NCBI RefSeq assembly: GCF_041886205.1 | Contig: NZ_CP169029.1 | Reading direction: 5' to 3' (one strand) | Length of the DNA: 64,000 bases | DNA from: Escherichia coli | GTDB taxonomy: Bacteria; Pseudomonadota; Gammaproteobacteria; Enterobacterales; Enterobacteriaceae | Part shown: in pieces, positions 1-64,000 of the stretch | How positions within the stretch are numbered: the stretch's first letter is position 1 | Layout of the letters: each line of letters opens with the position of its first letter | The notes under the pieces: generated by a model | Databases searched by the model: none | Told to the model about the DNA's origin: nothing | What the model saw: only the letters and a program-made list of their open reading frames with translations | Translations under genes and position numbers: made by a program

Positions 1-14623: not shown

Positions 14624-16219
14624 TTATTGCCCGCGCGTTAACTCCCGCGCGGGTAATTGCTCCATCCATTGCATAAACACCTGCGGCGGCATCGCCTTCG
14701 CAAAGAACCATCCCTGGCAATAGCGCACGCCGCGTTTGCGCAGCCAGTTAACCTGCTCCTCAGTTTCGACGCCTTCAGCGATCGTTTTTAACCCCAGGCT
14801 GTGCGCCAGCTCGATGATGTGTTCCGCAATCAAATGACTGGTTTTGTGGGTGGTCAGCGTTTCAACAAACGATTTGTCGATTTTCAAAATATCGACATTC
14901 AATGATTTAAGGTTATGCAAGTTAGAGTAGCCAATACCAAAATCATCAATTGCCACTTCGTAACCGGCCTGGCGGAAAGCCAGAATAATCGGCGTCATTT
15001 TGTCAACATCAAGAAATGCATGTTCAGTCACTTCAAATTTAATTTGCTGCGGACGCACCGCGTATTGCTCTGTTTTCTGATTGATTCGCGCTATCAACCG
15101 TGACGTATGAAAATCGGAGGCCGACAGGTTAATAGAAACATAGCGATCTGCATGTGTTGCCAGGTAATCGCCCAGATCGCGGAAGACATTATCAATAACA
15201 TAATCAGTTATCTGTTCTATCATCCCCTCCTTTTCTGCCAGCGGAATAAACTCTGCCGGATTCATTATTTGCCCCTGCTCACCAGGCCAACGTAACAACG
15301 CTTCAGCGCCGATACATTTTTCTGTTTTGATATCGATTATTGGCTGGTAATAAAGACAAAGTTGATGTTTTTCGAGGGCGCGTTGCAATTTACGTTTGGG
15401 AGATAAATAGTTTTGTCGAATACGTAGCCAGAGTAATAGCAGAACAAGACTCCCCAAAATACCGGCAGGCAACGCAAAAATAAGATGATTATAAAAATGG
15501 GTTATAAGACGTTGATATGAAGTCGCAACAATGGCTGCAATTGGGCGTTTTGTCGAATAAACTGTCGCATATAAATAGCCATTTCTTTGTACGGTTAAAT
15601 CCTTCAAATGAATCAGCGGAGAAAACGTTGCTGCCGAGGCCTCTTTGCTTAACGAGAAAAAGGTTTTCGTCACCGTATCATACACACCCCATTGCAATGT
15701 CGGGTCATCAGACATCACTTCACTCCAGAAGAGAGGGTTGATAACCGCCACATAATTTCCCCGCTGCATATAGGTCATTTTATAGCCAGAGAAAAAAGGC
15801 GTATCGCGGTAATAATAGATAGAAACGTTAGGTTCACGCTTATAATCGGCCGGTGCAATCGTATAGCCGTTTACAGGCGCTATCAGCGATGAGCATAAAA
15901 AATGGTTATCACGGGCATAGATCAATTCATTAATATAAAGATAGCCACGAATAATATTCAACATTCGCTTTTGATGGGCTGGAGTGCAAACTTGCCCCTG
16001 ATAGCGTTCAGCTGCATCGCTCACTAAATCTGCCTGGCGAATGACCAGCTCGGATTTATCCAGTGCCAGTTGAGCAAAGGTTCGGAGCTGATTATTCACT
16101 TCTGATTTTGCCCAAAGGAAGGCAATCCATAGCGAAAGAATGATGGGAAAGAGAACTAAAAAGATAATGCCCGGCAACGCCAGTAATTGGTGTCGTGCAC
16201 GATGACTCATTGCTATCAA
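14624..16219 (-). CDS. pdeC: c-di-GMP phosphodiesterase PdeC (YjcC): CSS sensor domain plus EAL domain
   Basis: N-terminal TM/periplasmic domain and C-terminal EAL domain ([14 protein letters not shown] motifs). Confidence 0.85.
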
Positions 16220-16639
16220 TTTCCTGCCTGTTTATACCCGGCCATTGCAAGGTGAAAACCCTGGGTACCGACGTCTTTAGATAAATCTTACGGTATAAAT
16301 AGCACTTTTGCCTGATTTGAAATTGATACCTTTCTAATCGTCACCTGGATGAAAATAATTCATTGATATTCAAAATTAATTTCCTACAGGAATGCAGAGG
16401 CGGCGGGAAGATATGCCCTTAATGCCACTGAAAAACCACATAATCTGTACAGCAATAAAAGTCACGGCCTAATATGGCTAACAAACAATCAATTGTGATA
16501 TAGTTCACAAAATTAATGAAACAAACAGAGTGTTTCATTTTTGTGTTCTGCAAGCCCCGCGATAGCCAGAGTGTACCACGCCTCCCGTGAACAACGCCGC
16601 GCTGTCCAGGGCATCGGCTCTTTTCAGAGGAATTGTTTG

Positions 16640-16921
16640 ATGGCTACCCTCACCACTGGCGTGGTTCTTCTTCGCTGGCAACTTCTTAGTGCCGTAATGA
16701 TGTTTCTGGCCAGCACACTCAACATCCGTTTTCGTCGGTCTGATTATGTCGGGCTTGCGGTGATCAGCAGCGGTCTGGGCGTTGTTTCCGCCTGTTGGTT
16801 CGCAATGGGGTTGCTTGGCATCACAATGGCGGACATCACCGCTATCTGGCACAACATCGAGTCGGTGATGATAGAAGAGATGAATCAGACACCGCCACAA
16901 TGGCCAATGATTTTGACCTGA
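16640..16921 (+). CDS. yjcB: Small membrane protein YjcB (93 aa)
   Basis: 93-aa hydrophobic ORF starting MATLTTGVVLLRW; internal ATG 16640 chosen over ORF-track start. Confidence 0.7.
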   Translation: MATLTTGVVLLRWQLLSAVMMFLASTLNIRFRRSDYVGLAVISSGLGVVSACWFAMGLLGITMADITAIWHNIESVMIEEMNQTPPQWPMILT

Positions 16922-16925
16922 TACG

Positions 16926-16958
16926 TAGAAGCCTCCATAACGGAGGCTTCTTTTTTAT
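16926..16958. terminator. Intrinsic terminator between yjcB and ssb
   Basis: gaagcctcc-ataac-ggaggcttc followed by tttttta. Confidence 0.65.
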
Positions 16959-17019
16959 GGCTGGCAGATGCTTTAATCATCCACCTTAAAACAATATAAC
17001 CTATTGTTTTAATGACAAA

Positions 17020-17556
17020 TCAGAACGGAATGTCATCATCAAAGTCCATCGGCGGCTCGTTAGACGGCGCTGCCGGAGCGGACTGCTGCGGGCGAGACTG
17101 CGCGCCGCCGCTGAACTGATTGCCACCCTGCGGCTGCTGAGGCTGACCCCAACCGCCCTGCGGCTGACCACCACCGATATTGCCACCTGCCGGAGCGCCA
17201 CCACCCTGACGACCACCCAGCATCTGCATGGTGCCGCCAACGTTCACCACGACTTCTGTGGTGTAGCGATCCTGACCGGATTGATCGGTCCATTTACGGG
17301 TACGCAGCTGACCTTCGATATAAACCTGAGAACCTTTACGCAGATATTCGCTCGCCACTTCTGCCAGTTTGCCGAACAGCACAACGCGGTGCCATTCAGT
17401 CTGTTCTTTCATCTCGCCGGTCGCTTTATCACGCCAGGATTCGGAAGTAGCCAGCGTAATGTTGGCAACTGCGCCACCATTTGGCATGTAGCGTACTTCC
17501 GGGTCCTGACCCAGATTACCAACGAGAATAACCTTGTTTACGCCTCTGCTGGCCAT
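17020..17556 (-). CDS. ssb: Single-stranded DNA-binding protein SSB (178 aa)
   Basis: [28 protein letters not shown]... OB fold, Gly/Gln-rich linker, C-terminal DDDIPF; true start 17556, not 17619. Confidence 0.95.
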
Positions 17557-17708
17557 GTTCGTGTCTCCTGAAAAAAATCGTTCTGAATAAGTGTAAACGC
17601 GCGATTGTACCATTACCAATAGCGCTTTTACTATGTTGTGACCTCGGTTCCGGGAAACAAACCTGGCCAGACATTGTTACACAACACTCCGGGTAATGCA
17701 TTCCAATA

Positions 17709-17724
17709 CTGTATATTCATTCAG
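17709..17724. promoter_or_regulatory. LexA box shared by divergent ssb and uvrA promoters
   Basis: CTGTATATTCATTCAG matches CTGT-N8-ACAG in the ssb/uvrA intergenic region. Confidence 0.8.
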
Positions 17725-17809
17725 GTCAATTTGTGTCATAATTAACCGTTTGTGATCGCCGGTAGCACCATGCCACCGGGCAAAAAAGCGTTTAATCCGG
17801 GAAAGGTGA

Positions 17810-20632
17810 ATGGATAAGATCGAAGTTCGGGGCGCCCGCACCCATAATCTCAAAAACATCAACCTCGTTATCCCCCGCGACAAGCTCATTGTCGTGACCG
17901 GGCTTTCGGGTTCTGGCAAATCCTCGCTCGCTTTCGACACCTTATATGCCGAAGGGCAGCGCCGTTACGTTGAATCCCTTTCCGCCTACGCGCGGCAGTT
18001 TCTGTCACTGATGGAAAAGCCGGACGTCGATCATATTGAGGGGCTTTCTCCTGCCATCTCAATTGAGCAGAAATCGACGTCTCATAACCCGCGTTCTACG
18101 GTGGGGACAATCACCGAAATCCACGACTATTTGCGTTTGTTGTTCGCCCGCGTCGGCGAACCGCGCTGTCCGGACCACGACGTCCCGCTGGCGGCGCAAA
18201 CCGTCAGCCAGATGGTGGATAACGTGCTGTCGCAGCCGGAAGGCAAGCGTCTGATGCTGCTCGCGCCAATCATTAAAGAGCGCAAAGGCGAACACACCAA
18301 AACGCTGGAGAACCTGGCAAGCCAGGGTTACATCCGTGCTCGTATTGATGGCGAAGTCTGCGATCTTTCCGATCCGCCGAAACTGGAACTGCAAAAGAAA
18401 CATACCATTGAAGTGGTGGTTGATCGCTTCAAGGTGCGTGACGATCTTACCCAACGTCTGGCCGAGTCGTTTGAAACCGCGCTAGAGCTTTCCGGTGGTA
18501 CCGCGGTAGTGGCGGATATGGACGACCCGAAAGCGGAAGAGCTGCTGTTCTCCGCCAACTTCGCCTGCCCAATTTGCGGTTACAGTATGCGCGAGCTGGA
18601 GCCGCGACTGTTTTCGTTTAACAACCCGGCGGGGGCCTGCCCGACCTGCGACGGCCTTGGCGTACAGCAATATTTCGATCCTGACCGCGTGATCCAGAAT
18701 CCGGAACTGTCGCTGGCAGGTGGTGCGATCCGTGGCTGGGATCGCCGCAACTTCTATTATTTCCAGATGCTGAAATCACTGGCAGATCACTATAAGTTCG
18801 ACGTCGAAGCGCCGTGGGGCAGCTTGAGCGCGAACGTGCATAAAGTGGTGTTGTACGGTTCTGGCAAAGAAAACATTGAATTCAAATACATGAACGATCG
18901 TGGCGATACCTCCATCCGTCGTCATCCGTTCGAAGGCGTGCTGCACAATATGGAGCGCCGTTATAAAGAGACAGAATCCAGTGCGGTACGTGAAGAATTA
19001 GCCAAGTTTATCAGCAATCGCCCATGCGCCAGCTGCGAAGGAACGCGTCTGCGTCGGGAAGCGCGCCACGTGTATGTCGAGAATACGCCGCTGCCCGCCA
19101 TCTCCGACATGAGCATCGGTCATGCGATGGAATTCTTCAACAATCTCAAACTCGCAGGTCAGCGGGCGAAGATTGCGGAAAAAATTCTTAAAGAGATCGG
19201 CGATCGTTTGAAATTCCTCGTTAACGTCGGCCTGAATTACCTGACGCTTTCCCGCTCGGCAGAAACGCTTTCCGGCGGTGAAGCCCAGCGTATCCGTCTG
19301 GCGAGCCAGATTGGTGCGGGCCTGGTTGGCGTTATGTACGTGCTGGACGAGCCATCTATCGGCCTGCACCAGCGCGATAACGAGCGCCTGTTGGGTACGC
19401 TTATCCATCTGCGCGATCTCGGTAATACCGTGATTGTGGTGGAGCACGACGAAGACGCGATTCGCGCCGCTGACCATGTGATCGACATTGGCCCGGGCGC
19501 AGGTGTTCACGGCGGTGAAGTGGTCGCGGAAGGTCCACTGGAAGCAATTATGGCGGTGCCGGAGTCGTTAACCGGACAGTACATGAGCGGTAAACGCAAG
19601 ATTGAAGTGCCGAAGAAACGCGTTCCGGCGAATCCGGAAAAAGTGCTGAAGCTGACAGGCGCACGCGGTAATAACCTGAAAGACGTGACGCTGACGCTGC
19701 CAGTCGGTCTGTTTACCTGCATCACAGGGGTTTCAGGTTCCGGTAAATCGACGCTGATTAACGACACACTGTTCCCGATTGCCCAACGCCAGTTGAATGG
19801 GGCGACCATCGCCGAACCGGCACCGTATCGCGATATTCAGGGACTGGAGCATTTCGACAAAGTGATCGATATCGACCAAAGCCCGATTGGTCGTACTCCG
19901 CGTTCTAACCCGGCGACCTATACCGGCGTGTTTACGCCTGTGCGCGAACTGTTTGCGGGCGTACCGGAATCCCGTGCGCGCGGCTATACGCCGGGACGTT
20001 TCAGCTTTAACGTTCGTGGCGGACGCTGCGAGGCCTGTCAGGGCGATGGCGTGATCAAAGTGGAGATGCACTTCCTGCCGGATATCTACGTGCCGTGCGA
20101 CCAGTGCAAAGGTAAACGCTATAACCGTGAAACGCTGGAGATTAAGTACAAAGGCAAAACCATCCACGAAGTGCTGGATATGACCATCGAAGAGGCGCGT
20201 GAGTTCTTTGATGCCGTACCTGCACTGGCGCGTAAGCTGCAAACGTTGATGGACGTTGGCCTGACGTACATTCGACTGGGGCAGTCCGCAACCACCCTTT
20301 CAGGCGGTGAAGCCCAGCGCGTGAAGCTGGCGCGTGAACTGTCAAAACGCGGCACCGGGCAGACGCTGTATATTCTCGACGAGCCGACCACCGGTCTGCA
20401 CTTCGCCGATATTCAGCAACTGCTCGACGTACTGCATAAACTGCGCGATCAGGGCAACACCATTGTGGTGATTGAGCACAATCTCGACGTGATCAAAACC
20501 GCTGACTGGATTGTCGACCTGGGACCAGAAGGCGGCAGTGGTGGCGGCGAGATCCTCGTCTCCGGTACGCCAGAAACCGTCGCGGAGTGCGAAGCATCAC
20601 ACACGGCACGCTTCCTTAAGCCGATGCTGTAA
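17810..20632 (+). CDS. uvrA: Excinuclease ABC subunit A UvrA (940 aa)
   Basis: Two ABC ATPase modules ([10 protein letters not shown]; [10 protein letters not shown]) and zinc-finger Cys clusters. Confidence 0.95.
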
Positions 20633-20666
20633 TCGTTAAGGCCGCTTTCTGAGCGGCCTTTTCCTT

Positions 20667-21023
20667 TCAGAGTTGCACCAGCAATTTACGTTTTTCTTCC
20701 GGCAGTAAATTCACCGCCTGCTGATAAGACGCATCCACCAGATAATAGATTTGCGAATCTGGCAGCGAACCGTCGAGATACACGGTGCTCCAGTGCGCTT
20801 TATTCAGATGGCGGCTTGGACGCACATCGCTGTGCTGCTGACGTAGCAGCTCCGCCAGCTCCGGGCTGGTTTTCAGCGAAACAGCTGGGCGATTTTCTAC
20901 TTCTTTCACCATCGCAAACAGTACATCTTCCACTTTGATCTGCGTCGCTTTCCAGTCGTTATGCACGCTCTGTTCTGCGCCTGGTTTTGCCATGCAATAT
21001 TGTAGCAACTCCGAAATGGTCAT
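20667..21023 (-). CDS. yjbR: MmcQ/YjbR family DNA-binding protein
   Basis: 118-aa ORF in the conserved position downstream of uvrA. Confidence 0.8.
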   Translation of the reverse strand: MTISELLQYCMAKPGAEQSVHNDWKATQIKVEDVLFAMVKEVENRPAVSLKTSPELAELLRQQHSDVRPSRHLNKAHWSTVYLDGSLPDSQIYYLVDASYQQAVNLLPEEKRKLLVQL

Positions 21024-21026
21024 TTT

Positions 21027-21443
21027 TTACTCCCCTTGTAGTGTCGCGATGATGCGACGCGATCCGCCGTGGATGCGATGTTCCCCCAGCCAAATGCCTT
21101 GCCAGGTGCCGGTCTGAATACGCCCTTTATGCACCGGCAATACAAGCGATGTTCCCAGCATTGAGGATTTGATATGAGAAGGCATATCGTCTGCTCCCTC
21201 ATAGTCATGCTCATAATTTCCGTTGTCGGGAACGGTGCGGAGGAAAAAACGCTCCATGTCGTGGCGTACGGTGGGATCGCAGTTCTCATTAAGTGTCAGA
21301 GAGGCGGAGGTATGTTGCAGCAACAGATGCAGTAAGCCGATGTTAACGCGCGGCATATCAGCCAGCTGATTCAGAATTTCATCCGTTACCAGATGAAACC
21401 CACGAGATTTGGCGCTAAGCGTGAGCGTCTTTTGATACCACAT
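21027..21443 (-). CDS. yjbQ: YjbQ (UPF0047 secondary thiamine-phosphate synthase-like), 138 aa
   Basis: 138-aa ORF, conserved synteny with yjbR and aphA. Confidence 0.8.
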
Positions 21444-21553
21444 GTGCTGCTCCTTGATAAAACTCTCTTAATCAGTTTGCAGCAAGACAGCGAAAGGATA
21501 AAGGTGTGATTAAAAAAACAGCATTCGGGAGAGCATCACGCTCTCCCGCTCTG

Positions 21554-22546
<993 letters not shown>

Positions 22547-22629
22547 TTAATGAACTTAATGATACAGCATTACAAAAACAATCGAAGTTTATAAAGATGA
22601 TTTCTGATTGACCAGCCCCCTACCCTACA

Positions 22630-22872
22630 ATGGTGATTAATTTTATTACTCGCGATGGAGATGATGATATGAATATATCATATGTGAATAGCAACAAAAC
22701 GACATCTTTACCTGTTGAGCTAGATGCACTAAATAATAAAGATATCTCTTATGCCAAAGATTTCTTTTTATACATAGAAACACAGTTAAAAATTGCAAAA
22801 GATTTTTTAGACCTGGAGAAGAAGTATCAAGTTCTATTGCAAGTAAAGTTTTTCACGCATTTATTGATTTAG
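22630..22872 (+). CDS. Small hypothetical ORF in AT-rich aphA-tyrB spacer (yjbS-like position)
   Basis: 80-aa ORF in very AT-rich DNA; identity not recognised. Confidence 0.3.
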   Translation: MVINFITRDGDDDMNISYVNSNKTTSLPVELDALNNKDISYAKDFFLYIETQLKIAKDFLDLEKKYQVLLQVKFFTHLLI

Positions 22873-23373
22873 TTAACAAAATCAGGGGTAAGAAAGACTT
22901 TATGTATATTTGCACGCTTTGCTGTTTTGCCGAGGAGGTTAAAGGTGATTATTCTCATTACAGGACCTTTTTATTTGATATTGGTAATCAATATAAGGTT
23001 AAACTTACACAAAGCGGAAAAAAGAGTTCTCTTTAACATTAGAATTTAACGATACTATAATTGAATCTCAGAAAGTCACAGGCAATAAGGCAAAGCATAT
23101 TCTTGAGGATATAGAAATATTCTATCGTAACAAACCCGATACTTATTATTAAATTTAATAATGGTTAGATGTGCAGAAATTATTACTCCACCCAAAAAAA
23201 CAGGATAAGGAATTCCAGATAATTGGGATAAACTTAACAATAAAAGAACTAACAACGTTTATTATCTCTCACGTAGAACGATGGCATCAAAAAAATCATC
23301 TATAAAGAAAGAGTGAAAGCGACGACAGTTTAATTTCACTGCAGGCTGGGTAGCTCCAGCCTGCTTTCCTGCA

Positions 23374-24567
23374 TTACATCACCGCAGCAAACGCCTTTGC
23401 CACACGTTGTACATTTGCCGTATTTAACCCGGCGACACACATGCGACCGCTGGCGATGAGATAGACACCAAATTCTTCACGTAGTCGGTCAACCTGAGCG
23501 GCACTTAAACCGGTATAACTGAACATGCCGCGCTGATTAAGCAGATAATCGAAATTGCGTTCTGGCATCTCTGTGCTTAATACCTTCACCAATTCCTGAC
23601 GCATTGCCAGAATGCGAGTACGCATCTCTTCTACTTCCGCCAGCCAGCTGGCTTTCAATGCCTCGTCATTCAGCACTGCAGCCACCACCTGCGCACCAAA
23701 ATTCGGCGGGCTGGAGTAGTTGCGGCGAACTGTTGCTTTCAATTGCCCCAGTACGCGGCCAGCGGCTTCGGCATCTTCACACATAACAGAAAGTCCGCCG
23801 ACGCGCTCGCCGTAAAGGGAGAAAATTTTCGAGAACGAATTGCTCACCAGAGCGGGTAATCCAGCGCTGGCAATGGCGCGAATAGCGTAGGCATCCTCTT
23901 CCATACCGGCACCAAATCCTTGATAGGCAATATCGAGGAATGGAATAAGCTCGCGGGCTTTGAGAATTTCAATCACCGCATCCCACTGATCATTAGTGAG
24001 ATCGGCACCCGTTGGGTTGTGGCAACATGGATGCAGCAACACAATACTGCGGGCAGGTAATGTTTTCAGCGTCGCCAACAGGTCATTAAAGCGCACGCCG
24101 TTAGTCGCTTCGTCATACCAGGGGTAAGTACTCACTTCGAATCCAGCCCCGGCGAATATTGCTACGTGGTTTTCCCAGGTAGGATCGCTGACCCAGACGC
24201 CTGATTCCGGGAAGTAGCGTTTCAGGAAATCCGCGCCCACTTTCAATGCCCCGGAGCCGCCAAGGGTTTGAATGGTTGCTACGCGCTGTTGTTTCAGTAC
24301 CGGATGGTCCGCACCAAACAGCAGCGGCGCAATGGCATGGCGATAGCTGTTAAGCCCTTCCATCGGTAAATAAAGCGAAGCGCCATGAGGCTGCGCATTC
24401 AGGCGCGCTTCCGCCTCCGCCACGGCTTGCAGTTGTGGAATAATTCCGTCTTCGTTGTAGTACAGACCGATACTTAAATTCACTTTGTCGCTGCGAGGGT
24501 CTTCTTTAAAACGCTCCATAAGCGTAAGAATCGGGTCGCCAGCGTAGGCGTCAACTTTTTGAAACAC
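23374..24567 (-). CDS. tyrB: Aromatic-amino-acid aminotransferase TyrB (397 aa)
   Basis: Class I aminotransferase with [17 protein letters not shown]-lysine motif; N-terminus [14 protein letters not shown] implies GTG start at 24567. Confidence 0.9.
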
Positions 24568-24762
24568 GCGATGGTTCTCCAGGTTTACGGGCAGGTGGTT
24601 AAAACACAATAAACCGGAAGAAGGCGAAGATCGAGTGGATGTTCAGGAGCGAACGGCAATTAGCAACAGAGTGAGACTCATGACAAACGTACATCCGCCA
24701 GAGGCACGACCTTTATAAGAGCATGAAAGAACATCAACTTATTGAATTTTTAGGATTTTATT

Positions 24763-24794
24763 GGCCGGATAAGGCATTCACGCCGCATCCGGCA
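24763..24794. repeat. REP element in tyrB-alr spacer
   Basis: ggccggataaggcattcacgccgcatccggca. Confidence 0.75.
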
Positions 24795-24819
24795 CAGACA
24801 ATCAAATATTACAGAACGA

Positions 24820-25899
24820 TTAATCCACGTATTTCATCGCGACCCTTGAAGTCAGGCGCGTAATAAGTTCGTAAGCGCTTACTTTCGTCATTTCAGCGAT
24901 ACGTTCTACGGGCAAACCTTCGCCCCATAAAATGACCGGATCCCCGGCTTTGTCCTGCGCCTGTGGACCTAAGTCTACGCAGATCATATCCATCGCCACG
25001 CGCCCGACAATCGGTACTTCGCGACCGTTCACCAGCACTGGCGTACCGGACGGCGCGGCGCGCGGATAACCATCGCCATAGCCCATCGCGACTACGCCAA
25101 GACGGGTATCACGTTCGCTTACCCAGGTTCCACCATAACCAACAGGCTCTCCGGCTTTATGCTCACGCACGGCAATCAGGCTGGAGGTTAGTGACATCAC
25201 TGGCTGACAGCCAAAATCGGCACCGGTGGAGCGATCTTCCAGCGGCGAGACGCCATAAAGAATGATGCCCGGGCGCACCCAGTCAAAATGCGACTGTGGC
25301 CACAGCAGAATGCCACCCGACGCGGCAATGGAACGTTGACCAGGTTTGCCTTCGCAAAAGGTATTAAAGATAGCGAGTTGTTTCTCGGTTGCGCCACATT
25401 TTGGTTCATCCGCGCGCGCAAAATGGCTGACGATATTCACCGGCTGACGAACGTTTTTGCACTGGGTCAGGCGATGATAAAACGCCTCAGCCTGTTCCGG
25501 CCTTACGCCCAGACGGTGCATACCGGTATCGAGTTTCATCCAGACGGTAACCGGCTCGTCCAGGCTAGCCTCTTCCAGCGCAGCCAGCTGTTCTTCGTTA
25601 TGCACGGCGGTATGAAAATGTTGCGCAGAAATCGTCGGCAGATCTCTGGCATCAAAAAAGCCTTCGAGTAACAGTACAGGTTTGGTGATTCCCCCCGTAC
25701 GCAGTCGCAGAGCTTCTTCGAGACGGGCTACGCCAAAGGCGTCAGCATCGGGGAGCGTTCGCGCGGTCTCAAGAAGACCGTGACCATAAGCGTTCGCTTT
25801 CACCACCGCAACCATTTTACTGGCAGGGGCCAGTTCACGAAGACGTTGCAGGTTGTGTCGCAGAGCGCGGCGGTTAATCACAACAGTTGCCGCTTGCAT
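24820..25899 (-). CDS. alr: Alanine racemase Alr (359 aa)
   Basis: PLP-lysine motif [11 protein letters not shown]; 359 aa; upstream of dnaB as in E. coli. Confidence 0.95.
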
Positions 25900-25951
25900 T
25901 TGTGTTCCTTGATAAGTGTTTGCTTTAATTACCTAATTCATAAAATAATTA

Positions 25952-27367
25952 TTATTCGTCGTCGTACTGCGGCCCCGCATAGTTGTCGAAGCGCGACCAT
26001 TGACCGTTAAAGGTCAGGCGTACCGTCCCGATTGGGCCGTTACGTTGTTTACCGATAATAATTTCCGCGATGCCTTTTAAATCACTGTTTTCGTGATACA
26101 CCTCATCACGATAGATAAACATGATCAAGTCCGCATCCTGCTCGATAGAGCCAGATTCACGCAGGTCGGAGTTGACCGGGCGTTTGTCGGCACGTTGTTC
26201 CAGAGAACGGTTCAACTGGGACAGCGCCACCACCGGCACGTTCAGTTCTTTCGCCAGTGCTTTCAGCGAGCGAGAGATTTCTGCAATTTCCAGCGTACGG
26301 TTATCGGAAAGCGCCGGTACGCGCATCAGTTGCAGGTAGTCGATCATGATAAGCCCGATGCCGCCGTGTTCACGGGCAATACGGCGTGCGCGGGAACGCA
26401 CTTCCGTTGGCGTCAGGCCGGAGGAGTCATCGATATAGATATTGCGTTTTTCGAGCAAAATACCCATGGTGCCGGAAATGCGCGCCCAGTCTTCGTCATC
26501 GAGCTGCCCGGTACGGATTTTAGTCTGGTCAACGCGCGACAGCGACGCCAGAGAACGCATCATGATCTGTTCTGATGGCATCTCCAGCGAGAAGATAAGT
26601 ACCGGTTTATCCTGCAACATCGCCGCGTTTTCGACGAGGTTCATCGCAAATGTTGTTTTACCCATCGACGGACGCGCGGCGACGATGATCAAATCCGACG
26701 GCTGCAAGCCAGCGGTTTTTTTGTTGAGATCGTCATAACCGGTGTTTACCCCGGTAACGCCATCGTGTGGCTGCTGAAACAACTGCTCAATACGCGCCAC
26801 GGTTGCGTCGAGCACATCGGCGATGTTCTTCGGCCCTTCGTCTTTGTTCGCACGACTTTCGGCAATTTTAAAGACGCGGGATTCAGCCAGATCCAGCAGA
26901 TCTTCGCTGGTACGCCCCTGCGGATCAAAACCAGCTTCGGCAATCTCATTCGCAACCGAGATCATCTCACGGACAACGGCACGTTCACGCACGATGTCCG
27001 CATAGGCACTGATGTTAGCCGCACTTGGCGTATTTTTTGACAGCTCTGCCAGATAAGCAAAACCACCGACGCTATCGAGTTGCCCCTGGCGTTCCAGCGA
27101 TTCCGCAAGAGTAATCAGATCGATAGGGCTACCGCTTTCCTGCAAACGCGCCATTTCAGTAAAGATATGACGGTGTGGGCGGGTGTAAAAATCGTCTGCT
27201 ACCACACGCTCGGCTACATCATCCCAGCGTTCGTTATCTAGCATTAAACCGCCCAACACCGACTGCTCCGCTTCGATCGAGTGCGGAGGCACTTTCAGCC
27301 CGGCAACTTGTGGATCGCGTTCGCGGGGTTCAGCCTGCTGTTTGTTGAAGGGTTTATTTCCTGCCAT
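25952..27367 (-). CDS. dnaB: Replicative DNA helicase DnaB (471 aa)
   Basis: Walker A ARPSMGKTTF, 471 aa. Confidence 0.95.
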   Translation of the reverse strand: MAGNKPFNKQQAEPRERDPQVAGLKVPPHSIEAEQSVLGGLMLDNERWDDVAERVVADDFYTRPHRHIFTEMARLQESGSPIDLITLAESLERQGQLDSVGGFAYLAELSKNTPSAANISAYADIVRERAVVREMISVANEIAEAGFDPQGRTSEDLLDLAESRVFKIAESRANKDEGPKNIADVLDATVARIEQLFQQPHDGVTGVNTGYDDLNKKTAGLQPSDLIIVAARPSMGKTTFAMNLVENAAMLQDKPVLIFSLEMPSEQIMMRSLASLSRVDQTKIRTGQLDDEDWARISGTMGILLEKRNIYIDDSSGLTPTEVRSRARRIAREHGGIGLIMIDYLQLMRVPALSDNRTLEIAEISRSLKALAKELNVPVVALSQLNRSLEQRADKRPVNSDLRESGSIEQDADLIMFIYRDEVYHENSDLKGIAEIIIGKQRNGPIGTVRLTFNGQWSRFDNYAGPQYDDE

Positions 27368-27449
27368 AGTGAATGGAGTTACCGAGATAAAGAATGGGTC
27401 GAAACTTTACCATATGAAGCAGACCCTGACGATACGTTCTGGAGGACAC

Positions 27450-28433
27450 ATGGCAACACGAATTGAATTTCACAAGCACGGTGGCCCGGAAGTACTTCAA
27501 GCCGTAGAGTTCACTCCTGCCGATCCGGCGGAGAATGAAATCCAGGTCGAAAATAAAGCCATCGGCATCAATTTTATCGACACATATATCCGCAGCGGCC
27601 TTTACCCGCCGCCATCGCTACCCAGCGGATTAGGCACCGAAGCAGCAGGCATCGTGAGTAAAGTCGGCAGTGGTGTAAAGCATATTAAGGCAGGCGATCG
27701 TGTAGTCTATGCGCAGTCGGCGTTAGGCGCTTACAGCTCTGTGCATAACATTATTGCGGATAAAGCGGCGATTCTGCCTGCGGCAATTTCTTTTGAGCAA
27801 GCTGCGGCATCCTTCCTGAAAGGCTTAACGGTTTATTATCTGCTGCGCAAAACCTATGAAATTAAACCCGATGAGCAGTTCCTGTTCCACGCAGCAGCTG
27901 GCGGCGTTGGCTTGATTGCCTGCCAGTGGGCAAAAGCCCTGGGCGCGAAACTTATCGGCACCGTAGGAACCGCGCAAAAAGCGCAGAGCGCGCTAAAAGC
28001 GGGCGCGTGGCAGGTTATTAACTATCGTGAAGAGAATCTGGTCGAGCGGTTAAAAGAGATCACCGGCGGTAAGAAAGTGCGCGTGGTGTACGATTCCGTG
28101 GGCAGAGACACCTGGGAACGGTCGCTGGATTGCCTGCAACGCCGCGGCTTAATGGTGAGTTTTGGCAACTCATCAGGTGCGGTTACCGGTGTGAACTTAG
28201 GCATTCTCAATCAGAAAGGCTCGTTGTATGTGACACGCCCTTCCCTGCAAGGCTATATCACCACGCGGGAGGAATTAACCGAGGCCAGTAATGAACTGTT
28301 CTCTTTGATTGCCAGCGGTGTGATTAAGGTCGATGTCGCCGAGCAGCAGAAATATCCGCTGAAGGATGCGCAGCGTGCGCATGAAATTCTGGAAAGCCGG
28401 GCAACGCAAGGTTCCAGCCTGTTGATTCCATAA
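27450..28433 (+). CDS. qor: NADPH:quinone oxidoreductase Qor (327 aa, zeta-crystallin-like MDR)
   Basis: MATRIEFHKHGGPEVLQ... with Rossmann motif AAAGGVG; start at internal ATG 27450. Confidence 0.9.
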   Translation: MATRIEFHKHGGPEVLQAVEFTPADPAENEIQVENKAIGINFIDTYIRSGLYPPPSLPSGLGTEAAGIVSKVGSGVKHIKAGDRVVYAQSALGAYSSVHNIIADKAAILPAAISFEQAAASFLKGLTVYYLLRKTYEIKPDEQFLFHAAAGGVGLIACQWAKALGAKLIGTVGTAQKAQSALKAGAWQVINYREENLVERLKEITGGKKVRVVYDSVGRDTWERSLDCLQRRGLMVSFGNSSGAVTGVNLGILNQKGSLYVTRPSLQGYITTREELTEASNELFSLIASGVIKVDVAEQQKYPLKDAQRAHEILESRATQGSSLLIP

Positions 28434-28442
28434 AAGAAATAG

Positions 28443-28475
28443 GGCTTCCACCTGGGAAGCCCTTTCTTTTTATAG
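28443..28475. terminator. Intrinsic terminator after qor
   Basis: agggcttccc-acct-gggaagccct followed by ttctttttat. Confidence 0.7.
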
Positions 28476-28598
28476 TTCGGCTGTATGTAGGGTACAGCAC
28501 GATGAATCTGTTAGAGGCGCAATAGTGACAGATTTGATTATCAATTCCTATTTTGTTCTAAGGATAAAACCTTAGGTTGTGATCATCCGCACAATCCC

Positions 28599-28841
28599 TT
28601 AGTAACGCCAGCGGTCATAACGCTGATATTTCGGCACTTTTGGTGCTTTAATCGCCTTAATAACCCACACCACCGCAATCGCCAGTAGTAACCACGGCAG
28701 CAACTTAATCATCAATGCCAGCATACCGCCGAGGAACATAATGGCCGTCGCCACAACCAGCGCGGCGATAATGCCCAGCAACGAAACGCCGGTGACCATC
28801 AGCATGACAAAAAAGCCAATCACAAAAAGTAGTTCCAGCAT
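28599..28841 (-). CDS. pspG: Phage-shock protein G PspG (80 aa membrane protein)
   Basis: MLELLFVIGFFVMLMVTGVSLLGIIAALVV...; real start 28841 rather than ORF-track 29051. Confidence 0.85.
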   Translation of the reverse strand: MLELLFVIGFFVMLMVTGVSLLGIIAALVVATAIMFLGGMLALMIKLLPWLLLAIAVVWVIKAIKAPKVPKYQRYDRWRY

Positions 28842-28875
28842 GATGCACTCCCAAATATGAAATCTCTTGCTGGCA

Positions 28876-28891
28876 TTACAAGAATCATGCC
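28876..28891 (-). promoter_or_regulatory. Candidate sigma-54 (-24/-12) promoter of pspG
   Basis: Reverse strand reads TGGCATGATTCTTGTA (GG-N10-TT spacing, cf. TGGCAC-N5-TTGC), about 35 bp upstream of the pspG ATG; pspG is known to be PspF/sigma-54 dependent. Confidence 0.45.
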
Positions 28892-28974
28892 AAAAATAAT
28901 CTATTGATTTAACAGCAAAACGCCCCGCGACGGTGCGCAGGGCGTGGTGAATTTGACTATTTTTTGGTGAAAAG

Positions 28975-30012
28975 TTAACGCTTATCCGCCACCAGTTTGA
29001 GCGCGTGTTCCAGCACATTAATGTCTGCACCCGCTTTATGGGCATTTTCACTTAAATAACGCCGCCACTGCCGCGCGCCAGGAATACCCTGGAACAAGCC
29101 CAACATATGCCGGGTAATATGACCGAGATACGTCCCCTGGCTGAGTTCACGCTCAATGTACGGATACATGGCGCGCACTACCGCCACCGGATCGGCATCG
29201 ATATCCGAGGAACCAAAGATCTCCCGGTCTACCGCCGCCAGAATACCCGGATTCTGATACGCCTCGCGCCCGACCATCACGCCATCCATATGTTGCAGGT
29301 GTGCTTTGGCCTCTTCCAGCGACTTGATACCACCGTTAATCGACATTGTCAGATGCGGAAAGTCACGCTTCAGTTGATACACACGCGGATAATCGAGCGG
29401 CGGGATCTCACGGTTTTCTTTCGGACTTAACCCCGAAAGCCAGGCTTTACGTGCATGGATGATGAACATCTCACACTCGCCTTTGCCGGAAACGGTGTTG
29501 ATGAAATCGCAGAGAAATTCATAGCTGTCCTGGTCGTCGATGCCAATACGCGTTTTCACCGTCACCGGAATCGACACCACATCGCGCATCGCTTTCACGC
29601 AGTCGGCAACCAGCTGCGCATTACCCATCAGACACGCACCAAACATGCCGTTCTGCACCCGGTCAGACGGGCAGCCGACATTCAGGTTGATCTCATCATA
29701 TCCACGCGCTTCTGCCAGCTTCGCACACTGCGCCAGCGCCGCCGGATCGCTACCGCCGAGTTGCAACGCTACCGGATGTTCTTCTTCACTATACGCCAGG
29801 TAATCACCTTTACCGTGAATAATCGCCCCTGTAGTTACCATTTCAGTATACAGCAACGTATTGCGGGAAAGCAGACGCAAGAAATAGCGGCAATGTCTGT
29901 CCGTCCAGTCGAGCATAGGAGCAATGCTAAACCGAGAATTCCAGTAAACACCAGTTTTTTCAGGCATCACGCTGGTTTGATTAATTTTTTGTGTTTCATG
30001 ATTATCGTGCAT
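28975..30012 (-). CDS. dusA: tRNA-dihydrouridine synthase A DusA; 5' end abuts the prophage integrase
   Basis: Dus-family TIM-barrel flavoenzyme; alternative start at 29967 would give 330 aa; the extreme 5' end is probably supplied by the integrated element. Confidence 0.9.
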
Positions 30013-30100
30013 TTTTGAACATTTCAGGCTATTTTTCTCGCGTTAGGTTCCCGCACAGGTTCCCACGTTTTATGGGAACCCGAAATAACGAGGTCGTGTA

Positions 30101-31198
30101 ATGGCGTACTATAACATAGAGAAACGACTAAAATCCGATGGCACACCACGCTATCGCTGTAATGTGATTATCAAAGAAAAAGGTGTTATCACTTACAGGG
30201 AAAGCAAAACATTCCCTAAACATGCTCATGCCAAAACATGGGGCACACAGAAAGTGATGGAATTAGATCTATATGGCATTCCATCATCAAATGCAGTTGA
30301 CGGACTTACAGTCCGTGACTTACTACACAAATATTTAAATGACCCAAATGCCGGAGGTAAAGCAGGCCGTACTAAAAGATATGTGCTAGAACTGCTTATG
30401 GATAGTGACATCTCCGCGATCAAACTATCTGAACTGACAGAAAATGACGTAATTGAACATTGCAGGCTAAGAAACAACGCTGGCGCAGGTCCAGCAACAG
30501 TCAGCCACGATGTTAGTTATCTTGGTAGTGTTCTGGATGCGGCCAAACCTGTATACGGAATTAATTACACATCAAACCCGGCGAAAAGTGCTCGTCCATA
30601 TCTACTTAAACTTGGTTTGATTGGTAAATCAAACCGTCGTAATCGTAGACCAGCATCTGATGAACTGGACATGCTCATTGAAGGCCTTCAACAACGATCT
30701 ACTCATAAATGCTCAAAAATTCCGTTCGTTGATATCCTCAAATTTTCTGTGTGGTCCTGTATGCGAATCGGAGAAGTATGCCGGTTACGATGGGAAGATC
30801 TCGACCAGGAACAAAAATCTATACTCGTAAGAGACAGGAAAGATCCACGCAAAAAGGAAGGCAACCACATGAAAGTAGCCTTGCTTGGGGAAGCCTGGGA
30901 TATCGTCCAACGACAGCCCCAAAAATCGGAATTCATTTTTCCATATAACAGCACTTCTGTTACTGCGGGATTTCAGAGAGTAAGAAGCAAATTAGGTATT
31001 AAGGATCTGCGATACCATGATTTGCGTAGAGAAGGGGCAAGTCGCTTATTTGAGGCTGGTTTTAGTATTGAGGAAGTCGCCCAGGTTACAGGGCATCGTT
31101 CATTAAACGTGCTATGGCAGGTATATACCGAACTGTATCCGAAATCTTTACATAATCGTTTTGAAGAGCTCCAAAGGAGCAGAAATAAGATCCCTTGA
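30101..31198 (+). CDS. int: Tyrosine site-specific integrase (dusA-targeting type)
   Basis: 365-aa ORF with C-terminal catalytic region (HDLRREGASR ... LWQVYTELY); first phage gene next to the dusA 5' end. Confidence 0.8.
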   Translation: MAYYNIEKRLKSDGTPRYRCNVIIKEKGVITYRESKTFPKHAHAKTWGTQKVMELDLYGIPSSNAVDGLTVRDLLHKYLNDPNAGGKAGRTKRYVLELLMDSDISAIKLSELTENDVIEHCRLRNNAGAGPATVSHDVSYLGSVLDAAKPVYGINYTSNPAKSARPYLLKLGLIGKSNRRNRRPASDELDMLIEGLQQRSTHKCSKIPFVDILKFSVWSCMRIGEVCRLRWEDLDQEQKSILVRDRKDPRKKEGNHMKVALLGEAWDIVQRQPQKSEFIFPYNSTSVTAGFQRVRSKLGIKDLRYHDLRREGASRLFEAGFSIEEVAQVTGHRSLNVLWQVYTELYPKSLHNRFEELQRSRNKIP

Positions 31199-31200
31199 CA

Positions 31201-31244
31201 CTGTTTATCCATACAGTTAAAAATAATACTGTATACAAACACAG
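31201..31244. promoter_or_regulatory. Two tandem LexA (SOS) boxes upstream of the dinI-like gene
   Basis: ctgtttatccatacag (31201-31216) and ctgtatacaaacacag (31229-31244), both CTGT-N8-ACAG; a TTGACA hexamer sits at 31195-31200. Confidence 0.7.
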
Positions 31245-31259
31245 TATAGAGGGACTTTT

Positions 31260-31508
31260 ATGCGTATTGAAATCTGCATAGCCAAAGAAAAAATGACTAA
31301 AATGCCAACCGGTGCTGTGGATGCGTTAAAGGAAGAATTAACCCGACGCATCAGTAAGCGTTATGACGATGTAGAGGTGATCGTAAAAGCCACCAGCAAC
31401 GATGGGCTTTCAGTTACACCTACTGCAGATAAAGATTCAGCTAAAACTTTTGTGCAGGAAACTCTGAAAGATACCTGGGAGTCTGCTGACGAGTGGTTTG
31501 TTCACTAA
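31260..31508 (+). CDS. DinI-family protein (82 aa)
   Basis: [31 protein letters not shown]...[16 protein letters not shown] resembles DinI (MRIEV..., C-terminal ETWESADDWFV). Confidence 0.75.
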
Positions 31509-31511
31509 TTA

Positions 31512-31570
31512 GCACTATCGGAAGTTCACCAGCCAACCGCAGCACGTTTTTGCATACAACGTGCCTGCGG
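31512..31570. repeat. Repeat copy R1 (about 60 bp, hairpin plus T-run; acts as dinI-like terminator)
   Basis: gcactatcggaagttcaccagccaaccgcagcacgtttttgcatacaacgtgcctgcgg followed by ttttt; about 90% identical to 34181-34240. Confidence 0.7.
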
Positions 31571-31731
31571 TTTTTCGAGACTATTCTGACCGTCATACTT
31601 ACACATCAACTTAGCGCCCATCCAGAGAAATTATCTTTTTTGCATTCCGAAGATTCAAAGAGTTAGCCTAATTTTCCAGATAGTTTTCTCGACAAATCTG
31701 AGGTATTTTGGTTATCGATATAGTGCTTTGG

Positions 31732-32788
31732 GGCTTTGTTGAATAAATCAGATTTCGGGTAAGTCTCCCCCGTAGCGGGTTGTGTTTTCAGGCAATACGC
31801 ACGCTTTCAGGCATACCTGCTTTCGTCATTTTGTTCAGCGCTCGTACCAGGGCCATAGCCTCTGCAACCTGACCATCGTAGTCACGCAGCGTCAGTGAAC
31901 CCCCGAACAGCTGTTTTACCCGGTACATCGCCGTTTCCGCTATCGAGCGACGGTTGTAATCTGTTGTCCATTTCCACCGCGCATTACTCCCGGTCATTCG
32001 CTGATTAGCCACTGCACGGTTACGGTCTGCATATTCACCGGGCCAGTAACCCGCACCTTTTCGGGGAGGGATAAGCGCGCTGATTTTCTTACGCCGCAGT
32101 TCATCGTGACATAGCCGGGTATCGTAAGCGCCATCGGCGGCGGCTGACCTGATTTTCCGGTGGGTTTGCCGGATTAACCCGGGGAAGGCCTCTGAGTCCG
32201 TAACGTTGTTCAGCGACAGGTCAGCGCAGATGATTTCATGTGTTTTACTGTCAACGGCGAGATGCAGCTTACGCCAGATACGGCGGCGTTCCTGGCCATG
32301 CTTTTTGACTTTCCACTCGCCTTCACCGAAGACCTTCAGCCCGGTGGAATCAATTACCAGGTGTGCGATTTCACCCCGGGTGGGCGTTTTGAAACTGACA
32401 TTAACCGACTTTGCCCGCCTGCTGACACAGCTGTAATCCGGGCAGCGTAGCGGAACGTTCATCAGAGAAAAAATGGAATCAATAAAGCCCTGCGCAGCGC
32501 GCAGGGTCAGCCTGAATACGCGTTTAATGACCAGCACAGTCGTGATGGCAAGGTCAGAATAGCGCTGAGGTCTGCCTCGTGAAGAAGGTGTTGCTGACTC
32601 ATACCAGGCCTGAATAGCTTCATCATCCAGCCAGAAAGTTATGGAGCCACGGTTGATGAGGGCTTTATTGTAGGTGGGCCAGTTGGTGATTTTGAACTTT
32701 TGCTTTGCCACGGAACGGTCTGCGTTGTCGGGAAGATACGTGATCTGATCCTTCAACTCAGCAAAAGTTCGATTTATTCAACAAAGCC
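31732..32788. mobile_element. IS903-group insertion sequence (IS5 family), 1057 bp, apparently intact
   Basis: 18-bp terminal inverted repeats ggctttgttgaataaatc (31732-31749) and gatttattcaacaaagcc (32771-32788); flanked by 9-bp direct target duplication gtgctttgg (31723-31731 and 32789-32797). Confidence 0.9.
31788..32756 (-). CDS. IS903-group DDE transposase
   Basis: 322-aa ORF filling the IS; motif DSTGLKVFGEGEWKVKKHG typical of IS903/IS102 transposases; true start may be internal. Confidence 0.85.
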   Translation of the reverse strand: MKDQITYLPDNADRSVAKQKFKITNWPTYNKALINRGSITFWLDDEAIQAWYESATPSSRGRPQRYSDLAITTVLVIKRVFRLTLRAAQGFIDSIFSLMNVPLRCPDYSCVSRRAKSVNVSFKTPTRGEIAHLVIDSTGLKVFGEGEWKVKKHGQERRRIWRKLHLAVDSKTHEIICADLSLNNVTDSEAFPGLIRQTHRKIRSAAADGAYDTRLCHDELRRKKISALIPPRKGAGYWPGEYADRNRAVANQRMTGSNARWKWTTDYNRRSIAETAMYRVKQLFGGSLTLRDYDGQVAEAMALVRALNKMTKAGMPESVRIA

Positions 32789-32843
32789 GTGCTTTGGCTG
32801 AGGAACAGCATTAAATTCAACCATTTTATTCATAGGGATTAAA

Positions 32844-33848
32844 ATGCAAGATACAGACGTTTACGTATACATAGGCGATGTTCACCGCTCTGGTCATCAC
32901 GACATCACCAAAGCGATTAAAGAAAGAAAAACTAACCATGGTTTACAAAAAAATGTTCTTTTTTGCGTCGCTACCTATGGCGGTGATCCCAGCGCAGGAT
33001 ATAGAATTGGCCGCGCTTTGCAACACAACTATGAACACATCACCGTTCTAGTTGTTGGCCCTTGCAAAAGTGCTGGAACCTTGATGGCTGTCGCCGCTCA
33101 TAAGCTCGTGATTGGTGATATGGGTGAGCTTGGTCCTCTAGACATCCAACTTAAGAAAAATGATGAGATCGGCGAATTGAGCTCGGGCCTTGTTATCGCA
33201 ACGGCGATTGATGAAATAAAAGAGTGCGCTATTTCGACCTTTAGATCATACGTACTTGATATAAAGTACAGAAACCAAATTAGCACGAAGATGTCTGCAG
33301 ATATTGCTGCTAAGCTTACTGAAGCAATCATATCGCCGATGGCCTCACAGATAGACCCCATCAAACTCGGGGAGCATCAACGAGCAATGAACATAGCGCT
33401 TTCCTATGGGGAGCGTTTGAATAGTCACTCGAAAAATCTTAAGGAAAGCTCCTTAGGCAAGTTGATCGCTGGATATCCAGCCCATGGTTTTGTGATAGAC
33501 CGTAAAGAGGCGAGGGAACTATTCAACCATGTTGAGAGTCCTACAGACTTTGCAGCCAACCTGTACGAAGTTCTTGGTGAGATGATTTCGTCAGGCGAAA
33601 TCTCTATCTTCGACAAACCGGTGATTAAAGATTTAACTCCTAAAAAACAATATGAAACAACTAACGCAGAGGAAGATTCCCATGACAACAGCAGAATTCA
33701 GGAAGGAGATGAAATCTCTGACCAAAATTCAGGAAGAGCAGAACCGCCAAGGGATGAACCTGTCCAGGGAAGCGATGGAAAACATGCGGAAATTGAAGAA
33801 GAGGCTGGAACCTTACCAGCAGAGCAACCAGATGAAGGCACTCAGTGA
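32844..33848 (+). CDS. Orphan ClpP/crotonase-fold serine peptidase-like protein (S49/SDH-like) with acidic low-complexity C-terminal tail
   Basis: 334-aa AT-rich ORF with SD (aggga) 8 bp upstream; core ...VATYGGDPSAGYRIGRAL...VVGPCKSAGTLMAVAAHKLVIGDMGELGPLD resembles Clp-fold peptidases; last ~70 aa rich in E/D/Q; family assignment from memory only. Confidence 0.55.
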   Translation: MQDTDVYVYIGDVHRSGHHDITKAIKERKTNHGLQKNVLFCVATYGGDPSAGYRIGRALQHNYEHITVLVVGPCKSAGTLMAVAAHKLVIGDMGELGPLDIQLKKNDEIGELSSGLVIATAIDEIKECAISTFRSYVLDIKYRNQISTKMSADIAAKLTEAIISPMASQIDPIKLGEHQRAMNIALSYGERLNSHSKNLKESSLGKLIAGYPAHGFVIDRKEARELFNHVESPTDFAANLYEVLGEMISSGEISIFDKPVIKDLTPKKQYETTNAEEDSHDNSRIQEGDEISDQNSGRAEPPRDEPVQGSDGKHAEIEEEAGTLPAEQPDEGTQ

Positions 33849-33869
33849 ATATTGTAGTTTCTGATTGAG

Positions 33870-33901
33870 GACCTCGGCTACTACGCCGGGGTCTCTTTTT
33901 A
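33870..33901 (+). terminator. Intrinsic terminator after the peptidase gene
   Basis: gacctcggc-tactac-gccggggtc hairpin followed by tctttttaca. Confidence 0.6.
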
Positions 33902-34180
33902 CATCACTGGGCAGTCATCAAACTCCGCATTCCTAGCATCGTGATGATGTACGTGATTGCTCCGAATATTGAGTGTGAGTAATTGTAGCCACCACCATCA
34001 TCTGGCAGTGCTTCCGTTCTCCAGATTTATCAGGTGGGACTAAGGATGAGTACGATATCGCTTAATCCTGAAACTCCATTTCAGACAGGGACCCTATTAC
34101 AGACCGAAAGACCACAGATAAGTAGTTTGTTCATAAATTAATGCGTAGAATCAATAACGGCTGGAAATCATTCAATACTC

Positions 34181-34240
34181 GCACTATCGAAAGTTCGCCA
34201 GCCAGCCGCAGCACGTTCTTGCATACGACGTGGCTGCGGC
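34181..34240. repeat. Repeat copy R2 (about 60 bp) next to the invertase 3' end
   Basis: gcactatcgaaagttcgccagccagccgcagcacgttcttgcatacgacgtggctgcgg; 54/60 identical to R1; contains 13-bp stem agccgcagcacgt / acgtg(g)ctgcggct. Confidence 0.7.
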
Positions 34241-34280
34241 TTCCAACATTAGACAAATAACTCTTTAAATTGCTTTTAAA

Positions 34281-34844
34281 TTATTTCGTTTGAATGCCAG
34301 TAACAGGAAATCGTTTATATAGGGTTGATAGCCCAACGTTATAGATACGTGCAACATAACGCCGTGATTTCCCTGCCGCTATGAGCGCTCCCATCTGTTG
34401 CCACTGCTCGTCGCTAAACTTCGGTCTACGCCCACCAATCCGGCCTTTGGATCTGGCAATAGCCAAACCAGCTAAAGTTCGCTCGCTATTCAAATCAGAT
34501 TCATACTGCGCAGCAGAAAGAATATTACGGAAATTATAGCGACCACTTGCTGTTTTCAGGTCTACACCATCTGTAATACTCCGAAAATTAACGCCTTTTT
34601 CGTGCAGATTTTGAAACATCAATAGCGCATGTAGCACATTTCTCCCTATCCGATCTAGCTTCCAGACAATCAACTCATCTCCACTTTTCATCACCGAAAT
34701 TAATTCCTTTAACACAGGGCGATTAGCTGTTCTGCCACTGGCATATTCTTCATAAATTCGCTCACAGCCAGCTGACTCAAGTGCAAGACGTTGCAACTCT
34801 GTATCCTGATGATTTGTTGATACACGAACATACCCGTAAATCAT
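34281..34844 (-). CDS. Serine DNA invertase (Pin/Gin/Hin/Cin family)
   Basis: N-terminus MIYGYVRVSTNHQDTELQ with catalytic Ser, resolvase domain, C-terminal HTH (GLSTLYKRF); adjacent to invertible tail-fibre segment. Confidence 0.9.
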   Translation of the reverse strand: MIYGYVRVSTNHQDTELQRLALESAGCERIYEEYASGRTANRPVLKELISVMKSGDELIVWKLDRIGRNVLHALLMFQNLHEKGVNFRSITDGVDLKTASGRYNFRNILSAAQYESDLNSERTLAGLAIARSKGRIGGRRPKFSDEQWQQMGALIAAGKSRRYVARIYNVGLSTLYKRFPVTGIQTK

Positions 34845-34903
34845 GAGTGCTTCTCCTGTTGTAAAAACAGGAGAAGAGGCGAAATATCACCTGATTCAGA
34901 AAA

Positions 34904-34929
34904 ATATTTGAAAGGTTGGTTTGGGAGAA
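34904..34929. promoter_or_regulatory. Left crossover site of the invertible tail-fibre segment
   Basis: Contains ttggtttgggagaag (34916-34930), inverted copy of cttctcccaaaccaa at 36813-36827; half-site resembles gix half TTATCCAAAACC. Confidence 0.65.
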
Positions 34930-35415
34930 GGCTCAGCGTTACCCGTTGGTGTGCCTGTTCCGTGGCCTTCAGCCACACCACCAACAGGCTGGCTGAAATG
35001 CAACGGTGCACCTTTTTCTGCCGAAGAGTACCCAAAACTGGCAAAGGCTTACCCAAAGTTAAAATTACCGGATTTGCGCGGTGAGTTTATTCGCGGGTGG
35101 GATGATGGGCGAGGTGTTGATTCCGCGAGACTGCTGCTTTCAAGTCAGGCAGCATCTATCCTTGAACATAACCATGAAATGCATGGATGGACAGGGAACC
35201 CACTCATGGCTAGAGATGTTGGTGAATTAGGTACATCATCCGTATTTGCGGTGCAGTTGAGCATTGGCGATGGCGGGTTATTGTATTCGTGGAAGGATGG
35301 GAGTGGAACAACAAATGACAGTAAACGAATGGATAGAACAAATCATGTCAGTTCCGGCGCCGGTGATGGTAGCCCGCGAAACATTGCATTTAACTACATT
35401 GTGAGGGCTGCATAA
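34921..35415 (+). CDS. Alternative (currently unexpressed) tail-fibre C-terminal variable domain
   Basis: Frame opens exactly at the left crossover site with no ATG (ORF-track M is TTG); encodes tail-collar-like receptor-binding domain. Confidence 0.7.
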   Translation: MGEGSALPVGVPVPWPSATPPTGWLKCNGAPFSAEEYPKLAKAYPKLKLPDLRGEFIRGWDDGRGVDSARLLLSSQAASILEHNHEMHGWTGNPLMARDVGELGTSSVFAVQLSIGDGGLLYSWKDGSGTTNDSKRMDRTNHVSSGAGDGSPRNIAFNYIVRAA

Positions 35416-36018
35416 ATGGAACAGGCTATTTTGGGAAAAGACGGTTACGCTTTAAATGATGGGGAAATCATCGTACATAACTATGATGGCGAAACGCGGG
35501 AATATATTTCTACATCAACTGAATATCTCGCTGTCGGAGTCGGTATCCCGGCATGTTCCTGTCTGGATGCACCAGGTACACATAAAGCTGGTTATGCAAT
35601 CTGTCGCTCTGTAGATTTAAATTCATGGGAATATGTGCCAGACCATCGCGGTGAAACGGTCTATAGCACCAAAACAGGAGAATCAAAAGAAATCACCGCT
35701 CCGGGTGATTACCCTGAAAATACAACCACTATCGCCCCATTAACGCCATACGATAAATGGGATGGTGAGAAATGGGTGACCGATACTGAGGCACAGCATA
35801 GCGCCGCAGTAGACGCGGCAGAAGCACAGCGCCAGTCACTGATTGATGCTGCAATGGCTTCCATTAGTCTGATTCAACTGAAATTGCAGGCCGGACGTAA
35901 ACTGACGCAGGCAGAAACAACCAGACTTAACGCTGTGCTGGATTACATTGACGCGGTGACGGCAACAGATACCAGCACCGCGCCGGATGTCATCTGGCCT
36001 GAACTGCCGGAGGCGTAG
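35416..36018 (+). CDS. Tail-fibre assembly chaperone (Tfa) for the alternative fibre
   Basis: 200 aa with conserved Tfa C-terminus LNAVLDYIDAVTATDTSTAPDVIWPELP. Confidence 0.75.
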   Translation: MEQAILGKDGYALNDGEIIVHNYDGETREYISTSTEYLAVGVGIPACSCLDAPGTHKAGYAICRSVDLNSWEYVPDHRGETVYSTKTGESKEITAPGDYPENTTTIAPLTPYDKWDGEKWVTDTEAQHSAAVDAAEAQRQSLIDAAMASISLIQLKLQAGRKLTQAETTRLNAVLDYIDAVTATDTSTAPDVIWPELPEA

Positions 36019-36442
36019 GCCATTCAATATCTGGCGCACTGGAGGTATCAACCAGCTCCAGTGCATCCAGATAATCCAGCCACAAATTATATTGCGCCAG
36101 TTCCTCACCTTTCAGACGACCAATAGCGGCTTTACCGGGCCATTGCTTACTGTTCATGTATTCGTTGGCCTGGTTAATTAGTAGCTGTCTTTCTGATTCA
36201 GTAATTTCAATAAGCTCTTCATGCGTGGGTGGAGGAATATCTGCCCACGCAGGCAGCCCATCATCTCCGGCAATACGGATTTTTCCTTGTGGCGGTTCAG
36301 CCATAAACTCACTGATAATATTTTGATTTACTTCCTTAGCGTCTGATAAATCCCATCCCTCTGATTTATATTTATCAATCATATCCACAGGGAAAAAAGC
36401 ATTATGCCTTGCGCTATAAACATATTCGTTCATATAAATCAC
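35990..36442 (-). CDS. Tail-fibre assembly chaperone (Tfa) for the currently expressed fibre
   Basis: 150 aa, C-terminus LWLDYLDALELVDTSSAPDIEWPTPP; converges on the other tfa. Confidence 0.75.
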   Translation of the reverse strand: MIYMNEYVYSARHNAFFPVDMIDKYKSEGWDLSDAKEVNQNIISEFMAEPPQGKIRIAGDDGLPAWADIPPPTHEELIEITESERQLLINQANEYMNSKQWPGKAAIGRLKGEELAQYNLWLDYLDALELVDTSSAPDIEWPTPPAVQAR

Positions 36443-36453
36443 CCTGAATAAAA

Positions 36454-37116
36454 TTACTCACCAACAGCCCACCAACTGTAATTCATCGATACCGTGTCGC
36501 TGGTTGATGACGTTCTGTAAGCAGAATTAAAGCCGGTTAACGTTGGGCCTTCTGCAGTCATCACGAACCCTCGCCCAGCGCCTAAAGGCGCACCGCCATC
36601 ACCAGAATGAGTAAGCATGGCGCAGTCCGCTTTTTTGGGGAAAGGGATGCTGAATGTAATTCTCATTGTTTGCGTCGATAATGTCGGCGTAACCGCACCA
36701 CGACCATATTGCAGGATTTTCCCGTTGGGTAATTTCATCCATCCATCACCACTGGCAAAAGAGGCCATGTCCGGTATCTGATTTTCCCCTGTCCCCACAT
36801 CCCGTTTTGCCGCTTCTCCCAAACCAAGGTTTTCGAGAGCCGTTTTCACCGTGCCATCCGATTTGATATCGCCAAACGGATTCTTGCGGCTTAACAGCAG
36901 CGCACGAAGCGCGGTAAGCAGCTGGTCATGCCGCCCCTTCTCCAGGCTGGCACCGGATGCCTCCACCACGCTGCAAAGTTCCTCCTGCAACATGTCAAAG
37001 TAGTCATCATCCAGATCGGTGGCAGGCGTGCCGGTCTGGGGGTTACCACGGGTAAAACCGTTCTTACCCGCGCCGAACTTATCCTTCTGCGCGGTTTTCG
37101 TGTCTATACGATGCAT
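36454..37116 (-). CDS. Tail-fibre protein (constant N-terminus fused to the currently selected variable C-terminus)
   Basis: Conserved N-terminus [47 protein letters not shown]; crossover site falls at ...[10 protein letters not shown]. Confidence 0.8.
36814..36839. promoter_or_regulatory. Right crossover site of the invertible segment (inside the tail-fibre gene)
   Basis: ttctcccaaacc-aa-ggttttcgagag, near-perfect dyad; inverted relative to left site. Confidence 0.65.
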
Positions 37117-37119
37117 GAA

Positions 37120-37704
37120 TTACTCCGGATATTTAAAAATTACGTAGGTATGCGACGGGCAGAGTTTGTTAAGCACACACTCGACAACGGTGTCGCCCCA
37201 GATACGCAGTGCGGAATCACAGGGATCGCCACATGTCATCCAGGTGGTGTTGGTGGCGGCTGGCATGTTGACCTGCCAGTAATACCGCCATTCCGGCGCA
37301 TTCACAGCGTCAGTGCAGGCTGATGAGCAGGTGAACGTGCTTTTGTCGTATCGCGTGATGGTAGCGTCTGGTCTGCCCAGGGCAGCAAGCTGTGCAAGAT
37401 AAAAATCCTCGTTGATGCCGCCCGCCAGGTTAACCTTCGCATCCAGCCGTTGCTGACGCTGGCGAAGGGTCTGTGTCCCTGCGGGAATACATTCATCCGG
37501 CAGACCGCACAGACGCTCCCAGCGGTTTATCAGTTCAGTGGTGGTGCGCGGATCCAGCTCCCGCATCAGGGCATCCGCACGCTGATGAACGCGGGTTAAT
37601 GACGGTGCCGCACCGGCAATCGCCGGATCGCTGGCTGACCACGCCGGACCGGGGGGCAACAGTGCCGACAACAGACGGATGTAATCATCGTTTGTCACGT
37701 CCAT
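37120..37704 (-). CDS. Mu gp48-like tail/baseplate protein (DUF2313, YmfQ-like)
   Basis: 194 aa; position between baseplate J and tail fibre as in Mu and e14. Confidence 0.6.
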
Positions 37705-38753
37705 GAAATCGTCCCCAGTACCGCCAGTTCATTTTTTGCAATGGAGATATTGTCTGCCGGTGCAAGCAACTGATGGCTGTATTCCCCGTTCGCACCGGAA
37801 ATCGCTTCACTGATACGCGACACCTTCAGTTCTCCCTGCGGATAACCATCACGCAGCAGGAACGAACGCAACTCGGCGGTGATGGCAGCCCGTATTTCTG
37901 GTGTATCCGGCGTCACACGGATATGAAAATCCACCGTATGCGCCACCGGCCTGAACACATACAAATCAGAGCCTGCCACCGGGGCCAGTGGCTCGATATG
38001 CAGCCTTGCCGCCGTTTCCGTTGATTCTTCCGGAATGGGATTAATCAGGTCGCTGCTGGCAATCATCACACCGACAGTCCCCGTTCCCATCCAGTGTCGG
38101 TATGTCCATGCGCGGGTAATGCCGGGAACTTCTTTAGCCCAGACGACATAGTCCCCGTCAGCCCCGCCCTGAGGCGTCCAGTAATACCGCTCAATGACGC
38201 GGGCGCGCCACATTTCCAGCTCTTCAGTATCAAATCCACCTGTCAGTGTATCTGCCACGCCGGAAGACGGCAGACCATTCACCGGCGTGACCAGGATTAA
38301 TGACGTACCGTCGTCAGCGTTACCGACCGCGCCTGCACTTGAGCAGGCGATCGGCACGCGCAGGACACCACCGGAGCTGGTTGCATCGGCAGTTGCCGTG
38401 TACTGCACCAGGTCATCGCGCTGAATAACACTCCCGGCGGTCACCTTCAGGCCATCGCTGACACCTTCCCAGCGCATATACCCGCTGGCAGCCGTGGCCC
38501 CCTTGCGCGGACACCGTTTCATCGCAGCATGTCGCGCCAGCCAGGACTCATCGCACAAGTCAGGCAGCATGTTCATTGCCAGATAATCGATGTACCCGTA
38601 AACCGTATGCAGCGCCGCCGCATACACCTTTGCCCGCACGTCTTCATCCATGCGCCGGAGCGTGTCGCTGACGTCCAGCCTGGCGAATAAATCGTTACGG
38701 AGCATACTGATATTTTCTGCCAGCGTCGGGCGCTGAAATTCACTGTCCGCCAT
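37695..38753 (-). CDS. Baseplate J-like protein (Mu gp47-like)
   Basis: 352 aa; gene order and overlapping coupling. Confidence 0.65.
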
Positions 38754-39168
38754 GCGTTATCGCACTCCACAGATCATCAAAAGAAATCATTACCGGTCCG
38801 TCACGACGCCAGAGAGTGATACTGTTACCCAGTTCATTAATCCCGGTGCGGCGGATATCCAGATCAATACGGGACACCACGCCATCATCAATCATCCATT
38901 GCAGGCATTCGCGGATATACCCCCTTACCGTCTGCACCAGCTGATTGGTCAGTTTGCTGCGCTGAAGCAGCCACAGTCGGGAGCCGTAACGGTCATTCTG
39001 TACCGCAGGCCAGGTATCCCCCCACCATCCCATCGGGACGCCGGCGTTGTCATCAGGCTCCGCCCGCCGCCAGGTAAACAGGGAAATCACCACGGCGCGG
39101 GTCAGCGGATCCAGCGGTGCGCTGGCGCAGGTGCGTTTACCGTTCACCGTCAGCCACAGTTCCATCAT
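38740..39168 (-). CDS. Baseplate wedge protein (Mu gp46 / T4 gp25-like)
   Basis: 142 aa; gene order. Confidence 0.55.
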   Translation of the reverse strand: MMELWLTVNGKRTCASAPLDPLTRAVVISLFTWRRAEPDDNAGVPMGWWGDTWPAVQNDRYGSRLWLLQRSKLTNQLVQTVRGYIRECLQWMIDDGVVSRIDLDIRRTGINELGNSITLWRRDGPVMISFDDLWSAITHGGQ

Positions 39169-39713
39169 GCCTCCATCGCTTTATCAGGTTTGTCGGTGTT
39201 ACTGCCCTGACCGTTCTCTCTGTGACGATGCCCGTTATAGGCAAGCCGCATCGCTGACATGGTGGTGCCGCCGGAGTCGCACAGGTCTTTCACCTGTCCT
39301 GTCACTTCCAGGTCCATTTCAAAACGTGCCTTAGGCGCATTGCGAAACGTGATCGTTTTACCAGCACCGTCCACCACGATCCCCTCCCGGGTCAGCGTCA
39401 CGGACTGCCCCTGATCGTCATAGACAGCCACCTCCCCAGTCTGCAGCCCTTTCAGGCGGTAGCGACGGTCCGACACCGTAACAACCACCGCATGAGAACG
39501 GTCGCCATCCGGAAACAACACCACCGCTTCCGCACCGCTGTTTGCCCTTGCGGTAAAACCGTAGGGTTCAAGATGTTCAACCCCGGCTTTGGGTTCACCG
39601 GCAATCAGGGACACATCCACGGTCTGACATTTCGTGGCGGCACTGATGCTTTTCACCACGGCCCGCCCAATCAGGCCGAGGAGTTGTCGCTGCATGGCTT
39701 CAATCGTCCTCAT
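39165..39713 (-). CDS. Baseplate assembly protein V / spike (Mu gp45-like)
   Basis: 182 aa; gene order. Confidence 0.55.
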   Translation of the reverse strand: MRTIEAMQRQLLGLIGRAVVKSISAATKCQTVDVSLIAGEPKAGVEHLEPYGFTARANSGAEAVVLFPDGDRSHAVVVTVSDRRYRLKGLQTGEVAVYDDQGQSVTLTREGIVVDGAGKTITFRNAPKARFEMDLEVTGQVKDLCDSGGTTMSAMRLAYNGHRHRENGQGSNTDKPDKAMEA

Positions 39714-40792
39714 CAGAACGGGTCCTCCTGTACTCTGGCTTTTTTCTTTTTCCGCGCGCCGGGGTCTTCAGGTTCAGGCAGATAAGCATCAGGCGGGCCG
39801 ACACGGATTTCCGTCAGGGTGCCGTTCTGGTCCTGAGTAAACGTGACTTCCGAAACAAGCAGTTCGGTATTTTCGAAACCACAGACCGGATCAAAGACAA
39901 TCACCCGCTGGTTGGGCTGCCACAGCGTACCGTTACCCTGTCGCCAGCCCTGCACCACATAGGTGGTTTCATCCGTCCGCGCCGCCCGTTGTCGGGCTTC
40001 AAAGTCCGCACGGGCAATACAGCCTGCCCCCGTAGCCTGCCCTGTCTGCCTGATATACATCGGACGGTAACGGGCAATAAATGCGTCCTCTGTGCGGGCC
40101 CGCAGCGCGGTGGTGGTGGCCTCACCGAAATCATCGTCGTTTCCGGCACGCTGCCCCGCCACCTGGTAAACAGAAAACCGCTCCCGGATACTCTTCTCCG
40201 TATCGCAGGAAAGGATGTTTTCCCCAAGTACCAGCGCGGTATGTGCCCGCGTTGAGCCAATACCGCCAATCACCAGCCTGCCGTGCGGGTCGTCATAAGC
40301 CAGCGCCTGCTGCTGACCGAGTATTTTGTTAATCACCTCGATCACCGTTTCACCGTGATCAGGCTGGACATCAGGAATAACACCCGACGGCGCACCGCTG
40401 TTCACCACCTCAATACCGAAGGGCGCAGCAAGCGCCTGCGCAATCTGTACCAGTGATCGTCCGTTAAACTGTGTCGGTTCGGCTGCACAATCAATCAGGT
40501 CAGCGGTCAGACTGCGTCCGGCAATACCGGTGCTGACCGAACGGGCATCGTAACGAACGGGCGTCGCCTCCACCCAGCCGGTGATCACCAGCTCATCACC
40601 AATCAGCACCTCCACTTTTGAACCGTTTTTAATGCGCGGCTGAAGCATGGTGATACCCTCATCACCCGGCCACTGGCGAGTGATCTCCACACTGAAATCC
40701 CGCGCCAGCCGTTCAATACCGGCACCGATGCGCACCGATGTCCAGCCATTCCACTCCCGGCCATTTACCCGTAGCGTGACATTGTCGTTCAT
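39713..40792 (-). CDS. Baseplate hub / tail protein (Mu P-like)
   Basis: 359 aa; follows DNA-circulation-like gene. Confidence 0.55.
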   Translation of the reverse strand: MNDNVTLRVNGREWNGWTSVRIGAGIERLARDFSVEITRQWPGDEGITMLQPRIKNGSKVEVLIGDELVITGWVEATPVRYDARSVSTGIAGRSLTADLIDCAAEPTQFNGRSLVQIAQALAAPFGIEVVNSGAPSGVIPDVQPDHGETVIEVINKILGQQQALAYDDPHGRLVIGGIGSTRAHTALVLGENILSCDTEKSIRERFSVYQVAGQRAGNDDDFGEATTTALRARTEDAFIARYRPMYIRQTGQATGAGCIARADFEARQRAARTDETTYVVQGWRQGNGTLWQPNQRVIVFDPVCGFENTELLVSEVTFTQDQNGTLTEIRVGPPDAYLPEPEDPGARKKKKARVQEDPF

Positions 40793-42162
40793 TGCACTGG
40801 CACCTTCAGAGGGATCACCGGCACAAAGCCGGGATGCGTAATGGCATTACGCCGGATAATGTCCGCGTCACGCGCCGCGTTATCAAACCAGGTCGCTGCC
40901 AGCACCAGCGCGGGTAAAACCTCATCCGGTGTGCGCTGAATGATCCGTGCAGACTGTTCAAGGCGCGTGTTGATATCCGCATTCAGATCTGCTTTCACCC
41001 GGCGCAGCGCCAGAAACAGCGCATCACTGGTTGTACGGGACAACTCCTTATCAATTGCCGTATTCAGTGTGTCGCGAATGTCAGTCAGTTCTTCCCACGT
41101 CGGCAGGTCAACCGTGTTTTTCACCGCCGGTGCATTGTTCAGTGCCGGATGCGTGACGGAAGGCCAGCCAGTGCTCTGCGCGGGTGTTGTTGCCTGCCCC
41201 ACTGCGGAATTCTGCATCACCGCGGAAGTTGTTGGCGCAGGCAATCGGGTGACGGCATACGCCGCTTCGCTGATTGCGGTCGTACGAAGGGTGCTGGCAA
41301 CCACGTTACGCTGCTGCGTAGCCGTGGCGGTGGTTTTACTGTCCGTTTTCCAGACGCCGCGCGGTTGCAGATCGCTGCCGAGGCTGACACCGGAAAGCGT
41401 TTTGATCATGGTGACCAGGTCGCTGGCGTTACCATAAAGGCGTTTCCCGGTACGCCACATTTTCTGCACCTGCTCAACGAAATTTTTGCCTGACGATGGC
41501 GGCGGCAGAAGTACCGAGATATCCCCCTGTAACAGCCTGGCGGCATCCGATACGGCAGAATCCACCACTTTCATCGCATCAGAAACATACCCCAGCATTA
41601 TGCTGGCATTACCGATAACGTCGTTCTGCACGAAATCCGCCACACCATCGATACTGAAACCGCTGAAGCTGTCACTGATGCAGTCATCCAGTGCAGAACA
41701 GGATGACATCAGCGTCTGCGCCGTCGCCGCACCTGATGTGGGGTAAGAGAGCTCTCCTGCTTCGACAAACTTCAGGTCAAAGCGGACAATACGTCCTTCA
41801 CTTTTCGATGTGCTGACCCGAACTTCCCCGTCAACACAGACTTTCAGCTCACCGTATGTCGGATGGACAAGCGTGCCGGGACCGGGTTTATTCAGCGCGT
41901 CAATCAGGCGATCGCGCTGGTCAAAACAGTCATCTCCCACCACATAAGCCGTGATGGACGGGCGGAAAGTGATTTTCCCCAGGTCTTCGGTATAGGGTTT
42001 GTCGCGGTTCGGGTATTCATGTGTTTCTACACGGCGACCGGTTCCCGCACTTTCTTCTTCAACCTTAAACGGCACACCTCGAAATGATGCTTCAAGTAGC
42101 TTTTCACGCCAGCCACTTCGAGAATCAGAGGATAGGTACGAAGAAATATGAGAAAAATCCAT
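40789..42162 (-). CDS. Mu N-like DNA circulation / tail protein
   Basis: 457 aa; position between tape measure and baseplate hub. Confidence 0.5.
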   Translation of the reverse strand: MDFSHISSYLSSDSRSGWREKLLEASFRGVPFKVEEESAGTGRRVETHEYPNRDKPYTEDLGKITFRPSITAYVVGDDCFDQRDRLIDALNKPGPGTLVHPTYGELKVCVDGEVRVSTSKSEGRIVRFDLKFVEAGELSYPTSGAATAQTLMSSCSALDDCISDSFSGFSIDGVADFVQNDVIGNASIMLGYVSDAMKVVDSAVSDAARLLQGDISVLLPPPSSGKNFVEQVQKMWRTGKRLYGNASDLVTMIKTLSGVSLGSDLQPRGVWKTDSKTTATATQQRNVVASTLRTTAISEAAYAVTRLPAPTTSAVMQNSAVGQATTPAQSTGWPSVTHPALNNAPAVKNTVDLPTWEELTDIRDTLNTAIDKELSRTTSDALFLALRRVKADLNADINTRLEQSARIIQRTPDEVLPALVLAATWFDNAARDADIIRRNAITHPGFVPVIPLKVPVQ

Positions 42163-42218
42163 GGCGTCACCTCAAATAAAAACCGCGTGTAAACGCGGTT
42201 TTTTATTAGGTAATAAAA

Positions 42219-42707
42219 TTAACGATCATAATCAACATTATGAGTATCTATTCTACATGATGAATAAGTAATTCCGCTTTCACCACTAATATTTACGCCA
42301 GCCTTTACCTTCCCTGTTTTCGTAACATCAACAAAGAATTGCCCTCTTGGCATTTTAAATGCAAAAGAGAAACCAATAATTTCCGAGTCAAAGTTATTTT
42401 CATCCTCACTAATTGGTACAATAAAAGTCAATGGTGCAGATTGTGAGTTATTTTCAAAATCAAAAGCACCAATGCTTTTATTAAACTCGTAGGATGCTTT
42501 TTTTATTAAAAGAGTTCCACTTGCCGACTTTGCTGGGCATATTACATACAGTCTATTTATTCCCTCTACATCTAGATCTATATTCTTATCCGCTGAAGTT
42601 TTAACGTTATCTATAAAGTATGTAGCAAGCTGCTTTTCCGTTACTGGCTTCGCAAAGGAGTTTAATGGCAGTCCTACAGCCAACAACAATATAAACATTT
42701 TCTTCAT
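42219..42707 (-). CDS. Secreted small protein (moron) inside the tail operon
   Basis: AT-rich ORF with signal peptide MKKMFILLLAVGLPLNSFA; own terminator hairpin downstream (42170-42200); start taken at Met-12 of ORF-track frame. Confidence 0.6.
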   Translation of the reverse strand: MKKMFILLLAVGLPLNSFAKPVTEKQLATYFIDNVKTSADKNIDLDVEGINRLYVICPAKSASGTLLIKKASYEFNKSIGAFDFENNSQSAPLTFIVPISEDENNFDSEIIGFSFAFKMPRGQFFVDVTKTGKVKAGVNISGESGITYSSCRIDTHNVDYDR

Positions 42708-42771
42708 ATTCTCTCCTACATTCAGCACAAACTTTACCACTCAATAACCCTACTTGATTAAAGTAGTTATA

Positions 42772-44673
42772 TTATCGTCTGAATGGAGAATACCCCACAT
42801 CGTGCGTGATTTTCATCAGGGGATCGGCTTTGCCCGGTACATCAATTATCTTCATACCTGGCGGAGCATTCTCGAACGTGACTTTCAGCTCGCTGTGCTG
42901 TGTCATGGAAGAAGATGGATTCAACAGCGGAACATTGGGTTTGTACTGACTCAGGCTGGCCTGATACTGCTCGTACTCTTTACGATCAAAAAAAGGCGTC
43001 CAGTCTGAAGCCAGAAACAGCCCTTTATTATCCAGCCAGTTAACCGTATCTTCAGGAACAACACTTTCCAGAGTATCTTTAACCGGCTCATACATCAGGG
43101 TTCCCAGAAAACCATATACCCCGGCCTTCCCGATAAAGCCGCGCCCTTTCCCCATCAATCCCGTTTCTGCCGATACCTTCCCCAGCGTACGCATCTCTCT
43201 GGTCACTGCGGTAATGGATTTGGTAACGTCAGCAACCCATTTGGTTGCCATAAACAGGGCAATCGCTTTCAGAACAGTTTCCCATCCCCCCATCGCCTGC
43301 GCCGTTTCATCCACCACGTGCCAGACTTTTTTTATGACAGGACCTACGGTTTCCCAATTATCAATAATGAGGTAAGCGCCACCAACCAGAAGAGCAATCA
43401 GCCCCTTAGCAGGCGTCATATTCATCACACCGCCGAGAACTTTCATGATTCTGGACAAAGAGCCTGCAGCGGCCCCCACTGTCAGTAAAGCCAGACCGAT
43501 TTTAGCAATGGTCTTAACGAGCTCCGGGTTTTCACGGACAAACGTTCTCACTTCCTCAAGGAGCGGTTTTACCGCTTCAAGACCATCATTAACCTCAGGA
43601 AGAAACGTTTCCCCCAGAGTGGAAGAAATGGCATCAAGTTGATTTTGCAGAAGTAAAAGCTGGTTTTCCGTCGTCGCTGCCCTCGAAGCATATTCCTTCT
43701 GCATCGAACTGCCATACTGCTGGGAATCCGCAACCCGCCTGAAGTTGGTACGCAACAAATCAAGGTTAGTCAGCAGAGGTGCTATCGCGCCCAGAGACTC
43801 TTTCCCGAACAGGGCATTCAGCACAGCTGCCTGTTTTTCTTTAGGCACTTTAGACATCGCATCCAGTACAGACAGCATGGTTCCCCGGGCATCTTTCTGC
43901 ATATCAGCAGCTAATTTCTTCGGATTGATCCGCAGAAAACGTAATGCCTGTTTCTGCGATTTTGTCGCGGAATTTCCCGCGGTCAGGGAAAGCATGAAGT
44001 TCTTGATCCCTGTGGCGGCAATTTCTGACTCCACGCCCATCCCGGCAATGGTTGCCCCCATTGCCGCGATTTCGCCGGAAGCCACACCTGCAACACCACC
44101 TAAAGGACCAATACGCGTAACAATATCGGAGATTTTCTTCGCATTCGCCGGACCGGTATTACCAAGGTAGTTGATTTTGTCAGCCAGCCCGGCCACTTCA
44201 TCCTGCGTCATATTAAACGCAGTACGCCACTGGGCCATCATCTGCCCGGACTCTTCAGCCGTGGTATCAAAGGCCACGCCCATCTTCACCGCATCAGTGG
44301 CAAACTGCATCAGTTCATCACGTGCAATCCCGGCCTGACCGCCAGCCGCCACAATTTCCGCGATCCCGTCTGCAGACATGGGAAGCTCAGTAGACAAAGC
44401 GCGTACCTGCTCCGTCATGGCCTTAAACGCATCCGGCGTATCCAGACCGTCCACCACTTTGCGGACATCAGCCATCTTCGATTCAAGGGTGATGGCTGAT
44501 TTTACAGGGAGTGCCAGTGCCCCCATTATTGCAGTACCCGCCCCGGCAGCGCCCAGAGCAAGGCTGGAGACTTCTTTCTGAAACCCCTTAAGCTGACGCT
44601 GCATACCTTTAAGCGGGCCGGATAGCCTGTCAACGGCGGTGATGATGGCTTTCAGCTGAAAATTATCAGCCAT
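42772..44673 (-). CDS. Tail tape-measure protein
   Basis: 633 aa, Ala/Gly-rich alpha-helical; after tube and chaperone genes. Confidence 0.75.
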   Translation of the reverse strand: MADNFQLKAIITAVDRLSGPLKGMQRQLKGFQKEVSSLALGAAGAGTAIMGALALPVKSAITLESKMADVRKVVDGLDTPDAFKAMTEQVRALSTELPMSADGIAEIVAAGGQAGIARDELMQFATDAVKMGVAFDTTAEESGQMMAQWRTAFNMTQDEVAGLADKINYLGNTGPANAKKISDIVTRIGPLGGVAGVASGEIAAMGATIAGMGVESEIAATGIKNFMLSLTAGNSATKSQKQALRFLRINPKKLAADMQKDARGTMLSVLDAMSKVPKEKQAAVLNALFGKESLGAIAPLLTNLDLLRTNFRRVADSQQYGSSMQKEYASRAATTENQLLLLQNQLDAISSTLGETFLPEVNDGLEAVKPLLEEVRTFVRENPELVKTIAKIGLALLTVGAAAGSLSRIMKVLGGVMNMTPAKGLIALLVGGAYLIIDNWETVGPVIKKVWHVVDETAQAMGGWETVLKAIALFMATKWVADVTKSITAVTREMRTLGKVSAETGLMGKGRGFIGKAGVYGFLGTLMYEPVKDTLESVVPEDTVNWLDNKGLFLASDWTPFFDRKEYEQYQASLSQYKPNVPLLNPSSSMTQHSELKVTFENAPPGMKIIDVPGKADPLMKITHDVGYSPFRR

Positions 44674-44757
44674 GCTTCATCTCCTCATTTATACGGACGG
44701 CCTCTGCCTCCAGATCAGCAAAGTGGGAAATAGCCGTCCGGCGAAGTTCAAGGGGGT

Positions 44758-45081
44758 TTAATTTCCAGAACCACGCGACATTGTAGAATCGCTTCCGGAG
44801 GTCTCTTCCGTCTCCAAGCCGGTAAAAAAACGCATTACAATCATGCCTGCCTTGAAAATATCCAGCTTCGTCATCTGCGCTGCAGACGAGCGCGGGATCC
44901 CGGCCAGAAGCGGGATATATTTCAGCGCTACCTGACTGTCCATTTTCATACCACCATCAGGCGAAACAGAGAAAGGGAACCCCAGCGCCTCAATCTCGTC
45001 ATACGTAGGCTCACGTATTTCCAGCACATGCAGTGTTTCTTTGTGGGCGATGATCGGTTTTTTAAGTACAAGCTCAATCAC
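44758..45081 (-). CDS. Tail assembly chaperone
   Basis: 107-aa ORF between tube and tape measure. Confidence 0.5.
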   Translation of the reverse strand: MIELVLKKPIIAHKETLHVLEIREPTYDEIEALGFPFSVSPDGGMKMDSQVALKYIPLLAGIPRSSAAQMTKLDIFKAGMIVMRFFTGLETEETSGSDSTMSRGSGN

Positions 45082-45434
45082 TGGTAATCCCCTTCTTCAC
45101 CGTGGAACTCAAGATCAACCGTACCTTCTTCGGCATTATGGTTCGCTTCGCCGTGCAGCCAGGCTGACGACAATACATAGACCTGACCGTTCGCCAGCTC
45201 GGCAGTGATGGTCATCTCATCAGACGAGGTGATTTTGCTCACCGGAAAATTCTTCGGCACCTTGAAGGTCCCTTTGACATAAGGCGCACGGTGAGTTTCC
45301 TTGCGGTCCACTGAACCGTCCAGGCCGATGATGTCATCATTGACCGTCCTGTTCATGGGCACCTCAATGCCGCCGGTCAGCGATAGCTGCTGACCGTCAA
45401 TTTTGAAATAACAGGTTCCCCCGATACGGGCCAT
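45078..45434 (-). CDS. Tail tube protein
   Basis: 118-aa ORF immediately after sheath gene. Confidence 0.6.
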   Translation of the reverse strand: MARIGGTCYFKIDGQQLSLTGGIEVPMNRTVNDDIIGLDGSVDRKETHRAPYVKGTFKVPKNFPVSKITSSDEMTITAELANGQVYVLSSAWLHGEANHNAEEGTVDLEFHGEEGDYQ

Positions 45435-46930
45435 TATGCAGACTCCTCTGAATACTGAAGACGGAACTGGTTAACCACGGCAAAGACACGCAACTGGTTA
45501 ACATAGTCAGGCGGGAACAGCGTGTTCAGGCGGTTCGGATCGCTGGCATCACGCTCCACAACCAGGTACTGCTTAAACAGTTCGTAGTTTTCCACGATCC
45601 CCGCACGCTCAAGCTGACGGTAGGTTGCCAGCAGTTCCCCTTTGATTACCGCCGGAGTGACAATCGCCTGACCGGGACCAAAGCGGGTACCGTCGCTGGC
45701 AAGCTTGTGACGCCCGTACTTACTGGTAATGACGGATTTCAGTTTGCGCAGTACATACGCACTGGTATGCAGCGTCTCGCTGTCGAGGTAGCTGTTATCC
45801 GCAACCCCGTAAGCATTTTTCCTGTACGTGGTGACATCACGCTGAATGCGCAGCACCCCGCTTTCGACATACGCCGTTGCCACGCCATGAGACAGCAGGG
45901 TCTGTTGCTCGGTCATCGTGAACCGTTTCCCCTTCGGCGCAGGCAGCATCCCCACCAGCTCACCGGTCTGCGTGGGACGTGCCGGATCGTTGCGAATAAA
46001 CACAGCTGCGCGGGCGGTACGGCTTGCCGCCAGCTCGTCGGCTGGCGTCTGAGTGTCTTTTTCGTATCCCGCCAGGGTAATGTGCTGCTGGTTAAACTGG
46101 TCACCTGCGGTCACCAGTTCTGACAGCGTGCCGATCTTTGCCGTATACACATGACCATACAGCTGACGCGCATAGCTCCAGCGACCGCTGGTATCGTTCA
46201 TCTCGGTCACCAGCGTGTTAACGGAGGCCGTGTCGTTGAACGGCAGGCCGATATAATCAAACGGCTCATCCGCCATTGCAGCCACCGCGCCGGTGAGAAC
46301 AGGAGCGCCCGTTCCGGCGGTACCCGTCGCCACGGCAATCTGTACGCCCGCTGGCAGCACTTCGCCCCCACCAAAGCCGTAGTAATTGAGGCTGACAGGA
46401 ATTTCATTCCCGCAAAGCCCCTTATGACGCGCGGTCAGTGTGACCACGCCTGCCGAAGATGAGGCCGTAAACGGCAGGGCCGGAACGGCATTAATGGCAT
46501 CCTGGATACTGCTGGCAATCGTCGCGACGTTATCGCCGTTGGTCACCGGTGCCTGCACGCGGGTACGTCCCACATAAACATTCACCGTGCCAGTTTCGGT
46601 TGCCGCCCCGGTCACCGTCAGCGTAACCGTTGCCGCCGCGCCTGTGGCTTCCGGAACGGCAATCACATACAGCTCGCCAAACGGGTCGGTCTGGCGATAA
46701 GCCTCGACCATACGCGCCAGCTGACTTCCCGCACCACAAATCTGGCGTGCATAGTCTGCCGACGGCATCAGCACCAGACTGTTGGCAACAATCTCTGCAC
46801 CGTTATTGGCGTGACCAATCAGCAACGATGCCCCGCTGTCCTGTGCAGTATTCGCCGCCTGGTTATCCATTTCCGCATAAAACAGCGGAACCAGCGTATT
46901 CGACGGAATGGTGTTAAAGCTTATCGTCAT
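45434..46930 (-). CDS. Contractile tail sheath protein (Mu L-like)
   Basis: 498 aa; followed by tube gene. Confidence 0.75.
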   Translation of the reverse strand: MTISFNTIPSNTLVPLFYAEMDNQAANTAQDSGASLLIGHANNGAEIVANSLVLMPSADYARQICGAGSQLARMVEAYRQTDPFGELYVIAVPEATGAAATVTLTVTGAATETGTVNVYVGRTRVQAPVTNGDNVATIASSIQDAINAVPALPFTASSSAGVVTLTARHKGLCGNEIPVSLNYYGFGGGEVLPAGVQIAVATGTAGTGAPVLTGAVAAMADEPFDYIGLPFNDTASVNTLVTEMNDTSGRWSYARQLYGHVYTAKIGTLSELVTAGDQFNQQHITLAGYEKDTQTPADELAASRTARAAVFIRNDPARPTQTGELVGMLPAPKGKRFTMTEQQTLLSHGVATAYVESGVLRIQRDVTTYRKNAYGVADNSYLDSETLHTSAYVLRKLKSVITSKYGRHKLASDGTRFGPGQAIVTPAVIKGELLATYRQLERAGIVENYELFKQYLVVERDASDPNRLNTLFPPDYVNQLRVFAVVNQFRLQYSEESA

Positions 46931-47092
46931 CGGTGTTCACCTTTTTATTCACGCGCCGGATATCACCCGCTGCTTCACGGCGCAGCCAGTAGTTGTTCTC
47001 GTCAACATTTCGCCCTTCGGTGGGCAAAAGGTCACCGCGGGCAGGGTCAGGCACTGACCGCCCTTTAACAGGTTTCACAAACATGAAGATTC

Positions 47093-47653
47093 TCAGGAAG
47101 GAAGGGTTATTTCGGTGTGATGTTCGATATCGCCGTCAGGCCCGTTACCGGGATCGAGATAATCAACATCAATCGCCAGCGTTCGCAGTTCATCCAGACT
47201 GTTCAGGTCATCCTGCTGGCGGGTATCGTCTTCGGTCAGCTCGCTGATGACCGAAAAATCGAACTGATAAATCAGCTCATGACGATTCAGATCCAGCAGC
47301 GTGCCGCCGTCATAGTTAATCGGGTTACCGCACGCTTCCGGGTTCCAGCCCAGCAGGGCCTTAAAGAGCATCTGCCGGACATCGTCCACCACATCATACG
47401 AGGCAAACTGACCGCGCTCATCACGCCCGTTACTCAGTATGACAACCACGGAGAAGCCCTCTTTCAGCTCCTGCCAGTAGTCGGTATGGCTTTTGTTTTC
47501 TCCCGGAGAATCATCCCCCGGTACCACATATGCCGCCGGGAGTTTCAGCTTTCCGACCTCCGGCAGATTTTTGAACTGGGCCGCGCCTGCCACCCGGTTT
47601 TCAAAATACGGGCAGCGGGCACGCAGCGCAGCAATAACAGGCGTCAGTTTCAT
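47093..47653 (-). CDS. Tail terminator/completion-like protein (Mu K-like position)
   Basis: 186 aa, directly upstream of sheath gene, coupled to preceding gene. Confidence 0.4.
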   Translation of the reverse strand: MKLTPVIAALRARCPYFENRVAGAAQFKNLPEVGKLKLPAAYVVPGDDSPGENKSHTDYWQELKEGFSVVVILSNGRDERGQFASYDVVDDVRQMLFKALLGWNPEACGNPINYDGGTLLDLNRHELIYQFDFSVISELTEDDTRQQDDLNSLDELRTLAIDVDYLDPGNGPDGDIEHHTEITLPS

Positions 47654-48204
47654 GTTTTTTTCCTTCTTACAGGACGTAATGACCGCTGTAACTCACGGGA
47701 CAGTAACTTTTGTGTCCAGTAACGACGCTGGTCGATGACATCAGCCATAAAGTTATTACGTGGTGCCAGCCGCCAGCGGGATGAATGCTGCTTTTTCTGG
47801 CGCTTATCCTTTTTGCTCATCCCGTATGCGGCATGACGCACACCGTAATACAGAAACGCCGGATAATACGCAGAACCTTCAGGAAAACGCCGGTTACCCT
47901 GCCCGTTTTTCTGGTTAGGGGAAATCCTGACCATCAGGCCAGAACGACGGGAGCTTTTACGGGGGACGTAATAACCTATAGAACGCGCAAGTCGTCCGGT
48001 CTGATAGCCGGGGTTTTCACCTGGAGCAGACCGACCACGTCGCATCACCAGCCGCCGGGCATCACGCATATAGACACGCCCGATTTGAACAAATGCCCTT
48101 CGGAGCCTGGCACGATTAAACTCCATCTCCTCCGGTTGTTTGAAATCAACGTGTAAAAATGCTGTCTGCTCCACTGCGTCCTCCCATTTGTTCTTCGGCA
48201 CCAA
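47650..48204 (-). CDS. Virion morphogenesis / head-tail joining protein (HK97 gp10-like)
   Basis: 184 aa basic protein in head-tail joining block. Confidence 0.4.
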   Translation of the reverse strand: MVPKNKWEDAVEQTAFLHVDFKQPEEMEFNRARLRRAFVQIGRVYMRDARRLVMRRGRSAPGENPGYQTGRLARSIGYYVPRKSSRRSGLMVRISPNQKNGQGNRRFPEGSAYYPAFLYYGVRHAAYGMSKKDKRQKKQHSSRWRLAPRNNFMADVIDQRRYWTQKLLSRELQRSLRPVRRKKT

Positions 48205-48556
48205 GTTCCGTACACTCCAGCAGCAGAAAGCGCCGCGCCCCGTTCAGATCACGCTGACGTTTCACCCGGTACACACTGTCATCACAGACCACCTCATAAT
48301 CAGCAGTGATCCCCCGGCGGTAGCGAATGGTGATGTAATGGGTGATGGCGTCTCCGATCTGCGCGGTTTCCTGCCAGGTGGTGGCACTGGTCTGGATAAC
48401 CTTCGCCCATGCCCGGAACGCAACCGGGTATTGAGGCTCCACGCCAAAGTTATCCGCGGGCATATCCACCCGCTGGCGGATCAGGACGCGTTTATTCAGC
48501 TCGCCTGGGTCAGGCAGAATGTAGGTTGCGCTGGTCTGCGCCTGACGAATTTTCAT
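48146..48556 (-). CDS. Head-tail adaptor / head closure protein
   Basis: 136 aa; position after connector gene. Confidence 0.45.
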   Translation of the reverse strand: MKIRQAQTSATYILPDPGELNKRVLIRQRVDMPADNFGVEPQYPVAFRAWAKVIQTSATTWQETAQIGDAITHYITIRYRRGITADYEVVCDDSVYRVKRQRDLNGARRFLLLECTELGAEEQMGGRSGADSIFTR

Positions 48557-48921
48557 AGTGGTATAAGGCGATAAGGAGCAACCAACCAGTTAAAGCTCAT
48601 TGGCAACTCCATTTTCTCAACGTCTGTAACCGTTGAGCGGTTTTCGTAGAAATGGCTGACAAGTAGCAGGAGCGCCAGCTTCACATCATCAGATATCACA
48701 AGCCCATCAGGATCATCCGCAGGCCTGTCATCTGCGGTTGCATACAACGTACGGTTAAGGAAGTTTTCCGTCCGACTCTGAGCGGCCTTCCCAAGTAGTT
48801 CAAGCAACTCATCTTCATCAGAGAAATCATCATCCAGACGAAGCTGAAGCTTAATCTCTTCCATTTTTAACAGCATAAAACCTCCTGTGCCCGCCAGAAC
48901 GCGGGCACAAAAAAACCGCAT
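48553..48921 (-). CDS. Head-tail connector (gp6-like) protein
   Basis: About 105-122 aa acidic protein just downstream of major capsid gene. Confidence 0.5.
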   Translation of the reverse strand: MRFFCARVLAGTGGFMLLKMEEIKLQLRLDDDFSDEDELLELLGKAAQSRTENFLNRTLYATADDRPADDPDGLVISDDVKLALLLLVSHFYENRSTVTDVEKMELPMSFNWLVAPYRLIPL

Positions 48922-48954
48922 TACGCGGCGTGCTGTATTACGTAAAAAGACTAA

Positions 48955-50184
48955 TCAACCACCAACGCTACCTTTCCCCACCAGCGCTTTAATGGCAGAG
49001 GTGTCTTCCAGGATACAGTCAAAACGATGGAAGGCCAGAAAACCGGTCTGATCATATTCCGCGTAACGCTCAACCAGACGTTTAAGAATCATGTATCGCA
49101 CACGACGGATAATGAAGCGATCAAAGTCACCACAGAACATGAATTTTTTACCCGCCCCGATATCATCAATTTCCTGATCAATGACATACGGTACATTCAA
49201 CACTGAAGCAGGGGCCACACCAACAATATCCGGCAACCATAAAGGGCGTCCCTGACCGTCTTCCATCTCACTGATCAGTTTCAGCGTATTATCGTTAAAC
49301 GCCAGGCGGAATTTCGGTCCGCGACGATATGCAGGATCAATGCTGTGTTTCAGAGCCAGAATTTCCTGCCACTTCACAGCATTTGCCGCGGCAGTCTGTG
49401 TTGTGCCGGTCACTGATGCTGCCAGCCCTTTGGGTTGTTTAGGCGTACCAGCACCCGTCCCCTGAATCAGATAACGGGCTTCACCACGACCAATACGTTC
49501 AGCAATGCGACGGGCAAGATAAGCTTCCATATCGATCGCGCTGTCCTGCAGCAACTCATTAGACACACGAATTATTTTCGATGTCATTTTGAGCGCCCCA
49601 AGGCTTCCCATACCGAAATCGGTGTCTTCTTCACCGGCTTCTTCATTTTCGCCCAGCAGAACACCAACTTCGGAAGTACCATCAGCTGTTGCCCACTCCA
49701 TAGTGCGACCGTCAGAAGTGGTAAGAATCTGCGCCACACTGGCGATGCCACCGTAGGATTTCATCTTCTCAACAACTTTCGCCAGGAATGTTTCTGGTAC
49801 GGTATATCCACCCTTTTCATCCTGAGCTACGCCCTGGGCACGAAGTTCACGCAACGCCTTTCGTTCTTCTGATGTCAGCTCACTGGCACCGTGACGCATC
49901 CACTTATCAAAAACCTGAGCTCGTTTCTCATCCTGTTGTGGATTGTTTTCCGGATCAAGATTCTGACGCTGCTCTTCCTCATTGCTTTCAATGTACGCCT
50001 GATCCTGACGACGTAGTTCTTCTTCGCGAGCAATTCGTTCATCAAGCGCTTCCAGTTCGGATTTTGCTTTGTTCCACTCAGTGCGCTGCTCTTCCGTCCA
50101 TGCGTTATCACCAATTTTTTCATTCAGGGCGCGCATGTCAGTTGCGATAGTATTACGTTTCTGTTTCAGTTCATGCAGTTTCAT
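48955..50184 (-). CDS. Major capsid protein, HK97 fold, with N-terminal coiled-coil delta domain
   Basis: 409 aa; N-terminal ~100 aa coiled coil then capsid core; preceded by prohead protease. Confidence 0.8.
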   Translation of the reverse strand: MKLHELKQKRNTIATDMRALNEKIGDNAWTEEQRTEWNKAKSELEALDERIAREEELRRQDQAYIESNEEEQRQNLDPENNPQQDEKRAQVFDKWMRHGASELTSEERKALRELRAQGVAQDEKGGYTVPETFLAKVVEKMKSYGGIASVAQILTTSDGRTMEWATADGTSEVGVLLGENEEAGEEDTDFGMGSLGALKMTSKIIRVSNELLQDSAIDMEAYLARRIAERIGRGEARYLIQGTGAGTPKQPKGLAASVTGTTQTAAANAVKWQEILALKHSIDPAYRRGPKFRLAFNDNTLKLISEMEDGQGRPLWLPDIVGVAPASVLNVPYVIDQEIDDIGAGKKFMFCGDFDRFIIRRVRYMILKRLVERYAEYDQTGFLAFHRFDCILEDTSAIKALVGKGSVGG

Positions 50185-50194
50185 GATGTTTCCT

Positions 50195-50812
50195 TTACGC
50201 GTTAAGAAGGGTCAGGACGCGTTCACGCGCCATACGTTGATTAATGGCTTTCTGTAGCGCGCCGCTGTTGCGCGCCTCCTGCCATGCTTTCATGGAGCGA
50301 ACAGCCGAGTCAGCCTCCTGATAGGCAGGATATGTCACAGGACTGACATCCAGCAGACGGGAAAAGCGGGTTATCTCGCGAATAACAACCCCGTCCTCAT
50401 CCTGATACCACTCCTCGCCGTCACGGGCGACACGGAAAGCAAAAGATGACTGGTTAATATCTCCACGTTGCATCGGGGCCAGCACCAGATCACGAATGGT
50501 CTGTGTCTCCGGAGCCTGGATGTCATAGCGCAATCCGCGCTCATCAACTGAAAGATTCAGCGTGCCTGCTGCACTACGCCCAAGAATAAAATTAGGATCG
50601 TGGTTAAACAGTGCGCGTACATCATCACCAAGCACATCGTCAAAAGCGCCGGGCCGGATGATTTCGCGGAATGAACCGAATATCAGCTCAGAACGACAGT
50701 CAAACACCGATCCATAACCGATAATGTGCGCCGGGTTATCGTCATGCCGCTCAGCACGCACCTCACCGCTGTAACAACGGATTTCACGGTCATTCATTGG
50801 TTTTTCCCTCAT
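50195..50812 (-). CDS. HK97-family prohead protease
   Basis: 205 aa; ...AHIIGYGSVFDCRSELIFGSFREIIRPGAFDD...; between portal and capsid. Confidence 0.75.
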   Translation of the reverse strand: MREKPMNDREIRCYSGEVRAERHDDNPAHIIGYGSVFDCRSELIFGSFREIIRPGAFDDVLGDDVRALFNHDPNFILGRSAAGTLNLSVDERGLRYDIQAPETQTIRDLVLAPMQRGDINQSSFAFRVARDGEEWYQDEDGVVIREITRFSRLLDVSPVTYPAYQEADSAVRSMKAWQEARNSGALQKAINQRMARERVLTLLNA

Positions 50813-52064
50813 CGTTTTTTGGGGGCTTAAAATCTCCTGCCGGGTTAGCAGCGTTCACGCTTACCAGCATCTCATCCAGCCCTTCAACCGGATTCATATC
50901 CTCGAATGCGCGGGCCTCATTACGGCTCATCCATCCATCGGTAATAGCGAAGTGATAGAATTGCGCGCGCTCCTGCGGAGTTCCGCGTAAAAGCCCCGTC
51001 AGATTGAACCTGACGTAATACCCGGCGGCTAACTCAGCGCGGGTAAACAAGCGACGGTTAAGCTCCTGCTCCCAGTTCGTCACCCACGGCATCATCGTGT
51101 AGCGGACAAACTGAATCGCCTGCGCAGAAATATTGGAGAAGGTGGCTTTTTCGAGGTCATTAATCATGTGCGCAGGAATATTGAAAATACCGGCAATCAT
51201 TGAACGGTTCAGTTTCATCATGTCAATGATCTGAGCGTCAACTGGCGACACAGTCAGTGCCTTGTAATCCAGATCGGCTGGCAGCAGCATGGTTTTGTTT
51301 TCCTGGCGGCGTAACGCCTGCGATGCCTTCTGCCACTGATCTTTAAGCCAGCCCCAGCTTTCCTTATTGAGTCCGCTTTTAACGGATACTATCCCCGCCG
51401 GACGGGCATTACCGCTGAAGAAGCTTTCTGTGTACTTCTGACCGCTCATCCCCATGCCTATTGTTTCGGCATGTTGCATAATCGGACTCAGCCCCATCTT
51501 CTGATTATTACCCAGCGCACGGATGTGGATCATATCGTCCGGACTGATCGCAAACGCCCCATATTCGTTGTACAAACCGTAGGTATATCGGCCACCAGTA
51601 TTCATCAGCGTCGTTTCCCACGGCATACAGCAATCCAGGGATATGACTTCACCGCGACGATTACGTTTCACCCAGGTATACCCATTCCCCCAGCCAAGGA
51701 TGTGACGTTGCTTCAGTTCGCGCCATTTGTAGCTGGTTTGCCAGGTATTGGGCTCATCATGAACCAGATAAAACGCCGGATGATCGCGTGCGGGTTCAAC
51801 CTTCCCCTTGTGCCTGCGCATAACATGCAACGGCATCTGGGCAAGGCTGGAAGACAGGACATAGATACAGGAATACACCGCAGCCAGTTTCATCGCAGTC
51901 TCAGGACTGACATAAACGTCTGCCCGGAACAGCCCATCAGTATCAACGGCATCACCGGTTATCGGGGTGGAAGGATTCTCCAGTGATTTACTTCTGAACA
52001 GAGCATCAAGCAGCACGCGTCCCCCTTCTGGCCATAGCCAGTGCGCCCACCAGCAGTAAAGCAC
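50790..52064 (-). CDS. Portal protein (HK97 family)
   Basis: 424 aa; between terminase and protease. Confidence 0.75.
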   Translation of the reverse strand: MLYCWWAHWLWPEGGRVLLDALFRSKSLENPSTPITGDAVDTDGLFRADVYVSPETAMKLAAVYSCIYVLSSSLAQMPLHVMRRHKGKVEPARDHPAFYLVHDEPNTWQTSYKWRELKQRHILGWGNGYTWVKRNRRGEVISLDCCMPWETTLMNTGGRYTYGLYNEYGAFAISPDDMIHIRALGNNQKMGLSPIMQHAETIGMGMSGQKYTESFFSGNARPAGIVSVKSGLNKESWGWLKDQWQKASQALRRQENKTMLLPADLDYKALTVSPVDAQIIDMMKLNRSMIAGIFNIPAHMINDLEKATFSNISAQAIQFVRYTMMPWVTNWEQELNRRLFTRAELAAGYYVRFNLTGLLRGTPQERAQFYHFAITDGWMSRNEARAFEDMNPVEGLDEMLVSVNAANPAGDFKPPKNDEGKTNE

Positions 52065-52163
52065 CGGACAAAATCAGAGCCGGAGCCATACCAAACTGCA
52101 GGTAAACCCCGCACGTAAGCAGGCCAAAACCAGCCAGCCCGATAACATCAGCAATTAGTGATT

Positions 52164-53897
52164 TCATAGAATTAAGAGATCATCGTCCGGATCAAGAGAT
52201 GAGAGGAAATCGTCAGGTTCTTTGAGCATTGCCCGACCGATCGTCATAATCAGTGCAACCGCACCATCGATTTTGTTTTCCGCCTGCTCCTTGACGGGCT
52301 TCACTAAATCATCGTTACCTGGCATGTTTTTGCCGACCACATTACCGATACACCAGGTCATGATGGGATTGCCGTCATGATGAAAGCGTCCCGATTCAAT
52401 CGCTGCTTCCAGCTCTTTCATCGGATCGGACATATTGGCGAAGTTCTGGACGATAGTGACGGGATTCAGATCTTCATCAGCAAGGTCATGTGACAGCCCG
52501 GTCGCCCCGAAGGGGTCGATGGGTGACTCACTGACCGGGCTGATTTTGTTCGCCGCTTTGGCCTCCTCGAGGATGTAGCGATAATCCACCTCTGCACCAT
52601 CGGTAACGGTCAGGACGCCCATTTCCACCCATTTCTGAAAGCGTTCGGCTGTCCGTCTATCTTCATTTTTCTCGACGCTGTACACCGTGTCATACGGTAC
52701 CCAGAAGCGCGGGGCCACACTGTAGTAATGCGTTTTACCGTCAATCTCGCGGGTATAAAGTCGCGCCATGCTGTTCATATCCAGCTTACGCGCCAGGTCA
52801 AAGGCCAGAATGCACGGCTGCCCCTCGAACTGCTCAAGGGTCAGTGATTTATCCTCGCAGCTCTGCCAGCTCACCAGGTTGAAATACGCCGAACGCGCCG
52901 ACACCCAGATATTGAGGTGTTTTGTTTTAAAGACGTTTGCCAGACGGGCGTTATTTTTCGCACGCTGCTGCTGACTTAACAAAAATTCGCGATAAACCGA
53001 CACGCCAATATTTGGATTGGCTTTTTCCAGCACCTGCGGGTCGGTCCAGTCGTCACCTTCATCAACGGTATAGATGATCCCGAACAGTTCATCGTTAGGC
53101 ACCGAGCCGTTGAGCATCTCGATGACTTCCCGCCGCTTGTCGTAGCACGGCCCCTCAATGTTGTACCCGGCGGTGGTGATGGCCCACATCAGTGGCTGAC
53201 GTCGCGCCCCCATCCCTGTAAGCATTGTGGTATAAAGCGCATCGGTGGCGTGCTCGTGATATTCATCAACCACGGCACAGTGGGGTGATGAACCATCACC
53301 GGGATTGCCGATCAGCGGTTCAAACCGCGCGCCATCCTCCGGACGGTTCATGTTTGAGGCGTTAACCTCAATCCCGAACGCTTCCGTCAGCATGGGTGTG
53401 CGTTTACACATCAGTCGCGCCGGGCGAAAGACTTCCCACGCCTGTTTCTCTGTCGTGGCACCGGAATACACTTCCGCGCCAAACTCGTTATCACAGGCAA
53501 AACAATACAGGGCAACACCGGCAGAGATTGCTGATTTGCCGTTCTTACGGGGGATTTCGGTGTACACCTCCCGGAAGCGGCGCAACCGGGTGCCTTTATT
53601 GACCCAGCCAAACGCACAGCAGATCACAAATAGCTGCCACGGCTCCAGCGTGATGGGCATCCGTTTGAATGCCCACTCCCCCTTGGTGTGCGGCAACAGC
53701 TGAATAAATTTCGCAGCCCGTTCAGCCAGGTCCTTATCGAAGCGGTAACGAAACGACTTACTTTTTTCCGCCATCAGGTCATCAAGATGGCGCTGGCAGG
53801 CCTGAATCACAAACTGGCAGGCAACAATCTTTCCGCGCACGACATCCCGGGCATACTGATTGGCAGCATTTACGTTGGGGTAAGATTTCCGGCTCAT
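52164..53897 (-). CDS. Terminase large subunit
   Basis: 577 aa with N-terminal ATPase and C-terminal nuclease regions; coupled to small subunit. Confidence 0.85.
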
Positions 53898-54397
53898 GAC
53901 TCGATGATTTTCAGAAACGGGTTAGTGGCTTTCTTCTGCCCCGCCAGGCCAATCAGACGCTGGCGGCTGCTGGGGTCGAGTCCGAGCATTGCCCCCGTGC
54001 TGCTCATCTCGGACTCCTGTTCTTTCTTGGCGGTCAGCTCCGGGTTTTTGACCCTGCCGCCCATTGCACCGGTAATGGTGTTGCCCTGGCTGGCAATATT
54101 TTTCACGGCACGTCGCCAGAACTCATAGGCCACGCACCACCGCTCAAGCACCGCGAGGTCAGTCACGCACAGCAGGCCCTGACCGCAGAGTTCTTTGGTT
54201 GTCAGTTGCCACATGATCGTGGCGAGAGGGAGATCTTCTTCAGCGAACCATTCCGGTGGCTCAACACCTTTGATGGGCGTAAAAACAGGTTCATCTTTAT
54301 TCAGGGCTCGCTTGCCGGGGTTTCCGGCCAGCGCCTTGCGCGCCGTTGGCTTGGGGCGACGCCCGGAACGCCCCGCCGTTCCAGCCATATGCGGCAC
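53894..54397 (-). CDS. Terminase small subunit (P27-like)
   Basis: 167-aa basic ORF directly upstream of and overlapping large subunit. Confidence 0.7.
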
Positions 54398-54514
54398 TCC
54401 TGGTTAAATTTCATTTTTCGCGGGTATAAAAAAACGATGGGGCGGGCAGTCCGGAAGACGTCAGGTCACAGGGATTTGACCCGCCCCTCCCTCACAGACA
54501 GTTGAGAATTATTA

Positions 54515-54865
54515 TCACTTTAACCGTTCACGGGCCGTCTTCGCCTTATGGCAGGGCCAGCACAGACTCTGCAGATTACTGTCGGCATCAGTGCCGCCAT
54601 GCGCTTTAGGGATGATGTGGTCAACGGTTTTCGCCTCGCGCACCACACCAGCACGCAAACACAACTGACACAGGCCTTTGTCACGCTTCAGTACTCGCAC
54701 CCGGATACCGTCCCACTTCGAACCATAACCACGCTGATGGCGGGACTGGCCCGACTTGTATTGCTTCCAGCCCTCGCTTTTGTGGCTTTCGCAGTAGCCT
54801 GACGGGTCAGTCGTGGTATTGCGGCAGCCGCGAACACGGCAGGCTTTTGGGATTCGAGGAGGCAT
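54515..54865 (-). CDS. HNH endonuclease (packaging-associated)
   Basis: 116 aa with zinc-finger cysteines and HNH core (VDHIIPKAHGGTDADSNLQSLCWPCH); immediately upstream of terminase genes. Confidence 0.85.
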   Translation of the reverse strand: MPPRIPKACRVRGCRNTTTDPSGYCESHKSEGWKQYKSGQSRHQRGYGSKWDGIRVRVLKRDKGLCQLCLRAGVVREAKTVDHIIPKAHGGTDADSNLQSLCWPCHKAKTARERLK

Positions 54866-54891
54866 AAATATATTCCTGTTCTTTGTCCAGA

Positions 54892-55164
54892 CTATTTGCC
54901 TGCTGCCAGCAAAGCGTTACGGCGCATCTCGATACTTCGAATTCCCGCTTTGTCAATATTGCATTGTCCCAACGCTGACAACAGACTCACATTCAACTCC
55001 AGACTGGCACCATACGTCAGCGGATTGGGTATAAACGGTACAGGAGTATCAGAAGTCAGGCTGGCTGGCAGTGGTGCCACCGGAACGCTCACGTAAACCG
55101 TTCGCGAATTTCCGCAACCGGTCAGCAGCGGCAGCAGGCACAGGACGTGAAGCACAATCATCAT
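54892..55164 (-). CDS. Outer-membrane spanin lipoprotein (Rz1-like), embedded out of frame in Rz
   Basis: Frame starting MMIVLHVLCLLPLLTGC with lipobox LTGC; Pro-rich mature part; overlaps i-spanin gene. Confidence 0.6.
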   Translation of the reverse strand: MMIVLHVLCLLPLLTGCGNSRTVYVSVPVAPLPASLTSDTPVPFIPNPLTYGASLELNVSLLSALGQCNIDKAGIRSIEMRRNALLAAGK

Positions 55165-55441
55165 CCGCAACAGCCACTTTGATATCTTCCTGGGTTCTCT
55201 GTGACTCCAGTGCGATCTGCTGTTTTGCATGTTGATTCGCCTCCTGAATGATGTTCGTTATTGCCATAGTACGCAGAACATTCGCGGTGATAGCCTCAGT
55301 AGAATCAGCTCGCTGTTCCGCAGCGTCAGCACGCTTCTGTTCCTTCAGAAACTTTCCGTGGTAGTGATTAGCTGACCAGACAAGACCACCAGCAATACAA
55401 GCAATAAACGTTAAAATGAGCGCCCAATAACTCATCTTCAT
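55049..55441 (-). CDS. Inner-membrane spanin (Rz-like)
   Basis: 130 aa, N-terminal TM helix then coiled-coil periplasmic domain; follows endolysin. Confidence 0.7.
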   Translation of the reverse strand: MKMSYWALILTFIACIAGGLVWSANHYHGKFLKEQKRADAAEQRADSTEAITANVLRTMAITNIIQEANQHAKQQIALESQRTQEDIKVAVADDDCASRPVPAAAADRLRKFANGLRERSGGTTASQPDF

Positions 55442-56052
55442 ACCAGCAGCGCCGCCCGCGCCTTGTTGTATCGAACCTTACGATCCTCAATACCGTTCAG
55501 ACCGCCGTTAATGATGCGCGTAACACGATTAATATCAGCACCGTAGACCATGCAGCCTTTAGAGGTGTAGAACCATGCAGCTGAGCGCGCGGCCTGTAGC
55601 TCCTGCTCCAGTTGTTCAGGTGAGGTCACCAGATCTAACTTCAGCGCCGCGCCACAGATGCGATAATTATGAAGGCCAGTGATTTGAATTAATCCTCTAC
55701 CACGATATTTCCAGCCATCACCGGGTGCTTTGTTACCCAGTCGGTTGCTATACACCAGATTGGCAATAGCATCCTGACGAGCTGCATGTCCGGATGTTCT
55801 GCCAAGGGCATCAGCCTGCTGCTGTGTGATCCTCTTTCCGAACGTCGCCACCAGCGCAGATGGTGTGTAGTTAAAATTTTCAACTACGGCGCTAAACCCC
55901 ATCGACTCATGGCCTACCTGAGCGATAAACATTGCCTGATCCGCTGGTGCTGTAATGCCGAATTCCTTCATCGCCGCATCAATGTGCGGAAACCAGCGCG
56001 CAGCCAGCCCGGCGCTAATACCAGCCGCCTTTTGAAATAATTGTTGGTTCAT
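55438..56052 (-). CDS. Endolysin (GH19 chitinase-like lysozyme)
   Basis: 204 aa; motifs FIAQVGHESMGF and KYRGRGLIQITG; lysis cassette context. Confidence 0.75.
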   Translation of the reverse strand: MNQQLFQKAAGISAGLAARWFPHIDAAMKEFGITAPADQAMFIAQVGHESMGFSAVVENFNYTPSALVATFGKRITQQQADALGRTSGHAARQDAIANLVYSNRLGNKAPGDGWKYRGRGLIQITGLHNYRICGAALKLDLVTSPEQLEQELQAARSAAWFYTSKGCMVYGADINRVTRIINGGLNGIEDRKVRYNKARAALLV

Positions 56053-56333
56053 TAGTGCCTCAGATGATCAACCAGACGTGCAACGTTGCCTCTGACGGCC
56101 ACCAGCACGGAAAGAAAAATAGTGTTCGCCACGATAATGGGCCATGAGGAATGAGGATAAATCCCACAGAGATAGGCCAACGGAACAGCACTGTATGTAA
56201 CAGTAATCAGCCAGGCTAAACGTGAAACCCAAGGACGATGCCGCGAATCACCACGACGATAAAACATCAGAGTAATAACAACACAAGCACATAACAGCGC
56301 ATTTATAGTTGCTGTCGGGTCATTTAGCTCCAC
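56052..56333 (-). CDS. Small membrane protein (holin/antiholin candidate)
   Basis: 93 aa, 2-3 predicted TM helices, between holin-like gene and endolysin. Confidence 0.5.
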   Translation of the reverse strand: MELNDPTATINALLCACVVITLMFYRRGDSRHRPWVSRLAWLITVTYSAVPLAYLCGIYPHSSWPIIVANTIFLSVLVAVRGNVARLVDHLRH

Positions 56334-56706
56334 CTGAACCTCCCCGGCGCGTTATGAGCGCCACCAGCGAGCCGATATCCTGATTATTCAGGAACGTCAG
56401 GATCTTAACGGCTAAAGCAGAGACGATTACGGCACCAATAGCATCCAGAGGTTTATCACTGTATCCGGTCAAGTTCGCCAGCTTGGAGCCAACCAACCCA
56501 GAGCAAAGAATCCCGGCAATATATGACACGATAAAATATGCCAGTCGGCGCGATGCACTCAGATCTGCTGCTGTTGCTATGTAGAATACAGCCCCTGCAA
56601 ATGCGCCAAATACAACGCCGTAATCAGTTCCGGTCAGCAGTCCATAAACACTGGCACCCGTCAGGGCACCACCAGCCAGCCCAGTACCGGAAATCGGATC
56701 GGACAT
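56320..56706 (-). CDS. Holin-like membrane protein
   Basis: 128 aa Gly/Ala-rich with 3 hydrophobic helices; first gene of lysis cassette. Confidence 0.55.
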   Translation of the reverse strand: MSDPISGTGLAGGALTGASVYGLLTGTDYGVVFGAFAGAVFYIATAADLSASRRLAYFIVSYIAGILCSGLVGSKLANLTGYSDKPLDAIGAVIVSALAVKILTFLNNQDIGSLVALITRRGGSGGAK

Positions 56707-56785
56707 TTAGCCCCCTCTTAATTGCTGTTGGTCCTCTCAGATATGAGGGGAAGGGATCTTAATGACAGTCTGTTTATTATTTCAG

Positions 56786-57043
56786 TCAAATACTACCCTG
56801 TTGATGATTTCTCAGAAGCGAACTTGACTCCCAGGGGAAACTCAACTTTCCGTTAAAACCACCAGCAGACATTCGTTCAATTTCCACAGAAATATCACTG
56901 AGCCGTTCTTCAAGCTCTGCTTTTTCTTTTACCAGACGGTTATAGCGGCTTAGATGAAGCTTTTGCTGCTCCAGCCAGTCTTCAAGCTGTTCAACAGTCA
57001 TACCAGGGTTAAAAAAATATGGCTGCTGCTTTTCGCCCTGCAT
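56786..57043 (-). CDS. Hypothetical first late-operon protein
   Basis: ORF downstream of the late terminator; start placed at Met-24 (57043) because the terminator hairpin lies within the first 23 codons of the ORF-track frame. Confidence 0.35.
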   Translation of the reverse strand: MQGEKQQPYFFNPGMTVEQLEDWLEQQKLHLSRYNRLVKEKAELEERLSDISVEIERMSAGGFNGKLSFPWESSSLLRNHQQGSI

Positions 57044-57061
57044 TATTGACCTCCAGAAAAG

Positions 57062-57100
57062 CAAAAACCCCGCCGAAGCGAGGTTTGTTATGATTTCGTT
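57062..57100 (-). terminator. Intrinsic terminator downstream of Q (tR'-like)
   Basis: Reverse strand reads cctcgc-ttcg-gcgggg followed by tttttgcttttc; analogous to lambda tR' read through by Q. Confidence 0.6.
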
Positions 57101-57193
57101 AACGGCAGACATACAAAGCCCATCGTTAGGAGAATCCTAACCATATTTTTTGAAAAATGCAAGCATCATGTCGCCATCTTCGGCGAAAATCAT

Positions 57194-57946
57194 TTATCTT
57201 GTCACTTTTCTCAATTGTGTCTCTGCATATGCTTCTTCCTGCCAGCACTTTGTAACCAGTTTATCAATGACATCTGCATATCCTTTGTACCACTGATAAT
57301 CCGTCAGGTCTGGTACCAGCTTCTGGACATGATGCCGCGCCAGTGTGGTTGGTAAACGGCTAAACCGGTTTCCATTGCAACGCCCACAAATCTTATAAAC
57401 AGGCGTGCCATGAAGCCGGGTCCTTTTTTCATCCAGGACAATACCTTTACCCTTACACCCTCTGCACGCTGTGCTGACTTCTCCCTTACCATGACAATGC
57501 TGACATAGTTCCTTCACCCACTCTTCCTTGATAACAGATTCCCCGCTTCTGGAGTGTTTCACCACTTCGCGCAATACATTATGAAATCCAGTACCAGCAC
57601 AATGCTCACAGCGAGCCTTACTTGCCGCAGACCTGGAATAATCAGCAAAGGCAAAATTCACAAGGTAAGGAATAATCTGTAGCCGGGTTTCTTCACTCAA
57701 TTTATTCAATGTCGGGCTATCCAGTGCCATCGCGTAATTGAGCAGACCTTCAATCGCAAACTGAGGATCCTGAACACCAACTTTTGCCAGGAATAAGGCA
57801 AACCCAAGCGGTGCTTTCGACTGCACCATCCCCTGCGCAGCCATCACATCCGTAATTGTTAAACCACCAGAGCCTGTCGCCGGTGCGTCATCGCTCAATT
57901 TTGGAGATTTTGGGGAGTAATATTTCGGTAAGGCTTCAAGGTTCAT
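57194..57946 (-). CDS. Late-gene antiterminator Q-like protein
   Basis: 250 aa with zinc-finger cysteines (CEHCAGTG ... CQHCHGKG ... CRGCKGKG ... CGRCNG); upstream of lysis genes. Confidence 0.7.
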   Translation of the reverse strand: MNLEALPKYYSPKSPKLSDDAPATGSGGLTITDVMAAQGMVQSKAPLGFALFLAKVGVQDPQFAIEGLLNYAMALDSPTLNKLSEETRLQIIPYLVNFAFADYSRSAASKARCEHCAGTGFHNVLREVVKHSRSGESVIKEEWVKELCQHCHGKGEVSTACRGCKGKGIVLDEKRTRLHGTPVYKICGRCNGNRFSRLPTTLARHHVQKLVPDLTDYQWYKGYADVIDKLVTKCWQEEAYAETQLRKVTR

Positions 57947-57959
57947 GCTCGTTCTCCAC

Positions 57960-64000: not shown

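Follow-up and report, generated by a model that had tools for sequence, protein, structure and literature searches.

The window analyzed here is a 64,000-nucleotide stretch of an Escherichia coli genome (contig NZ_CP169029.1, assembly GCF_041886205.1) in which dusA and a tyrosine integrase gene, int, are transcribed away from each other (Table 1). The divergence had been recognized in an earlier note made from the sequence alone, which placed the int start 89 bp from dusA; the spacer in fact measures 88 bp. In other genera, 23 related loci show a separation of 85–101 bp between the two genes. ARAGORN predicted zero tRNA or tmRNA genes across the 64-kb window, as the same note had supposed for the vicinity of int. 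A promoter and terminator scan of positions 29850–31350 returned the promoter of the dinI-like gene as its sole promoter, with no sigma-70 consensus promoter for int in the spacer; a terminator-like match inside int was at chance level and was discarded.

Table 1. Coordinates of features in and around the dusA-int locus (position 1 is the first base of the window)
Feature	Position	Strand	Remarks
dusA	28975-30012	minus	345 aa, intact ORF; Pfam Dus E 2e-104
Host-derived part of dusA, codon 35 third base to stop	28975-29908	minus	97-100% identical to empty-site K-12 and B2
Int-proximal junction core (attL of the earlier note)	29904-29920		TCCAG-TCGAGCA-TAGGA
Block common to attP, attB, attL and attR, TCGAGCAT	29909-29916		dusA codons M33-L34-D35
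Phage-supplied dusA 5' end, codons 1-32	29917-30012	minus	95/96 nt identical to SKA5 attP
Spacer between dusA and int	30013-30100		88 bp; phage-derived; P' arm of attP
Candidate arm-type site P'1, AGGTTCCC	30045-30052	plus	Position conserved
Candidate arm-type site P'2, AGGTTCCC	30057-30064	plus	Conserved across loci
Candidate arm-type site P'3, GGGAACCC (reverse complement GGGTTCCC)	30074-30081	minus	Inverted relative to P'1 and P'2
GAGG ribosome-binding site of int	30090-30093	plus	7 nt 5' of int ATG; read from sequence
int, dusA-associated tyrosine integrase	30101-31198	plus	365 aa; Pfam Phage_integrase PF00589 E 7.5e-21
Int domains	Residues 2-58; ~71-171; ~186-362		N-terminal; core-binding; catalytic
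Candidate extended -10-like element, TGTTATAGT	30108-30116	minus	Faces dusA; antisense of int codons 3-6
dinI-like gene	31260-31508	plus	In feature 31195-31508; promoter TTGACA-18-AAAAAT
Two LexA-box-like sites by dinI-like gene	31201-31216, 31229-31244
IS5-family transposase ORF	31788-32756	minus	NCBIfam NF033579, 357 bits vs cut-off 140
SDH-type ClpP-like serine protease, cargo gene	32844-33848	plus	Also beside dinI in GXU-23-25-310
Remaining prophage in window	34281-64000		PHROGs matches; continues past window

On sequence comparison the int product is a member of the dusA-associated integrase (DAI) family, a system which is already known. It shares 361 of 363 residues with the integrases adjoining dusA in ETEC H10407 and O157:H7 EC4115 (both listed in Table S1 of Farrugia et al.) and is 98.9–99.7% identical to those of phages mEp460, SKA5, 1720a-02 (99.2%), Lys8385Vzw and phiSTEC1575-Stx2k. 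Among 5,426 complete genomes of E. coli, 732 (~13%) have this gene beside dusA. Farrugia et al. (2015, PMC4482086) defined DAIs as tyrosine recombinases encoded next to dusA in divergent orientation, with the element supplying a new dusA 5' end; insertion is into the conserved 5' region of the gene, the att repeats are semi-conserved, and a prtN homolog is often linked. Both H10407 and EC4115 of E. coli count among the members, and the present element does not differ from the family in kind. Arm-type sites go unmentioned in that study, the word "arm" having zero occurrences, and no description of such sites for the dusA integrase family was found in the literature searched. By catalytic-domain phylogeny the closest characterized relative named by Farrugia et al. 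is Rci (PMC4482086), and mEp460 carries the depositor's note "INT_Rci cd00796".

The catalytic residues of Int (R222, H306, R309, H332 and Y342) fall in columns with little or no variation in an alignment of 29 sequences, and the Int model matches the Tn1549, lambda, XerA and Cre recombinases. Residues 1–60 are predicted to form a small, separate and confidently folded domain of three strands plus a helix. Pfam searches with residues 1–196 at E ≤ 10 gave only a weak Int_N match at 72–165 and none for 1–65; NCBIfam and PDB sequence searches with Int matched the catalytic domain only.

The core of the junction was defined by a four-way comparison of the window attL, the E89 attR, the K-12 attB and the attP of mEp460 and SKA5. 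The sequence TCCnnTCGAGCATnGGnGCAA is common to all four kinds of site and lies 97–104 nt into dusA, which agrees with the end-points in Table S1 of Farrugia et al.; the islands of H10407 and EC4115 end 103 nt into dusA, at the same place as the core of the window. The attP of mEp460 and SKA5 match the window from the core rightwards, int included, the spacer differing from them by zero bases and one base, respectively. Codons 1–32 of dusA are near-identical to the mEp460 attP as well, 81% identical to the 5' end of K-12 and unrelated to that of B2. The earlier note had proposed a comparison with prophage-free strains: K-12 and B2 have the sequence of the window as far as TCGAGCAT/TCAAGCAT and are different beyond. 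Its reading that a DAI has inserted a prophage into the 5' end of dusA and replaced the first codons of the gene holds, the attP and attB comparisons being in agreement with it. These alignments show strand exchange to fall within a 7–8-bp core, TCGAGCA(T), which lies in the codons of the conserved PMLDW motif, and phage DNA to run rightwards from 29917, where it comprises a copy-like dusA 5' end of 96 nt by which dusA stays open, the spacer and int. The same note had located the repeats described below in the junction, which actually lies inside dusA, 129 bp from the first repeat; the repeats are therefore internal phage-arm DNA.

Phage 1720a-02 (Stx2dact phage, KF030445) integrates ~100 bp into dusA at a 7-base core, and its excision with formation of attP is Int-dependent, as was established experimentally (PMC6328086). 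Excision as a circle which restores attB has been published both for this phage (PMC6328086) and for Acinetobacter and Pseudomonas islands (PMC4482086). The B2-type attB allele, TCAAGCA, has one mismatch in the overlap and was considered as a block to integration; this idea was rejected because MS20657 carries a prophage with a B2-type attR.

The best explanation of the window is that it holds the integrase-proximal junction of a ~40-kb temperate phage with the layout of SKA5 and of the H10407 prophage. Between 34281 and 64000 there are genes for a DNA invertase and tail-fiber switch, baseplate, contractile tail, HK97-type head and terminase, together with lysis, Q and replication genes and a CI-like repressor (63240–63893), and the prophage is collinear with that of TUM9754. 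The genomes associated with this integrase are mosaic, those of the window, SKA5, H10407 and TUM9754 having contractile tails whereas mEp460, E89 and GXU are lambda-like siphoviruses. The sequenced phages with the same integrase have dinI after int, as here, but in the window dinI and the invertase are separated by an IS5-family element and the SDH-type protease gene. A comparison of layouts showed the IS5-family insertion to be absent from SKA5, H10407 and GXU. Since the canonical IS5 inverted repeat GGAAGGTGCGAATAAG is absent from the window element, the latter is named to family level only.

It had been noted earlier that no excisionase gene adjoins int, and indeed the gene which follows is dinI-like. 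Nor did tblastn with two RdfN/PrtN proteins reveal an RdfN homolog in the 64-kb window. The directionality factor of the family, RdfN (PrtN family), is encoded across attP (PMC8409611), which would account for the lack of an excisionase beside int. In the element IMEVchUSA3, for which the function of RdfN was demonstrated, this protein is needed for excision, and its gene and int stand in facing orientation on either side of attP (Durand et al. 2021, PMC8409611). IMEVchUSA3 is a Vibrio mobilizable island under the control of IncC AcaCD, whereas the element in the window is a phage; in related Vibrio loci the int-dusA spacing is 205–226 bp, and the three-site pattern described below was not found there. 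A PrtN-family RdfN homolog lies 1–1.5 kb from attR in E89, GXU, TUM9754, EC4115, MS20657, mEp460, SKA5 and EKP1, and in relatives the displaced host 105-bp dusA 5' fragment is present at attR with the PrtN-family gene nearby. The attR of the present prophage falls outside the window, as had been anticipated; its position, estimated from the collinear TUM9754 prophage, is ~5.8 kb past the window end, and the RdfN gene would be expected close to it. The layout there would be GGTTCCCAATAGG(C/A)TCCC, 43 bp, then TCGAGCATTGGTGCAACGC and the 105-bp dusA 5' fragment.

The two copies of aggttccc and the inverted gggaacc (30074–30080) which the earlier note reported in the spacer are exact. The count of the 8-mer across the window is not above expectation (three found versus 1.6 expected), and three copies of one 7-mer within the 88-bp spacer arise in 0.6% of shuffles (p ~0.006), which is modestly improbable. 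Because these in-window statistics are weak, the repeats are convincing only by comparison with other loci, and this comparison makes the suggestion that they are integrase binding sites plausible. In 27 loci from many genera one finds two direct repeats 12 bp apart, followed by an inverted one, and their distance from int is fixed. The position of P'1 and the 12-bp P'1–P'2 spacing are kept in 26 of the 27; the sequence varies by class, the 7-mer switching as a set between GGTTCCC, GCACCCC, GTACACC, GGACACC, GGTATCC and GGGYCAC.

At the E89 locus all four matches to AGGYTCCC in 50 kb are accounted for by two tandem pairs on the same strand, one beside attL and one beside attR; a crude post-hoc estimate puts the chance of this arrangement at ~7e-11. 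Three prophages which are otherwise unrelated have attR arms that can be aligned from exactly the first GGTTCCC onward. Two plus three copies of the motif occupy the arms of four phage attP (mEp460, SKA5, YeP1 and EKP1). YeP1, EKP1 and Shewanella M16-3 have the motif of their own class on both arms, but in M16-3 the repeats are degenerate and irregularly spaced and those on the int side are not clearly three. The class of the motif tracks residues 1–60 of Int, with identities of 75% or more within a class and of no more than 75% between classes, and does not track residues 75 to the end, over which different-class pairs are up to 96% identical. As int and the P' sites are adjacent, co-inheritance would be expected whatever their function. 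A search with the IHF consensus gave a single 12/13 match, which lies in the mEp460 P arm; the arm present in the window has none.

This evidence, all of it from sequence, points to the repeats being lambda-like arm-type sites of Int, three of a set of five. The whole explanation, which we consider highly probable, is that a DAI placed the prophage in dusA, that the repeats are its P' arm sites and that Int is heterobivalent. The attP would be bipartite and ~235 bp long, its P' sites being the three GGTTCCC copies, two direct and 12 bp apart and one inverted. A further pair, GGTTCCC-N4-GGCTCCC, would lie 43 bp from the core on its opposite side and end up at attR. The N-terminal domain of Int (residues 2–58) would read the arm sites, leaving the core to the core-binding and catalytic domains. 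Since the arm sites are directly upstream of int, Int may also regulate its own expression.

The resemblance to lambda includes an attP of ~235 bp, arm motifs which differ from the core and are divided two and three between the arms, and a separate directionality factor. The modeled Int likewise appears to have the organization of lambda Int, with a small N-terminal beta-sheet-plus-helix domain, a linker, and core-binding and catalytic domains. Unlike lambda, the dusA system has one P' site inverted, its attP separates int from the directionality-factor gene, and its attB is within a protein-coding gene, the 5' end of which is replaced; moreover the N-domain of lambda Int has no detectable sequence similarity to that of the window Int. 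SXT/R391 also goes into the 5' end of a gene, prfC, but both its integrase family and its target differ from those of the dusA element.

One might instead regard the repeats as operators of another DNA-binding protein, either RdfN or one which regulates the divergent promoters of int and dusA. They do lie between divergent genes, where promoters must be, RdfN is a fast-evolving protein co-inherited across attP, and lambda Xis likewise binds tandem direct repeats. We nevertheless consider this unlikely, since the motif is found two plus three on both arms like that of lambda Int, directionality-factor sites being normally on one arm, and since its class tracks the N-terminal 60 residues of Int even where the rest is 96% identical; furthermore that region is the confidently folded small domain for which no other role is obvious. 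It is more improbable still that the covariation is due to base-pairing, P'2 and P'3 folding into a conserved hairpin in the DNA itself, in the int leader or in the 5' leader of dusA. The two can pair (predicted energy -12.6 kcal/mol for the plus strand, -17.7 kcal/mol for the minus) and they change together across classes. A hairpin, however, leaves P'1 and the two copies on the other arm unexplained; the P'1=P'2 identity is kept at least as well as the P'2/P'3 complementarity (8 versus 14 mismatches in 27 loci); the 7-bp stem has two mismatches in the Phytobacter, Pluralibacter, Morganella and Xenorhabdus loci; and no T-run follows the stem on either strand.

Finally, the repeats could be due to chance or be non-functional remnants beside a simple recombinase like Cre or like Rci, which is not known to use arm sites. 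The 8-mer count, not being above chance, and the closeness of Rci to this family reported by Farrugia et al. both lean this way. Against it, the position, number, spacing and orientation of the repeats are kept across genera with concerted turnover of their sequence, it is precisely from the first site on that unrelated prophages can be aligned, and both arms carry the motif in four motif classes, all of which makes this the least credible of the readings and one we would scarcely entertain.

A wider suggestion is put forward tentatively and at somewhat less than even chances: dusA integrases share one chromosomal core site but have at least 5–6 interchangeable modules of N-domain plus arm motif, corresponding to the 7-mer classes listed above, which are swapped between integrases near-identical in other respects. 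If true, elements which compete for one attB would be recombinationally orthogonal, with neither cross-excision nor cross-integration. That dusA is a hotspot for prophages and islands is documented, and this integrase has been catalogued and studied in a near-identical phage; its carriers include O157 remnants and Stx phages. The present analysis contributes the exact coordinates of the junction, accounts for the lack of an excisionase gene beside int, and proposes an attP map in which the core and five arm sites span ~235 bp, along with classes of N-domain/arm-motif specificity. The map could guide the design of a minimal attP for dusA-targeted integration vectors and could help to explain how different elements share one attB.

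The element TGTTATAGT may be the -10 of a phage-supplied dusA promoter, and the first int codons (MAYYxI) may double, on the other strand, as this -10 element. The form TGnTATA(G/A)T is kept in 22 of the 22 listed dusA-adjacent int loci of the Enterobacterales type, and K-12 and B2, whose sites are empty, have the same 12-mer upstream of dusA. IMEVchUSA3 gives dusA a new promoter, as was demonstrated experimentally, and an N-terminus of the same length, its Pint being constitutive (PMC8409611). The "native" dusA 5' end and promoter of the K-12 type may themselves be the fossil of such an element. A test of the fossil idea by local alignment against shuffles gave p ~0.04. With an nhmmer profile built from the spacer and the 5' end of int, the empty sites of K-12 and B2 scored only E 0.43 and 0.19, respectively, and were not accepted as fossils; the same profile identified a clear fossil in Salmonella diarizonae L055 (E 1e-16).

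A prophage lies beside dusA, and int, its dusA-associated tyrosine integrase gene, is divergent from dusA as the earlier note had it, although the spacer measures 88 bp and not the 89 bp claimed there. To the left lies E. coli chromosome (dnaB, qor, pspG, dusA). The prophage occupies the window from int to its end: int is followed by a dinI-like gene, an IS5-family transposase and an SDH-type protease, and further on by a DNA invertase with tail-fibre genes, baseplate, tail sheath, HK97-type head, terminase, lysis genes, Q and an O-like replication protein; a CI-like repressor is also encoded. The reported lack of a tRNA near int holds for the whole window, in which ARAGORN finds neither tRNA nor tmRNA, and so does that of an excisionase gene beside int, the next gene being DinI-like. 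K-12 has a yjbLM (DUF2713) pseudogene beside dusA, followed by zur; in a B2 strain dusA directly adjoins zur. This int adjoins dusA in 732 of 5,426 complete E. coli genomes.

Features of the dusA-int region and the adjoining prophage (window coordinates)
Feature	Position	Strand	Remarks
dusA	28975-30012	minus	345 aa; Pfam Dus, E 2e-104
Region of strand exchange	29909-29916		dusA codons M33-L34-D35
dusA codons 1-32, phage DNA	29917-30012
dusA-int spacer, phage DNA	30013-30100		88 bp
Putative arm site P'1	30045-30052		AGGTTCCC
Putative arm site P'2	30057-30064		AGGTTCCC
Putative arm site P'3	30074-30080		GGGAACC
int (tyrosine recombinase)	30101-31198	plus	Pfam Phage_integrase, E 7.5e-21
Extended -10-like element facing dusA	30108-30116	minus	TGTTATAGT; antisense of int codons 3-6
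TTGACA-18-AAAAAT promoter with LexA-box-like sites	31195-31244
LexA-box-like site	31201-31216		CTGTTTATCCATACAG
LexA-box-like site	31229-31244		CTGTATACAAACACAG
IS5-family transposase ORF and SDH-type protease gene	31788-33848
CI-like repressor	63240-63893

Alignment of the window with two prophage-free sites, those of K-12 and a B2 strain, gave near-identity up to ...GTCCGTCCAGTCGAGCAT and divergence beyond. Across the int region strain E89 shares 99.6% identity with the window; its 43-kb lambdoid prophage terminates at a 105-bp dusA 5' pseudogene that matches the 5' end of K-12 dusA without a difference, and the same displaced pseudogene pattern occurs in GXU-23-25-310, TUM9754 and O157:H7 EC4115. 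Intact attP was found in sequenced phages with this integrase, that of mEp460 and SKA5 reading ...GGTACATCCTA-TCGAGCAT-AGGAGCAATGC... and agreeing with the window over the stretch running from core to int inclusive, apart from one to a few single bases. Comparison of attP (ATCCTA TCGAGCAT AGGAGC), K-12 attB (GTCCAG TCGAGCAT TGGTGC), the window's attL (GTCCAG TCGAGCAT AGGAGC) and attR (ATCCTA TCGAGCAT TGGTGC) places strand exchange within codons M33-L34-D35, which belong to the conserved APMLDW motif of dusA. In attP the 7-bp TCGAGCA stands between TCCTA and TAGGA, which are perfect inverted repeats of each other. Judged from these four sites, Int recombination takes place between the attP core and codons 33-35 of dusA; imperfect repeats flank the resulting prophage, and dusA runs on into phage-encoded codons 1-32, which bears out the suggestion that its first codons had been replaced. 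The spacer is likewise phage DNA, so that the repeats, which the earlier note put in the junction, are internal to the element, 129-165 bp inside it. In TUM9754, which has a prophage of the window's type, attR lies ~5.8 kb past the position matching the window end, in keeping with an attR beyond the window.

The dusA-associated integrases were defined by Farrugia et al. (PMC4482086) as tyrosine recombinases beside the dusA 5' end; their elements bring a replacement 5' end, frequently include a prtN homologue and have att sequences of 21 bp that are semi-conserved. Table S1 of that paper includes E. coli H10407 and EC4115, whose integrases are identical to the window Int at 361/363 residues and whose island end-points, 103 nt into dusA, coincide with the core found here. 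Phage 1720a-02, with an Int 99.2% identical to that of the window, integrates ~100 bp into dusA of Citrobacter rodentium, has a 7-base core common to attL, attR and attB, and requires Int for attP formation after SOS induction (PMC6328086). Near-identity to the catalogued integrases, matching end-points and the 1720a-02 experiments establish the proposed membership in this dusA-inserting family; the kind of feature is well documented, and for practical purposes this integrase has already been studied.

Working with a Vibrio dusA island in E. coli, Durand et al. (PMC8409611) identified the PrtN-family protein RdfN as directionality factor, its gene lying across attP from int. A PrtN-family gene is found 1-1.5 kb from attR in every complete relative, and none was found in the window; the excisionase is presumably absent beside int because RdfN is encoded across attP, at the attR end. 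A 10.9-kb dusA remnant in O157:H7 EC4115 (L063:7871-9868) retains int, dinI, rdfN and attR, with three DUF1076 genes plus tail-fibre fragments in place of the interior.

The repeats lie exactly where they had been reported and are by themselves only mildly unusual: the 8-mer count within the window is at chance level, and 0.6% of shuffles give a 7-mer in three copies within 88 bp. Five lines of comparison nevertheless favour the earlier suggestion of integrase binding sites and point to arm-type sites. The 50-kb E89 locus has only four matches to AGGYTCCC, which form two tandem pairs on the same strand, one beside attL and the other beside attR (chance ~7e-11, a rough post-hoc estimate). Three different prophages have attR-side arms that share no relationship outside GGTTCCCAATAGGCTCCC but are conserved from it to the core, and thus the outermost site is the edge of the conserved attP. 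Phages mEp460, SKA5, YeP1 and EKP1 carry the motif of their class on both attP arms, with two copies beyond the core on the far side (P1 and P2) and three on the int side; in Shewanella phage M16-3 both arms bear a degenerate motif of GGYGCCCC type, irregularly spaced and with no clear third copy. The published qPCR primers for 1720a-02 attP, CTTTGGATAGGTTCCCAATAGGC and GGGTTCCCATAAAACGTGGG, coincide with motifs of the P and P' arms; the attP validated by experiment in this phage therefore has the same arm repeats, which receive no comment in that paper (PMC6328086).

Fifty related loci were retrieved (Int identity 37-99%, one genome per species). dusA lies divergently upstream of int in 31 of the 47 examined, at a distance of 78-113 bp in 25 of these 31. 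The spacer of 27 loci keeps a layout of direct repeat, 12 bp, direct repeat and an inverted copy, the last at a constant distance from the int ATG, and the 7-mer varies by lineage with all three copies switching together: GGTTCCC or GGCTCCC in Escherichia, Kosakonia and Phytobacter; GCACCCC in Izhakiella, Mixta, Sodalis and phage YeP1; GTACACC in Xenorhabdus, Fukatsuia and phage EKP1; GGACACC in Rosenbergiella gaditana, Erwinia dacicola and Proteus; GGTATCC in Shewanella; and GGGYCAC in Algicola. Int residues 1-60 track these classes, with pairwise identities of 75% or more within a class (mean 86%) and no higher than 75% between classes (mean 63%). Residue 75 to the end does not, since different-class pairs reach 96% (two Rosenbergiella integrases) and same-class pairs fall as low as 68%. 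Thus the N-terminal domain and the arm motif appear to move as a module. Natural chimeras exist (L016 and L017, from two Rosenbergiella species; also L010/L054 and L019/L027), with 89-96% identity from residue 75 onward, only 62-73% in residues 1-60, and different arm motifs within pairs (GGACACC versus GCACCCC in Rosenbergiella). In the AlphaFold model the N-terminal domain, residues 2-58, has three strands and a helix (pLDDT 95 modelled alone); a linker modelled at low confidence joins it to the core-binding domain, which is helical, and the catalytic domain.

Ten relatives from Serratia, Xenorhabdus and Hafnia (L023, L024, L029-L032, L034, L042, L043 and L047) are without dusA within 1.5 kb upstream, and all ten have two direct arm repeats before int; most of them still carry CGTGCAT, a mimic of the dusA start, and several have lost the inverted third copy.

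P'2 and P'3 could alternatively form a hairpin, with a predicted energy of -12.6 to -17.7 kcal/mol, but this leaves P'1 and the far-arm copies unaccounted for, and across the 27 loci identity of the direct repeats is conserved no less well than complementarity of the stem (8 vs 14 mismatches). Recognition by RdfN or some other regulator is a less likely reading, agreeing less well with the occurrence on two arms and with the link to the N-terminal domain, and the comparisons all but rule out a chance origin. No arm-site map or motif classes for dusA-associated integrases were found described in the literature searched; they are a small, testable addition.

With the repeats taken as arm-type sites, attP would span ~235 bp in the order P1-N4-P2, 43 bp, core, 128 bp, P'1-N4-P'2-N9-P'3, 19 bp, int ATG, and Int, with two DNA-binding parts, would bridge arm and core sites in the manner of lambda Int. 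Work on close or related elements has shown that excision requires Int (PMC6328086) and is directed by RdfN (PMC8409611). Integration would separate int from the early operon containing rdfN, int then depending on a local promoter; a consensus search for one identified none. Since the arm sites are just upstream of int, Int could possibly autoregulate its own gene.

Related dusA elements drive dusA expression. The TGnTATA(G/A)T antisense to the int start is kept in 22/22 dusA-adjacent Enterobacterales-type int loci listed, codon 4 always being TAT, and the 12-mer TATGnTATAGTA also occurs upstream of dusA in the empty K-12 (L001:3696-3707) and B2 (L002:3607-3618) sites. TGTTATAGT may be an element-supplied dusA promoter carried within int.

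K-12-type and B2-type chromosomes part exactly at the att core (L001:3526-5211 vs L002:3526-3658; window 29917 onward). The K-12 segment, 1.69 kb, comprises the yjbLM/DUF2713 pseudogene and a dusA 5' end with 81% identity to that of the phage; the B2 segment is 133 bp and its dusA 14 codons shorter. The position of the divergence and the phage-like K-12 5' end suggest that an old insertion left one of the types, probably K-12, as its relic; in K-12 a profile search for such a fossil was not significant (E 0.43). That dusA-element fossils do persist is seen in Salmonella enterica subsp. diarizonae (L055:2399-2527), where a clear relic of the spacer and first ~12 int codons adjoins dusA (nhmmer E 1e-16; tblastn extends it to about 30 codons), its arm repeats decayed. 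The B2-type attB, TCAAGCAT (L002:3510-3517), has one mismatch to TCGAGCAT, inside the overlap. In MS20657 (L064:2920-3000) a B2-type site is occupied despite the mismatch, attR having the A allele. The B2 type makes up ~21% of complete genomes and is, in a small sample, seemingly less often occupied.

The LexA-box-like sites before the dinI-like gene overlap a promoter right after the int stop, and gene and promoter together look like an SOS-controlled moron, kept beside int in many such phages. Between dinI and the invertase are the transposase ORF and the ClpP-like protease gene, where a canonical IS5 terminal repeat was looked for and not found. Unlike the window, SKA5 and H10407 have the invertase directly after dinI, and GXU-23-25-310 has the protease without the IS, whereas the window has both.

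Follow-up and report, generated by a model that had tools for sequence, protein, structure and literature searches.

A short cassette directly behind the integrase gene of an E. coli prophage contains a predicted promoter, two tandem LexA boxes, a gene for an 82-aa DinI-like protein and a terminator-like hairpin. [quoted passage not shown] As judged from the operator sequences and their position, its promoter is very probably under LexA control.

The window, that is the whole stretch of 64,000 nucleotides analysed here, consists in its bacterial part of E. coli chromosome, with yjcE, ssb, uvrA, dnaB, qorA and dusA in the RefSeq gene order. The prophage starts just past the 5′ end of dusA (28975-30012, minus strand). 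Its first gene (30101..31198, plus strand) encodes a tyrosine integrase of 365 aa, identified from the list of open reading frames, from PHROG integrase matches and from the RefSeq annotation of a tyrosine recombinase beside dusA. An integrase gene adjoining the dusA 5′ end is found in the same arrangement in many E. coli genomes with near-identical loci in RefSeq, and the family of dusA-associated integrases, with int immediately beside dusA, was described by Farrugia et al. 2015 (PMC4482086). Based on its position directly at the dusA 5′ end, we assign the element to this family. The genes that follow int encode tail, head, terminase, lysis, Q, replication, cII and cI functions according to PHROG matches and annotation. 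A contractile-tail and HK97-head module is joined to the int-dinI pair in the window prophage and in strain CX21, while a siphovirus (lambda-like) tail module is joined to the same pair in phage mEp460. An IS903-like element and a protease module are located downstream of the dinI cassette in the window. PADLOC returned no defence-system match for DinI or for the neighbouring protease.

The left end of the cassette on the plus strand is the hexamer TTGACA (31195..31200), a perfect -35 element in the promoter scan and the left boundary of the mobile unit. The integrase stop codon TGA (31196-31198) falls within this hexamer; hence, the sequence-only reading was correct in placing the arrangement right after the integrase stop, as int ends at position 31198. 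LexA box 1, CACTGTTTATCCATACAGTT (31199..31218, plus strand, core CTGT-N8-ACAG at 31201-31216), fills the spacer between the -35 and -10 elements. The promoter scan placed the -10 hexamer AAAAAT at 31219..31224 on the plus strand, with an 18-nt spacer; the alternative TAAAAA at 31218-31223 yields a 17-nt spacer. In total, the predicted sigma-70 promoter has 10 of 12 hexamer matches, with a weak -10 element (4/6), and the same promoter was annotated independently in the record of phage mEp460. LexA box 2, TACTGTATACAAACACAGTA (31227..31246, plus strand, core at 31229-31244), covers the predicted transcription start, which we infer to be near 31231, and ends 13 nt upstream of the dinI start codon. 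Both operators thus overlap the core promoter. The boxes bracket the -10 element and are spaced by 28 bp from centre to centre, corresponding to ~2.7 helical turns, and therefore should be on different faces of the helix. A Shine-Dalgarno sequence, AGAGGGA (31248..31254, plus strand), was read from the sequence 5 nt upstream of the ATG of the dinI-like coding sequence (31260..31508, plus strand, 82 aa), which was taken from the list of open reading frames and matches the Pfam DinI family.

The motif CTGT-N8-ACAG occurs exactly twice in the 64-kb window, at 31201-31216 and 31229-31244. For scoring, we used a LexA position weight matrix made from E. coli K-12 operators; this matrix served solely as a scoring device. 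Box 2 (31227-31246) obtained the top score of the window with 23.2 bits, followed by box 1 (31199-31218) with 21.6 bits. The authentic uvrA/ssb operator at 17707-17726, which lies in the same window and therefore serves as an internal control, was left out of the matrix for its own evaluation and scored 17.6 bits. After these three, the highest score in the 64 kb was 10.7 bits, and the best site over 100 dinucleotide shuffles had 17.6 bits. Both boxes match the 16-mer CTGT-N8-ACAG exactly in their cores and lie within 20-mers near TACTGTATATATATACAGTA, with box 2 departing from the palindromic consensus at three central positions. Because the motif count by itself is weak, we base the significance of the sites on their 28-bp spacing, the matrix scores, the promoter position and the conservation. 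No other LexA site of the prophage within the window, be it near cI, the antirepressor-like gene or Q, scored above 10.7 bits, and dinI is therefore the sole predicted LexA target in this part of the element. The earlier claim of two tandem LexA boxes immediately upstream of dinI was borne out by the motifs at both sites, the top matrix scores, the predicted promoter and the conservation.

The substitutions in the alignment are unevenly distributed over the promoter. Variable columns amount to 1/6 in the -35 hexamer, 2/10 in the -10 region and 2/16 in the CTGT/ACAG cores of both boxes, compared with 7/16 in the N8 spacers. None of the eight core positions of box 2 is variable in 10 diverged sequences, and the heptamer TAAAAAT is unchanged in all 10 two-box sequences aligned. 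The flank upstream of the -35 element is unrelated between contexts (25/25 columns variable). In 10 two-box members with 58-99% protein identity, the box centres are located 51 and 23 nt before the ATG; the offset is 52 rather than 51 in two two-box members with one extra base. Hence, the operator is conserved in orthologous promoters, and the single-box relatives in the nin region also keep a box. These relatives, 77 aa in length, form another phage DinI clade, found in Gifsy-1, mEp237, SEN34 and in Klebsiella and Aeromonas phages, which sits in the nin region with a single box ~28 nt before the ATG.

When IMG/VR was scanned with an exact pattern of the double-box promoter, 105 loci were obtained. 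At every one of them, the following reading frame belonged to the DinI clade of the cassette and opened with one of two 11-residue N-terminal sequences. An intact 82-aa DinI-like protein is encoded at 96 of these loci. The -35 element reads TTGACA in 83 copies and TTGATA in 10. The 3′ end of a dusA-type integrase gene is located upstream in ~80 loci, and the rest are found in four or five other contexts.

Matches to the cassette are present in 1,804 of 5,426 complete E. coli genomes (~1/3), 1,671 of them over at least 80% of its length, and copies occur in up to seven places per E. coli genome. In the phage collection, 98 records match the cassette DNA and 133 the protein, including mEp460, cdtI, CP-1639, YYZ-2008, BP-4795, P-EibC and many Stx1 and Stx2c phages. 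The homology in other contexts starts at 31193-31195, that is at the -35 element, while the right boundary is at ~31576, past the terminator, in several phages. Thus, the -35 element and the terminator are the limits of the cassette in at least five different flanking contexts, and the flanks differ among mEp460, cdtI, CP-1639, YYZ-2008 and the window. The sequence-only reading had implied an arrangement specific to this integrase; this did not hold, since the cassette is mobile and resides in several other genomic contexts. With its own predicted promoter and terminator, and as a block that is present or absent between phage genomes, the cassette is by its sequence an autonomous moron that has been moved as a unit. 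Its host-type promoter and operators suggest that the cassette would be expressed in the repressed prophage without need of the lytic programme.

The right end of the cassette is formed by an intrinsic-terminator-like hairpin (31535..31575, plus strand), with a stem at 31535-31548 / 31558-31572 and a T run at 31571-31575. This hairpin, at 31535-31575, was not called by a simple automatic terminator scan and was found by folding, with a predicted RNA folding energy of -22.3 kcal/mol (z = -2.8). A 62-nt element at 31512-31573 accompanies dinI in mEp460, cdtI, CP-1639 and YYZ-2008. No known RNA family came near threshold in Rfam in or near the cassette or the 62-nt element; the best match, CssrB, remained at 22 bits, while its gathering score is 76. 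The dinI 3′ end and terminator element recur in degenerate form at 34121..34242 on the plus strand, as detected through the direct repeats D1 (62 nt, 89%) and D5 (20 nt, 85%). The degenerate copy at 34121..34242 brackets an inserted module. A hidden downstream antirepressor of the Gifsy type was considered and rejected, as the uninterrupted arrangements provide neither the room nor a co-directional reading frame for it. The next gene after dinI in these arrangements is on the opposite strand, ~100 bp off. The sole reading frame after dinI (31493-31666) extends across the terminator, and it shows no conservation as a gene.

The cassette protein matches the Pfam family PF06183 (DinI) over model positions 1-63/63 with an i-Evalue of 7.5e-19 and PHROG 189 “RecA filament binding protein DinI” with 1.8e-30. 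Together with the prophage gene content, these matches confirm the proposal of an 82-aa prophage dinI homologue. The protein can be aligned end to end with E. coli DinI (PDB 1GHH/7YWA) at 4e-13. The AlphaFold2 model of the 82-aa protein has a pLDDT of 85.6, and its top Foldseek matches are 7YWA_A (DinI in the RecA complex) and 1GHH (NMR) with TM scores of 0.81-0.85 and an rmsd of 2.0-2.1 Å, all remaining matches having E values above 0.03. The model shows the alpha/beta fold of DinI, including the C-terminal helix. In E. coli DinI, a pocket of L13, L21, W71, W77 and F78 receives F203 of RecA (Gao et al. 2023, PMC9926225), and an acidic patch of E24, E69 and D76 faces K232, R243 and K245 of RecA (PMC9926225). 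The equivalent residues here are M15, L23, W73, W79 and F80 for the pocket and E26, D71 and E78 for the patch, so that five RecA-contact positions are identical and three conservatively exchanged in the alignment (8/8 kept). [quoted passage not shown] With 73 bits, the score against the NCBIfam DinI equivalog NF007893 is below the curated cut-off of 111, and PGAP names the protein a DinI-like family protein. Due to this score, we regard the protein not as an orthologue of DinI but as a paralogue with a possibly altered function.

[quoted passage not shown] It is the only divergently transcribed regulator in the window, and next to it are genes for cII-like, O-like replication, Q-like, holin, terminase, capsid and tail proteins. 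The match to lambda CI (3BDN) has an E value of 7e-25, and the VQAG cleavage site, the GDSM serine and the KKF lysine align. By sequence, this CI is cleavage-competent, and because it is a cleavable homologue of lambda CI, the prophage should be induced by RecA-stimulated CI autocleavage, with no antirepressor involved.

The following sequence of events would be consistent with these features. In the unstressed lysogen, LexA dimers bound to the spacer and the start site would keep the promoter shut, as suggested by the sequence and its conservation. Upon DNA damage, RecA-ssDNA filaments would form and stimulate LexA self-cleavage, by which the promoter would be freed. Both operators are near consensus, bracket the -10 element and must both be vacated; therefore, opening is expected solely under strong or sustained SOS conditions, and probably in a late or dose-dependent manner. 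The phage DinI would then occupy the filament groove at the L2 loop and the K232/R243/K245 patch, elements that are used by DinI, UmuD and lambda-type CI alike (PMC9926225). Because these groove elements are shared, modulation of the RecA co-protease activity towards the slow, late substrates CI and UmuD is the most likely outcome. Cleavage of the prophage’s own lambda-CI-like repressor and of UmuD would probably be damped or delayed while the filament is stabilised. Such a brake on CI and UmuD cleavage is the simplest expectation, but both the step and its sign are speculative. Interference with RecA-stimulated CI cleavage, or its tuning as proposed in the sequence-only reading, is plausible, since the DinI fold and contacts are kept, CI is cleavable, and DinI and CI share features of the RecA groove. 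E. coli DinI is reported to stabilise the filament but also to act as an inhibitor when present in excess; hence, the effect on CI cleavage may go in either direction. The only published deletions of prophage dinI genes that we found are non-polar ones in Gifsy-1 and Gifsy-3, which left the induction reporters unchanged (PMC3121763). Because the Gifsy repressors are not cleaved (PMC3121763), this result is no fair test for a phage that depends on CI cleavage.

Several other explanations have to be weighed against a LexA-controlled modulator of RecA. That the inverted repeats are no LexA operators at all, but chance palindromes or binding sites for integration or excision at the int end, appears extremely improbable to us. 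The raw count is indeed unremarkable, as 0.69 matches to CTGT-N8-ACAG are expected by chance and 16 of 100 shuffles of the 64 kb (16%) gave at least two, and the sites abut the integrase gene. However, both sites score above all shuffles and above the uvrA/ssb operator, and the substitutions avoid the CTG/CAG cores, so that scores, spacing, position and conservation rule out a chance origin. An integrase- or att-related role was rejected because the paired sites move with dinI into contexts that lack this integrase, as in cdtI, CP-1639 (beside ssrA), YYZ-2008 and P-EibC. It is very unlikely, too, that the cassette is a part or remnant of a LexA-controlled antirepressor module of the 186 Tum or Gifsy dinI-gfoA type, which would act on the phage repressor instead of RecA. 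The predicted anatomy largely refutes this possibility: the unit is monocistronic, with the terminator at 31535-31575 followed by an opposite-strand gene ~100 bp away, its product is a bare DinI domain with conserved RecA contacts, the cleavable CI of this prophage needs no antirepressor, and the clade linked to antirepressors is the 77-aa one of the nin region, not the 82-aa one.

The remaining alternatives accept the LexA control and differ in its consequence. The cassette might serve as a lysogenic-conversion gene for the benefit of the host, in which the extra DinI limits UmuD processing and SOS mutagenesis or toxicity, for instance under quinolones, with little effect on the phage switch. 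We judge this unlikely but worth keeping in mind, given the moron position beside att with an own promoter predicted to be used in the lysogen, and the presence of the cassette in about a third of the complete E. coli genomes, in up to seven places each. Moreover, a prophage “DinI-like” gene is among the gene families associated with quinolone-resistance mutations arising later (bioRxiv 10.1101/2023.06.20.545734), although this may not be the 82-aa clade, and the Gifsy dinI deletions had no induction phenotype (PMC3121763). Against a benefit for the host speaks that it already possesses a strongly induced chromosomal dinI. It is rather improbable that the same regulation has the opposite effect, with filament stabilisation prolonging the SOS response and committing the lysogen to CI cleavage. 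DinI does lengthen and stabilise RecA filaments and assists their formation (PMC9926225), the RecA-contact residues are conserved in the phage DinI and the prophage relies on a cleavable CI; but DinI takes the groove elements that CI needs, so that stoichiometric binding should compete with CI, and the tandem near-consensus operators point to late, not early, expression. An extension of the preferred reading, a RecA modulator under LexA control, would make the tandem-operator cassette a phage “induction governor” that, released solely at high or persistent SOS levels, loads the RecA groove just as the cleavage of CI-type repressors sets in, fixes the induction threshold of its own prophage and affects co-resident prophages. 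We regard this extension as doubtful. If it applied, every RecA-dependent prophage of a polylysogen would be affected, since the DinI of the cassette works in trans on the RecA of the host.

If the cassette alters the RecA co-protease activity, the readiness of prophages for induction would be affected, including that of the Shiga-toxin and cdt phages, which carry the cassette, as would the level of SOS mutagenesis and the fate of lysogens under quinolones. The governor, if true, would be a currency in the competition between prophages, and Stx-phage induction as well as SOS mutagenesis under antibiotic treatment would depend in part on it. As a sequence finding, our result is a small addition, as the DinI-like annotation and the LexA control of prophage dinI genes were already established.

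The protein shares with the chromosomal DinI of E. coli (b1061; 1GHH, 7YWA) the family, the fold (TM 0.81-0.85), the length class, the acidic/aromatic C-terminal helix and all RecA-contact positions, as well as LexA control, which is predicted for the phage copy. The identity between the two proteins is about 42-49%, depending on the alignment, and two short stretches are inserted in the phage copy, EK after K9 and SA near residue 61. Chromosomal dinI has a single LexA box over the -10 element of an unrelated promoter, whereas the phage copy is mobile and has two near-consensus boxes; beyond the box, we found no homology between the cassette promoter and the chromosomal dinI promoter. More than one LexA box per promoter is also known for lexA, recN and the Salmonella dinI (PMC8072944), but in the cassette both boxes are strong, 28 bp apart and bracket the -10 element.

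The same cassette is present in mEp460 (gp21), cdtI (orf30), CP-1639 (dinI), YYZ-2008 and Stx1/Stx2c phages, with promoter, boxes and gene being 91-96% identical at the nucleotide level, and mEp460 additionally shares the integrase. The window copy differs by P54, where nearly all other cassette copies have R, and by the lack of ~40 bp found between stop codon and terminator in the cassettes of other phages. The gene itself is already deposited as DinI-like for mEp460, with the promoter marked, for cdtI, CP-1639 and many Stx phages, while the LexA boxes carry no annotation in the phage records examined, mEp460, cdtI and CP-1639 among them.

The dinI-gfoA/gftA-irsA operons of Gifsy-1/2/3 resemble the cassette in that a prophage DinI homologue is located right behind a LexA box. 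A terminator lies ahead of the Gifsy dinI, and DNA damage induces the gene (PMC3121763; Lemire et al. 2011). The Gifsy homologues are under the control of LexA and build up upon mitomycin C treatment (PMC3121763), and their induction by nalidixic acid was 4.6- to 23-fold in transcriptomics with heterology indices (PMC8072944). They differ from the cassette gene in belonging to the other clade (77 aa, ~42% identity, nin region, one box at ~-28) and in that dinI opens an antirepressor operon in phages whose repressors are not cleaved (PMC3121763). The dinI-like gene of PhiKO2 is reported to be LexA-regulated (cited in PMC7556043) and is, like the cassette, placed opposite tail-fibre genes. The tum regions of coliphage 186, PSP3 and Fels-2 provide further LexA-controlled phage genes with DinI-like sequence. 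The 186 Tum protein is an antirepressor half fused to a DinI-like half, whereas the window gene encodes a bare DinI domain.

Prophage dinI genes under LexA control are thus documented for Gifsy-1/2/3, PhiKO2 and 186 Tum. In the searchable literature, we found no paper describing the two operators of the 82-aa clade, the moron boundaries or the linkage to dusA-type integrases, and the conserved tandem-box architecture of this clade seems to be undescribed. Our additions to these known systems are modest and consist of the two-operator architecture, the exact boundaries of the moron and the link to a cleavable CI repressor.

The integrase reading frame (30101-31198, + strand) runs directly into the dinI cassette, the mobile unit that comprises a -35 element, two predicted LexA boxes, dinI (31260-31508, + strand) and a terminator hairpin (31535-31575). 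The stop codon of the integrase is supplied by the -35 hexamer of this cassette (CC/TC-TTGACA; 31196-31200). This junction is retained in approximately 80 IMG/VR copies, which suggests that integrase and dinI are now mobile as a single block. As an internal positive control we used the authentic LexA operator of uvrA/ssb in the window, TACTGTATATTCATTCAGGT (17707-17726), which deviates from the strict CTGT-N8-ACAG motif. Within the DinI-like protein, codon 54 (31419-31421) encodes proline, while nearly all of the more than 100 other copies possess arginine (SVTRTAD) and Pro54 was otherwise observed only in strain GXU-23-25-310. This residue is located in the loop past the third strand, distant from the RecA-contact residues. 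A short minus-strand ORF extends across the terminator hairpin (31441-31596), with equivalents elsewhere, e.g. at 23066-23173 in the locus of another genome (L002); the name "capsid protein" that PGAP gives it in numerous E. coli genomes is almost certainly an artefact of annotation.

Downstream of dinI, at a distance of 220 bp, lies an IS903-like element of the IS5 family (1,057 bp; 31732-32788) with imperfect terminal inverted repeats of 33 bp and a transposase ORF of 322 aa on the minus strand (31788-32756), flanked by a perfect 9 bp target duplication, GTGCTTTGG (31723-31731 and 32789-32797). In strain GXU-23-25-310 the element is missing from a locus that is otherwise identical to 99.8%; its insertion is, judged from this comparison, recent. 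The 62-nt terminator element (31512-31573) and a 20-nt stretch from the 3' end of dinI are found a second time 2.6 kb downstream, within 34121-34242, with 89% and 85% identity, respectively. In the first copy, approximately 40 bp are absent between the dinI stop codon and the hairpin that are present in other phages. Between the two copies of the terminator element are located the IS903-like element and a gene for a 334 aa "SDH family Clp-fold serine proteinase" (32844-33848; PHROG 21683). Because the repeat copies bracket this module and pin follows dinI directly in strain CX21, the protease module looks like an insertion or a recombination product with the dinI terminator region as the joint. 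The protease, which has an acidic, low-complexity C-terminus and yielded no match in PADLOC, is encoded by a second cargo gene.

Further downstream, a Pin/Gin-type serine invertase gene (34281-34844, - strand) adjoins tail-fibre and tail-fibre-assembly ORFs in opposite orientation. The entire region (34281-36442) presumably constitutes an invertible host-range segment, as the corresponding segment in CX21 is annotated.

In phage BP-4795 (L010, 248-1908), both predicted LexA boxes of the two-box dinI are weaker (15 bits), and ORF84 (652-1908), a "putative avirulence protein" gene, comes next in the same orientation. Transcripts that start at the LexA-controlled promoter and continue past dinI could link expression of ORF84 to the SOS response. 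In the Stx2a phages of the compared set (L011, phage Stx2a_JNE121036, 1501-2993), the body and the 3' end of dinI are split approximately 1.26 kb apart and nothing aligned to the cassette promoter and boxes; hence, their dinI copy is, by these alignments, disrupted, whereas dinI is not disrupted in the Stx1 and Stx2c phages.

Follow-up and report, generated by a model that had tools for sequence, protein, structure and literature searches.

In Escherichia coli and Salmonella, the prophage loci located between the tail fibers and the attachment site act as a store of many type III effectors, anti-phage defence genes, and SOS modulators. The movement of such genes among unrelated phages is usually attributed to unspecified "mosaicism". 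In lambdoid phages, the morons are defined as promoter-gene-terminator units, a concept derived from the comparison of HK97 and HK022. The locus considered here lies in a 64-kb stretch of E. coli DNA (the window), in which two copies of a hairpin-containing element, R1 and R2, bracket a cargo gene. Its dinI-like gene resembles a moron, as it has its own promoter-like site and putative terminator, and the protease-like, PD-T4-3, ea47, and other genes next to copies of the element likewise behave as independent additional units that one close relative has and another lacks. The moron concept, however, needs no common terminator, whereas here one hairpin family closes many morons and coincides with the mosaic junctions.

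The PeSL (promoter-early stem-loop) regulatory cassettes of the T4-type phages are short conserved intergenic motifs with a terminator stem-loop, which form direct repeats around non-essential genes (Arbiol et al. 2010, PMC2839356). Their copies are located in the plastic genome regions, and the recombination between them explains the insertions, deletions, and replacements observed among close relatives (PMC2839356). The element shares with PeSL the direct copies flanking genes that are present or absent among close relatives and the junctions located inside the copies. In contrast to PeSL, which carry a strong sigma-70 early promoter, the consensus scan found no sigma-70-like promoter in or overlapping R1 and R2. 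PeSL occur in virulent myoviruses, whereas the element occurs in temperate lambdoid, P2-like, and Mu-like prophages, and mini-circles are a documented feature of PeSL.

Related concepts are the linker or boundary-sequence model of lambdoid mosaicism and relaxed homologous recombination by Rad52-like recombinases. The available text of De Paepe et al. (2014, PMC3945230) describes how phages and defective prophages swap segments by means of short homologies that have diverged, and reports the experimental exchange of lambda with Rac and Qin in the stf/tfa region. This lambda exchange region adjoins the element. The same text quantifies mosaics in general and does not describe this element or a recurrent junction hairpin.

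A further related system is DinR of Klebsiella pneumoniae, an sRNA derived from the dinI 3′UTR, in which the 3′ end of a LexA-controlled dinI transcript, composed of the terminator and the stretch upstream of it, is a functional unit (PMC10907235). The element is similarly located directly after the stop codon of a dinI-like gene with two LexA-box-like sites, but dinI is missing upstream of many copies, the element and DinR are unrelated in sequence, and the pairing stretch of DinR is Klebsiella-specific. A likeness to the lambda tI/sib retroregulation hairpin is also present, since both are co-oriented hairpins downstream of int, and the HK97 copy of the element begins 4 nt past the annotated sib/tI site. 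The sequence is different, however, the element is separate from sib and in lambda lies 3.3 kb further left, and no RNase III role is implied.

The attC sites of integrons are imperfect palindromes at the 3′ ends of cassettes, arranged in direct orientation in arrays and containing an unpaired stem base. They combine conserved structure and variable sequence with conserved extrahelical bases, R and L core sites, and the IntI integrase. The element resembles attC in its imperfect palindrome at the cassette 3′ end, direct orientation, and unpaired stem base. It differs in that its sequence is conserved, its bulge is dispensable, and neither a core motif nor a dedicated integrase belongs to it: no R''/L''-L'/R' core (GTTRRRY) was found in the element arms, the extrahelical base is not conserved among 105 unique copies, and instead of an IntI-type integrase with attI, the neighboring recombinases are of the dusA type, lambda type, IntS, P4 type, or Pin, or are absent.

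The repeat pair and its surroundings

At the left end of the prophage, dusA (28975-30012, minus strand) adjoins a 365-aa open reading frame for a tyrosine integrase of the dusA-inserting type (30101-31198, plus strand). In the near-identical locus L001, a tyrosine-type recombinase/integrase is annotated beside dusA, and in phage mEp460 an integrase of equal length adjoins dinI. The promoter scan found a promoter-like site (TTGACA, 18 nt, AAAAAT; 31195-31246, plus strand) upstream of the dinI-like gene, overlapped by two LexA-box-like CTG-N10-CAG sequences at 31200-31219 and 31227-31246, which were read from the sequence; the LexA-box consensus serving as the reference is established. The dinI-like gene (31260-31508, plus strand, 82 aa) matches NCBIfam PRK10597 (DNA damage-inducible protein I) with E=2e-20, a match under the curated cut-off, and its PGAP name in L001 and in another prophage, L002, is "DinI-like family protein".

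The preliminary description of the locus reported two direct repeats of about 60 bp and 90% identity. A repeat search of the window recovered them as one 62-nt family with 89% identity and two copies only, R1 at 31512-31573 and R2 at 34181-34242. The long interrupted palindrome reported to be common to both, CCGCAGCACG...CGTG-N-CTGCGG, occurs at exactly two sites, 31537-31570 and 34206-34239, and in none of 100 dinucleotide-preserving shuffles. An unfiltered search of the 64 kb with a covariance model built on the hairpin matched the same two sites (67.7 and 61.3 bits), the next-best match having 14.7 bits (E=0.13). The predicted fold of either copy is a stem of 13-14 bp interrupted by a single bulged base, at -19.0 kcal/mol for R1 and -21.8 kcal/mol for R2.

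R1, previously noted to follow the dinI-like stop codon, begins 4 nt past it. Its co-oriented, GC-rich hairpin (31537-31570) lies 28 nt past this stop, and UUUUU (31571-31575) follows directly at its 3′ side. Such a structure agrees with the earlier proposal that R1 is a terminator, and R1 (31512-31575, plus strand) can be regarded as the putative intrinsic terminator of the dinI-like gene. It corresponds to element nt ~38-98 and is a 5′-truncated copy: in the alignment with the full-length copy located after dinI in L002, a clean 40-nt stretch is gone. On the R2 side, when a 40-nt indel is allowed, the similarity reaches further left, to 34117; the dinI 3′ end of L002 and the element downstream of it align with 34117-34244 at 91% identity. 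R2 is therefore a full-length element copy of ~95 nt (34145-34239, plus strand) behind a decayed second dinI-like 3′ end (34117-34144, plus strand; AGTAGTTTGTTCATAAATTA against AGTGGTTTGTTCACTAATTA at the intact gene). This remnant was recognized by the repeat search, by blast to the dinI end of L002, and by alignment, and bears out the suggestion that R2 derives from a displaced dinI-like 3′ end. The R2 hairpin (34206-34239) is followed by CUUCC rather than a U-tract, and a gene remnant is all that lies upstream. R2 lies 41 nt past the stop codon of a Pin/Hin-type DNA invertase on the opposite strand, in the position first described. The invertase (34281-34844, minus strand, 187 aa) is the first gene of the tail-fiber module, is convergent with the dinI side, and matches "Recombinase family protein"/pinQ homologues. 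A quick inverted-repeat scan around the tail-fiber segment showed no clear crossover sites for it.

Between the repeats lies a cargo gene (32844-33848, plus strand) for a 334-aa Clp-fold serine-protease-like protein, which PGAP names "SDH-type" in L001 and L002. Its Pfam match is weak (PF01972, 9.4e-6), its score against NCBIfam NF047768 is 35.9 bits, far under the cut-off of 250, and PADLOC gave no match. The gene is followed by its own terminator-like hairpin and CTTTTT (33869-33894, plus strand, terminator scan), and by the pseudogene remnant of an S24-family, LexA/CI-like peptidase, which is carried with the cassette (33899-34072, minus strand; coordinates transferred from the annotated pseudogene 5678-5851 of L002 through a 97.4% alignment rather than from translation). 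In the leader of this cassette, an IS903B of 1057 bp (31732-32788, minus strand) is inserted. It has 33-nt inverted repeats (31732-31764 and 32756-32788, 79% complementarity) with 18-bp GGCTTTGTTGAATAAATC ends, a 9-bp target duplication GTGCTTTGG (31723-31731 and 32789-32797), and a 322-aa open reading frame with a TTG start, which matches the "IS5-like element IS903B family transposase". The insert is 99% identical to IS903B copies and has the characters of IS903 within the IS5 family. In L001 it is missing, and the homology picks up again exactly at the target duplication; the IS903B is a separate, later insertion into the cassette leader. The repeats do not delimit exactly an IS903 and peptidase block, as was first stated.

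Structure and conservation of the element

R1 and R2 both represent a discrete non-coding element of ~97 nt found in temperate phages of enterobacteria, which is probably a shared intrinsic terminator doubling as a homology handle for cassette gain, loss, and swapping. The consensus of the element is GTAAAATCGGTAACGGCTGGAAATCATTCAATACTCGCACTATCGAAAGTTCACCAGCCAA-CCGCAGCACGTTCTTGCATACGACGTG(N)CTGCGG. For the structure alignment, 105 unique copies were gathered with an anchor outside the hairpin. The pairing is kept in 94% of the stem cells, of which 45 are compensatory, for example C-G to U-A (15 times) and A-U to G-C (15 times). Neither the observed pairing nor the compensatory count was reached by any of 500 shuffles, and the slid controls were paired in 23-57%. 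These pairs were counted on a hand-defined structure, as the automatic RNAalifold consensus was spoiled by misalignment of the bulge, which is absent in many of the copies and is G, T, or C where present. Further compensatory pairs come from the K-12 ykgJ-ecpE copy and the second lambda copy, and hybrid hairpins with mismatched arms also exist. The full element folds better than its shuffles (z about -3), and its upstream helix GGCUGG/CCAGCC is mostly invariant and has no informative covariation.

While the stem covaries, the loop UUCUUGCAUACGA is near-invariant, the 57-nt 5′ part is strongly conserved, and the 5′ edge GTAAAATC is sharply defined in at least eight unrelated contexts. These features go beyond a plain terminator or homology patch, which does not explain them. 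The lambda-type upstream flank was considered as a further-decayed dinI, and its local alignment was no better than shuffles; the element thus stands as a unit of its own, which need not be the tail of a dinI. In Rfam, the one match was partial, to the CssrB (RF02799) 3′ hairpin, on the opposite strand and far below the gathering score. The body of CssrB has no match in the window or the K-12 copy, and a literature search on CssrB returned nothing relevant. No paper was found by a full-text literature search with stretches of the element sequence.

With respect to termination, the element has the characters of an intrinsic terminator, a GC-rich stem-loop in the transcript, co-oriented and a short distance past a stop codon. 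Copies with the hairpin alone lie 8 nt past the stop of a methyltransferase-like gene and 24 nt past that of PD-T4-3, and one hairpin copy comes after lambda ea47. A U-tract (at least three T in the first four nt) is present in 152 of 267 copies. These were collected by pattern-based scans, and the scanned prophage collections contain many nearly identical E. coli prophages, so that the counts are of non-independent events. Since the remaining 115, like R2, have no U-tract, many copies would be weak terminators, and the activity of the element is a prediction from its structure.

Element copies at cassette boundaries

The element is matched in 4725 of 5426 complete E. coli genomes (87%), with a median of two copies, and in 197 phage records, including HK97, mEp460, Stx phages, and Salmonella SopE phages. 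The similarity is not confined to this genome, whereas confinement to it by chance duplication would have made the preliminary description void. Its hosts are temperate lambdoid, P2-like, and Mu-like prophages, in which it is located at the junction between integrase and tail fiber. In lambda itself, the element (24161-24256) is followed by ea47, a hairpin copy (22570-22609), and tfa, and two copies thus bracket ea47. A wider contig scan with the anchor AAATCATTCAATANNNNNACT was rejected as a taxonomic survey, as the anchor is too short and AT-rich and gave mostly chance matches in unrelated phyla; among at least 120 loci listed, the element is present only in L144, L231, and L232.

The 267 copies adjoin 31 upstream and 53 downstream classes of unrelated flanks in 96 combinations, and 22 different classes of downstream flank follow the dinI 3′ end. 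A further 48 fetched loci have two to three direct copies around different cargo. The bracketed genes include the PD-T4-3 defence gene (PADLOC 2.5e-140), a Dcm with an EcoRII-like gene, a methyltransferase-like gene, and dinI itself, and IpaH-family, SopE, EspM2/EspW, and ydfK genes adjoin copies. The comparison with related prophages thus gave what had been anticipated, the same repeat beside different cargo. The other objection, that the repeat could be a common dispersed element unrelated to module boundaries, holds in its first part only, since the element is dispersed precisely at such boundaries.

The exchange of cassettes at these boundaries can be followed in close relatives. At least five dusA prophages are 97-99% identical on both sides and have a single dinI-element-pin "empty site". 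At prfC, the slot between dinI-element and pin is filled by the protease in one genome and by ynfT-ydfK in another. L001 is 99.5% identical to the window and diverges inside R2 into a different tail-fiber module. These cases favor the earlier view of the repeats as module boundaries used for cassette exchange. Two comparisons with sister prophages place the crossovers at element nt ~15 and ~63, and in the four-gamete test within the 97 nt all four allele combinations occur in 179 of 406 informative site pairs, a count that recurrent mutation may have raised. For lambdoid phages and defective prophages, experiments have shown relaxed homologous recombination between short stretches of diverged homology (PMC3945230).

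On the reading of the element as terminator and homology handle, the stem-loop core would be a selected factor-independent terminator and 3′-end cap acting in RNA. The full element would serve the SOS-regulated dinI-like moron and the hairpin-only version many other accessory genes, facing the convergent tail-fiber/invertase module. As the stem-loop is the sole homology of unrelated cassettes, it could act as the handle for homologous recombination by phage Red/RecT-type enzymes or host RecA, which would insert, swap, and delete cassettes; the distribution of junctions points to this mechanism. In the window, a cassette composed of the leader, Clp-fold protease, protease terminator, S24 remnant, and decayed dinI′ would have recombined into a dinI-element-pin site, with the left crossover in the dinI/element region (R1) and the right one inside R2, and IS903B would have jumped into the leader afterwards.

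Alternative explanations and implications

The element could primarily be a regulatory RNA, a 3′UTR-derived sRNA released from dinI-like and other mRNAs in the manner of DinR. In this scenario, the 57-nt region and/or the loop would bind targets, the hairpin would be the terminator, and the boundary position would be secondary. DinR has its target-pairing stretch just upstream of the terminator, its authors leave open a similar behavior in other species (PMC10907235), and the LexA-box-like sites, the conserved ~57-nt stretch before the terminator, the conserved loop, the 5′ edge kept in unrelated contexts, and the folding of the full element are all consistent with such a role. However, 40 nt of the conserved region are gone from R1, which follows the one intact dinI-like gene of the locus, the hairpin occurs alone in many cassettes, no promoter-like site lies in or before the element, and no Rfam family matches beyond the partial opposite-strand CssrB terminator. 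The upstream stem offers no covariation to support it, and in a crude test the duplex energy with the E. coli ftsZ leader (-80 to +40) was no better than with shuffles (full element p=0.06, R1 p=0.56). The sRNA explanation is consequently considered unlikely. Two other prophage sRNAs were rejected as the identity of the element, as HnrS (late region, restricted to EHEC/EPEC) and svsR (cI 3′ end) belong to different loci.

A different explanation treats the bracket as incidental debris: an illegitimate rearrangement long ago would have destroyed one dinI-like gene and left its tail as R2, R1 would be the terminator of the gene that survived, and neither the arrival nor a possible departure of the block would involve the repeats. 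The decayed dinI 3′ end before R2 fits this, the dinI′-element unit is old and also found in K-12 Qin and elsewhere, and the U-tract of R2 is poor; as the protease is served by a terminator of its own, R2 has no intact upstream gene to terminate. The same architecture nevertheless recurs with many cargos and in lambda, prophages that are nearly identical elsewhere have the site empty or filled differently, the junctions of sister prophages fall inside the element, and compensatory change keeps the stem even in solitary remnants, which makes debris a rather improbable account.

The hairpin, loop, and 57-nt arm could together also form a purpose-built recognition element, either a protein-targeted cassette-capture site or a widespread phage 3′UTR sRNA. 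This is a speculative and doubtful option, and if the capture site were real, it would represent an integron-like system for defence and virulence morons operating in lambda itself. A further alternative, a dedicated structure-specific site (attC-like or resembling those of hairpin-recognizing transposases) at which a phage or host enzyme moves cassettes as circles, with hairpin-cargo-hairpin arrays built by single-site integration, is very improbable: direct repeats of exactly the hairpin do flank cargo in arrays of up to three copies (L016, L282), cargo-specific sequence begins and ends a few nt at most from the stem, which is itself imperfectly palindromic, with a conserved loop and one bulged base, a circle with a single crossover at a resident site would yield this architecture, and mini-circles are documented for PeSL cassettes (PMC2839356), but no recombinase is consistently adjacent, the bulge is inconstant, the GTTRRRY-type core is absent, and the crossovers scattered along the 97 nt with alleles shuffled throughout are the signature of homologous, not site-specific, exchange.

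The reading as terminator and homology handle would give a concrete meaning to the junctions, as a searchable sequence of 35-100 nt closes many of the cassettes and coincides with their ends. If it is true, the element would be a simple marker to delimit moron, defence, and effector cassettes in prophages, and a testable substrate on which homologous cassette exchange could be measured, in lambda by standard genetics. For the window, the reading would account for how the protease block arose, and it predicts the precise loss of the block by recombination between R1 and R2. It would also be a warning for annotation. Short spurious open reading frames are annotated across the element; in lambda records, one is a 35-aa "capsid protein" and another a hypothetical protein.

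Two copies of one hairpin element

The direct repeats R1 (31512-31573) and R2 (34181-34242) share 89% identity over 62 nt, and both fold into stems of 13-14 bp with one bulged base (-19.0 kcal/mol for R1 and -21.8 kcal/mol for R2). The stem is followed on its 3′ side by UUUUU in R1 and by CUUCC in R2. The interrupted palindrome occurs in the window only at these two sites and was found in none of 100 shuffles. When the full 64 kb was searched with a covariance model and no filtering, R1 and R2 were again the sole sites found, at 67.7 and 61.3 bits, against a next best score of 14.7.

Alignment with other loci defines a discrete non-coding element of about 97 nt, composed of a 5′ part and a 3′ hairpin, with GTAAAATC as its first bases and the final base of the hairpin as its last. 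R2 (34145-34239) has this full length and directly follows a decayed dinI 3′ end (34117-34144); over 34117-34244 the window shares 91% identity with the dinI end and element of a prophage located at prfC (L002). The earlier suggestion that R2 marks the remnant of a displaced dinI-like 3′ end is thus upheld. R1 is the element with a clean deletion of 40 nt of the 5′ part, so that GCACTATCG comes almost directly after the dinI stop.

The structure was compared across 105 unique copies, gathered through an anchor outside the hairpin. Standard pairs fill 94% of the stem cells and 45 cells are compensatory: 15 sequences have C-G to U-A, 15 have A-U to G-C and 3 have A-U to C-G, besides others. None of 500 column shuffles equalled the observed pairing or compensatory count, and sliding the 3′ partner as a control lowers the pairing to 23-57%. 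The stem of the element is under selection. Hardly any variation is seen in the loop UUCUUGCAUACGA or in the 57-nt 5′ part, and the bulge is dispensable. The predicted upstream helix GGCUGG/CCAGCC contains no informative covariation among the same 105 copies.

The window comprises enterobacterial chromosome (qor, pspG, dusA) into which a prophage has integrated, at the 5′ end of dusA. The prophage integrase (30101-31198, plus strand) is followed by the dinI-like gene (31260-31508, plus strand) and R1. The block between the repeats contains IS903B (31732-32788), a Clp-fold protease-like gene (32844-33848, plus strand) with its own terminator, and an S24-peptidase pseudogene remnant (33899-34072), which travels with the protease-like gene. 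The next gene after R2 is a Pin-type invertase (34281-34844, minus strand), beyond which lie tail-fibre and baseplate genes. IS903B is unrelated to the repeats. It is flanked by a perfect 9-bp target duplication, GTGCTTTGG (span 31723-32797), and its insertion is recent, because it is missing from an otherwise 99.5-99.8% identical prophage (L001). It lies 55 bp ahead of the protease start codon and has probably cut that gene off from its native leader or promoter.

Empty sites and variable cargo

In several other dusA prophages (L015, L068, L074, L077 and L089), both sides match the window at 97-99% identity, dusA-int-dinI on the left and element-pin-baseplate on the right. These prophages carry a single dinI-element-pin arrangement, relative to which 31516-34120 of the window is an insertion. 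The divergent patch stops about 15 nt into R2, which places the right-hand crossover inside the element. The near-identical prophage L001 has the same cassette as the window and diverges from it near nt 63 of R2, in the 5′ arm of the hairpin; beyond this switch it carries a different tail-fibre module, and its flank matches the element copy in the K-12 ykgJ-ecpE region. In prfC prophages, the slot between dinI-element and pin is occupied by the protease in APEC O78 and by ynfT-ydfK in strain N53.

Different cargo bracketed by two to three direct copies was found in 48 other fetched loci, a count which does not represent independent events, since the loci were gathered by pattern scanning in sets where similar prophages abound. 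Together with the empty and alternative sites, such variation supports the proposal that the repeats are module boundaries for cassette exchange. The bracketed cargo includes a methyltransferase-like gene whose stop lies 8 nt before the hairpin, the PD-T4-3 defence gene (PADLOC, 2.5e-140) with 24 nt between stop and hairpin, and dinI itself in three-copy arrays (L016 and L282). In the viral contigs L115, L116, L035 and L046, a 4.2-kb cassette between two copies combines PD-T4-3 with a Dcm-type cytosine methylase and an EcoRII-like endonuclease, the latter identified by eye from its N-terminal sequence only. PD-T4-3 is also found solo in a 1.02-kb cassette, and the two sizes look like nested or stepwise cassette assembly. 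Genes of the IpaH family, SopE, EspM2/EspW and ynfT-ydfK adjoin copies elsewhere. In lambda, a full copy on the leftward strand between ea31 and ea47 (nt 24161-24256) and a hairpin-only copy, which does not include the 5′ part, between ea47 and tfa (22570-22609) bracket ea47 in direct orientation.

The 267 copies compared, likewise not independent events, adjoin unrelated flanks of 31 classes upstream and 53 downstream, in 96 combinations, and the dinI 3′ end alone joins 22 downstream classes. Among the upstream partners are dinI, a lambda-type sib and, in lambda, the ea31 side; the downstream partners include the 3′ ends of tfa and pin and many cargo genes. The lambda-type upstream flank was also considered as a decayed dinI, and comparison shows that it is not.

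Proposed recombination through a shared, predicted terminator

The crossover positions differ along the element, 179 of the 406 informative site pairs in these 97 nt have all four allele combinations, adjacent sites included, and some hairpins are hybrids whose arms do not match. In the loci compared, no one recombinase regularly neighbours the element. Such scattered crossovers and shuffled alleles, together with the dispensable bulge, fit homologous recombination on a short shared sequence and not a site-specific system. Experiments have demonstrated DNA exchange between lambdoid phages and defective prophages over short diverged homology, by means of Rad52-like recombinases (PMC3945230). 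We accordingly interpret the element as a shared intrinsic terminator doubling as a homology handle, whose terminator activity is predicted from structure. Cassettes would be gained, lost and swapped by homologous recombination through this common sequence.

A live rival assigns the conserved 5′ part and loop to a small RNA of the DinR type, by analogy with DinR of Klebsiella, a functional sRNA that derives from a dinI 3′ end (PMC10907235). However, R1 retains little of the conserved 5′ part, many copies are hairpin-only, no pairing with ftsZ was found for the element, and the one Rfam match for it is to the CssrB terminator, on the reverse strand. A terminator and homology handle alone would not account for the conservation of loop and 5′ arm or for the sharp edges of the element, features that leave room for a more novel, though improbable, reading. 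Among described systems, the closest analogue is the PeSL cassette of T4-type phages, a promoter and terminator stem-loop repeated around non-essential genes, which drives modular shuffling and gives rise to mini-circles (PMC2839356); in contrast, no promoter was found in the element and its hosts are temperate phages. The moron concept suits each unit taken singly, but gives no reason to expect a terminator common to all of them. The integron attC shares the idea of a hairpin at the cassette end, but the element lacks the attC core motifs, has no conserved extrahelical bases and comes with no integrase of its own.

Distribution and neighbouring features

Matches to the R1 region occur in 4725 of 5426 complete E. 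coli genomes (median 2, maximum 7 places), and matches to the R2 region in 197 phage records, Stx phages among them. Viral contigs bearing the element include Salmonella SopE-type loci. In HK97 it lies between attP and tfa and begins 4 nt past the annotated sib/tI site, and mEp460 has the order integrase-dinI-element-tail fibre. Of the two copies in K-12, one lies at the left end of Qin and the other in the ykgJ-ecpE gap, where a solitary dinI pseudogene and the element (L128, 8228-8379) stand outside any annotated prophage and the hairpin is preserved by two compensatory changes. A literature search by the element sequence found no paper, and the R1/R2 pair is one instance of a widespread cassette-boundary hairpin that is apparently undescribed.

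Several annotations touch the element. The HK633 GenBank record labels its copy 'attP' for no other reason than similarity to the K-12 ykgJ-ecpE region, probably a misannotation. A 63-aa 'hypothetical protein' is called across the element in lambda imm434 (L335, 2471-2662), and a 35-aa 'capsid protein' (PGAP) overlies R2 of L001 (5966-6073); such ORFs are probably artefacts, since some variants have in-frame stops. The 3′ terminator hairpin of RF02799 (CssrB, Shigella sRNA B) is the reverse complement of the element hairpin (window 34207-34262, minus strand; L128 8184-8252), so an opposite-strand transcript may, in some contexts, end at the same stem-loop. An Rfam match to the sRNA candidate IS009, just above the gathering score (118.3 bits), adjoins ykgJ in K-12 (L128, 7700-7814) and is unrelated to the element.

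For the cargo protease-like protein (32844-33848), the Pfam and NCBIfam models for 'SDH family Clp-fold serine proteinase' matched weakly (25-36 bits) and over residues ~20-106 only; its C-terminus is long, acidic and of low complexity, and PADLOC gave no match for it. Downstream of pin (34845-36450), a tail-fibre C-terminal ORF (34921-36018, plus strand) is opposed to a tail-fibre-assembly ORF (35990-36442, minus strand), as is usual for an invertible host-range segment; no crossover sites emerged from a quick scan of this segment for inverted repeats. A tandem pair of LexA-box-like CTG-N10-CAG sequences (31200-31219 and 31227-31246) overlaps the promoter-like TTGACA/AAAAAT of the dinI-like gene (31195-31246), which suggests tight SOS control of this prophage gene.

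Follow-up and report, generated by a model that had tools for sequence, protein, structure and literature searches.

The window analysed here, that is, the whole 64-kb stretch of DNA, is a segment of the Escherichia coli chromosome (alr-dnaB-qorA-pspG-dusA, 99% identical to the comparison locus L001). A prophage sits at the 5' end of dusA; its integrase gene spans positions 30101-31198. Integrases that target dusA form a known class and the placement of this one matches: within 28975-31198, the tyrosine integrase directly adjoins the dusA integration site. The N-terminus of the dusA open reading frame is presumably supplied by prophage sequence. The structural genes of the prophage are of the myovirus type (tail sheath, tape measure, baseplate, large terminase and major head protein), and its control genes are lambdoid (a CI-like repressor, a CII-like activator and an O-like initiator).

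Two other features of the prophage were apparent. A Gin/Pin-type invertible tail-fibre segment, bounded by the 20-nt inverted repeats AAAGGTTGGTTTGGGAGAAG and CTTCTCCCAAACCAAGGTTT, lies at 34911-36832 within the region 34281-36832, together with an intact serine invertase of 187 aa (34281-34844, minus strand). Parts of this segment are found in the opposite orientation in two of the comparison loci, L002 and L003; in the annotation of L002 the invertase is a truncated pseudogene, and L003 has no room for an invertase. The O-like replication initiator gene (60989-61990, minus strand) contains, at 61558-61681, a tandem array of about eight 15-bp units in which CAGATTTTGACGGGT and CAGATTTTGATGCGT alternate, giving a 30-bp super-period. 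By analogy to phage lambda, where the origin lies within the O gene, these units are very likely the iterons of the prophage origin.

A putative serine proteinase gene as a prophage accessory cassette

Next to the integrase gene stands a dinI-like gene (31260-31508, plus strand), the upstream neighbour of the locus studied here. It is preceded by a consensus -35 hexamer, TTGACA (31196-31201), and by two LexA-box matches, CTGTTTATCCATACAG at 31201-31216 and CTGTATACAAACACAG at 31229-31244, which are the only CTGT-N8-ACAG matches in the 64-kb window. The dinI-like gene is thus probably SOS-inducible. Read-through from this gene, if there is any, would couple the following gene to the SOS response as well.

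That following gene (32844-33848, plus strand) encodes a 334-aa protein designated a ClpP-fold, SDH-type serine proteinase after the name of near-identical RefSeq proteins ('SDH family Clp fold serine proteinase'); a putative ribosome-binding site, AGGGA, is found 8 nt 5' of its ATG. The protein matches PHROG 21683, a family annotated as of unknown function, at 2e-198. It matches Pfam PF01972 only partially (residues 37-106, E = 9.4e-6), and scores 35.9 bits with NCBIfam NF047768 against a cut-off of 250. The protease matched no defence system in PADLOC and had no sequence relative in the PDB.

The gene is framed by terminator-like structures. On its upstream side, a hairpin followed by a T-run lies 3' of the dinI-like gene (31535-31575, plus strand; -22.3 kcal/mol, z = -3.19, then UUUUU). 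Directly 3' of the protease stop codon, an intrinsic-terminator-like hairpin spans 33869-33900 on the plus strand, with the hairpin proper at 33869-33894 (10 pairs, 7 of them G-C, and a loop of 6) and the tail CTTTTT. Moreover, a 62-nt repeat that encodes a stable hairpin is present in two direct copies on the plus strand, at 31512-31573, the copy to which the dinI-side hairpin belongs, and at 34181-34242, the right copy being 89% identical to the left one; this pair brackets the entire stretch made of the protease gene and the insertion sequence described below. The right copy resembles the variant that flanks dinI in the prfC-adjacent prophages L002 and L009. A repeat pair that brackets the cassette, with a right copy of this kind, suggests that the cassette may have been gained or exchanged by recombination at the terminator-like 62-nt element.

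The protease gene is patchily distributed. In the related prfC-adjacent prophage of strain S88, both the dinI-like gene and the hairpin are retained, and other genes replace the protease. A query made of the dinI-like gene, the hairpin and the protease was partly matched by 1919 genomes, of which only 20 carry the protease locus; among the matches listed, the partial ones cover the dinI-hairpin part of the query. Homologues also occupy accessory positions in other phages: in a Klebsiella phage, one with 59% identity has XRE/ImmA and DinI genes as neighbours, and in a Burkholderia P2-like phage, one with 38% identity lies next to the integrase. In Klebsiella phage ST13-OXA48phi12.4 (L011, 3299-4496), a 71-aa open reading frame precedes and overlaps the start of the 59%-identical homologue; no counterpart of this small open reading frame is annotated in the E. 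coli cassette.

The terminators on both sides, the 62-nt repeats and the S88 prophage that lacks the gene mark the protease gene, as judged from these sequence features, as a self-contained accessory cassette of the 'moron' kind. Like prophage morons, which consist of a promoter, a gene and a terminator, it has an upstream terminator-like hairpin, its own downstream terminator and a patchy presence. An earlier note, written from the sequence of the window, had described the peptidase as prophage cargo, and the dusA prophage genes, the terminators around the protease and the insertion-free loci with the same context bear this out.

An intact IS903B element upstream of the protease gene

Between the dinI-side hairpin and the protease gene, positions 31732-32788 are occupied by an insertion sequence of 1057 bp that belongs to the IS903 group of the IS5 family and carries its transposase on the minus strand. 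It is bounded by inverted repeats, GGCTTTGTTGAATAAATC at the transposase-distal end (31732-31749, plus strand) and its counterpart at the transposase-proximal end (32771-32788, minus strand), which a script check of the ends found to be perfect over exactly 18 bp and to diverge beyond. A repeat finder independently recovered the same inverted repeats together with 9-bp direct repeats. The transposase-proximal end faces the protease gene, and 55 nt separate the last position of the element (32788) from the ATG at 32844, the distance given by the earlier note.

Over its entire 1057 bp the element shows 100% identity to numerous copies on plasmids that carry the annotation 'IS5-like element IS903B family transposase', and we name it IS903B on this basis. 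More than 5000 plasmid records hold a copy at ≥90% identity. A length of about 1057 bp, perfect 18-bp inverted repeats, a 9-bp target-site duplication and a single full-length DDE open reading frame are the hallmarks of the IS903 group, so that the intact IS903-group element with perfect terminal repeats claimed before is indeed present. IS903B copies on Klebsiella, E. coli, Enterobacter and Salmonella plasmids have the same inverted repeats, duplication length and transposase, and the copy in the window differs from them only in its insertion site. The IS903 copies of Tn903 and of phages HK022 and P7 share its length and organisation and differ from it by few nucleotides (identity is 99.8% for HK022 and 99.4% for P7); the two phage copies are also precedents for IS903 in temperate phage genomes. 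In Tn903, two IS903 copies flank aphA1, whereas the window holds a single copy. A Tn903-like composite transposon was considered and rejected: 31732 and 32771 are the sole occurrences of the 18-bp inverted repeat in the 64-kb window, which has no second pair. The element is thus an already known one, at a position that is new but unremarkable.

The DDE transposase gene runs on the minus strand over 31788-32711 and, with the GTG at 32711 as its start, encodes 307 aa. The open reading frame is uninterrupted over 31788-32756, and a TTG start at 32756 gives 322 aa, which is the PGAP form in reference copies; in the reference copy CP077380.1, for instance, the annotated transposase coding sequence measures 969 nt. 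The PGAP start (the 32711-32756 region of the window; 357-1325 in L010) lies only 33 nt inside the end of the element. With the 322-aa form, hardly any space would be left for a promoter inside the element, so the shorter form starting with GTG, the "classical" protein, seems the more plausible one. The protein matches NCBIfam NF033579 (IS5 family transposase) over the entire profile (positions 1-289 of 289) with 357.6 bits, above the cut-off of 140 bits, and it carries D121, D193 and E259 (residues numbered as in the IS903 literature) plus the Y(2)R(3)E(6)K motif. The earlier note had considered the element probably still mobile, and the intact transposase, the perfect target duplication and the 100% identity to IS903B copies all agree with this; judging solely from the intact sequence and the perfect duplication, this copy of IS903B is probably mobile.

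A private insertion by simple transposition

The element is flanked by two copies of the 9-mer GTGCTTTGG, at 31723-31731 on the left and 32789-32797 on the right, detected both by script and by the repeat finder. The direct repeat abuts the tips of both inverted repeats and cannot be extended by one base on either side; an exact 9-bp repeat touching both tips would be expected by chance with a probability of about 4^-9. For comparison with insertion-free alleles, the element and one 9-mer were deleted from the window in silico and the resulting empty-site query was searched against 5426 complete E. coli genomes, 20 of which hold the uninterrupted locus. The allele of E. coli GXU-23-25-310 matches it in one piece at 99.9% identity, in the same dusA-integrase-dinI-protease context. 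Base-level alignment of this allele, and of an allele from a prfC-adjacent prophage, showed a single GTGCTTTGG at the predicted junction. When four insertion-free loci (L001, L002, L003 and L004, in which the 9-mer is single-copy) were aligned to the window by BLAST, each gave two segments, one ending at 31731 and the other restarting at 32789, with a query overlap of exactly 9 bp. Before the insertion, the point of entry thus lay 46 nt upstream of the protease ATG.

IS903 transposase acts preferentially in cis; after binding to the 18-bp inverted repeats, it releases the element in a cut-and-paste reaction and joins it to target DNA cut with a 9-bp stagger, whose repair leaves a duplication. 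Because the insertion-free alleles carry one GTGCTTTGG exactly at the junction, this locus arose by simple transposition with a 9-bp staggered cut, and the pre-insertion sequence is recovered from those alleles. The perfect target duplication proposed earlier is thereby borne out by direct comparison with empty sites. The identity of the element and the mechanism of its insertion can be regarded as practically certain. One could still imagine that the element was placed at the wrong locus during assembly, since many Enterobacteriaceae have several copies of IS903B and repeats of this kind are well known to cause mis-joins. However, five independent insertion-free alleles have the 9-mer once only, and a mis-join would not yield an exact duplication of it that abuts the tips of both inverted repeats; such an artefact is hardly credible.

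A target preference of WTTYA-N9-TRAAW was reported for IS903 (PMC2577343, Table 1). The target in the window reads ATATA / GTGCTTTGG / CTGAG and agrees with the preferred motif on one side only, at 4 of 5 positions to the left, compared with 1 of 5 to the right. The motif is a preference and not a requirement. The one-sided fit bears on the choice of the site and not on the authenticity of the insertion.

The occupied site was not seen elsewhere in the two collections searched. A 600-bp probe across the left junction detected flank-IS contiguity in 0 of the 5426 complete E. coli genomes, and the exact 40-nt junction is absent from IMG/VR. The insertion is private to the source genome and, for the same reasons, presumably recent, as the earlier note had proposed; the perfect duplication and the empty sites elsewhere point the same way. 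Recency is also consistent with the 100% identity to circulating IS903B and with published present-day transposition: IS903B insertions in or upstream of mgrB have been described in Klebsiella pneumoniae in connection with colistin resistance, showing that the element is active today (PMC12554700, PMC10540941). There too, a simple insertion of IS903B interrupts either a gene or the region that controls it. The mgrB insertions, in contrast, were selected and have a measured phenotype, whereas the insertion described here is known from sequence alone and sits in a 5' spacer rather than in a coding sequence.

Possible consequences for expression of the protease gene

Owing to the terminator-like hairpin upstream, a promoter belonging to the cassette, if there is one, would lie within the native 188 bp that extend from about 31590 to the ATG. 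IS903B splits this region: 142 bp now lie beyond the element, and 46 bp, together with the duplicated 9 bp, stay next to the gene. The positional argument therefore stands: the element lies within the sole region able to hold the cassette's own promoter, and it would stand in the way of transcripts coming from the probably SOS-regulated dinI-like gene. The specific promoter from which the earlier note saw the gene separated fared less well. Its hexamers are present on the plus strand as described, in the arrangement TCGACA-N18-TATCGA at 31689-31718 (TCGACA at 31689-31694, TATCGA at 31713-31718), and agree with the consensus at 8 of 12 positions; the near-invariant final T of the -10 is missing. 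A consensus scan did not report this site in either the window or the uninterrupted allele. A rough sigma-70 position weight matrix (PWM) gave it 2.5 bits; when the 221 bp of this region were shuffled, the best-scoring sites had a median of 8.25 bits. The match is thus at chance level, and the claim that the element cuts the gene off from its promoter is one about position, not about this sequence.

The consensus scan and the rough PWM found no plus-strand sigma-70 site above chance anywhere in the native 188 bp; of the parts of a moron, the promoter is the one that these two scans did not pick out. The top PWM match, TTCAAC-N18-TAAAAT (32816-32845), was discarded: its -10 overlaps the ATG, and the N-terminus of the protease is conserved in homologues from D5 on. 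Footprinting of the upstream region was uninformative at the distances covered, as the upstream DNA could not be aligned in the IMG/VR relatives L005, L007 and L008 (84% and 70% protein identity) or in the phage relatives at 59% and 38%, and the close alleles are nearly identical.

Could the insertion be transcriptionally neutral, either by virtue of a working promoter within the 55-bp remnant or because the gene is normally silent? The 9-bp duplication keeps the native sequence intact up to 55 bp 5' of the ATG, and the remnant next to the protease has weak -10-like hexamers such as TAAATT (32812-32817), so that a weak or activator-dependent promoter could survive there. Indeed, GTGCTT-N17-TAAATT, with its -10 at 32812-32817 and its -35 in the duplicated GTGCTT, is identical in the empty and occupied alleles at 4.85 bits, and the region further upstream has no better promoter by consensus scan or PWM. 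On the other hand, this score is below the 8.25-bit shuffle median, the -35 matches the consensus at 2 of 6 positions only, and any UP element or activator site further upstream would have been displaced by the element. We thus consider neutrality possible but somewhat doubtful.

The earlier note had also envisaged that the element re-wires the cargo gene. Activation through an outward promoter in the end of the element, or through a hybrid promoter with its -35 in the inverted repeat and its -10 in the flank, has general precedent in other IS families, and a distance of 55 bp between the end and the ATG would suit it. Yet the PWM scan of the occupied allele over 32560-32846 (plus strand) gave no new site scoring above the candidates of the empty allele, the consensus scan found no plus-strand promoter there, and transcription of the transposase gene points away from the protease. 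At the end that faces the protease, neither an outward nor a hybrid promoter was thus seen, which leaves re-wiring of this kind very improbable.

Silencing or attenuation of the protease gene is a plausible and reasonable expectation, because the element sits inside the only 188 bp able to hold the cassette promoter. One intact IS903B copy has jumped into the spacer, 46 bp (native) upstream of the protease ATG; 142 of the 188 bp, and any read-through from the dinI-like gene, have been set back by a further 1066 bp, with an antisense transposase gene in between, and 55 bp (46 bp native and the duplicated 9 bp) remain attached to the gene. With most of this region displaced and no outward promoter visible in the end of the element, protease expression would be reduced or uncoupled. 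We give slightly better than even odds to such a reduction or uncoupling, rather than activation, as the most likely effect. Against a reduction, transcription from upstream might run through the element, in which the consensus scan of the window revealed no strong plus-strand terminator. All together, the explanation we favour, with a probability of about 0.9, is that IS903B recently transposed into the spacer in front of an accessory gene of the prophage.

A more ambitious proposal is that the element is a selected knock-down that would uncouple a costly or toxic prophage protease from upstream, possibly SOS-linked, transcription, as a form of IS-mediated domestication of cargo. The moron position and the homologues beside integrases and XRE/ImmA modules would make the protease a candidate anti-phage, abortive-infection or lysogenic-conversion factor. 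We regard this scenario as speculative and improbable.

Under the favoured explanation of a recent insertion, the element is to be labelled IS903B and its target-site duplication marked, and the protease gene is to be flagged as possibly mis-expressed in the source strain. The insertion is routine biology with nothing surprising to a specialist. Being private, it is a usable strain marker, and it indicates recent IS903B activity in the lineage. The wider angle of the finding is the protease cassette only: the PHROG 21683 prophage protease is widespread, and the IS-bearing allele, with natural IS-free alleles such as those of E. coli GXU-23-25-310 and APEC O78, provides a ready pair to study it.

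Follow-up and report, generated by a model that had tools for sequence, protein, structure and literature searches.

Immunity that works through proteases is under active study in the phage defence field, represented by Lit, trypsin-like activators and CapP-type regulators. Lit, the product of prophage e14, is a zinc metalloprotease; its trigger is the Gol peptide of T4 and its target EF-Tu, which it cleaves. To our knowledge, no stand-alone ClpP-fold protease has been reported to defend against phage. The cI–N interval of lambdoid prophages is a documented site of rexAB and bstA (PMC8585504), and the gpA–gpQ interval of P2-like phages is a documented hotspot of anti-phage genes (PMC9122126).

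Here, we describe a gene for a ClpP-fold serine protease of the SDH (Ser-Asp-His) type that resides in a prophage within a 64,000-nucleotide stretch of an Escherichia coli genome (contig NZ_CP169029.1, hereafter the window). Similar to Lit, the product is a prophage accessory protease encoded near the prophage end of an e14-like element. A preliminary description of the locus had drawn this analogy, which is one of concept (a protease that aborts infection) and does not extend beyond function, one enzyme being a zinc metalloprotease and the other a ClpP-fold serine protease that matches no PADLOC model. Homologues of the gene occupy the same slot as lambda RexAB and Salmonella BTP1 BstA, i.e. 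3′ of the repressor gene, on the same strand and followed by a terminator, which in E. coli is the cI–N interval (PMC8585504), but the SDH protease has no sequence or fold kinship with these proteins, and the window copy itself lies between dinI and pin. ImmA/IrrE (COG2856) is likewise a protease encoded beside the repressor gene of a phage or ICE. It differs from the SDH protease in catalytic class and fold, and the SDH gene is not tied to one repressor type and is often found without any.

The protease gene and its product

As judged from its sequence, the gene (Table 1) is genuine, far above chance expectation, and encodes an intact stand-alone serine protease. A family search returns 2850 relatives at E ≤ 1e-3, and at E ≤ 1e-30 the family comprises 1366 clusters (50% identity) with members in Proteobacteria, Chlorobi, Cyanobacteria, Chloroflexi, Acidobacteria and Planctomycetes. 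The dN/dS ratio is 0.07 for the whole gene and 0.025 for the folded core (core range about 0.03–0.07). The preliminary description was right that the reading frame has a Shine-Dalgarno-like sequence and a terminator-like hairpin of its own; a hairpin resembling a terminator is also found 3′ of the protease gene in homologous loci. Its statement that the gene is much more AT-rich than its flanks is borne out against the baseplate genes (GC content of 0.447 vs 0.578) but not against int (0.425), dinI (0.430) and pin (0.436), which are equally AT-rich.

Table 1. Features of the protease locus and of its host prophage (coordinates refer to the window)
Feature	Coordinates	Strand	Remarks
Prophage tyrosine integrase	30101–31198	+	Adjoins dusA, attL side
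LexA-box-like sites	31201–31216 and 31229–31244		5′ of the dinI-like gene
dinI-like gene	31260–31508	+	Upstream neighbour
Cassette left boundary repeat	31492–31573	+	3′ end of the dinI-like gene and 62-nt hairpin-containing segment
Target-site duplication, left copy	31723–31731		9 bp, GTGCTTTGG; made by the insertion sequence
IS5-family (IS903-group) insertion sequence	31732–32788	−	1057 bp; 33-nt imperfect terminal inverted repeats
Transposase ORF of the insertion sequence	31788–32756	−	Points away from the protease gene
Target-site duplication, right copy	32789–32797		9 bp, GTGCTTTGG; ends 46 bp 5′ of the protease ATG
Shine-Dalgarno-like AGGGA	32834–32838	+	5 nt before the protease ATG; read off the sequence
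SDH-type ClpP-fold serine protease gene	32844–33848	+	334 aa, ATG start
Terminator-like hairpin, then T-run (CTTTTT)	33869–33901	+	10 pairs, 7 GC; hairpin and CTTTTT at 33869–33894; 21 nt past the protease stop
Cassette right boundary repeat	34121–34242	+	Degenerate dinI 3′ end (34121–34140, 85%) and 62-nt segment (34181–34242, 89%)
Pin/Gin-type serine invertase	34281–34844	−	Downstream neighbour; controls the tail-fibre segment
Major capsid gene	48955–50184		Adjoins the prohead protease gene
HK97-family prohead protease	50195–50812	−	TIGR01543, 97.5 bits vs cutoff of 59

The protein consists of a folded core (residues 1–265), which carries the candidate triad Ser76, Asp100 and His214, and a C-terminal tail, which is predicted to be disordered (pLDDT below 50 in residues 270–334). 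The tail is acidic and about as long as first described: its 71 residues include 20 Asp/Glu vs 6 Lys/Arg (net charge of −14) and six Gln. Tails of homologues have a net charge of −5 or lower in 74 of 120 cases, which is a majority tendency, and we rejected the acidic tail as a defining feature of the family. The tail evolves near-neutrally, with a dN/dS of 0.8–1.3. The only hydrophobic stretches belong to a β-strand of the core (maximum KD19 value of 1.59) and inspection by eye reveals no signal peptide, which makes a cytoplasmic location probable.

Fold, candidate catalytic residues and family

The motif GPCKSAGT, proposed earlier to hold the nucleophile of a Clp-like fold, is real. In an alignment of 32 diverse homologues with identities down to 40%, Ser76, Asp100 and His214 are invariant, as are Cys74-Lys75-Ser76 and Gly78-Thr79, with Ala77 nearly so; the CKS, GELGPLDIQ and YPxHxxVIDRxEA motifs are likewise invariant. 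Ser76 is placed on the nucleophile of the ClpP motif AASMG in an hhalign comparison with a single ClpP sequence, which has a low probability and covers the N-terminal half only. The candidate catalytic residues, taken from the alignment, thus follow the order Ser, Asp, His and are all conserved. The protein is predicted to have the ClpP/crotonase fold, and by these features it belongs to the SDH branch of that fold, a little-studied one.

The closest described families are PF01972 and NF047768, with which the protease shares the ClpP/crotonase fold, the nucleophile motif and the Ser-Asp-His order. Its match to PF01972 is partial (E = 9.4e-6, model positions 93–162, or 70 of 286), and all 32 aligned homologues match this model at E ≤ 0.001, the best at 1.9e-11. 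The NF047768 score of 35.9 bits (E = 5.2e-9, residues 20–106 only) is below the 250-bit cutoff, short of an equivalog assignment. The partial PF01972 match and the sub-cutoff NF047768 score set the protease apart as a distinct and divergent subfamily of about 330 residues, with a three-helix insertion (residues 116–196) and a disordered tail. RefSeq applies the NF047768 name, "SDH family Clp fold serine proteinase", to the gene in E. coli genomes despite the score. Among viral structure models, the nearest bear the annotation "serine dehydrogenase proteinase". The Pfam ClpP model (PF00574) is not matched significantly (E = 0.031), and no PDB chain, those of SppA included, is matched by sequence at E ≤ 10.

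In relation to ClpP (MEROPS S14), the triad appears to be swapped: Asp100 falls on the position of the ClpP His, and His214 on that of the ClpP Asp, in an alignment made by eye because the hhalign comparison with one ClpP covers the N-terminal half only and at low probability. Some 90 helical residues take the place of the ClpP handle region. No AAA+ or Clp ATPase gene adjoins the protease gene in the loci examined, although the use of a host unfoldase is possible. To SppA and phage S49 peptidases, the protease is similar in fold only. SppA employs a Ser-Lys dyad, whereas here Ser, Asp and His are conserved, and Lys75, which is invariant and adjacent to the nucleophile, does not seem to occupy the general-base position of SppA. 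Unlike SppA, the SDH protease has no membrane anchor or signal peptide.

We found no paper on the function of this protease or on its family in a defence context, and no experimental function for the parent family PF01972/NF047768. The gene had been called undescribed, which is correct for its function alone: the family is in Pfam and has a RefSeq name.

The cassette and its host prophage

The host element is an e14-like prophage (pin, ymfQ-type tail) integrated at dusA. The protease gene resides in an insertion of ~2.6 kb with the dinI-like gene on one side and the Pin-type invertase gene on the other. The insertion is flanked by direct repeats, and the sequence from the right repeat onward is collinear with the dinI–pin junction of a cassette-free prophage. 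In the closest related prophage (TUM9754, 98.5% identical), the cassette is missing and dinI abuts pin. Because it is absent from the TUM9754 prophage and bracketed by direct repeats here, the protease gene is an optional, exchangeable cargo cassette ("moron") of temperate phages, as had been suspected. In this prophage, the cassette has recombined into the dinI–pin interval. The placement of the gene between integrase and invertase was described correctly, but the dinI-like gene and an IS903-type element also intervene before the protease. The only two LexA-box-like sites of the window precede dinI, and there is none directly upstream of the protease gene.

Prophages of the TUM9754 type come with an HK97 prohead protease, encoded next to portal and capsid genes. 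The window prophage, too, has a separate HK97 prohead protease, as noted in the preliminary description, and the SDH protease is not the morphogenetic protease of this phage. Among 5426 complete E. coli genomes, 20 carry the gene type of the window and 17 carry the lambdoid type. In strain GXU-23-25-310, the int–dinI–SDH module is found on a different, lambda-like tail backbone. Downstream of the protease gene, RefSeq annotates a 35-residue "capsid protein" fragment in one E. coli genome and, in APEC O78, an S24 peptidase pseudogene fragment in convergent geometry; tblastn and an S24 HMM did not reproduce the latter fragment in window positions 33849–34280, and we give it no weight.

The insertion sequence and expression of the window copy

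The immediate 5′ region of the gene is interrupted by an insertion sequence, which we assign to the IS903 group, presumably correctly, on its length, terminal repeats and 9-bp duplication. The target site is uninterrupted at a homologous locus (L002), and in all 20 E. coli genomes with the gene the match to the window starts only at the right target-site copy (position 32789), none of them having the insertion sequence. The protease gene has thereby lost contact with the 5′ region native to it, and this copy may therefore be poorly expressed.

It is possible, although we would not favour it, that the window copy is a silenced passenger, whose promoter was uncoupled by the IS903-type insertion, perhaps selected because expression is costly. 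Such silencing would be compatible with any of the functions considered below. It is suggested by the closeness of the insertion to the start codon and its clean 9-bp duplication, by its absence from the other 20 E. coli genomes, by the direction of the transposase gene and by the lack of a promoter-like site between the end of the insertion sequence and the protease ATG. However, the reading frame displays no decay, matching the IS-free copy in GXU-23-25-310 exactly, and insertion sequences are able to create outward or hybrid promoters. Moreover, no sigma-70 consensus promoter is found upstream of the gene in the window, and the native upstream region of the IS-free copy is likewise devoid of one.

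Genomic context of the homologues

We examined roughly 110 loci with homologues and counted markers within 8 kb at 77 species-representative loci. Every copy examined from Enterobacterales, Morganella and Bartonella is prophage-borne and occupies a slot adjacent to the repressor. In E. coli lambdoid prophages, the gene order is cI, SDH, N, and in Klebsiella, Morganella and Bartonella prophages the SDH gene is found directly 3′ of the repressor gene. In lambdoid, Rac-like and Bartonella prophages, the two genes are codirectional, the repressor gene coming first. At these loci, a terminator is found after the SDH gene and none between it and the repressor gene. The E. coli, Klebsiella, Morganella and Bartonella homologues thus share the repressor-adjacent slot, while the window copy is located in the dinI–pin interval at the int end. 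A P2-like Burkholderia phage carries the gene in its gpA–gpQ interval, between primase/int and a toxin–antitoxin pair plus portal. Slots of this kind also carry toxin–antitoxin, virulence and regulatory cargo, and the hotspot position is circumstantial.

The repressor itself varies. Identical SDH proteins follow cI genes that have no more than 154 aligned residues, of about 234, in common, and SDH proteins that are 73% identical follow unrelated repressors (S24, HTH-only or ImmR/ImmA). ImmA/Xre pairs adjoin the SDH gene in seven loci and in Klebsiella phage ST13-OXA48phi12.4, and at locus L111 it is convergent with an S24 repressor gene. In sister prophages, the slot between the same cI and N genes holds HigBA instead.

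Of the 77 loci, 19 have a repressor of the S24/HTH type or an ImmA/Xre pair close by, a number that rises to 25 if integrase is counted too, and two thirds contain no phage or immunity marker within 8 kb. A mobile-element or immunity marker is present at 12 of 23 species loci with at least 45% identity and at 13 of 54 below 45%. Same-strand neighbours sampled from marker-free loci are mostly ordinary housekeeping genes, and the distant relatives are orphan genes near aroC, pheS, dnaE, ribokinase, aminotransferase and ABC transporter genes. Clustering of the four neighbours on either side in about 80 loci revealed no conserved operon partner; repressor and ImmA/Xre modules alone recur, each in a minority. 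The protease gene thus has neither an ATPase gene nor any other conserved partner gene.

None of the 110 or so loci places a homologue in a head-morphogenesis operon or a portal-protease-capsid block. The protease matches no family of PADLOC-DB v2.0.0 at E ≤ 1. The supplementary tables of the P2/P4 hotspot study list no SDH, Clp or S49 protease (PMC9122126), and the only peptidases mentioned in an E. coli pangenome defence screen are an ImmA/IrrE peptidase and a peptidase fused to Xre. GiPD474, a defence protein of Gifsy, was considered as a counterpart and rejected: it is described as having an ATPase domain and is not a protease of the SDH kind.

Possible functions

An anti-phage role is our best guess for this accessory protease, held with slightly less than even confidence. 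The protease would probably be made in lysogens together with the repressor, like rexAB and bstA, co-expression being probable because there is no terminator between the two genes and one directly after SDH. It would most likely act in phage-versus-phage conflict: upon infection, it would cleave a protein of the incoming phage or of the host, resulting in superinfection exclusion or abortive infection. We infer that the disordered C-terminal tail may hold the enzyme latent or undergo self-processing, as the C-termini of SppA do. A defence role is plausible for a prophage cargo protease of this type. It is not implied for the family as a whole, since the distant members are orphans among housekeeping genes. 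The original reading of the locus survives in its ClpP-type fold, its non-morphogenetic nature, its status as optional cargo and its recurrence in hotspots, and is weakened by the distant orphans and by the lack of a PADLOC model; the position of the window copy away from a repressor also speaks against defence.

More tentatively, the SDH subfamily might constitute a new single-gene anti-phage system, namely a latent, ATP-independent cytoplasmic protease that is made in the lysogen from the repressor operon, restrained by or processing its tail, and unleashed by infection to cleave a phage or host protein. Its gene would move among the rexAB/bstA slot of lambdoid phages, int-proximal cassettes like that of the window and, in P2-like phages, the old/tin slot. 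With more than 1300 clusters (50% identity), the SDH family is a large one, and it is found in two prophage hotspots that hold experimentally proven defence genes. If it does defend, it would be a compact single-gene system and the first biological function for the SDH protease family. The lack of a defence effect would favour control of the prophage switch or host physiology.

The protease could instead be a general accessory peptidase outside phage conflict, i.e. an ATP-independent cytoplasmic enzyme of peptide turnover, stress proteolysis or another trait of host physiology, acquired by some prophages as a fitness moron. This would fit a family as large and broad as this one (1366 clusters), whose architecture is uniform, which has no conserved partner gene, whose distant members are mostly single genes surrounded by housekeeping ones, and in which markers are present at so few of the loci below 45% identity (13 of 54). 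We nevertheless consider it unlikely. About half of the species loci of closer relatives (12 of 23) have a mobile element or immunity module, the examined Enterobacterales, Morganella and Bartonella copies are all in prophages beside a repressor, and the gene is patchy in E. coli, being present in less than 1% of genomes, which is typical of conflict cargo. In addition, single-gene defence systems are also commonly orphans among housekeeping genes.

A more doubtful proposal is that the protease is an accessory of the lysis-lysogeny switch, tuning induction either by cleaving the adjacent repressor in the manner of ImmA-ImmR or by clearing the repressor fragments left by RecA-stimulated self-cleavage, a task performed in S. 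aureus by host ClpXP. Its recurrence beside repressor genes on the same strand with no intervening terminator and beside ImmA/Xre pairs would agree with this, as would its convergence with the S24 repressor gene at L111 and the like geometry of the S24 pseudogene fragment in APEC O78. Clp proteolysis of CI fragments is required to complete induction, according to a preprint (bioRxiv 10.1101/2022.09.18.507959), and Klebsiella repressors might need a protease in trans since they have no S24 domain. On the other hand, the same SDH protein pairs with divergent cI genes (154 aligned residues of about 234), and similar ones with unrelated repressor types. The switch evidently works without the protease, as sister prophages that match in cI and N have HigBA in the slot. 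Many copies, that of the window included, have no adjacent intact repressor gene, and alongside ImmA, where this occurs, the SDH protease would be superfluous.

The role of a head-maturation or scaffold protease, of this phage or left over from the head module of another, has a negligible probability and was rejected on context, where it is effectively refuted: it could draw on a weak profile likeness to NF045542 (E = 1e-6), phrog_1684 and phrog_53 and on the "capsid protein" fragment 3′ of the gene in one genome, but the NF045542 score of 28.7 bits compares with a cutoff of 120 for this model of ClpP-related head maturation proteases, the best PHROG match (phrog_21683, function not assigned) is outside the head category, an HK97 prohead protease is already encoded by the prophage next to portal and capsid genes, no examined locus has the gene inside a portal-protease-capsid block, and the gene is usually co-transcribed with the lysogeny repressor gene or located beside it.

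The SDH protease is a divergent ClpP-fold protein

The cargo gene of the dusA-integrated prophage encodes a ClpP-fold protein in which a Ser-Asp-His (SDH) set is invariant and which is under purifying selection: compared with homologues, dN/dS is 0.07 for the whole protein and about 0.03 for its core. There is no doubt that the gene is real. A 90%-clustered protein collection holds 2850 relatives, and when 1.84 billion representatives were searched with a profile, 5562 matched, 1366 of them at E ≤ 1e-30. An identical coding sequence is present in E. coli GXU-23-25-310. The Shine-Dalgarno sequence and terminator claimed in the preliminary description were both found (see the table). The gene had also been called much more AT-rich than its flanks, which holds against the baseplate genes (GC content 0.447 vs 0.578), but not against int, dinI and pin, which are equally AT-rich (0.425, 0.430 and 0.436).

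By profile, fold and residue order, the protein belongs to the Pfam SDH_protease family. PF01972 ('ClpP-like SDH-type serine proteinase') matches it weakly and in part (E 9.4e-6), and all 32 members of the homologue alignment match this entry. A score of 35.9 bits against the 250-bit cutoff of NCBIfam NF047768 excludes it from that equivalog and points to a divergent subfamily. The gene goes by 'SDH family Clp fold serine proteinase' in RefSeq and by 'SppA protein' in older records; SppA/S49 membership was rejected. The AlphaFold2 model has a confident core up to about residue 265, disordered segments (residues 103–114 and 270–334) and, instead of the ClpP 'handle' region, three long helices (residues 116–196). 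In the conservation alignment (32 sequences, identity down to 40%), C74-K75-S76, G94–Q102 (GELGPLDIQ, including D100) and Y211-P212-x-H214-x-x-VIDR-x-EA are invariant throughout. S76, in the GPCKSAGT motif proposed to hold the nucleophile, falls on the ClpP nucleophile in hhalign. Aligned by eye, D100 and H214 occupy the positions of the ClpP His and Asp, respectively; this swapped order, as read from the alignment, gives the SDH family its name and sets the protein apart from ClpP proper.

The acidic C-terminal tail, described as having about 70 residues, comprises 71 with a net charge of -14. Tails of at least 20 residues are found in 118 of 120 homologues and are net acidic (≤ -5) in 74 of the 120; the drift of the tail sequence is almost neutral (dN/dS 0.8–1.3). 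By analogy with SppA (title of PDB 4kwb), the tail may control access to the active site or be cut by it. The protein is probably cytoplasmic because no membrane segment was found in it and no signal peptide is evident by eye.

Some relatives occupy repressor-adjacent and hotspot positions

The gene is a single-gene cargo that recurs at repressor-adjacent and hotspot positions and is not morphogenetic. An E. coli lambdoid prophage has the order cII, cro, then cI, SDH, N, then cIII, kil, gam, bet, exo, which puts SDH in the exact position of rexAB. SDH follows an HTH-only repressor in Klebsiella Rac-like prophages, cI in Morganella and, after a 78-bp gap, an HTH-S24 gene in Bartonella. A terminator-like hairpin follows SDH. 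In E. coli, Klebsiella and Bartonella, three of the four loci, none separates SDH from the repressor; Morganella has a possible one in that position. The cI–N interval is a mosaic hotspot with rexAB and bstA, which are co-expressed with the repressor (PMC8585504). Sister lambdoid prophages in E. coli genomes H35 and H36 carry a HigB/HigA pair and a hypothetical gene in this slot, with no protease; they share the 3' end of cI and the flank upstream of N with the SDH-carrying prophage (L009, compared over 7600–9600).

Only two of 50,697 phage records contain the gene. In Klebsiella phage ST13-OXA48phi12.4, the neighbours of SDH are DinI and an ImmA/Xre pair. The P2-like Burkholderia phage vB_HM387 (OR990504.1) has SDH with primase/integrase on one side and a toxin-antitoxin pair plus portal on the other; this is the gpA–gpQ interval, a demonstrated defence hotspot (PMC9122126). 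In this phage (L109, L114), SDH, the integrase and the toxin-antitoxin pair together make up a compact island of accessory genes between primase and portal, at the cos-proximal hotspot. Other metagenomic prophages have SDH as an opposite-strand moron between replication and lysis genes.

Among 77 species-representative genomes, an S24/HTH repressor or ImmA/Xre pair is nearby in 19, and these or an integrase in 25 (12 of 23 at ≥45% identity, 13 of 54 below). At the remaining loci SDH is an orphan, and the sampled same-strand neighbours are mostly housekeeping genes. No conserved partner gene was found among the loci examined.

Possible function

As hotspot cargo, the protease may work like RexAB, BstA, Old/Tin or Lit, to none of which it is related. 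No PADLOC model matches it, and our literature search found no paper on the function of the family, which is annotated, yet uncharacterised in function, and travels as prophage cargo. The earlier idea of an abortive-infection or defence gene is a reasonable hypothesis, and is now better grounded because of the position of the protease genes. The likelihood of an anti-phage role falls a little short of even. In such a role, the protease would be made in lysogens together with the repressor, work as a cytoplasmic enzyme with no ATPase dedicated to it, and, on superinfection, cleave a protein of the phage or the host.

That the protein is an accessory peptidase outside any conflict is rather unlikely, and is given this much weight because distant members are orphans embedded among housekeeping genes. 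Still less probable is that it serves the switch of its own prophage: the cI genes that precede identical proteases resemble each other only in part of their length, unrelated repressor types precede similar proteases, and many copies have no repressor at all. A head protease can practically be dismissed, as the prophage has its own HK97 prohead protease, noted before, and in no locus examined does the gene lie in a head-morphogenesis operon; membership of the prohead proteases was rejected.

The cassette and its surroundings

Features of the protease locus and prophage (window coordinates)
Feature	Position	Strand	Remarks
Prophage integrase	30101-31198		
LexA-box-like sites	31201-31216 and 31229-31244		CTGT-N8-ACAG, just 5' of dinI-like gene
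dinI-like gene	31260-31508		after integrase
Direct repeats bracketing cassette	31492-31573 and 34121-34242		dinI 3' end + 62-nt hairpin-containing segment, 85-89% identity
Target duplication	31723-31731 and 32789-32797		GTGCTTTGG, 9 bp, clean
IS5-family element, IS903 type	31732-32788		1057 bp, in dinI-protease spacer
Shine-Dalgarno-like AGGGA		+	5 nt 5' of protease ATG
Protease ORF	32844-33848	+	ATG start, 334 codons
Protease gene terminator	33869-33894		strong hairpin + T-run
Pin-type invertase	34281-34844	-	
Tail-fibre-assembly ORF	35416-36018	+	convergent with next
Tail-fibre-assembly ORF	35990-36442	-	
HK97 prohead protease	50195-50812		

The window reads qor-pspG-dusA, integrase, dinI-like gene, IS, protease, terminator, a spacer of ~430 bp, invertase and tail-fibre genes. 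The dinI-like moron is probably SOS-regulated, because two LexA-box-like sites, the only ones in the 64 kb (0.69 expected by chance), lie just upstream. In the closest prophage without the protease gene (E. coli TUM9754, 98.5% identity over 25 kb), which has its own HK97 prohead protease, dinI leads to pin across 143 bp. The bracketing repeats suggest cargo exchange by dinI recombination between different prophages, and the cassette probably entered when the dinI genes of two of them recombined. The same int-dinI-SDH module occurs in another strain, where the tail backbone is lambda-like, and in APEC O78, where it lies at prfC; of 5426 complete E. coli genomes, 20 have protease genes of the window type. 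DinI is also among the gene arrangements in the supplementary tables of the P2/P4 hotspot paper.

None of the 20 complete E. coli genomes with the protease gene has the IS. In the window, the IS ends 55 bp before the ATG (46 bp from the end of the target duplication), and its transposase is oriented away from the protease. Between the IS and the gene no promoter-like site is left, and none is predictable in the intact, IS-free upstream region. Poor expression of the window copy owing to the IS, a matter independent of the functional readings, is possible but somewhat doubtful.

In APEC O78, RefSeq has a pseudogene fragment, annotated as 'S24 family peptidase', in convergent orientation to the protease gene (L001 9385-9558); metagenomic locus L111 has an adjoining, convergent and intact S24 repressor, and no S24 similarity was detected in the window spacer 3' of the gene (33849-34120). 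The invertase and the adjoining tail-fibre segment (34281-37116), in which tail-fibre-assembly ORFs converge and overlap, are laid out like the invertible host-range switches of e14, Mu and P1. At the attR end of the TUM9754 prophage, beyond the window (L107 41869-42912), a Panacea-domain protein and a hypothetical gene lie by a dusA fragment, possibly as toxin-antitoxin-like cargo at the other prophage end.

Follow-up and report, generated by a model that had tools for sequence, protein, structure and literature searches.

An e14-type invertible tail fibre segment with two crossover sites in an apparently intact SKA5-like prophage of Escherichia coli

In the G segment of phage Mu and the C segment of P1, inverted by Gin and Cin, respectively, a constant fibre part (Sc) is joined to either Sv/U or Sv'/U', a 26-bp crossover site lies in the fibre gene, and the invertase is encoded just outside the segment. 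The locus described here shares this logic. Its segment is shorter, i.e., 1.9 kb compared with 3.0 kb in Mu and 4.2 kb in P1, its invertase is 49–53% identical to Mu Gin and P1 Cin, and its crossover core, AA/TT, agrees with cix and pix but not with Mu gix, which has GA/TC. Salmonella Hin, acting on hix, flips a promoter and not a coding cassette. It resembles the enzyme of our locus as a small serine recombinase with a C-terminal helix-turn-helix domain, and its catalytic residues are retained there. In p15B Min and the R64 shufflon, site-specific inversion likewise links alternative C-termini to a single constant N-terminus, but with many sites and segments, and the shufflon combines sfx sites with the tyrosine recombinase Rci.

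The closest relative of our locus is the P segment of the e14 element in E. coli K-12 (pinE, stfP/ycfK, tfaP, tfaE, stfE). Both show the same order, i.e., the Mu gp48-like gene (ymfQ in e14), Sc, two cassettes with tfa genes and the invertase. The e14 segment flips in ordinary cultures (PMC4272514). Its published repeat, TTGGTTTGGGAGAAGG, is identical to the repeat found here and is inverted experimentally by PinE and also by PinQ, an enzyme from another prophage with 38% identity to PinE (PMC12529663). A role in the lysogen has been described for this segment, where recombination activates a block of other phages' adsorption (Kirigo et al. 2025). e14 is a remnant at icd, whereas the element analyzed here is a full-length SKA5-like prophage at dusA.

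Our window, i.e., the complete stretch of 64 kb that was analyzed (E. coli, contig NZ_CP169029.1), contains an inverted-orientation pair of 26-bp Din-type sites. They bracket about 1.91 kb with two cassettes for the fibre C-terminus, each with a dedicated chaperone gene behind it. An earlier note, made from the letters of this DNA alone, had placed an invertible segment of about 1.9 kb here and had taken an inverted 15-mer as the mark of the crossover points. The 15-mer CTTCTCCCAAACCAA occurs exactly twice in the window, at 36813–36827 (+) and 34916–34930 (−), and lengthens to 20 nt at 90% complementarity in a repeat search. A chance origin of the pair is ruled out, as none of 100 dinucleotide-preserving shuffles contained two matches. 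Exchange does occur within this repeat, but the crossover point proper is a 2-bp core at one end of the 15-mer.

Read as Din-type, the invertase-proximal site is TTCTCCCAAACC-AA-CCTTTCAAATAT (reverse complement of 34904–34929, core 34916–34917), with TTCTCCCAAACC as its inner and CCTTTCAAATAT as its outer half. The fibre-proximal site is TTCTCCCAAACC-AA-GGTTTTCGAGAG (36814–36839, core 36826–36827) and lies within fibre codons 93–101. The interval 34904–36839 proposed earlier therefore marks the outer edges of the two 26-bp sites. Both sites have 12-bp imperfect inverted half-sites around the 2-bp core, and their cores are identical, TT/AA. The outer half CCTTTCAAATAT is degenerate and matches the GGTTT.. 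consensus poorly; e14 also has a degenerate outer half-site on its invertase-proximal side. The note had recommended a comparison with gix, pix and cix. All 26 bp of the fibre-proximal site are identical to the e14 site in K-12 ycfK/stfP, and the invertase-proximal site shares inner half and core with e14 pix but differs in its outer half, CCTTTCAAATAT here versus CGTTTATGAAAA in e14. Moreover, fibre residues 1–101 are 99% identical to K-12 e14 StfP. Given the common repeat and this nearly identical Sc, we therefore classify the locus as an e14-type P segment. It differs from K-12 e14 in its variable C-termini and in its invertase, which is only 54% identical to PinE.

Allowing up to two mismatches, we found only these two sites in the 64-kb window and hence no further Min- or shufflon-like ones. 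A match to GGATAGGGAGAA inside the invertase gene was rejected as an extra site, having neither a partner nor core context. The term shufflon-like, applied to the locus before, is thus better replaced, since a two-site switch with a Din-type serine invertase differs from a multi-site tyrosine-recombinase shufflon.

The fibre gene is the last gene of the tail operon. Its Sc part (residues 1–97; 36826–37116, minus strand) adjoins, on the downstream side, homologues of Mu gp48, gp47, gp46 and gp45, in likeness to the Mu tail module. The variable C-terminus expressed in the present orientation, Sv (36454–36825, minus strand), is of gp53-like_C type (PF21882, E = 3.1e-12). The silent alternative, Sv' (34918–35415, plus strand), is of Collar type (PF07484, detected in the in silico flipped product). 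Directly after Sv' and in the same orientation follows the gene of its cognate 200-aa fibre assembly chaperone (35416–36018, plus strand; PF02413 Caudo_TAP, E = 5e-33). The chaperone cognate to the expressed cassette (35990–36442, minus strand; PF02413, E = 2e-31) is encoded after the fibre on the same strand and comprises 150 aa from a GTG or 147 aa from the ATG at 36433. The two chaperone genes converge with a tail-to-tail overlap of 29 bp. Domain searches hence agree with the pair of alternative C-termini and the two convergent chaperone genes recognized in the note.

When the segment is flipped in silico, fibre residues 1–97 fuse in frame to the silent cassette and the product changes from 220 aa to 262 aa. 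The crossover core falls in codon Leu97, at the ENL end of ...ENLGLGE, and GLGE is contributed by the shared inner half-site, such that expressed and flipped sequences part from residue 102. The frame switch had been assigned to this very motif. The silent frame is shut by an in-frame TGA at 34909–34911 within the outer half-site. The earlier statement that it lacks its own start codon is right as regards ATG and GTG, but a TTG Leu codon at 34921, inside the repeat, is a possible start, and the only one.

Both orientations occur in nature. The 220-aa fibre of the present orientation is found as an exact protein on 39 public contigs and the 262-aa flipped fibre on 21, all from E. coli. In two pairs of near-identical prophages (L004 and L014, L007 and L012) the flanks are 99.98% identical and the 1908-bp segment is 100% identical but inverted, and the alignments change strand within the repeat. 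A further locus, L030, is inverted relative to L005, L006 and L009, and all four carry the same 187-aa invertase at dusA. Ten other loci with this invertase also give in-frame flips, and the predicted flipped fusions of seven of them are exact database proteins. This confirms that the segment is real and has flipped in nature. The note had named a single orientation combined with a dead invertase as the observation that would speak against a switch; we find Ser9 of the invertase retained and both orientations in public assemblies. From the ensemble of these findings, the locus is very probably a two-site, Din-type serine-invertase switch of the e14 P segment kind at the tail-operon end of an apparently intact SKA5-like prophage. 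The long-known switches of e14, Mu and P1 are close relatives, and only the flipping enzyme of the locus is unusual.

The invertase gene (34281–34844, minus strand) starts 59 bp outside the segment and encodes 187 aa with Resolvase (PF00239) and HTH_7 (PF02796) domains. Its product aligns without gaps to Gin (3UJ3) over residues 1–181 (E = 8.5e-57), in agreement with the Pin/Gin-type enzyme noted before. It is 49–54% identical to Pin, Gin and Cin and 99.5% identical to an annotated 'DNA invertase' of phage SKA5. It retains Y5, R7, S9, R42, D64, R65, R68, E121 and R122, and the equivalent of γδ D36 is Glu33. From its sequence the protein classifies as a small serine recombinase of the DNA-invertase subclass, and its recombination chemistry is expected to be that of Gin and Hin. 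It belongs to a divergent Din-like clade of at least 115 sequence clusters at ≥77% identity, from E. coli, Salmonella, Citrobacter, Klebsiella, Enterobacter and Serratia. No specific NCBIfam model covers the invertase, the fibres or the chaperones, and we identified no literature describing the clade.

Invertases can act in trans, as PinQ does on e14, so that the inversions seen in nature are no proof of action by the 187-aa enzyme. A co-resident PinE- or PinQ-like enzyme could invert the segment, with the 187-aa enzyme inactive on these sites or otherwise employed. Such a division would fit the segment interior, which is 99–100% identical to segments found alongside 184-aa Pin-type invertases, and also the finding of an identical 187-aa invertase beside two loci without recognizable sites (L019, L020). 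We nevertheless regard it as improbable. The same type of proximal site is fixed at 59 bp from the invertase ATG in 61 of 70 clade loci, and Y5, R7, S9, D64, R65 and R68 are near-invariant across 115 clade members. Moreover, dusA prophages with the 187-aa invertase are present in both orientations, and the flip products predicted for loci with this enzyme mostly exist, as described above. We infer that in the source strain catalysis is due to the adjacent 187-aa invertase.

The segment as a whole was swapped in from a Pin-type prophage, and the two breakpoints coincide exactly with the crossover sites. Sv' shows about 91% DNA identity to the C-terminal part of HK97 stf, beginning exactly at 34916. 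One relative, L029, carries a truncated Pin-type invertase gene. We considered an origin of the window outside E. coli, since every complete E. coli genome covers less than 80% of the region, but rejected it because all three proteins match E. coli database entries exactly; the low coverage stems from the mosaic make-up of invertase and segment.

The surrounding prophage, with lambdoid early genes, an HK97-like head and a Mu-like contractile tail, is collinear with phage SKA5 at 95–98% identity. This collinearity spans all prophage parts inside the window, i.e., head, tail, lysis, replication and immunity genes. The element, integrated at dusA, is apparently intact. Two insertions, a cargo cassette and an IS903-type element, lie nearby, past the 3' end of the invertase gene; the inverted repeats and 9-bp target duplication of the IS show that it is IS903-type and not IS5. 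The region around the invertase is a spot of variable cargo, which in relatives includes genes of defence type, and PADLOC assigned no defence family to the neighbouring 334-aa protease or to the invertase.

Such a neighbourhood, together with the case of the e14 segment, whose repeats are the same and whose Sc is 99% identical, raises the question whether the switch is selected mainly in the lysogen, where the fibre-derived protein of one orientation would block adsorption of other phages in a recombinase-activated defence. We judge this as improbable as inversion by a foreign enzyme. In e14, production of StfE2 depends on an invertase-side start codon beyond the segment, but here the TGA at 34909–34911 closes the frame, and the window therefore has no e14-style, externally started stfE/StfE2 product. 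Moreover, the prophage, unlike e14, is collinear with an isolated phage throughout its parts in the window, and a host-range role in the virion is therefore available to it.

A strong hairpin covers the ribosome-binding site of the invertase. A palindrome with an 11-bp stem and a 5-nt loop (34850–34876, minus strand) spans the Shine-Dalgarno sequence AGGAG. The 91-nt leader has a folding energy of −26.5 kcal/mol (z = −4.55), equalled by 0 of 200 shuffles, and among 13 distinct clade leaders the stem hardly varies and includes one compensatory pair. The palindrome may possibly serve as a translational brake or as a protein-binding pseudo-site. Scans of 34200–37300 gave no promoter or terminator above shuffle expectation, and yielded no sigma-70-like promoter for the invertase. 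Din invertases are normally expressed at low levels. That the locus is structurally intact but frozen in the source strain, with no meaningful flip rate because the invertase is, e.g., barely expressed, would suit the hairpin, the absent promoter match and the nearby insertions, but is the least probable reading of all, as the invertase ORF, both sites and both cassettes are intact with both fusions in frame, the hairpin is clade-wide and hence not a lesion, and the insertions are located past the invertase gene, on its 3' side.

For a segment inverted by its adjacent enzyme, we propose the following course. On the minus strand, the fibre gene starts at 37116, and its codons 1–97 (Sc) lie outside the segment. 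An invertase dimer would bind each site, and the two sites would synapse. All four strands would then be broken at the AA/TT cores (34916–34917 and 36826–36827), staggered by 2 bp, one half of the tetramer would rotate by 180°, and the strands would be religated. In the present orientation Sc is followed by the gp53-like C-terminus and the 147/150-aa chaperone; after inversion, it continues in frame into the Collar-type C-terminus, followed by the 200-aa chaperone. Virions of the two orientations would hence carry different receptor-binding tips and could therefore adsorb to different hosts, a form of bet-hedging. A consequence for host range would be expected on the model of Mu G, P1 C and carotovoricin, and from the two differing C-termini of receptor-binding type.

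The invertase departs from Hin at positions of Fis and enhancer control. We used the numbering offset Hin = Gin + 1, which is backed for the DNA-binding domain by the 1HCR alignment. The Fis-contact residues Hin Q151, R154 and L155 correspond to Q150, A153 and L154, and these columns vary in 115 clade members (Q/E, then R/A/E/K/Q, then L/R/M). In Hin, R154 and L155 are required for inversion, and basic helix-B residues contact enhancer DNA (PMC3798978). The helix-B positions (Hin K47, K/R48, K/R51) are K46, E47 and S50 here, with mostly A, T, G or S at position 50 in the clade. The helix-E 'lock' that keeps the dimer inactive (Hin F105 and M109, also H107) is replaced by N104, I108 and R106, which are invariant in the clade, whereas the equivalents of F106 and of the pocket residue F88 are kept. 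Compared with Hin, the changes are hence R154 to A, R48 to E, K51 to S, F105 to N and H107 to R, and they fall among the Fis contacts, the basic helix-B positions and the helix-E lock. The exchange F105N makes Hin inversion Fis-independent in vivo (PMC4513852).

P1 annotates a recombinational enhancer, of the kind that has its Fis sites within the 5' end of the invertase gene, at cin +19..+90. Over nt 19–90, synonymous diversity in 18 non-redundant clade sequences was not reduced, with 0.44 compared with 0.50 elsewhere (rank 68 of 156 windows, at weak power); for Pin, Gin and Cin, only three sequences, it was reduced, with 0.45 compared with 0.59 (rank 9 of 156). The block GTATCAACAAAT is kept in the gene of the 187-aa invertase. 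As several Hin Fis/enhancer residues are missing, regulation may differ. The fixed Asn, the variable or non-basic contacts, the apparent lack of synonymous constraint and the palindrome over the ribosome-binding site may all point to an altered Fis/enhancer dependence. We tentatively consider, as a possibility that falls short of an even chance, that the clade works free of a Fis/enhancer invertasome or depends on it differently, that its unlocked enzyme is kept low by the palindrome, and that it swaps cassettes in trans at its sites. If so, the palindrome could keep an intrinsically 'unlocked' enzyme very scarce, and its action in trans on a junction site common to the fibre genes of unrelated phages (HK97 stf, P2-like H, e14) could explain the exact-site cassette swaps.

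As a switch, the locus adds little to the textbook biology of Mu G, P1 C and e14 P, and public records already annotate its parts. The invertase clade, lacking the Fis/enhancer hallmarks, would allow a natural comparison of how serine invertases enforce directionality and safety, and might supply enhancer-independent recombinases for engineering. The exchange of a segment between two prophage families, with breakpoints at the 26-bp sites, is clean natural evidence for these sites as cassette-exchange junctions. Finally, an e14-type P segment is found here in a seemingly complete, inducible phage. The meaning of the e14 switch for host range is therefore directly testable, as it never was in defective e14.

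The final part of a Mu-like tail operon, with homologues of Mu gp44, gp45, gp46, gp47 and gp48/YmfQ, lies on the minus strand between 34.2 and 40.8 kb. The gp48/YmfQ homologue is followed by a 220-residue fibre ORF (36454–37116, minus strand) and, on the same strand, by a PF02413 chaperone gene of 147/150 residues (35990–36442). A second PF02413 chaperone gene (200 residues, 35416–36018) and a phage Collar domain ORF, which extends up to 35415, are encoded on the strand opposite to the fibre, and a gene for a 187-residue Resolvase and HTH_7 protein occupies 34281–34844 (minus strand). Two alternative fibre C-termini and two convergent chaperone genes, as an earlier note had described them, are present, with one chaperone gene co-oriented behind each C-terminus. 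At their 3′ ends the chaperone genes share 29 bp (35990–36018), as they do in the annotation of relatives and of K-12 e14.

The inverted 15-mer previously taken to mark the crossover points occurs in exactly two copies in the 64 kb, whereas two copies were found in 0 of 100 shuffles. A repeat search extended it to 20 nt, and reading against known Din sites gave two 26-bp sites, i.e., TTCTCCCAAACC AA GGTTTTCGAGAG at 36814–36839 and, as reverse complement, TTCTCCCAAACC AA CCTTTCAAATAT at 34904–34929; the segment boundaries proposed before, 34904 and 36839, are the outer edges of these sites. We inverted the DNA between the cores 34916–17 and 36826–27 in silico. Fibre codons 1–97 remained unmoved and the Collar cassette was joined in frame, converting the 220-residue into a 262-residue fibre. 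The frame switch had been placed at ENLGLGE, and this agrees with our reconstruction, where codons 1–97 are kept and GLGE (residues 98–101) comes from the shared inner half-site. The alternative C-terminus was said to have no start codon of its own; the silent frame indeed lacks an ATG or GTG start and is closed by a TGA in the outer half-site, three codons upstream of the repeat.

Across public assemblies, the segment has flipped in nature. Exact matches in E. coli assemblies were obtained for the present fibre on 39 contigs and for the predicted flipped fibre on 21, and both states were found among the loci on contigs fetched for these fibres. Two near-isogenic pairs of loci (L004 vs L014, L007 vs L012) have flanks that are 99.98% identical and 1908-bp segments that are 100% identical but inverted, with the alignments switching strand within the repeat; the invertase of these four loci is of the 184-residue Pin type. 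Among dusA prophages with the 187-residue enzyme, locus L030 has the opposite orientation to L005, L006 and L009. For ten further loci with identical invertase, the in-silico flip was in frame in all ten, and the predicted fusion proteins of seven had exact database entries. The earlier note had considered that a single orientation together with a dead invertase would speak against a switch; this is not what we found, because both states occur in public E. coli assemblies.

All 26 bp of the fibre-proximal site match the ycfK/stfP site of K-12 e14, the invertase-proximal site shares inner half and core with e14, and K-12 StfP is 99% identical to the window fibre over residues 1–101. The published repeat of the e14 P segment is also the window repeat (PMC12529663). 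The P segment was inverted experimentally by PinE and also by the distant PinQ, and a third of E. coli genomes carry it in inverted form (PMC12529663); e14 flipping occurs in ordinary cultures (PMC4272514). The host element is not e14 itself, as the sequence from 29909 to the window end is collinear with the isolated phage SKA5 at 95–98% identity. The prophage adjoins dusA and an integrase. Because of the e14 site and StfP identity on the one hand and the SKA5 collinearity on the other, the system is an e14-type P segment inside an apparently complete phage. A DNA invertase at 99.5% identity is already named in the SKA5 record, along with two fibre parts and two assembly genes. Observation and interpretation of the earlier note were both correct, and the system joins a well-known, textbook kind, i.e., Mu G/Gin, P1 C/Cin and e14 P/Pin. 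The stretch 42093–45053, around the tape-measure gene and its neighbours, is the sole long part of the tail region lacking SKA5 similarity, which suggests another mosaic replacement.

Compared with locus L006, the flank with the constant fibre part is 99.9% and the invertase plus spacer 100% identical. The segment interior is 99.1–100% identical to L012 and L007 and 45–94% to L006, with each changeover placed precisely at a 26-bp site. The whole invertible segment differs in ancestry from its flanks. In HK97, a phage without invertase, stf has a complete pix-like 26-bp site, CTCGCACAAACC TT GGTTTGGGAGAA, at the NLGLGE junction (about 1489–1514 of its locus), and its similarity to the window sets in precisely at 34916, the crossover core. 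In the P2-like phage pro483 this junction recurs (sites at about 1494–1519 and 3397–3422 of its locus), and the phage also has an invertase of its own. Because HK97 stf and the pro483 fibre genes share this junction, the sites fall on a module boundary that is general to fibre genes, and they may serve exchange besides inversion.

Between dinI and the invertase lies a cargo cassette with a gene for a 334-residue SDH-family Clp-fold serine protease (32844–33848, plus strand), bounded by a 59-bp direct repeat (31512–31570 and 34181–34239, 90% identical) that carries a GC-rich palindrome. The cassette is missing from SKA5 and several relatives; others have DUF4145, GIY-YIG, GmrSD, AbiTii or HNH/McrA genes at this spot, and one locus carries the same cassette beside a truncated Pin-type invertase. 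A PADLOC run on the cassette gave no match. An IS903-type element (31732–32788; transposase ORF 31788–32756, minus strand), recognised by its terminal repeats GGCTTTGTTGAATAAATC and the 9-bp duplication of its target, GTGCTTTGG, is inserted just upstream of the protease gene; E. coli loci that match otherwise are without it. The identical 187-residue invertase also occurs beside two loci whose sites are degenerate or absent and which have only one fibre and chaperone, and once beside a different baseplate module.

In 61 of 70 loci of the invertase clade, exactly 59 bp separate the ATG from the proximal site, with inner half TTCTCCCAAACC, core AA and an outer half starting CCTTT. A perfect palindrome (34850–34876, 11-bp stem) spans the AGGAG ribosome-binding site, and the leader folds far more stably than shuffles (z −4.55). 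The stem is near-invariant in 13 distinct clade leaders, with one compensatory pair. The outer ends of the arms, TTCTCC, resemble recombination half-sites. The palindrome may act as an RNA hairpin, or else as a DNA element or pseudo-site for autoregulation.

What sets this system apart is its invertase. Pin, Gin and Cin share 75–82% mutual identity, whereas the window enzyme is 49–54% identical to each and aligns with Gin gaplessly over residues 1–181. Its clade comprises 115 clusters at ≥77% identity from many Enterobacteriaceae. The catalytic set, the F88-pocket residue and the equivalent of F106 show practically no variation, and helix E has fixed N104, R106, I108, L109 and Y114 in place of F, H, M, G and M. 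According to Chang et al. (PMC4513852), the F105N mutant of Hin does not need Fis for inversion in vivo. McLean et al. (PMC3798978) report that R154 and L155 of Hin touch Fis and are needed for inversion, and that helix-B residues 47, 48 and 51 keep their basic character across the DNA invertases in their alignment. At the clade positions that correspond to Hin Q151, R154, L155 and to K47, R48, K51, the residues vary or are not basic; the window enzyme has Q, A, L at the first three and K, E, S at the other three. The P1 record annotates the enhancer at cin +19..+90. Along the genes of the Pin/Gin/Cin trio, synonymous divergence was lowest in this part (rank 9 of 156 windows); along those of the 187-residue clade it was not (rank 68 of 156). 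The test is weak. Taken as a whole, the sequence data do not support placing the window enzyme in the Fis/enhancer-dependent subgroup, and the clade is possibly independent of Fis; in its predicted action the enzyme is still Din-type, on Din sites. Of the leads from this analysis, only the divergent invertase clade would merit experimental work.

Follow-up and report, generated by a model that had tools for sequence, protein, structure and literature searches.

The short gene that separates the tape-measure protein (TMP) gene from the Mu N-like gene (N) in the tail module of an Escherichia coli prophage is an optional cargo gene, and the junction in which it sits is a cargo hot spot. The gene, referred to here as X, lies in the window, by which we mean the whole stretch of 64,000 nucleotides that was analysed. 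An earlier, sequence-only reading had called it a moron, and correctly so, since X is an ordinary accessory moron. Its product is most safely described as a predicted Sec-exported periplasmic calycin-like barrel that is probably disulfide-bonded and has no characterised relative. What such a protein might do for the prophage is a matter of weighing alternatives; our tentative proposal, which may well be wrong, is that X acts as a periplasmic superinfection-exclusion factor against related contractile-tailed phages.

The prophage is integrated next to dusA and is a mosaic in which Q antiterminator and lambdoid regulation are combined with lambda-type lysis genes, an HK97-type head and a Mu-type contractile tail. 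Its tail module runs along the minus strand in the order sheath, tube, chaperone, TMP, X, N and baseplate genes (Table 1), the last of these being Mu gp44-, gp45-, gp46- and gp47-like. The TMP is annotated as Mup42-like and N as Mup43/N, with PF07157 found in homologous loci. The tail region matches that of E. coli strain RM9088 at 99–100% and also that of the induced phage vB_EcoM-720R4 (ON470603); across the lysis-to-Q region the window and RM9088 are not collinear.

Table 1. Positions of X, its neighbours and the associated sequence features in the window
Feature	Position	Strand	Basis or remark
Sheath gene	45434-46930	-	tail module
Tube gene	45078-45434	-	tail module
Chaperone gene	44758-45081	-	tail module
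TMP (tape-measure protein) gene, 633 aa, upstream neighbour of X	42772..44673	-	PHROG 28, TIGR01760
Variable segment relative to empty-site relatives	42088..42785		megablast breaks at ~42088-42094 and ~42785; alignment, translations
Imperfect palindrome AACCCTACTT-gatta-AAGTAGTTAT	42746..42770		directly after TMP stop
Extended -10 TGgTAAAGT, unproven promoter candidate of X	42730..42738	-	custom relaxed scan; 24-32 nt upstream of ATG
Shine-Dalgarno sequence AGGAG of X	42713..42717	-	read from sequence
X (162-aa exported-protein precursor, PHROG 5586)	42219..42707 including stop codon	-	ORF list, sequence
Predicted Sec/SPase I signal peptide of X, codons 1-19 (MKKMFILLLAVGLPLNSFA, then KPV)	42651..42707	-	two positive charges, hydrophobic core, AXA-type site
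Terminator-type hairpin (A-run, CCGCG stem, loop, CGCGG, T-run)	42174..42208	-	between X stop and N ribosome-binding site
N gene (Mu N-like DNA-circulation/baseplate-hub), 457 aa, downstream neighbour of X	40789..42162	-	PHROG 184 and 17109

The interval to which the sequence-only reading had drawn attention, 42163–42771, is exactly that between the start of N (42162) and the stop of TMP (42772). RefSeq and GenBank both annotate X in its 489-nt form as a hypothetical protein, and under the same description it is already present in many annotated genomes and in one isolated phage. Translation is assigned to an ATG with AGGAG 7 nt upstream; an in-frame GTG at 42740, which would yield a 173-aa version, is without a Shine–Dalgarno sequence. 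The GC content of X is 0.342 (GC3 0.264) compared to 0.504 and 0.561 in the flanks (1.4 kb on each side), which bears out its earlier description as compositionally distinct and AT-rich, and the 42–43 kb bin is the GC minimum of the prophage. By our own estimate, the probability that a 162-codon open frame arises by chance at 34% GC is ~5e-6, so that X is a real gene.

The state of the TMP–N junction was recorded in 5,426 complete E. coli genomes. The TMP type of the window occurs in 213 of these, and the presence/absence comparison that had been suggested divides them into about 100 with X and about 115 with a tight junction, where TMP stop and N start are 24 nt apart and no hairpin intervenes. 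In these tight-junction relatives TMP and N are 97–100% identical to those of the window; X is missing from about half of otherwise near-identical prophages, some of them apparently complete. The tight gap in relatives substantiates the view that X interrupts a closely coupled tail operon. A further 531 genomes combine a related N with another TMP and have the hairpin only, with no cargo, while a second X allele (49% identity) was found in 11. Homologues of X are thus not conserved in all related tail modules, being absent from the ~115 tight and the 531 cargo-less junctions, and X is therefore accessory.

In about 178 genomes, a number comparable to that for X, the junction is taken by an unrelated AT-rich gene belonging to PHROG 5485, and because the same slot is filled by an unrelated gene in so many genomes we regard the TMP–N junction as a cargo hot spot. 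The two cargoes have much in common: the PHROG 5485 gene is likewise AT-rich (GC 31–36%), occupies the same slot, is followed by its own hairpin and T-run, and encodes a product (176 aa) with a hydrophobic N-terminus. They differ in that its sequence is unrelated to X, that it has a strong extended -10 promoter (TTGTAA-16-TGaTAGAAT), and that its N-terminal membrane segment is probably an anchor and not a cleaved signal peptide.

The segment that distinguishes X-bearing prophages from their empty-site relatives is larger than the cargo itself: it starts within the final ~5 codons of TMP, continues through cargo and hairpin, and takes in the first ~25 codons of N. The TMP ends in GYSPFRR in the one and GYSPFRFPR in the other, each directly before the stop codon, and the other differing translation reads MDFSHISSYLSSDSRSGWREKLLEA versus MDLSSFPTRPSLLSSSSGWRDRLQDA. 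Since the differences extend into the ends of both TMP and N, the exchange of the cassette looks, as far as the alignments tell, like homologous recombination in the flanking genes and not like site-specific insertion.

X matches the PHROG 5586 profile over its full length (E 7.2e-85; residues 1–161 to positions 1–161 of 161), and this family carries no assigned function. From protein sets of 5.8 billion and 1.8 billion sequences, only a small family of 148–176 aa with 26–53% identity was recovered, to which AFDB contributes members from Salmonella, Citrobacter, Enterobacter and Pantoea; the family is confined to Enterobacterales. Two weak matches from Bacilli/Firmicutes MAGs in a scan of one genome per species (26–28% over 80 residues) were treated as spurious, and four large repetitive proteins returned by HMMER (P0019, P0022, P0024 and P0026) were discarded when reading their sequences revealed summed low-complexity or repeat matches. 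Among 50,697 phage records, vB_EcoM-720R4 was the sole tblastn match to X. Apart from a spurious match to pectate lyase, Pfam contains no family for X or for any of the 10 aligned members (E <= 10), and searches of NCBIfam, PADLOC (0 families at E <= 1) and the PDB (sequence and profile) with X yielded no match.

The genomic setting of the family is highly uniform. The order TMP–X–N was found in all 37 tail-module loci with an X homologue, one of which is without TMP owing to a deletion that joins Rz to X; in one locus X is disrupted by IS1, and one further short contig carries a HIRAN-domain gene between TMP and X. In diverged Mu-like tail modules homologues occupy the same slot at 34–53% identity between lineages, which argues that X is not a recent one-off insertion. 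Three distant homologues (26–29%) reside outside tail operons, on phage-plasmid-like contigs, where their neighbours include genes for a cI-like repressor, ParA, toxin–antitoxin systems and IncFII RepA; one of the three has a GC content of 55%. A neighbourhood of repressor, partition and toxin–antitoxin genes is typical for genes that are expressed in the carried state, and these contexts imply that the X protein does not need the tail operon.

The N-terminus of X opens with MKK, continues into a hydrophobic core with a mean Kyte–Doolittle value of 3.1 (residues 5–13) and reaches the predicted cleavage site between SFA and KPV; a lipobox cysteine is absent from the signal peptide. The n/h/AXA-K design is retained in all 8 full-length homologues despite the divergence of their sequences, with a basic n-region, a 9-residue core of mean KD 2.4–3.5 and a Lys after the site near residue 19–23. 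The signal peptide that had been noticed in the sequence-only reading thus displays conserved hallmarks of the Sec/SPase I type. The accompanying term 'secreted' has to be narrowed: the SPase I-type signal and two conserved cysteines predict export to the periplasm, but nothing indicates release from the cell.

The AlphaFold2 model of X, computed from the 10-sequence alignment, is confident (pLDDT 85.7, pTM 0.79), with low pLDDT at residues 1–20. It predicts a helix (24–41) followed by eight strands that would form an up-and-down beta-barrel, within a mature protein of about 143 aa. The conserved cysteines of the mature protein are Cys57, modelled at the end of strand 1, and Cys151, modelled within strand 8; they would probably form a disulfide that closes the barrel, and such a bond would fit a soluble periplasmic protein. 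A Foldseek search of AFDB50 with the model recovered the X family itself and then weak lipocalin-like and DUF4251 matches, none of them functionally informative, and BFVD gave no match at E <= 0.001. PliC, avidin, MoaF-like and designed barrels attain comparable scores, which are generic for the fold, and the sequence identity of X to PliC/MliC and other calycin-type barrels is 4–14%. X was rejected as a member of the MliC/PliC family (PF09864), having no HMM match and a barrel that is no closer to PliC/MliC than to others. More generally, X is set apart from PliC/MliC, the avidins, the lipocalin-like DUF4251 and DUF2147 proteins and MoaF-like proteins by the lack of a Pfam match and by its extra N-terminal helix.

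X is followed by a hairpin with the arms AAAAACCGCG-(loop)-CGCGGTTTTT (about 42178–42203), 15 nt before the N start codon. For the 66-nt stretch that includes it, the computed folding energy is -20.4 kcal/mol (z = -4.9), a stability reached by 0 of 200 shuffled sequences. On the coding-strand RNA the hairpin ends in a U-run and is preceded by an A-run, giving it the shape of a bidirectional terminator; a simple terminator scanner did not list it, and Rfam returned only sub-threshold matches to Leu_leader and RNAI that reflect the terminator shape. The X alleles at TMP–N junctions (GC 0.34–0.40) are each followed by a GC stem and T-run, the stem differing by lineage, and the N ribosome-binding site lies 10–15 nt past the hairpin at these junctions. 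The same design, TCCCAC-TCCG-GTGGGA-TTTTTTAT, is present at the cargo-less O157-type junction, and between cassettes the T-run, the ribosome-binding site and the N start are conserved while the stems differ. Because cargo-less junctions share its design, the hairpin may be as much a part of the junction as of the cargo, and its role may not be that of an insulator for a moron. Of the claim that X has its own downstream terminator hairpin, the structure itself therefore stands and the exclusive ownership does not.

Signals that could start transcription are less evident. A consensus promoter scan upstream of X found none. The extended -10 candidate that emerged from a custom relaxed scan (Table 1) has a score of 9, which is equalled by about 25% of shuffles, and the relaxed scan found no promoter conserved between X alleles; in one locus (L011) X begins 16 nt past the TMP stop. 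The palindrome between TMP and X may serve as an operator or fold as RNA; its two halves match perfectly (10+10) in loci L025 and L028. In lambdoid late transcription the Q-antiterminated polymerase reads through hairpins, and since this prophage uses Q antitermination, X should share the transcript of the tail genes in the lytic cycle. Transcription of X in the lysogen is suggested by the phage-plasmid contexts and by the precedent of other morons. Literature searches by protein accession and by phage name retrieved nothing.

Morons have been defined by Juhala and Hendrix, and the definition is summarised in PMC3594210. X largely qualifies, as it displays three of the five defining features: it is extra between two genes that are adjacent in relatives, its composition differs from that of the surrounding genes, and it is followed by a putative factor-independent terminator consisting of a hairpin and a U-run. 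The other two defining features are a promoter belonging to the gene itself and expression while the prophage is repressed. Given that no significant promoter was found and that only 16 nt separate X from TMP in L011, its standing as an autonomous transcription unit is unproven. The designation as a moron is accordingly sound with regard to an optional, AT-rich gene with a hairpin, and stops short of a significant promoter of its own.

The X protein evolves much faster than its neighbours. Across ten alleles of the window type that differ in nucleotide sequence, X has 16 nonsynonymous and 5 synonymous segregating sites, compared to 21 and 43 in N (Fisher p 8e-4) and 10 and 38 in TMP (Fisher p 2e-5). 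Pairwise omega, taken from allele pairs of greater divergence, lies mostly at 0.6–0.9 for X (with one value of 2.2) and 0.02–0.12 for the neighbours, and identity between lineages is 36–53% for X, 49–75% for TMP and 52–71% for N. The reading frame, signal peptide, cysteines and barrel core nevertheless persist across the X lineages. X did not co-vary significantly with TMP or N, nor with the C-terminus of TMP or the N-terminus of N (Spearman rho 0.02–0.50), among five lineages, which are too few for such a comparison. The pattern could result from diversifying selection on an interface or from weak constraint on an accessory protein, and the counts are too small to tell which.

In the scenario that we tentatively favour, X would be transcribed together with the tail genes during lytic growth, the Q-antiterminated polymerase passing the hairpins, and would also be transcribed at some level in the lysogen, where the hairpin would stop this transcription from entering N and the baseplate genes. 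The protein would act in the periplasm of the prophage-carrying cell, its barrel binding a component ejected by an incoming related contractile-tailed phage, namely the TMP or the complex of tail tip and hub. With this component bound, a channel would not form or DNA would not enter, and superinfection would be excluded after adsorption. The rapid amino-acid change in X would then mirror an arms race with incoming phage tails. The accessory nature of X, its predicted export, the confident fold, the slot between TMP and N, the link to lysogeny and the fast evolution are together suggestive of such a role. Searches of PHROG, PADLOC, Pfam, NCBIfam, the PDB and BFVD revealed no link from X to any described exclusion or defence protein. 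Several observations speak against exclusion: the high omega, the IS insertions and the truncations are equally compatible with weak selection, X diverges without significant co-variation with TMP or N across the five lineages, and the relaxed scan produced no significant or conserved promoter that would drive X in the lysogen, where its expression is presumed. A bolder version, which we consider doubtful, holds that the TMP–N junction is a dedicated slot of interchangeable envelope-acting exclusion cassettes, and that PHROG 5586 constitutes a new class of soluble periplasmic barrels, linked to TMP and diversified by an arms race, that capture the ejected TMP or tail tip.

The same barrel could instead serve the host. 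As a periplasmic inhibitor or ligand-binding protein, either PliC/MliC-like or immunity-like against toxins that act in the periplasm, X would benefit the lysogen and play no part in conflicts between phages. Its predicted periplasmic location, eight strands and possibly disulfide-forming cysteines suit such a role, a conserved SASG loop motif faintly recalls the PliC/MliC motif SxSGAxY, and among the carriers of X are E. coli pathogens and strains associated with animals, for instance ETEC H10407 and O111:H2. We nonetheless judge this unlikely: the carriers come from a wide variety of hosts and sources, and no pathotype enrichment was seen among them, no member of the family matches Pfam, MliC (PF09864) included, PliC scores no better than avidins, MoaF-like proteins or designed barrels, and the location of X between TMP and N in every tail module would go unexplained. 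It also seems unlikely that X is made from the Q-antiterminated transcript only, as a late lytic accessory that would work in the infected cell's periplasm, for instance by modulating lysis or by keeping out competitors at a late stage of infection, and would contribute nothing to lysogenic conversion. Such a gene would be expected where X is found, inside the late operon in the same orientation, with no significant promoter of its own found and with only 16 nt after the TMP stop in L011; moreover, a hairpin that occurs without cargo need not insulate a lysogenic transcript. However, the distant homologues lie far from any late operon, among the repressor and maintenance genes of phage-plasmids, the alternative PHROG 5485 cargo comes with its own strong promoter, and the absence of X from about half of near-identical prophages indicates that the lytic cycle can do without it.

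Nearly neutral cargo that hitch-hikes with the tail module and decays without a current function would account for an omega close to 1 within the allele, for the frequent absence of X and for the IS1-disrupted, truncated and internally deleted copies that exist in databases, but a 162-codon frame at 34% GC does not persist without selection, and at 26–53% identity the frame, the signal design, both cysteines, a motif-rich core and a confident common fold are all kept; we hold decay to be very unlikely. That several diverged tail modules all have X between TMP and N could be taken to mark its product as a part of the Mu-type tail or a factor in its assembly. This has a near-negligible probability and is effectively refuted by the presence/absence data: ~115 prophages that share TMP and N with the window do not carry X, nor do 531 in which N is related. 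Furthermore, the predicted Sec signal would send X out of the compartment in which tails are assembled, homologues occur in phage-plasmid maintenance regions, and the slot can hold the unrelated PHROG 5485 gene.

For exclusion, the reading that we prefer, there are precedents, each of which resembles X in part. The moron product gp15 of HK97 is encoded beside the TMP gene and mediates an exclusion that depends on the incoming tail (PMC3594210). Like X, HK97 gene 15 is a compositionally distinct extra gene in the tail operon that adjoins the TMP gene and has an envelope product. On the other hand gp15 is a small YebO-like inner-membrane protein with no sequence similarity to X, a predicted soluble periplasmic barrel; its gene lies upstream of the TMP gene and X downstream, and, unlike X, it has a demonstrated promoter and phenotype. 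T4 Imm binds the TMP (bioRxiv 10.64898/2026.03.06.709160), and Ltp of TP-J34 is described as targeting it (Bebeacua 2013, as cited in PMC3952083). On these accounts, Imm and Ltp are envelope phage proteins that stop DNA entry via the TMP, as is proposed for X; Imm is a helical membrane protein and Ltp a Gram-positive surface lipoprotein, and neither is a beta-barrel or a homologue of X. In the HXS system the block on phage DNA entry is exerted from the periplasm (PMC13128918), and Tab is a cytoplasmic TMP-directed defence (PMC10884400). Since X is predicted to be exported, cytoplasmic defences like Tab are a less apt precedent. The superimmunity protein Sim of P1 is reportedly processed and exported and blocks infection after adsorption. 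Sim and X are both signal-peptide-bearing proteins of a temperate myovirus, but tblastn over the 50,697 phage records detected no similarity between them, and their genomic positions differ.

Should X indeed act in the periplasm to keep DNA from entering, the short list of exclusion proteins with a known action on incoming tails (HK97 gp15, T4 Imm and Ltp) would gain a class of soluble beta-barrels; otherwise it is an ordinary uncharacterised moron. Its conserved slot, the alternative cargo and its fast evolution make it a reasonable candidate for plating experiments, though not a surprising gene. The roughly 50/50 presence/absence polymorphism of X in E. coli prophages would, if X does exclude, provide natural material for a test, and the junction census defines a cargo hot spot in these tail modules that could be mined for further envelope-acting factors.

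About 178 complete E. coli genomes have a PHROG 5485 gene in the slot between the tape-measure gene (TMP) and the Mu N-like DNA-circulation/baseplate-hub gene (N), where the window has the optional AT-rich cargo gene X. The PHROG 5485 gene, present for example in E. coli EC02, is also AT-rich, is unrelated to X and encodes a 176-aa protein with an N-terminal membrane segment; a strong extended -10 promoter (TTGTAA-16-TGaTAGAAT) lies upstream of it, and it has a hairpin and T-run of its own. The TMP-N junction is a cargo hot spot. On one metagenomic contig (L042) the TMP gene is separated from a distant homologue of X (P0020) by the gene of a 195-aa HIRAN-domain protein, and here the slot carries a cargo of two genes.

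Some junctions keep a terminator-type hairpin without any cargo. The example from E. coli O157:H7 SS NE 1040-1 consists of TCCCAC-TCCG-GTGGGA plus TTTTTTAT, immediately upstream of the N ribosome-binding site, and 531 genomes share this cargo-less, hairpin-bearing junction type; the hairpin could be a scar left by lost cargo or a native attenuator within the late operon. Immediately 3' of the TMP stop codon the window contains a palindrome that is degenerate, and upstream of X in some loci with the same allele (L025 and L028) it is a perfect 10+10 repeat, AACCCTACTT-taatc-AAGTAGGGTT. This element preceding X could serve as an operator or as an RNA structure.

The sequences bordering the slot are themselves mosaic. 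Codons 1 to ~25 of N and the final ~5 codons of TMP reside in a segment that differs from the empty-site relatives, the prophages with near-identical TMP and N genes that lack X, and in about 1,000 genomes whose TMP is of another type the similarity to the window ends at the same point in N; a recurrent mosaic breakpoint is positioned just within this gene. Module mosaicism is also evident from the lysis-to-Q region, since that of the window is not collinear with E. coli strain RM9088. The gene order at the prophage integration adjoining dusA (pspG, dusA, integrase) is the same in RM9088, and a 2.6-kb island flanked by the DinI-like gene and the tail-fibre invertase is absent from this strain. 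By reading of its sequence, the 334-aa ORF of the island looks like a ClpP/SDH-type serine protease. The chromosomal portion of the window has two further low-GC stretches.

Positions of features in the window and in comparison loci
Feature	Sequence	Position	Strand	Remark
Low-GC stretch	window	8001-10000		GC 0.35-0.42
Low-GC stretch	window	22001-23000		GC 0.375
Prophage integration	window	~28975-31198
2.6-kb island	window	31516-34120
IS5-type transposase ORF	window	31788-32756	minus	within 2.6-kb island
334-aa ORF	window	32844-33848	plus	within 2.6-kb island
Divergent segment, N part	window	42088-42162
TMP-N slot	window	42163-42771
Palindrome	window	42746-42770
Divergent segment, TMP part	window	42772-42785
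Lysis-to-Q region	window	about 54.9-59.8 kb
PHROG 5485 gene	L006	4480-5010
Two-gene cargo with HIRAN-domain gene	L042	2387-3423
Cargo-less junction with hairpin	L005	4418-4477
Allele B of X	L007	3626-4108		P0007
IS1-interrupted allele B	L037	3258-3984
Deletion-joined region of defective prophage	L027	2793-4489

The second allele (B) of X is 49% identical to that of the window and has LTSC within its signal peptide, which fits a loose lipobox, so that its product might be a lipoprotein; the window allele lacks a cysteine in this peptide. ENA metagenome assemblies contain variants of X with in-frame internal deletions, of 155, 140 and 132 aa (P0002, P0003 and P0004, respectively). The deletions take out parts of the strand 3-5 region and seem to be flanked by short repeats such as ENN/FD, and the variants could be real slippage products or assembly artefacts. 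More distant homologues (26-29% identity) are found on three phage-plasmid-like contigs of Pantoea and relatives (L010, L040 and L041), in the neighbourhood of a cI-like repressor, ParA, MazEF or HigBA, IncFII RepA and a RecA-dependent nuclease. The L010 homologue, the only one measured, is not AT-rich (55% GC).

Loci bearing X are also subject to deletion and disruption. In one defective prophage (L027) a deletion has placed an Rz-like spanin gene immediately next to the sequence that precedes X. It took out the head, sheath, tube and TMP genes and spared X together with N and the baseplate genes. The 5' end of allele B is interrupted by IS1 in one IMG/VR prophage (L037), and strain PEC122 (E. 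coli; H2) carries IS1B inside the matched region. IS1 targets the AT-rich cargo, and X is dispensable.

Follow-up and report, generated by a model that had tools for sequence, protein, structure and literature searches.

A probable cos site between the HNH endonuclease and small-terminase genes of an SfV/SfI/P27-type prophage in dusA

The window analysed here, a 64-kb stretch of Escherichia coli DNA taken as a whole, carries a prophage whose late operon is transcribed from the minus strand. According to its open reading frames and their Pfam matches, this operon runs from the lysis genes through the HNH endonuclease gene, a spacer, and the small- and large-terminase genes to the portal, S78 prohead protease and HK97-fold major capsid genes, the last three lying 3' of the large-terminase gene on the same strand (Table 1). 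The host genes alr, dnaB, a quinone-oxidoreductase-like gene and dusA (28975-30012) lie at the prophage end, together with a tyrosine integrase gene (30101-31198), and thus place the integration at dusA. The end of the window (position 64000) falls within the prophage early region. In a Megablast search, the region matched the Shigella phages SfV, SfI, SfII and SfIV as well as ST64B at 93-98% identity, and a 99.4%-identical stretch with identical PGAP product names is present in E. coli EC17CM13. The packaging module itself is widespread; it was found in 1306 of 5426 complete E. coli genomes, i.e., in about a quarter of them.

Table 1. Late-region genes and elements of the probable cos site in the window. 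Signed positions are counted from the cut.
Feature	Coordinates	Strand	Remarks
Two holin-like ORFs	56320-56706 and 56052-56333	-	
GH19 endolysin	55438-56052	-	
Rz-like ORF with embedded Rz1/LysC gene	55049-55441 and 54892-55230	-	
HNH endonuclease gene, 116 aa	54515..54865	-	Pfam HNH, E 2.2e-16
Intergenic region, probable cos region, HNH stop to small-terminase ATG, 126 bp	54389..54514	-	
Upstream box GGGGCGGG-TCAAATC, -49..-35, candidate cos subsite	54473..54487	-	
Cohesive-end 10-mer 5'-TGCCCGCCCC-3', one arm of the inverted repeat	54439..54448	-	Identical to the SfI virion-end gap
T7 tract, +5..+11, just inside the packaged left end	54428..54434	-	
Predicted small-terminase binding site ACCCGCGAAAAATGAAATTTAA, +14..+35	54404..54425	-	Inferred
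Small-terminase Shine-Dalgarno AGGAG	54401-54397	-	Start ATG at 54388-54386
Small-terminase gene, P27 family, 164 aa	53894..54388	-	Pfam Terminase_4, E 1.1e-20
Large-terminase gene, 577 aa, ATPase and RNase-H-like nuclease domains	52164..53897	-	Pfam TerL_ATPase and TerL_nuclease

Several other features of the prophage were recorded alongside the packaging genes. A second HNH-like nuclease, a DUF968 protein of 331 aa with a weak HNHc_6 match, is encoded at 57960-58955 on the minus strand, between a KilA-N gene and a Q-like antiterminator gene; it is unrelated to the packaging HNH. A replication-initiator-like gene (60989-61990, HTH_36) contains a tandem array at 61558-61681, with a 15-nt unit repeated 8.3 times (or a 30-nt unit 4.1 times), that encodes a DPSKSDASKS repeat; these units are probably origin iterons, like those of lambdoid O genes. 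Closer to the integrase, a serine recombinase gene (Resolvase and HTH_7, 34281-34844) adjoins oppositely oriented tail-fibre and tail-fibre-assembly ORFs, and the segment as a whole (34281-36442) resembles invertible host-range segments such as Mu G or e14 P. The interval between the integrase and this tail-fibre invertase contains a DDE transposase gene (31788-32756) and an ORF (32844-33848) whose ClpP-like SDH-protease match is below threshold. Finally, the reading frame at 52006-52167 on the minus strand has a counterpart annotated as a hypothetical protein at the equivalent place in E. coli EC17CM13 and phage F1055.

A first-pass annotation had described the HNH gene as adjoining the terminase genes in the arrangement of HK97, and both statements hold. 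The ORF, its strand and coordinates, and the Pfam HNH, Terminase_4 and TerL domains agree with the description, and the proteins themselves are related to those of HK97. In a phmmer search against the PDB, the large terminase matched the HK97 large terminase 6z6d over residues 80-556 (E 2.6e-26) and is clearly a homologue of HK97 gp2, while the HNH protein is homologous to HK97 gp74 (38% identity over the core, E 4e-11). Among closer relatives, its identity amounts to 95.7% with SfV orf53, 94.8% with the SfI protein, 93% with that of Salmonella phage F1055 and 80% with phiP27 L34. The HNH protein aligns end to end with the solved HNH nuclease of phage GVE2 (5h0m). It possesses an N-terminal zinc ribbon (C9, C14, C25, H28) followed by the HNH core (C66-x2-C69, D82-H83, N97, C102-x2-C105, H106), in which both the catalytic His-Asn-His motif (H83, N97, H106) and the zinc site (C66/C69/C102/C105) are intact; H83, N97, C102 and H106 are invariant in HNH alignment A1, gp74 included. 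This domain layout is that of "Group 1" as defined by Xu & Gupta.

The gene also has a fixed position. An HNH ORF lies directly upstream in all 80 IMG/VR loci that carry the window's small terminase, and the order HNH, small terminase, large terminase recurs in HK97, phiP27, SfI, SfV, ST64B, EPP-1 and Klebsiella phages. The intergenic spacer that follows the HNH gene, given as 117 bp in the first-pass annotation, is real but longer than stated. The shorter length (54398-54514) applies only with a mechanically chosen GTG start at 54397, which overlaps the Shine-Dalgarno sequence, whereas the ATG at 54388 is the start annotated in SfV, SfI and the E. coli PGAP annotation. The ATG is therefore the credible start, giving a spacer of 126 bp. 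The small terminase read from it is 98.2% identical to the small terminases of SfV and SfI.

Evidence for the interpretation of this spacer comes from phage SfI. Run-off sequencing of SfI virion DNA, compared with the prophage, revealed a 10-nt gap, 5'-TGCCCGCCCC-3', and its authors concluded that SfI packages from cos rather than pac (PMC3636060). The same 10-mer occurs in the window on the minus strand at 54448..54439, as a single copy; no second cos copy was found within the 64 kb. Around the cut (-55 to +50), only 4 of 105 bp differ between the window and SfI. With the four bases preceding it, the element reads GGAC-TGCCCGCCCC (54452..54439, minus strand), lies between the HNH and P27-family small-terminase genes and fits the pattern GGAC + YGCCCGCCCC. 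Among the 80 IMG/VR loci with the window's small terminase, 77 contain exactly TGCCCGCCCC and 79 the T/CGCCCGCCCC form. Database records of other phages point to the same ten bases: the misc_feature "cos-site" of the phiP27 record, CGCCCGCCCC, aligns to the same ten columns as the window 10-mer, and the record ends of SfI, linear HK97 and Edwardsiella phage EPP-1 break at one alignment column, again that of the window 10-mer. The outcomes that the first-pass annotation had named as refuting a packaging site here, namely virion ends elsewhere or headful packaging, have thus in effect been looked for in the near-identical SfI, where defined cos ends lie at the identical 10-mer (PMC3636060).

Judging from the sequence, the minus strand would be nicked between 54439 and 54438 and the plus strand between 54448 and 54449, leaving 10-nt 3' overhangs. 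A gap in run-off reads implies a recessed 5' end on each template strand and thereby 3' overhangs, in agreement with HK97, whose ends are 10-nt 3' overhangs (PMC9410871, Figure 1 legend; PMC11331095); by analogy, the phage of the window would have the same polarity. PMC9410871 is inconsistent about the length of the HK97 overhang, with 10 nt in the legend of Figure 1 and 12 nt in the Discussion, while PMC11331095 has 10 nt. Some Sf-phage records start elsewhere. Those of SfV (NC_003444) and SfIV (NC_022749) begin 7 nt upstream of the 10-mer, corresponding to window position 54455, and that of SfII (NC_021857) begins right after the HNH stop codon. Cos packaging in SfV was called "postulated" by the SfI authors (PMC3636060), and the linear form of the SfIV sequence was made by its authors from an assembly that was circular; for these reasons, the record starts of SfV and SfIV were considered and rejected as mapped virion ends. 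The SfII record boundary is not taken as a virion end either.

For the conservation of the region, 48 distinct sequences were aligned: the window, 39 IMG/VR variants and eight phages (SfI, ST64B, EPP-1, phiP27, two Klebsiella phages, F1055 and HK97). A conserved block extends from about 54493 to 54389, i.e., from GAGGGGAGGGGCGGG-TCAAATC to the small-terminase start; it is preceded by ~20 bp of variable sequence that follow the HNH stop. Inside the packaged left end, the SfV-like, phiP27, Klebsiella, EPP-1 and F1055 sequences retain a run of five or more T residues. After this tract, ACCCGCG-AAAAATGAAATTTAA occupies +14..+35 and is nearly invariant wherever the window's small terminase occurs. 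In HK97, the small terminase binds +15..+29, CTAACCCGATTTTTT, recognising the C:G pair at position 21 together with the shape of the A-tract beside it (PMC11331095). The small terminase of the window showed no sequence similarity to HK97 gp1 in BLASTP, phmmer, a 31-sequence profile against the PDB, or Pfam; fold comparison was the only comparison to yield anything (Foldseek E = 1). The HK97 binding-site model is therefore carried over by fold and position only, and binding of the small terminase to the +14..+35 block in the HK97 manner is proposed by analogy. In Salmonella phage F1055, this block is changed, and the upstream half of cos and the HNH gene are kept. The F1055 record (OP745618) has a mosaic joint at the cohesive end: from the 10-mer on, the small terminase is a different member of the P27 family, and the large terminase reaches only 58% identity. 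In addition, the small-terminase gene is interrupted by the record boundary and is annotated as a 55-aa fragment.

Upstream of the cut, the conserved block opens with the G-run and TCAAATC motif listed in Table 1 as the upstream box. "AAATC" and part of the G-run are invariant in all 48 sequences, HK97 included, in which the counterpart is GGGGGGGG-ATCAAATC at -50..-35; the G-run also marks the start of the invariant block in 74 distinct HK97-like loci. No function is given to this box in the HK97 and SfI/SfIV literature consulted. An IHF site within TCAAATC was considered and set aside, as the by-eye comparison with WATCAANNNNTTR was poor in both HK97 and the window. That the box (54487-54473) is a functional cos subsite is a tentative suggestion, somewhat more doubtful than not. 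The box is common to the HK97 and SfV/P27 groups at an equal distance, although their small terminases no longer resemble each other in sequence. If real, the subsite would be recognised by a host factor or by a partner that has stayed conserved, such as the large terminase, the HNH protein or the portal. Its role could then be comparable to that of lambda cosQ, i.e., ending packaging or placing the second nick. The shared box could serve as a starting point for mutagenesis in the HK97 model system.

The feature that first drew attention to the spacer was a pair of inverted elements, gggcggg ... cccgccc, which the first-pass annotation had suggested might belong to the packaging site. The pair is real: GGGGCGGG at 54439-54446 and CCCGCCCC at 54480-54487 form an 8-nt inverted repeat with 100% complementarity, separated by 33 nt, and no other such pair exists in the spacer. 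The suggestion holds insofar as the "gggcggg" arm belongs to the cohesive end, identical to that of SfI; the symmetry is not the signal, as the arms vary independently, and the cut, correctly placed in the spacer, would be staggered around one arm and not between the two. Of 2000 mononucleotide-shuffled spacers, 137 (~7%) contained a perfect 8-nt inverted repeat, as did 243 (~12%) of 2000 117-nt segments drawn at random from the window. The repeat was thus rejected as a significant signal by itself, and significance rests on the comparison with mapped phage ends rather than on symmetry. The second arm is the G-run of the upstream box (-49..-42), so that the symmetry looks, from the sequence, incidental to two GC-rich boxes, the cohesive end and the upstream G-run box.

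Alternatively, the repeat could act in RNA, as a hairpin with a U-run located where the lysis/HNH transcript ends, functioning there in intrinsic termination or RNA stability and with no packaging role. The minus strand does read GGGGCGGG...CCCGCCCC with TTTTTTT 4 nt further on, and the minimum-free-energy fold pairs both arms; however, the loop measures 33 nt, a terminator scan called no site here, and the RNA fold energy is not better than that of shuffles (z = -0.53). The arms differ in 10 of the 48 aligned sequences (EPP-1, Klebsiella, HK97 and IMG/VR variants), all of which lose pairs, retaining 3-7 of the 8, with 0 compensatory changes. This lack of covariation implies that the hairpin is not selected. 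Furthermore, the head genes downstream of the repeat share the late operon, and the CCCGCCCC arm is already explained as a mapped cohesive end. An RNA hairpin was therefore rejected as highly improbable. A similarly slight probability attaches to the idea that the HNH gene is selfish, encoding a free-standing homing endonuclease, and is a chance neighbour of the terminase genes with no part in packaging. Its orthologue is annotated "homing endonuclease" in several phage records, HNH is a common homing-nuclease fold, and HNH proteins of the packaging type, when purified, show little or no specificity in nicking DNA (PMC3592412; PMC12967558). A homing gene would nevertheless be sporadic among close relatives, and the fixed position in 80 of 80 loci argues against such an element, as do the synteny across genera (HK97, phiP27, ST64B, EPP-1 and Klebsiella phages), the homology with gp74, described in PMC9410871 as a stimulator of terminase cos cleavage, and the essential role of a homologous arrangement in sk1 (PMC12967558). 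Least probable of all is headful (pac) packaging with the GC-rich elements as bystanders. Although some Shigella serotype-converting phages, such as Sf6 and SfX, do package from pac, their terminases are unrelated, and the window encodes a large terminase of the HK97 cos type; SfI, whose small terminase is 98% identical, has defined ends, and phiP27 has an annotated cos-site.

Taken together, the spacer between the HNH and small-terminase genes is very probably the cos site of an SfV/SfI/P27-type temperate phage, with a Mu-like contractile tail and an HK97-like head and packaging module, integrated in dusA. This reading combines observations on the window, i.e., the gene assignments, the exactly matching 10-mer and the conserved surroundings, with properties demonstrated in relatives, i.e., the virion ends of SfI and the gp74-stimulated cos cleavage of HK97. 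HK97 gp74 was reported (PMC9410871) to stimulate terminase cleavage at cos in a reconstituted system, and the packaging HNH of Skunavirus sk1 (HrdP) is essential (PMC12967558). By homology with both proteins, the HNH of the window would aid, or be needed for, terminase cleavage at cos. In one proposal (PMC11331095; PMC12967558), terminase and packaging HNH each nick one strand.

A packaging cycle can be proposed on this basis. Following induction, replication would generate concatemers, and the small terminase would bind just inside the left end, probably at the ACCCGCG-A-tract (54425-54404), positioning the large terminase over GGAC-TGCCCGCCCC. Two nicks 10 nt apart (minus strand 54439/54438, plus strand 54448/54449) would then be made jointly by the nuclease of the large terminase and the HNH protein, producing 10-nt 3' cohesive ends, and packaging would proceed from the small-terminase gene onward to the next cos.

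From the perspective of prophage annotation, the cos of a prophage type carried by roughly one in four complete E. coli genomes would thereby be placed to the base, at 54439-54448. The start of the small terminase has been corrected, and the eye-catching repeat appears as two independent boxes, not a hairpin. Exact ends help to predict what such prophages package and to interpret records that start elsewhere, such as those of SfV, SfIV and SfII.

Among known systems, the closest are the Shigella phages SfI, SfV, SfII and SfIV (cos 5'-TGCCCGCCCC-3'). Like the window, they have the order HNH, cos, P27-type small terminase and large terminase, with 95-96% identity in the HNH and 98% in the small terminase; the 10-mer is identical, the surrounding 105 bp contain 3-4 mismatches, and the ends of SfI were mapped experimentally. 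Conversely, the prophage of the window occupies the dusA site with its own integrase, whereas the Shigella Sf phages use thrW next to proA, and its lysis cassette, with the GH19 endolysin, differs in part from theirs. PhiP27, the Stx2e phage after which the P27 family of small terminases is named, is also similar, with an 80%-identical HNH, the "cos-site" CGCCCGCCCC in the same columns and then the small terminase; it shares with the window the G-run-TCAAATC box, the T-tract and the CCCGCG-A-tract after the cut. It differs in its small terminase (only 46% identical), in the first base of the 10-mer (C instead of T) and in the rest of its genome.

HK97 (gp74, gp1, gp2) differs in several respects: the small terminases are without detectable sequence similarity, its cohesive end is CGCCGCCAAA, and its HNH-to-cos distance is ~320 bp, compared with ~66 bp in the window. 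In addition, the N-terminal zinc ribbon is absent from gp74, which carries CxxC/CxxH in place of the [CxxC]2 of the window's HNH. The zinc ribbon, CxxxxC...CxxH, and the [CxxC]2 HNH core are instead common to the Group 1 zinc-ribbon HNH nicking endonucleases (Xu & Gupta 2013; GVE2 HNH, PDB 5h0m), the genes of which also adjoin cos and terminase genes; identity with these enzymes is nonetheless only ~30%, and they belong to phages of Gram-positive bacteria, with nicking sites that are short and defined. Thus, the arrangement in the window is the known HK97-type cos module and the site is the known cos of SfI and phiP27, both of which are already described; possibly new is the box at a fixed distance from the cut that is common to the HK97 and P27 groups.
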